Below are positions 1-19,265 of a stretch of DNA of 19,265 nt, one piece after another. The DNA lies in assembly GCF_006345805.1 (NCBI RefSeq), contig NW_021824274.1, positions 1 to 19,265 of the forward strand, written 5' to 3'. The notes below the pieces were generated by a model, which saw only the letters and a list, made by a program, of their open reading frames with translations, was not told the DNA's origin and did not search any database. The position numbers and the translations under genes are program-made. The DNA is from Octopus sinensis. Lineage: Eukaryota. Every line of letters begins with the position of its first letter. Within the stretch, counting starts at the first letter, position 1.

Positions 1-69
1 TTAGACAATAAGTTGTATTTTGAACTGAATATAAAGACGATCGTTCCCAACTTCTTACGAAGGGAGTTG

Positions 70-433
70 CGTGTGTGCATATACACACATATACAACCAC
101 ATACATATATGTATGTGGTCATGTATATATGTGTGTGTGTGTGTTTGTGTGTGTATGTGTGTTTATGTGTGTTTGTGTGTGTGTGTGTGTGTGTATGTAT
201 ACATATACATATATTTTTTATCTTTTCCTTGTTTCAGTCATTAGACTGTAGCCATGCTGGAGCACCACCTTGACAATTTTTAGTCGAATGAATCGACCCA
301 AGTATTTTTTAAAGCCTGATACTTTTCCTATCGATCTCTTTTACAGAACCGTTAAGTGTCACTAAGTAAACACACCAACACAGGTTGTCAAACAATGGTA
401 GTGGGACAAAAAGACACAAATATATACACACAT

Positions 434-502
<69 letters not shown>

Positions 503-576
503 CGTACATATAAAATATATAGGTGTATGTGCGTATGTGTGTGAGTGTGTGTGTATATATCTATATATATATGCTT

Positions 577-611
<35 letters not shown>

Positions 612-800
612 ATTTTACATATATATATTTATAATTTTCCTGTTTGTTATTGGAATATTTGAGTAATGTCTCTTTTATTGACTGACTCATAAGAAAATTT
701 TCCTCTCTCCATATACAAACAGACACACACACACACGACATACACACACATACATACACGCTCATACACACACATACACACAATATTTATGTAGTGGGAG
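70..800. repeat. Mixed (TG/CA)n and (TA)n microsatellite region surrounding the SINE fragment
   Basis: Direct observation. Confidence 0.9.
219..420 (-). mobile_element. 3' half of the same SINE family as 13745-14178
   Basis: TTGTTTCAGTCA...GCCATGCTGGAGCACC...GTAAACACACCA...GGTTGTCAA is the reverse complement of 13981-14175. It ends in a CA/TA microsatellite with no tRNA head. Confidence 0.85.
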
Positions 801-2357
801 CATGCATACATGTATGTATAACTGTGTTTTTGCTTATGCATTTATTACTGTATAAATTTCAATCAAAATCGAAGTTTGACACCGGTGTAATTTTCCTCCT
901 AAATTTTCCTCATTATTATTATTTAATTACTATTATCTTTACTGGGAAGGAGTAGCTGTATTTATATATCTTATTTTTTCTTCAAATAAAGTAAATTCTA
1001 TCAAGCTATAAAATTACGTAAAATGGAAAATTCTATGCTTTCGATAACAAAAACGATTCTAACATTTTAAATCAAATTCGTACAAGAAATACATTGCTCC
1101 AATGACGAGACGCTAAGTAACAACACATAAAAAGCAACATCGCCAACGCCAATAAGAAACAGAGAAAAATGGAGAAAAAAATGAACAAGCATTTTTAAAT
1201 GACAAACAAGAAAGCAGAATTTTTAAATTGCTTACACATTTGTTTTTTTCTTCCATATTTTTTCGTTCTTGTTTGCTAATTATGCTGTGAAAAAAATTAT
1301 TCATTCTGAATAAACTTGTTTGTTTTACAGTAGGAGAAAAAAATGGAATTAAAAGTTGTTGTATTATAGAAATTGCAATGTGAATATTTAAAGAATATGA
1401 AAACTAAATCGCAGAAGAAAAAAAAATTGCATAAAAGCTTAGATCGCGCACAGTATGTGTGAGGTTTCAATTTTGATATACATCCGCCTGCCTTTTTTAC
1501 ATCGATTTATGAAATATATACATAATATGATTTCGTTATTGTTCTTACTTTTAATGTTGCCGGTAATGGTGGTGGTGGTGGTTGTGGTGGTGGTTCTTCG
1601 TATTTTGTTTCAGTTTTTGTTATTGTTGTTTTAAGCTAATGCAAAGAAGTTTTTATTTTCTTAAAGGTGTTTTCATTTTTTTTTTCCATCAATTTCCTCT
1701 GGAGAATGAAATCTGAATAGTTGATTGCAAACGAAAGAAAATAATATAGGAAGGAATATTATTACAGTTGTTGTTGTTGTCGTTGTTATTGTTGATTATG
1801 ATGCTGATGTTGATGATGCTGATGAGGTTGTTATCTCTACTCTTTTTTTTTATTTTTAGTAAACAAAGAAACAAACATATGATGGCAAGTGGTTTAGAAA
1901 AAAAAGAACTGCTATGGAAGGGAACAAAATACACGACATACAATTCGTACATAAAACAAAGGACATATAAACCTCACTCAAGTGCAAATCGTAAAAATAA
2001 TACATGCATGAAGTACATACACATCTCTCTCTCTTTCTCCTCTTTCCTCTCACTCTTTGTCTCGCTTTCAAACATGCCACAATTATGCATGCAGTTACAT
2101 ATAAGCACGCCACACGCACTTACACATACAAATCTATATGACAGATATAAAATATATATTATATTATATATGTATATATGTGGGTGTTATATATACGTGT
2201 ACATATGTACCCATATCTGTAACATGTATATATATATATATATATACATAGTGTGTGTTTGTATGTGAGTGTGTGTGTTTGTGTGTATGCACGCACGTGT
2301 GTTTAAATGAATGCGTTTCATGGATGTGTTGTATATATATGTGTGTATATATATAAA

Positions 2358-2396
2358 TAGATAGATAGATAGATAGATAGATTAATAGATAGATAC

Positions 2397-2429
<33 letters not shown>

Positions 2430-2461
2430 GAGATAGAGATAGATATAGAGATAGATAGATA

Positions 2462-2505
<44 letters not shown>

Positions 2506-2551
2506 ATAAATAGATAGATAGATTGATATATAGATAGAAGATAGATAGAGT

Positions 2552-2584
<33 letters not shown>

Positions 2585-2625
2585 CAGACAGACAGACAGA
2601 TAGATAGTAGATAGATAGAAATAAG

Positions 2626-2656
<31 letters not shown>

Positions 2657-2662
2657 AGATAT
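2358..2662. repeat. (GATA)n/(GACA)n tetranucleotide microsatellite
   Basis: About 300 bp of TAGA with a CAGA variant block. Confidence 0.97.
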
Positions 2663-3092
2663 TATATAACAATGAGTAATGTGTGCACATGATGATTATA
2701 ATCAGATATGAATTAGCAAAGAAGAGTTGATTGAAATGTAGACTACAACTCTAGTCAATTTTTTGAAGTAAATGAAACAGAAGAATAAAAAATAGAAACG
2801 AGATGAAAGTTGGATTTTGAGACAGCGAGAAAGAGAGTGAGTAAGCAGGAGAGAGAAAGGAGGAAGAGAGTAAGAAAGAGAGAGGTGTGCCTATTTGAGT
2901 GAAGGATTTTGTATATGTGTGGAGGATTCCGTATGTGTGTGCACATGCGTGTTGTGTGGTAAAAAATGTTAAGTAGGCAATACATGTTGAATGTTGAGAT
3001 GGAATTTGAAGAAAGTGTTTGATGTATTAAGTTAAAAGTATATTGGAAATGTTAAATACAAATCTCTGAAGAAATAATAATTGCTATATGAG

Positions 3093-3102
3093 TAGATAGG
3101 TC

Positions 3103-3138
<36 letters not shown>
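3093..3138. repeat. (GATA)n flanking LINE copy 1
   Basis: Direct observation. Confidence 0.95.
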
Positions 3139-4221
3139 TGTTTCTTTATTAGCCACACAGGGCTGCACACAGATAGAACAATTACAAGGTAGAGCTTTTC
3201 TTTTGAAGGTTTAAAAAAAAAAGGGGGAGTTTCGATCAAAAGGGATCGTAAAAGGAGAGAAAGAGGACAGAAGAAAGGGGGGGTTAAAAAAAAAAAAAAA
3301 AAGGGGAGAGGAAAAAAAAAAAAAATTGATCAAATAGGGATCGTTATCACAAAATGTCAATATGAAGTGTAAAGGGGAGGACAGGTGAGTTTACCCGTGG
3401 AAAGAAAAGCCTACGGAAAAGACCACGGTAACCTCGGTCAATGAAGTCACATTTTATATTTCTTTTTTTTTTTTTTTTTTTTTGCAAATAAGCAACTCTC
3501 TGTTTCGATTTCTGGGTTCATAGGACTATGCTCAAGGTGGCTTCGTCATTCATACGTGCCATTCTTGCTACATTCACACCATCTTTTTTAAAACATTCGC
3601 TAGAGACAAACTTGCCTCTCTACTCTCACTTTCCTTTTCAAGTGGTACTTGAAGAAGTTGATGAGAGATTGACCAGAGAGGAAAGTGTTTGTCTCCAATC
3701 CTTTCAGACGCGTCCACCAGATACATTCTTTTCGCCATAGCCACAAGAAGGATGATGAAAATAGCTCTTCCTTCCCGTTTGAAGGAAGGAGGCGTGACAA
3801 TATTGACGATAGACTCAGCTGAAAACCCGACTCGTCCCACACGTGACAGCAGTTGTTCGACATAAGCCCACAAGTCGGAAATTGTTGGACACTGAACGAG
3901 TGCGTGCAGAACGTTTCGTCGCTCTCACTGCATCTCGGGCAGGTCGGCCCGTGTTTCTCGAGCCGTGTCCTGTAGAGCTTATCCCGAACGGGTAGCGCTT
4001 CTCGGTAGCACTGCCAGGCCAGGGATCTCTGGAAGTTGTCCATGGGCCCTGGCCCGAAAGTCGTCCCGAACAGGCGGGTCAGGTACTCCTCGTCGACGTC
4101 CAGGTTCGCCCCGAGCTCGTCGTCGTACCTCCCCTCCACTAAACCCCTATAGAATGCTTGGTTGTGTTGAAGTCACTTAAGGTCGACCCAGGACGGCAGA
4201 GTTGCTTGAGAGCAACGCGAC
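3139..4221 (-). mobile_element. 5'-truncated L1/Tx1-like non-LTR retrotransposon, copy 1 (ORF2 C-terminus + 3' UTR), inserted in (GATA)n
   Basis: Frameshifted minus-strand ORF pieces read AWQCYREALPVRDKL...CPRC...ET..H...WAYVEQLL...KECIWWTR. The stop codon is at 3518-3520 (ATLSIVL*). A T-rich 3' UTR ends AATAAAGAAACA directly against TATC repeats. The segment is GC-rich against the background and near-identical in its coding part to 4294-5451. Confidence 0.88.
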
Positions 4222-4293
4222 GATAGATAAGATAGATAGATAGATAGATAGATAGATGATAGATAGATAGATAGATAGATTAGATAGATAGAT
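4222..4293. repeat. (GATA)n between the two LINE copies
   Basis: Direct observation. Confidence 0.95.
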
Positions 4294-5451
4294 CAGTTCT
4301 TTATTTGGCCCACAGGGCTGCACACATATGGGACAAGTTACAAGGTTTAGCTTTTCTTTTGGGATGAAAACACAAAAAAGGGGGGGCGTAGGTTTTCGAT
4401 CAAGGGAGGGATCGTAAAAGGGAAAAAAGAACAAAAATAATAAAATAAATAAATAAAATAAAAAATTAAAAAATAAAAATAAATAAAAGAAAAGGAAAGG
4501 AACAAAGAAAAAGAAAATGACAAAAGAAGAAAAAAGGGAAAAAAGGGGGAAGAGGAAAAAAAAAACGATCAATAGGGATCGTGTATCACAGTGTTATGAT
4601 ATATGGTGTAAAGGGGAAAGCAAGTAAGGTTTATCCGTGGGAAGAAAAGCCTACGAAAAAGACCACGGTAACCTTGGTCAATATTTGTTTGCAAGTGAGT
4701 AACCCTCTGTTTTCAATTTCTGGGTTCATAGGATTATGCTCAAGGTGGCTTCGTCATTCATACGTGCCATCCTTGCTACATTCACCCATCTTTTTTTTAA
4801 ACATTCGCTAGACAAAACTTGCCTCTCTACTCTCACTTTCCTTTTCAAGTGTACTTGAAGAAGTTGATGAGAGATTGACCAGAGAGGAAAGTGTTTGTTC
4901 TCCAATCCTTTCAGCGCGCGTCCACCAGATCATTCTTTCGCCATAGCCACAAGATGATGAAAATAGCTCTTCCTTCCCGTTTGAAAGAAGGCGGCGTGAC
5001 AATATTGACGATAGACTCAGCTGATAAACCGACTCGTCCCACACGTGACAGCAGTTGTTCGACATAAGCCCACAGGCCGGAAATTTTTGGACACTGCACG
5101 AGTGCGTGCAGAACGGTTTCGTCGCTCCGACCGCATCTCGGGCAGGTCGGCCCCGTGTTTCTCGAGCCGTGTCTGTAGAGCTTATCCCGAACGGGTAGCG
5201 CTTCTCGGTAGCACTGCCAGGCCAGGGATCTCTGGAAGTTGTCCATGGGCCCTGGCCCGAAAGTCGTCCGGAATAGGCGGGTCAGGTACTCCTCGTCGAC
5301 GTCCAGGTTCGCCCCGAGCTCGTCGTCGTACCTCCCCTCCACTAATCCCCTATAGAATGCTTTGGTTGTTATGAAGTCACTCAAGGTCGACCCAGGACGG
5401 CAGAGTTGCTTGAGAGCAACGCGACACTCGCGGTGCCATTCGCCCTTCCTC
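4294..5451 (-). mobile_element. 5'-truncated L1/Tx1-like non-LTR retrotransposon, copy 2, inserted in (GATA)n
   Basis: ORF 4911-5561 contains CPRCGRSDETVLHALVQC (CX2CX8HX4C, zf-RVT type) preceded by W..YREALPV..L. The stop is at 4726-4728 (ATLSIIL*) after frameshifts. The 3' end AATAAAGAACTG abuts ATCT repeats. TAGA arrays lie on both sides. Confidence 0.9.
4726..5451 (-). pseudogene. LINE ORF2 C-terminal fragment (zf-RVT CCHC domain), frameshifted
   Basis: Reconstructed from ORF 4911-5561 plus downstream frames. The N-terminal YLSI repeats of the listed ORF are only the (TATC)n flank. Confidence 0.85.
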
Positions 5452-5455
5452 AGAT

Positions 5456-5512
<57 letters not shown>

Positions 5513-5528
5513 GATAGATAGATAGATA
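5452..5528. repeat. (GATA)n flanking LINE copy 2
   Basis: Direct observation. Confidence 0.95.
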
Positions 5529-5584
5529 ATCTGCAGTCAGACAGGTGGGTATAAAATTCAATATAGTATTGCTGTTTATTTTCG

Positions 5585-5795
5585 TTTAGTTTTGGTCCTG
5601 AACGAGCAAATATGTGATCAAAAGCACTCTAACTCTGAATATCTTGTCTTCATTCTTTTATTTTTTTGGAGGGGGGGGGTTCCTCCAGACTATATAATGT
5701 AATCTTCTTTTAATAAGGTAGTGTGTGTGATATGAGAAAGACTCACTGTTGCTTTTAGCAGATCAATCAACCACCAAGGAACCTCCTCGTTTGGG
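5585..5795 (+). repeat. Degenerate interspersed repeat, copy A
   Basis: Shares ordered motifs with 9745-9940: TGATCAAAA, TGTGATATGAG, TGCTTTT..GCA and CTCC.C..TTG. Confidence 0.5.
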
Positions 5796-5829
5796 TCTTT
5801 AATAATGTAAAACAACAGTGAGAACATTG

Positions 5830-7700
5830 CTCGGCTTGCTCTCTTCAAATTTTGATCCGTTTTTAGTTCTTAAATGCAACAAATTTTTCTAGCACTGATA
5901 AATTCTTATACCTTTTCACTCTTTTCTTCTTTTTTCTCACGAATTATTTTTCTTTTGTCTTTCACTAATTATTTTAATATTGTGAAACTATCTGATGATA
6001 CTTTTATTTCTCAAAGTCAACGCACGAATGGTGACAAAACTTCTCCTTTGTTTATAGTGAAATTGGTAGTGGTCTGTTTATGAAAGACAGTATTTATTTC
6101 AAAATCCACAAATAATATCATTTTAGCATAGTCGACCAATATAATACACCTTTCAAATTACTCGCCAAAAACAATTAAGAAATTCCACTAGGATCTCTTA
6201 AGACTCATTTGCAAACTGACATACACCATTCGGTGTATTGATACTAAATACTCATTTTGTTGCTTAGGGCAATGCAATTTGACAATATGCATTCTTTGCT
6301 CCATTGAATATAGAATCAATTGTTGGTAAATAGTGAGCGTTTGTGTTGATATTTTCACTTAGATTCGTAAACTGCACATATTCTACGTGACCCAATCTTT
6401 TTTTATCTTACTAACTGGAAAAACCCTCGATTCTTTTCTATTTACGTTGTGATATTACATCAATTTTCTCAAAATTACTCAGAAGTTATCTTGCTATAGT
6501 CAGGTTTCTTACCTGTAACACTAGCTGCATAAATTCTCATTCTGAGGAGACATTGCTAAACTGGCAGACATTGTTCAACGAGTAGATATTGCTTAACTGG
6601 TAGAGGTTGGTAAAATGCCCTTTTATACAAATATCCCCGTTGTAATTTATCCAAAATCATGTGGTGAGCTAGGTATTCCTGCTTCATAACCACGTTATTG
6701 TCTGAAAAATTAGCGATGACCTCTGTACCGTCAATGCTAAACAATCGTAAGTTCTTAAAAGTTTGGGATGGATGAATTCATGTCAAACTCATCTTGTTAA
6801 CAAAGGAACAAGGAGGCTGGTTAAAGTGAACCATTATCTGCTAACATTTAGATTCAAACCTCATTCAATTTGAATTAGATATCTTTAGCATTATCAAGAT
6901 CTATATTGTTGATAATAAGTATAAAGGCTTTGATATATTCATATGAATACAGTGTTTATGTTATTGTATGTAAGCACTAATTGGCAACATTTGGCAAAGT
7001 AAACCGAGCTTTCCACACGCAGGACTCTTTAATCTGAATGCTGAACATTACCTTTGTGTATTCAACCACAATTATTATAGTAATTAATAAGGACGTTGCG
7101 CTTCTGCTAGTTGTTGTGTTTGATATTCCTCTATCGAAGTTTTATAATTGTTAAAATAATTCTTACTAACATAACCATTTATATCATTGATGCTTTTAAG
7201 TTATATTTCAGAGTTGTTAATATTGTTGCTAATTCACCGAATCCCTAAATCTAGACGGTTACAAACGGGACCCAGCACCTTCATTTTCATGTCCCCCATA
7301 CTGCAATTCTGATATGAAAATTGATTTAATTAAACTTCACTCAGTGTTTTTTTTTCTTTCTTTCAAATGATACAAAATAAAATTATGCTTGCTAAGTTAT
7401 TCTGAAAATAAAGTAATTTATTGTCCTCCTTGTTTTGTTGTATGGTTTCTAGTAATTTCAACATGTCAGCTATGCAAATCTTTCAATGAGTTCAAGCAGC
7501 TTCTTCGACGAGGATTTTAAACCTGAATTTATGTAACAGCTTCAGTATTCGCTGGGATAAGCACATCTTTGGTTTATACATTAGCTTCAGCGCTACATAT
7601 ACACTAGATGATAGAGTTTTCATTTTTCTTCGTATGCGACACTTAAAATTATTTTACCAACCATGTTATGGCCTATATTTGGTTACCAGAATGAGTGACT
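5830..7700 (-). mobile_element. Highly degenerate Ty3/Gypsy LTR-retrotransposon internal relic (gag zinc knuckles - protease - RT)
   Basis: Manual minus-strand translation across stops and frameshifts gives motifs in canonical order. Double knuckle NNCG*IHKG-CSAFRLKSPACGKLG-YFAKCC (~7075-6984). Protease-like MLADNGS (6847-6827). RT motifs PVSKIKKD-GSRRICAVY, ENINTNAHYLPTIDSIF, NAYCQIAL, FSINTPNGVCQF, a YxDD remnant VDY..NDIICG (~6136-6105) and TVFHKQTTTNFTINKG. The outer boundaries are approximate. Confidence 0.78.
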
Positions 7701-9458
7701 TTGTCTAGGTTTTTTCCATACAATAGGAAATATTAGCCTGATTTTTGTAGCAAATAAGCAATTAAATGTTATATGTTGGCGCGGAAGCCACTTATTTTCT
7801 TTTTATGGTTTAGGGACTCAAGAGGTCGTGTATACCCCTTTGGACCATCATAGATAACATCCACAGAACTTCGAAGGTTCTGGAATGGCAGAGTAAAAAT
7901 ACAAGCTTATCAAGGCCCGTATTTCGTAATGACTTGTCAACGAAACGATCATGAAACAAAAAGAAAAAAAGAAGAAAAAAAATAGGAAAAAAACAGTAAC
8001 AGTAATAACAAGTCCCCAGAAGTGATATTACTTTTCAGACGACATGAAGTGATTTATTACAGCAATCATGATAATACTGTTCGCGATATTAGAGACGAAA
8101 GTGAAAATAAATAGCCTCACTTAGAAATCGAAACCTGTTCGCTAATTCAGAAAGTTACTGAACAACACTTGATGTACAGTAAACACTATTGCATTATTCA
8201 TATGAATGATATTAGCAGTTTAGCTACAAGCCATCCCTTCAATTTGAGTGGCAACACGTACTTTTTCTTCTTCCTATTGTTTTTGCTGATATTTTTTGTT
8301 TTTGTGTTTTGTTTTTTTTTTCCTTTGTTTCTGTTGCTATACTATTTTTACTCTGCTTTTGGCCGTTGCTGTTTACCGCTTATTTGTTTATTTATTGGTT
8401 TGTTTATTTATATATATTTTCCTCTGTTGTTTGTAGTTATTCGCTTTTATTCATCAAAGCCAATTTTCATTACATTAGATGTACGTTTATCAATAACTGC
8501 CTGAAACGTAGTACTGATAAACTACTGACGAAAGCCCCCTGATGTATTCGAAACAACTTTCGCACATTGGCTGTTATACATAACAATATGCAGCAGCCGC
8601 CTCTACAAGATACGATATGCCGCAAAAAATTGGGAATATATATATGGAGGATGGGGTAGCGGAGATGTTGATAGAGGGGTAGCGGCGGCAGCAGCAGTGG
8701 TAGTGGTGGTGGTTTAAATGATGTAGGTATGTGTTGGGATAAGCTGGGTAAGGAAATTGAACCAACAGAGATGCAAATTATACGAAAATTTCTGTGCTAT
8801 CGGAATTGAAACAACACACTCGTTATAGATTCAGATTGACAGCATAATCGCTTAAATATATTCCAAATAGTTAATTATCTTTTATCATCAAAGGGGAAAA
8901 AGCGAATCAAGAAGGTCCCTATACAATAAGATAGATTCATACGGCATTCTGTGATAGAAAGATAGACACATAAACAGACGAAAAGACGAACAGACAAAAC
9001 AGAAGGAGAGAGAAGCAGGGAGTGTAGACTGATAGAGGGAAAATGTCGATAGATGGCGCTGTTCCAGAAAGCTGGATAGAAGCCAAAACTTTCTGAATTT
9101 TACCATTGAGATAGGAGTTATTGTTCCCTCATAACCAATCATTATAAAAATATGCTGTAAACGTCTCACTGAAGCTCGTAGGTCATATGATTCACATTTG
9201 TTGTTAGTTTGATTTATGTGTTCAAAATGGAAGCCCGGATAAACCAATAGCTCCCTTCATTTGTTTTCTTTAATTTTTTTTTTTACTATTTTCGTTATTT
9301 TTTTTTAATTCATGCTCGTAAAGGTTAGTGTGGGTGATGAATTTAAGTTGAAATAAAACCCAGAGCGTCCGTGTTTATTTATTTAACTTACTAGGACACC
9401 GCTACTAAAGTTTAAAGCTTAATTTGGCCATTAAGATTACGTATCTTCGGGATGCTTT

Positions 9459-9553
9459 TGGTGGTGGTGGTTGTGGTGGTGGTGGTGGTGGTGGTGTGGT
9501 AGTGGTGGTGGTGGTGGTGGTGGTGATGATGGTGGTGGTCGTGTGGTGGTGGT
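9459..9553. repeat. (GGT)n trinucleotide repeat
   Basis: Direct observation. Confidence 0.95.
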
Positions 9554-9744
9554 GTTTTATTTCTTTATCGAATTTTAATATTTCTACAATACAAATTAGT
9601 GATTAGGGATTAAATTAGCACTGTAGTTTAATGGTTGTTTTTAAAGTAGTACAGATCAGTGTTTGTTTCTGCTATTGGTGTTATAGAATTTGTTGTTGTT
9701 GTCGTTGTTGTTACTTACTGCTGCTGCTGCTGCTACTGCTGTTT

Positions 9745-9940
9745 GGCACCCGGTCAATCCCGATCCAGTAAACCTATGATCAAAAACCGTTGTAGACATT
9801 TTGCTTTCAAACCCAATATACCAACGATTACATTATTTAATGTGTCCCCTTCCTTACCTTTAAGAGTGTAGAATGTGATATGAGGGGAATTTGGATGCTT
9901 TTTCTTGCAAGTAGACTCAACAAAGAGAAGCTCCCGCATT
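9745..9940 (+). repeat. Degenerate interspersed repeat, copy B
   Basis: Same ordered motifs and similar spacing as 5585-5795. Confidence 0.5.
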
Positions 9941-10088
9941 GTCTCGTCTACAGAATAGTTTAGTTCTTTTATAAAACAATGTATCCGATTTCAGAACGGT
10001 CGCATATTAGCATTTCTAGAATGAGAACGAATGAGAATGAAACCTAAGACAAAACACGTTATCCATTTATAACATAAAACATCTTATA

Positions 10089-10312
10089 CAGTAATCTCTC
10101 GCCACATCGCGGTTCACATATCGCTGTTTATTATTTAAGCTCGCGTCGATTCCTCCGTGGTGTTTTTTTGCATTTATAATAAAATAAATATATACAAATA
10201 ATAAAAATAATTTTAAAAATATACATAGTACAGTACTGTTTCTACTTCACGAATTTTCACCTATCGCTGGGGGTTTTGGAACGTAACACACACAATAGTT
10301 GAGGGATTCTTG
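10089..10312. mobile_element. Tc1/mariner (pogo/Tigger-like) MITE, 224 bp
   Basis: TA|CAGTAATCTCTCG ... TGAGGGATTCTTG|TA. Imperfect 13-bp TIRs (9/13 match), a TA target duplication, a subterminal GGAACGTAAC motif and an AT-rich centre. Confidence 0.7.
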
Positions 10313-10438
10313 TACATATATCATGATATAATTTTGAATACTTAGGGCACTTGTTCAGTTTAGGGCATGTTAAATTTTAAATTTTCACCCATTCCATCCA
10401 TCTTCGCCGCCCACTATCTCTGGGAGATGCACTGGGAT

Positions 10439-10556
10439 CAGGAGTCCTCAACCTTTAATATTATTATTAGTAATATTTTTATTTTTTATTTTTTTTTTGT
10501 CAATTGACCCCTGATAACTATCTTATTCTGGTGGACCCTCAGCCATTCGATGTTGT
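10439..10556 (+). mobile_element. hAT (Charlie/MER5-like) MITE left-end fragment
   Basis: Begins CAGGAGTCCTCAACCTTT (hAT-type terminus), followed by repeated GACCC subterminal motifs. No right TIR found. Confidence 0.4.
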
Positions 10557-11084
10557 ACCGGAATTATGACCTCTTAATGAAAAGTAACGGCTCGACCTAG
10601 AGAGATTTCCTGATCTCCGAGCCATGCGCTTTGTCCAATAATGTTGCTCTAGAGAACTTTCGGAAGAACCCATTTTGGCTGCTTATACTTACGATCGCAC
10701 TCTTTCGTTTATTTGCCAGTGTTCATGACCATAACCCAATCTAGGGTCGGGCGACCATTGATTTGCAACAATCGACAGCTCAACGCATGGCTCACAAAGA
10801 TATACTTTTTCTGGGTACCTTTCGAAAACTCGGCGGCAGGAGGTGGGGGGAGTAAAAAATCTAAAAATATTTTGGAGGGTTCCAGATTTCAGATTTTCGT
10901 ACAAAGGATTATGAAATGCGTTTCTGTTTTTAGCAATTGTTTCCTAAAATTCTTGATGTGAAATTTTGTGTTGAGACAGATATTGCATACTGAGCGAAAT
11001 AAATACGAGGGGAATTTTAGCAAATCAGCAAAATAAGAATTAAGATAAATATAATTATTAAAATTATTTCTAGTTTAGGCTCCA

Positions 11085-11170
11085 ACACTAAACTGATGAC
11101 TTAATTTATCGACCTCAAAGGGATGAAATGCAAATTTGATTACGGCAGGATTTGAAAAGAGAACGTAAAA
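11085..11170 (-). mobile_element. Degenerate SINE central-domain fragment
   Basis: The minus strand reads TTCAAATCCTGCCG (B-box-like end) then TTTGCATTTCATCCCTTTGAGGTCGATAAATTAAGT, resembling a conserved SINE core motif (recalled, not searched). Confidence 0.5.
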
Positions 11171-11171
11171 A

Positions 11172-11360
11172 ATGCACATGCTTTGTCTTGGTATAAAAGA
11201 TGGACTACAGAAAATATTCTGCTCAGTACCACAGAATTGCTTGTCAGTTGCTTGACCTAAACCAGTTGAACATGTCCGTTAGTGACTGATAAAATATGCA
11301 TCTCTGATCACTAGCAGAAATAGTGTGAAAGCATCATAGCCATGTGTTGGGAGGAATTCT
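11172..11360. repeat. Probable interspersed repeat fragment
   Basis: A non-simple sequence island (AAATATTCTGCTCAGTACCACAGA...GCATCATAGCCATGTGTTG) resembling a common octopus repeat from memory. There is no second copy in the window. Confidence 0.4.
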
Positions 11361-11672
11361 CAAGAAAACAGACTATTTATAATCTTTTATTATTCCATTT
11401 TTACTTTATTTTCATTGTCTTTTGTAACCGTTACTTTTAAATGACCCTCTTTGATACATTTGATTGTTTTCTTAAATGCAATTTAGCCCATTATATACTT
11501 AACAATTTAATTTTTTATTGTACACCTTAAGGCACTTTTACAGTCGCCTAATACATGTTATATAGATATCACGTATTTACACTCGACCAAAATGTGTTTT
11601 TTGGAGACATCGAAAACCAGAATGGATTTGTTTTATTTTATTTTACTTTATTTTATTTCATTTTTATTACAA

Positions 11673-11675
<3 letters not shown>

Positions 11676-11738
<63 letters not shown>

Positions 11739-11744
11739 TATTAT
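11676..11744. repeat. (ATT)n trinucleotide repeat
   Basis: Direct observation. Confidence 0.95.
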
Positions 11745-12079
11745 CGCTTACTTAATTATTTCCATTGCATTTATTTATCTATTTATAATTTCTCTTGTCA
11801 CTGATTGTGATGCGATGATGATGACAGAGCTTTAATGAGCTTACTAAAAAATTATTTTGGGAGATTTTCGATAGGTACTAAATTTTTTCGTTTAAATTTC
11901 GCCGAGTCCAAAATTCATATTATGTTATTTTATTACGCTATTAATTTAATCATATTATTGATTTTTTTTTCAATTCGCAATTTAATTTTGCACTATTTTA
12001 ATATTCAATATACTAGACAAACGGTTTAAAATATACTCGTCTGCGTATATACATTATGCTGTAGATACGTTTATTTACG

Positions 12080-12117
12080 TGTGTATATATATATATGTGT
12101 GAGTGTGTGTTTAGTAT

Positions 12118-12178
<61 letters not shown>

Positions 12179-12245
12179 CTATATATATATATATAATATA
12201 TATATATATTGTGTGTGTGTGTTTATATATATATATCTCTCTCTT
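12080..12245. repeat. (TA)n/(TG)n microsatellite
   Basis: Direct observation. Confidence 0.95.
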
Positions 12246-12411
12246 TCCCTATCTTTTTCTTCTCTTTCTTTGTCCGCCATTCTACGACTTCCTTTTCTTC
12301 CAACCGCCACCTATTATTCTTATTCTGGTTCTTTCTAACGTGTTGCAATGGAGTCGCGACTTCGCAATATACGCACGAAGACGTATGTTGTGTACATGTG
12401 TATGTTTATTT

Positions 12412-12694
12412 ATTTATGCGACCCTTCTCAAGCCTAGCCAGGCTCATGGGCCCGGTTTCCCGGTTTCTGTGGCGTATGTGTTCCCCCCAGCTAGTCCATC
12501 ACAGCGTAACTCAAGAAACAGGAAGAAAGAGTAAGAGAAAGTTGGGGCGAAAGAGTACAACAGGGGTCGCCCCACCTCCTGCCGGAGACTCGTGGAGCTT
12601 TAGGTGTTTTCGCTCAATAAACACACACAACGCCCGGTCTGGGAATCGAAACCGCGAGTCCGTTACCCTAACCACTGGGCCATTGCGCCTCCAC
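12412..12694 (-). mobile_element. tRNA-derived SINE
   Basis: The minus strand begins GTGGAGGCGCAA-TGGCCCAGTGG (A box, 12672-12682)...GGTTTCGATTCCC (B box, 12641-12653), followed by a GC-rich body and a short A-rich (ATAA) tail. Confidence 0.85.
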
Positions 12695-12737
<43 letters not shown>

Positions 12738-13357
12738 CGCGTGCGTGTGTGCGTACCTATATATATACATTAGTACATATATTCATACTATTATTTTGCC
12801 TGTGTATGTTTGTAGATATATGTGTACGCATATATTAGCGTTTGTATGTTTAGCGTATGTATGTACGTTTATGTTTTTTAGTGTGTATATGCATAAGAAC
12901 AGTTTGCTTATGTTTAGGCCATTTCATTTATACATACTTACGTTTATTTCGTTTTGATTAAATTTATTTTATCAGTAATTAATTCATTCTGGGTATATAC
13001 GTGTTTTCCTTCTAACTACAATCATTTTTGAAATTTTGATTTTAGATTTAAGGTCTTCTTCAATCTCACATAATACCGTTTTAAAACTATCATCATTGAT
13101 GAGAAAAAAACCGTTAGTTGAAAGGTCCTATGAAGAGAAATAAATTTCAAATGTGTATTTGTCAATGTAAATTTATACATACAAACTTTATTTTGTTCCG
13201 TTCTCAGTCTAAATTGTCCGACGAAAGGGAACGGGAAACTCTGACTAGTAGCTTTTTGTGATGTTTTTGCAGTTTTAGCATTAATAGAGCATATTACTGT
13301 ACATCCGGTATTCTAGTGCTATTTTTCCCACCTTGTTTTACGTTTATGTGCTTACTT

Positions 13358-13419
<62 letters not shown>

Positions 13420-13446
13420 ATATATATATATATACATATATATAAT

Positions 13447-13648
13447 GTGACCTCGTGTGTACCGTTGGCGATTTATTTCTTTTGTCTTCCCCTCTCTGGA
13501 TCTTTCCTTCTCCTATGTTTCCGACGAAGAGCTCCGCTCGAAATGTTAAACCCCTTTCTTTCTTTCCTGAGCGTCCAATAATACTATATTTGTTTCCACG
13601 TCCTTGCGTTGTTGTGTTTTTTTGGGCTTTCTTGTTTGGATTAACTTT
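13447..13648 (+). mobile_element. Penelope-like pseudo-LTR / retrozyme-like fragment in (TA)n carrying a hammerhead motif
   Basis: A ~200-bp unique island bounded by (TA)n tracts on both sides. It contains a hammerhead core at 13517-13551. Confidence 0.6.
13517..13551 (+). ncRNA. Degenerate minimal type I hammerhead ribozyme
   Basis: GTTT-CCGACGA-A-GAGC-TCC-GCTC-GAAA-T-GT-T-AAAC. Stem I is GTTT/AAAC, the core CUGAnGA has U>C, stem II is GAGC/GCTC, then GAAA, a decayed palindromic stem III (ACGT>ATGT) and a GUU cleavage triplet. Confidence 0.65.
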
Positions 13649-13669
13649 ATATATATATATACACCACAC

Positions 13670-13732
<63 letters not shown>

Positions 13733-13744
13733 TATGTGTATACA

Positions 13745-13894
13745 GGCGTAGGAGTGGCTGTGTGGTAAGTAGCTTGCATACCAACCACATGCGTGGCACC
13801 TTGATCAAGTGTCTTGTACTATAGCCTCGGGCCGACCAAAGCCTTGTGAGTGGATTTGGTAGACGGAAACTGAAAGAAGCCCATCGTATACATG

Positions 13895-13945
<51 letters not shown>

Positions 13946-14178
13946 GTGTGAATGTGTGTGTATATGTTTGTGTGTCTGTGTTTATTCCCCCAACATCGCT
14001 TGACAACCGATGGTGGTGTGTTTACGTCCCCGTAACTTAGCAGTTAGGCAAAAGAGACTGATAGAATAAGTACTAGGCTTACAAAGAATAAGTCCTGGGT
14101 CGATTTTCTCCACTATAGGCGGTGCTCCAGCATGGCCACAGTCAAATGACTGAAACAAGTAAAAGATTAAAGAGTAAA
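13745..14178 (+). mobile_element. tRNA-derived SINE (CORE-like) with internal (TA)/(TG)n microsatellite; B box absent
   Basis: A-box-like TGGCTGTGTGGT at the 5' end and a CORE-like GTGGCACCTTGATCAAGTGTCTT segment. Internal microsatellite at ~13887-13980. The 3' part (13981-14178) matches the reverse complement of 219-420 (GGTGCTCCAGCATGGC, TGACTGAAACAAG). The tail is A-rich. Confidence 0.85.
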
Positions 14179-14401
14179 GAGAGAGAGAGAGGGAGAGAGT
14201 GTGTGTGTGTGTGTGGTGTGTGTGGTGTGTGTGTGTGTTGTGTGAGAGAGAGAGTGTGTGTGTGTGCGTAGTCTTCTGTATCGTAGGGCTGTGAGTAAAG
14301 TTGGTAGATAGCAAGTGTAAAATGCGTCAATAAGTCTGTCTGTGTGTATGTATGTTGTATATATCTACTTATGTATTGTATATGTAAGTTATGCATGTAT
14401 G

Positions 14402-14452
<51 letters not shown>

Positions 14453-14685
14453 CTCTATATGTGTGTATATGTACATGTGTGTGTGTGTTGTACATGCATT
14501 ATGTGGATTATATTTTCAATCAAGATATTACAAGCCTATCTGTTTCACCAAGTGCTTCAATTCTATGCATGTACATATATTTATTAGATTACTGATATTT
14601 ATGAATGCTTTCTCCCATTGTGTTGATGAGTCATTTTCTATCATGAATAAAACTGCCAGCATTTTTGTCGGTACGGGTGCACTGA

Positions 14686-14687
14686 TA

Positions 14688-14744
<57 letters not shown>

Positions 14745-14761
14745 TGATGATGATGATGATG

Positions 14762-14825
<64 letters not shown>

Positions 14826-14837
14826 TAATAAAAATAA
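14686..14837. repeat. (AAT)n-(GAT)n-(AAT)n microsatellite
   Basis: Direct observation; it is the 5' flank of the Dong-like element. Confidence 0.95.
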
Positions 14838-15282
14838 TAAAAAGATCAGACAAAAAAGGTGTGTTTATTAATTGACATGAGTATTCCTTGCGATGACAAT
14901 ATAGCGGCGAAAGAATTTGACAAGATTGCTAATAGAAATTGAAAAAATGTGGCATCTCAAGACGACTACAGTACCAGTGATTGTAGGATCTCTAGGAATG
15001 ATAAAAAAGGTACTGAAACCTATTTGAAAATGATACCAGGCTTACCATTCCTACAGGAAGTGCAAAAAATCGTGTTAACTGGAACGACTCATGTACCGAG
15101 AAGAGCATTATCGCTGTGAAAACAGTATCCATTCATGAATTTATTTATTTATTAATCTTTAAATACATATTTTATCTGTGAATTTGGTGTGTATTTGGGA
15201 ATGCATACAATGAGCTTCTCTGCCCTAGGTGTACGGAAAACACCCGGCGAGAAACGGAAGAAAATTTGAAGAAGGAAAAAAC
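14838..15282 (+). mobile_element. 5'-truncated R4/Dong-like non-LTR retrotransposon (RLE endonuclease C-terminus + 3' UTR) inserted in (TAA)n
   Basis: Translation with two frameshifts: KDQTKKVCLLIDMSIPCDDNIAAKEFDK/LLIEIEKMWHLKTTTVPVIVGSLGMIK/GTETYLKMIPGLPFLQEVQKIVLTGTTHVPRRALSL* (TGA at 15117-15119). This matches the pattern downstream of the PD..D motif in R4/Dong-type RLE endonucleases. AAT repeats lie on both sides. Confidence 0.85.
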
Positions 15283-15345
15283 ATAATAATAACAATCATC
15301 ATCATCATCATCATCATCATGAGGATGATGAGGATGATGATGATG

Positions 15346-15391
<46 letters not shown>

Positions 15392-15428
15392 CGACGACGA
15401 TGACGATGACGACGACGACGACGACGAC

Positions 15429-15468
<40 letters not shown>

Positions 15469-15521
15469 TAGAAGAAGAAGAACAAGAACAAGAACAAGAA
15501 CAAGAACAAGAACAAGAACAA

Positions 15522-15603
<82 letters not shown>

Positions 15604-15622
15604 AAGAAGAAGAAGAAGAAGA
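15283..15622. repeat. Compound microsatellite AAT/ATC/GAT/GAC/GAA/GAACAA/AAT/GAA
   Basis: Direct observation; it is the 3' flank of the Dong-like element. Confidence 0.95.
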
Positions 15623-16168
15623 ATGAACAACCAGCGTGTATGTGTGTTTTTTATTGGCATAATGACCCTCCCAAGACACAAGAAATACATTGTGACTTTG
15701 AAGATAAATAAGCTCCGCTAGAATATAACTTTGATACTACTATAACATTCTTTGCCCATTTACATTACTGGACGTCGTGGTGGTCTTGGTTATCGAGGAA
15801 ATAGTTACATTACTAGTGGGAGTTGTTGTTTTCAGGGTGTATTTAACAAGTATTTTAACGTTTTTTTTTAGACAGGGGATATTTTGTTTTTTTAAATTAT
15901 ATTTTTTATTTCTACTAATTTGAAAACCATAGAGCAGTTCTATATATTATTTTGTATATATTTATAAGACAGAAGAGAAACGACCACATATTTTTTATAT
16001 TCTAAATGAATCGGTTTTCGTCACCTCACTCGTGTTTTCCTTTTGCTATTGTTGTTTTATTGTTTGTTGTTCGTTTGTTTATTTTATTTTTTTATTTATT
16101 TATTTATTTTTTTACATGAAAGGCCTTCATTCTTCAACTAGTAAATCAAGACAATTTTTTTCATTTAG

Positions 16169-16232
16169 ACTTCAAACTTGTGGCACTACATTTGTGTGAC
16201 TGCCAACAATAGGCGTCGAAACGTAAACATCT
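16169..16232 (+). CDS. Candidate internal coding exon (pentraxin/LamG-like peptide TSNLWHYICVTANNRRRNVNI)
   Basis: Polypyrimidine tract plus TTTAG acceptor and a GTAAGT donor. Exactly one frame is open, and it carries a WHxxCVT motif. No partner exon was confidently found. Confidence 0.4.
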
Positions 16233-16329
16233 GTAAGTAATCTGCTCAAATTTCTGAAACTGTGAACTGAATAAACAACAAAGATAAGGAAGAAAAGGAA
16301 GAAAATGTATTTCTTTCTGGCATAATCTT

Positions 16330-16588
16330 TACACACACAGGCACGCATTGTATATTACATATACATCTACAGACACACGCACACACACACAAACACACAC
16401 ATATAATTTATATATATATATATACACACATTAAATATATATAAATAACTGTATAAGTAAACATACATATATAACATTATATATATATATATATATATAT
16501 ACAACCATGCATATACGCAGTGCCTGCGTATTCATATGTACAAATGTCTATGTGCGTGTATAAATATACATGCATTACATAAATATAT

Positions 16589-16626
<38 letters not shown>

Positions 16627-16827
16627 CGTATATATACATACATATATCGTCTAATACATACTCATATATATATATCAATAAATATGTATGTGATGTACAT
16701 ACATATAAGTATATATATGCATATGTATATGAATAATATAAATATGTATACGTATAATATATGTATATATATATGTATATCTCTATATATATACACATAT
16801 ATTATATATATATATGTATACATGCAC

Positions 16828-16865
<38 letters not shown>

Positions 16866-16940
16866 GTATGTATGTATGTATATATATATAATATACAGTA
16901 TATACAGTTATATACAAATGTATGTACACATATTCTTATA
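16330..16940. repeat. Long degenerate (TA)n/(CA)n low-complexity region
   Basis: Direct observation. Confidence 0.9.
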
Positions 16941-17715
16941 TACGGTGTGAGTAGTATAAATAAGTTTCTTGCCTTCGTTTGATTTTTGTGAAGGGGTAGA
17001 AGTTGTGATTTTCTTATGCGAAGTGGTCAGACGATAGGTGGTGAGGGCATAGTGGGGCTGTGACCTATGTTAACTGTTATTTTAATACATTACTTCTGCA
17101 AAATACATTTCATTTGCGACTGAAAACATACGTCACAAATATCTTTCGATTTTATCTTTATTTGGTTTTCTCTGTTTATTGTTTTGATTTCTGTTTTTCT
17201 TCTTTATTCCCCTTCTTAATCTAAATTTAAGAAAAAGAAAACATAACTTGAAAGCTGGAGGTAAACTAACTGCCTCCCCCACCCCCTATGATGGTGATGG
17301 TTATATACATATGTACATAGGCATGTGCATATGAGAATATATTCGAAATTTCGGTTTGATGTATGACCATCTTTCGGAGATTATGCTTTGGTGTATTTGT
17401 CAAGAATTTTTTCGTTTTAAGTTCTTTGAATTGACGAAATGGAATCTCTAATAAAGAACGAAAAGTTTCAGCATTGAAATTAGATAACAGAAGAGTAAAG
17501 AAATAATTGCTAAATTTTAAACTTTTATTACATATTTCTACTGTTCCATTTACAGATTACTTTGCAGTGTGCATGTTTTAATTATTCCCTTTCTTCAGTT
17601 GAAAACAGTCACTTTTCCAGATTATTACTTGAAGACTAAGTAACATATCTAATTGTGTAACAGACTAACACAATTATGAATGTACATCTATAAGCTGCAA
17701 GGATAAATTGTATAA

Positions 17716-17972
17716 ACAAGAGGGTGCTAAAATGTTCTTGGCTTTGGATAAAGGAAAATATAATTATATCAAATGTATTCATTTATCTGTAGATTGAAAA
17801 CATGAAGTACAGTCTAAATCGATTTTCGAATCTTATTGGGGTCTCGTCTTAATCACTTGGCTAATCCCAAAAAACAAGAATCTAGACTTGAAATTCAGTA
17901 GTTTAAGAGAACTAGAGTTGCTAATTAATCTGCATAGAATTAGAACTTAACGCCTTCATTATCAGCAGCCTG
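17716..17972. mobile_element. Possible decayed mariner-type MITE
   Basis: The left end GAGGGTGCTAAAATGTTCTTGGCTTT resembles mariner TIRs. The complementary right end TTATCAGCAGCC is weak. Confidence 0.25.
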
Positions 17973-17975
17973 TCA

Positions 17976-18080
17976 ACACACACACGCGCATACATACGCA
18001 TACACACACATACACACACACACTTCGAACACTCAAAGACATCTATCTCTCTATGTGTATGTGTGTGTGTTTGTGTGTGT

Positions 18081-18121
<41 letters not shown>
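17976..18121. repeat. (CA)n followed by (TG)n microsatellite
   Basis: Direct observation. Confidence 0.9.
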
Positions 18122-18126
<5 letters not shown>

Positions 18127-18699
18127 AAATGACGCGTGTATGCGCGTATTTTTATGTAAGTGTATGTGTGTTTGCAAGAGCAAACGACCAATTTAGTTTG
18201 TATTCTGGTTAAATTCAGAGAAAATTTGCAGAGTCTTATAACTAACATTATCAGCATTGTTACTGTGGTGACATAGCTCAGATGTTAATGAGTCGTTCTG
18301 GTATGGTTACTACTAATCTTGTATGGTTTTGGTGTTCTTGGTCCCTATAGGAATGAATATGATGAACTGGGTTTCGGTAATTTGGTAGTTAATAAAATGG
18401 GTAAGAGCTATTTTATGTTGCAAATTTATCCGCGTTATTGTTAAATGTAGTATGAAGAACGCAAAGTGGGGTATCAAAAACAAGAGAAATATGTGAAACG
18501 TACTTGTTTTAATTGAGGCTATGCGCTTCAAGAAACTTCTTAAGGGTACTATCTACTTTGATACCGGTTGACGTTTGCTATTATAGTGGAGAGGGATATT
18601 AAACCAAAGAATGAAAACTTTAACTAGACCCTTGAAACCTGTCCTGAGCCTACAGGTCTATGATGTCGGAGTTTATCCGAAATTTTAAGGTGTTTAGGC

Positions 18700-18900
18700 T
18701 GAGAATACAAGGCTTCCTCCTGAATGGAAGTCGAAAGACTAGACACCCTAATAGACTTCTGTTACTTATTTTCAGTTGAATGTACTGGATTAACATGAAA
18801 TTAAATGCCTTACTTAAGAATACAATGCACTGTTCGACCCGAGCATTGAACCCACGACCAAGCAATTGTGAACCTAACATCTTAGCCATCAGGCTTTCAC
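18700..18900 (-). mobile_element. Old degenerate tRNA-derived SINE
   Basis: The minus strand has AGCCTGATGGCTAA (A-box-like) and GGGTTCAATGCTC (B-box-like), followed by GCATTGTATTCTTAAGTAAGGCATTT, which is CORE-like and parallels the head of 12412-12694. Confidence 0.6.
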
Positions 18901-19265
18901 CAAGTAAACTGTACTGTTTGAAATTAGATGGACACATCAGAAGTTCTAGTAACAATGTTGGAAATTGGAAAGGATGGTAATGGCTAGAACGACTTTGTTC
19001 AAAGAACTATTATTTAAAAAGCATTGGCATGGCTTCTACTGCTTGATATTCTTCTTAATGACAGCCCTTTGACAGAGTGTACTGGATGCTTTTCACGTGG
19101 CAGAAGCAACAATGAAATCACCAAGCAATATATATATACATATGCATATAGTCCAATGTTGATAAAGTTGTGTATAAATAAATAATACATATATTAGTCA
19201 ATTAAATTTCAACGTTGTCCGATTTCCACAATGTATTTTTGTATTTTTACCCTTTTACAATATTA

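Follow-up and report, generated by a model that had tools for sequence, protein, structure and literature searches.

Microsatellites are the insertion sites of several Tx1-type LINEs: Kibi of fish uses (TC)n, Koshi (TTC)n, and families of crocodilians use (TTCC)n/(TTTC)n (PMC4494074; PMC3812793). The LINE family described here, found in GATA repeats of Octopus sinensis, resembles Kibi, Koshi and the crocodilian elements as an APE-type non-LTR retrotransposon that prefers a microsatellite, and the crocodilian targets likewise consist of 4-nt units. Unlike those targets, which are pure pyrimidine repeats, that of the present family is (TATC)n, and its host is a cephalopod. When the targets of the Kibi/Koshi lineage were compared, none of (TC)n, (TTC)n, (TTCC)n or (TTTC)n was matched. 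Further microsatellite-specific non-LTR elements are Waldo on (ACAY)n, Mino on (AC)n and Dong on (TAA)n (PMC3812793), and Togen on (TG)n (PMC4640811). They share this specificity with the octopus family and differ from it in their clades (R1, R4, NeSL-related) and in the repeats chosen. R1 and R4 are among the clades to which Waldo, Mino and Dong belong, and SART1Bm and R1Bm are members of the R1 clade. Both SART1Bm and R1Bm are repeat-targeting APE LINEs for which RNA resembling the target has been proposed to pair with the nicked strand; their targets are telomeric or rDNA, and insertions of SART1Bm carry a poly(A) tail (PMC7265360), a feature absent from the GATA family. According to a review of 2013, little is understood of how such elements choose microsatellites (PMC3812793).

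The window, a stretch of 19,265 nucleotides, is one entire contig of a 2.72-Gb microsatellite-rich genome. It contains two LINE copies on the minus strand, copy A (3139-4221, 1083 nt) and copy B (4294-5451, 1158 nt). The 3' flank of copy A is a (GATA)n array (3093-3138; 11.5 units in TRF) that reads TATC from the junction in the element sense. The 3' UTR of copy A (3139-3517, minus) belongs to the subfamily with the terminus ...TAATAAAGAAACA; a poly(A) tail is absent, and an AATAAA signal (3145-3150, minus) lies 6 nt before the element end. The C-terminal part of its ORF2 (3518-4221, minus) is 5'-truncated, its frame is interrupted by small indels, and it reaches 97.6% against other genomic copies. 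A second (GATA)n array (4222-4293; 17.8 units in TRF) serves as the 5' flank of A and the 3' flank of B. Copy B continues with a 3' UTR of a second subfamily (4294-4725, minus; terminus of genomic copies ...CAATAAAGAAACT), which carries AATAAA at 4300-4305 (minus), and with the C-terminal part of ORF2 including a zf-RVT zinc domain (4726-5451, minus). The zinc domain was recognised by Pfam with an E-value of 7.1e-8 (matched in one of the three frames tested). Compared with a full-length copy of 6052 nt, copy B lacks the 5' part up to about position 4955, and its 5' flank is a third (GATA)n array (5452-5528; in TRF 5456-5528, 18.8 units).

From these letters, the original prediction had read two copies of the same orientation with GATA repeats at all four LINE/repeat junctions, 3' UTRs more diverged than the coding parts and unequal 5' ends. 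All of this was confirmed. Both copies lie on the minus strand, and the four junctions contact an array in which the sense strand of the element reads TATC. In the alignment of A with B, 55 of 341 UTR positions are substituted (16%) with 17 gaps, as against 22 of 694 coding positions (3.2%) with 13 gaps, and B reaches 26 nt farther 5' than A. By itself, the window offers a single 5' flank, that of B, which is not readable as a tail. Since the central array is shared by A and B, the claim of a specific target was tested on genome-wide counts. Elsewhere in the window, at a distance of 430 nt from the array with the two copies, there is a 313-nt GATA/GACA array without an element (2349-2661). At about 235-390, 12600-12695, 13940-14020 and 14170-14326 lie short interspersed repeats, SINE-like by eye, which were met again in many other loci.

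The 25-nt 3'-terminal motif of the family had 6,744 exact matches in the genome and the intact 28-nt 3' end had 6,383; as exact-match counts, both figures are minimum estimates of family size and favour younger copies. TATC followed directly after 5,700 of the 6,383 intact ends (89%), TAT with another base after 339 and TA with another base after 89, so that TA came next in 6,128 cases (96%). The longer string TATCTAT was present after 5,115 ends. Among the 683 ends without TATC next to them, 428 still began with TA, which means that about 7% of sites are off-target yet start with TA. The register is also fixed: an 8-nt run adjoined the 3' junction in 67 copies, and in 65 of them it started with TATC. 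The family thus comprises thousands of copies, mostly in one orientation inside GATA repeats. Perfect five-unit TATC runs have 72,599 starts in the genome, about one per 37 kb, evenly divided between the strands (36,153 vs 36,446). Of the first 100 such starts on contig C1 (75,000-4,016,000), 78 were on the plus strand, where neighbouring runs are not independent.

For the 5' flanks, the first 100 matches by position (of 6,744) were used, which cover the first 37 Mb of contig C1. The 5' ends were mapped against natural copies; 93 were resolved and seven ran into N or off the locus. A flank was scored automatically as TATC when an 8-nt run in the TATC frame lay within 30 nt of the element end. 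Most of the resolved copies (89/93) are 5'-truncated, with a median length of 459 nt. TATC runs were present on both sides in 66 of 93 copies, on the 5' side only in 5, on the 3' side only in 12 and on neither in 10. The 22 resolved 5' flanks without a run by the automatic rule count against targeting; three of these calls (L060, L087, L126) were boundary errors, in which TATC was visible on inspection. No target-site duplication was found on inspection of the 3'-only copies L057, L103 and L104. In a separate set of full-length copies, defined by an exact 5'-end motif (82 taken of 124 matches), TATC was found upstream of 80 of 82 copies and continued the 3' end in 62 of the 72 copies with a located 3' end. 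A general lack of GATA repeats on the 5' side had been named beforehand as the finding that would speak against a target; TATC was found there in 71 of 93 resolved copies (76%), 67 of 89 truncated copies and the 80 of 82 full-length ones. With 89% of 3' flanks and 76% of resolved 5' flanks in TATC and a fixed orientation, the site-specific (TATC)n family proposed by the original prediction is borne out. It also lies above the share of >20% of flanks of one type that has been applied as the criterion of target preference in Tx1 elements (PMC4494074).

Copies that inserted at random and were then passively retained in neutral regions rich in microsatellites could be considered in a genome so rich in repeats, with its 72,599 five-unit run starts, and Waldo-A/B are described to accumulate passively near CA repeats (PMC3812793). 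The probability of this explanation is practically negligible here. In windows of the same loci at least 500 nt from any copy, a TATC run was present in 60 of 17,998 (0.3%), while without this margin the figure was 520 of 22,770. The GATA orientation was never seen, neither in 100 3' flanks nor in 93 5' flanks. Retention is contradicted because both orientation and register are fixed.

A second explanation takes (TATC)n as a 3' tail made by the element which expanded after insertion, the 5' arrays being tails of neighbouring copies or products of slippage. The 12 copies with TATC on the 3' side only would agree with it, arrays expand easily, and copies often stand in tandem. It is nonetheless improbable, as the truncated copies with a 5' TATC run have scattered breakpoints and most of them do not follow a neighbouring copy according to the flanks inspected. 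Inside imperfect arrays, duplications of 13-17 nt are legible (L076, L116, L120, L126, L182, L198). Further evidence came from 60 loci chosen for the lack of TATC after the 3' end, of which 46 were resolved. No TATC run was present on either side of 23 of these 46 copies. In fourteen of the 23, a direct repeat with a minimum length of 8 nt begins at TA (three being simple repeats and one doubtful); the remaining nine gave no repeat of this length. Tail-less copies adjoin the duplication directly: outside arrays, the target is joined without any addition, with a duplication starting at TA, in L029, L075, L068, L081, L327, L336 and L373. Clean examples are L029, L075 and L014, the latter with a 5' inversion and a 17-nt target-site duplication. 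Such a 5' inversion fits the twin priming of L1. A genome-wide search for a poly(A) tail within 30 nt of the 3' end gave four matches, three of which were the internal A-run of a following copy, and no convincing junction of element, (TATC)k and poly(A) was found in the genome-wide search. No empty allele was seen in the genome holding the window. The repeat is therefore considered as the target and not as an obligate tail, because copies off arrays join their target directly, often with its duplication and without poly(A). Overall, target-site duplications measure about 6-18 nt. The same TA register was also observed at other arrays, namely (TACC)n (L019, L331, L339, L341), (TA)n, (TTA)n and (TATG)n.

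The 3' ends of the subfamilies co-vary. Among 100 sampled copies, 54 had T...ACA, 37 had C...ACT and 9 had other ends. A third subfamily, about 80% identical, gave 192 matches; TATC was present at all 30 of the 3' flanks examined and at both of the two resolved 5' ends. Head-to-tail stacking is usual, as 22 of 100 copies have a neighbour within 5 kb, compared to a mean of 2.7 and a maximum of 17 in 2,000 random trials. All 13 neighbouring pairs lie on one strand, 6 of the 13 mix subfamilies, and locus L035 harbours four copies of three subfamilies. As a separate observation, L108, L133, L107, L172 and L173 have ORF2 in common and differ in their ends: the 5' UTRs are 67-71% alike, there are two types of 3' UTR, and the N-terminal and middle parts of ORF1 are exchanged, as if modules had been swapped around a shared ORF2.

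The pair in the window could itself have arisen by tandem duplication on the spot or as an artefact of assembly, since its contig is short and copies A and B contain many one-base indels. Pairs with identical breakpoints, resembling duplications, also occur elsewhere (L017/L018, L121, L132); these are short tandem copies which likely arose by slippage or unequal exchange between flanking arrays. For the window pair, such an origin is very improbable. As originally argued, A and B do not form a simple tandem duplication: their subfamily ends and breakpoints differ, and their 3' UTRs, with a divergence of 16%, match distant copies better (94% and 87%) than each other (84%). Moreover, the right-hand flank of the pair is single-copy in the genome, and pairs of mixed subfamilies are common. 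Eight sequencing runs contained half or more of the words of the flank, with no RNA run among those listed. An assembly artefact is set aside here on arguments from sequence only. The tail-only, passive-retention and duplication readings were all rejected on the evidence of flanks, orientation, register and subfamilies.

Full-length copies are mostly 5.9-6.3 kb long (about 6.2 kb). ORF1 encodes about 710 aa (712 aa in L173) with low complexity at both ends. A weak CCHC knuckle (zf-CCHC, residues 425-441, E 0.01) remained below the Pfam cut-off, and neither Transposase_22 nor RRM was matched in the Pfam search of ORF1. As a lead only, residues 215-460 resemble CCHC and ZCCHC3-RBD RNA-binding clusters (0.90-0.92). 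ORF2 has 1145 aa in L183 and contains Exo_endo_phos (5.9e-15), RVT_1 (4.3e-31) and zf-RVT (1.9e-7). The same layout of two ORFs and APE-RT-zinc was found in subfamily C. Prediction of the endonuclease structure from the single sequence was unusable (pLDDT 33). ORF2 was uninterrupted in 3 of 72 full-length copies, one of which also has an uninterrupted ORF1; many of the breaks are one-base indels and may be assembly errors. Over 2.6 kb of ORF2, 27 of 36 copies differ from L183 by 1.1-2.8% and nine by 4.5-6.1%. Because of this low divergence, activity was considered fairly recent.

From its two ORFs, the APE-RT-zinc organisation of ORF2 and an RT nearer to LINE-1 than to R2, the family is assigned to the L1 group (L1/Tx1). 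Its best solved relative is the LINE-1 ORF2p with 188 bits, as against at most 76 bits for R2. With human LINE-1 it shares the order of APE and RT, aligned catalytic APE motifs, a similar duplication length, 5' truncation and the 5' inversion (L014). Target-site duplications and variable 5' truncation are marks of TPRT in the L1 group. In contrast, the traits of mammalian-type L1, a poly(A) tail, a Transposase_22 ORF1 and a T-rich target, are absent: human LINE-1 has the first two and targets TTAAAA, while the target of the GATA family is TATC. The Tx1 clade is characterised by a type I ORF1 (RRM and CCHC knuckle) without Transposase_22, and an ORF1 of this type in non-mammalian animals has been described as consistent with Tx1 (PMC5203782). 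Among named proteins, one of Argonauta hians comes closest, with 68% identity in the RT region, which points to an octopus-like host; it is followed by a group at about 50% RT identity and by proteins of turtle, amphioxus and sea cucumber at 35-41%. The group at about 50%, a sister group (P0086, P0104, P0105, P0090), is encoded on long ENA contigs, and its clusters comprise 98-732 members. The turtle protein P0135, which is 33% identical to the ORF2 of the family over 660 aa, is likely of Tx1 type, since its best match among isolated endonuclease structures is the chimera 2v0r, which has a Tx1L loop (PMC1950540). Look-ups of relatives in protein clusters gave no Tx1-labelled names, and a metagenome scan for relatives returned only distant elements (25-42%), with no GATA/TATC arrays among 80 loci. 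Membership in the Tx1 clade is rated as likely, because the quick RT tree (33 rows) has no labelled Tx1/L1 reference and its basal forks are open.

Taken together, copies A and B very probably go back to two independent insertion events, each 5'-truncated and each by a different subfamily of one L1-group LINE (likely Tx1), which enters (TATC)n in one orientation and register, likely by means of its ORF2 endonuclease nicking the GATA strand and priming there. The proposed steps follow the standard TPRT model. The pattern of insertion, the anatomy of ORF1 and of the APE-RT-zinc ORF2, the duplications of about 6-18 nt, the truncation and the lack of poly(A) are features of the copies themselves, whereas recognition of the target by the element's own endonuclease is likely. 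The bottom strand would be nicked at 5'-GATA^GATA-3', with TA as the minimal requirement, and the freed GATA-3'OH would prime cDNA synthesis at the fixed 3' end of the element. A staggered second nick about 6-18 nt away would then give rise to the target-site duplication. Cleavage of an RNA usually takes place 10-30 nt downstream of AATAAA. Since this signal lies only 6 nt before the element end, cleavage of the RNA would probably fall within the array that follows, and a few UAUC units, instead of poly(A), might pair with the primer, although this step is the weaker one. Copy L110, the only one with four extra TATC units (16 nt) between its 3' end and the duplication, fits such a read-through model. 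Each insertion would leave an intact target on both sides, so that later copies could stack head-to-tail as in the window.

Alternatively, targeting could be real and set mainly by pairing between RNA and primer, with a relaxed endonuclease nicking at TA and only those nicks that can pair with UAUC being extended efficiently. This is possible, though less probable than the first reading. The 428 of 683 non-TATC ends that still begin with TA, the many off-target sites in (TA)n, (TTA)n and (TACC)n, the lack of a poly(A) tail and the extra units of L110 before its duplication all agree with it, and the target-like pairing proposed for SART1Bm and R1Bm (PMC7265360) offers a precedent. On the other hand, 3' ends are precise even in off-target copies that share only TA with the target, and in related APE elements the choice of target is attributed mainly to the endonuclease (PMC4494074; PMC3812793). 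Endonuclease and pairing could each explain the TA/TATC bias and may act together; the genomic data do not separate them.

Beyond choosing the arrays, the element could also spread them, if its RNA starts and ends within the donor array and full-length insertions thereby seed new targets, a feedback that would have helped to build the roughly 72,600 runs. This idea is rather doubtful. At a site without array, L107 has 20 TATC-like nt between the duplication and the 5' end; L182 has 17, and L400 perhaps 7. The extra nucleotides of L107 and L182 suggest transcription from within the upstream array, and at the 3' end the 16 nt of TATC in L110 would be in line with seeding. Against it, the extra 5' nucleotides number 0 in L418, 1 in L392 and 3 in L198, and the full-length copy L396, whose site is not TATC, lacks TATC on both sides. 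From these four copies, 5' carry-over of TATC is therefore occasional at most. The first bases of full-length 5' ends (L138-L167) were seen to form a 4-nt repeat of GGAC/AGAC units, often preceded by TCTCT, and the head of the element therefore continues the period of the target array.

The original prediction knew of no described (GATA)n target. No GATA- or TATC-targeting LINE was found among the titles and abstracts searched or in the papers cited here, and a note on one could well exist in Repbase Reports. In Octopus vulgaris, 13 recently active L1-Tx1 families with 421 insertions were reported, and the available text of that source gives no target preference for them (PMC13282606). They are of the same class and likely of the same host group, and the GATA family may already be among them. 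That the family is a (TATC)n-specific LINE is well supported; the kind of element is known, its target new. Among the few APE retrotransposons specific for microsatellites, it adds (GATA)n as a target and a cephalopod as a host. With more than 6,000 copies, about 7% of TA-starting off-target sites, three subfamilies and open frames, it makes the question of endonuclease versus priming testable. As about 5,100 3' ends lie on TATCTAT, compared to 72,599 run starts, a visible part of the GATA loci is shaped by the family, which matters for the design of microsatellite markers and for repeat annotation in the host group.
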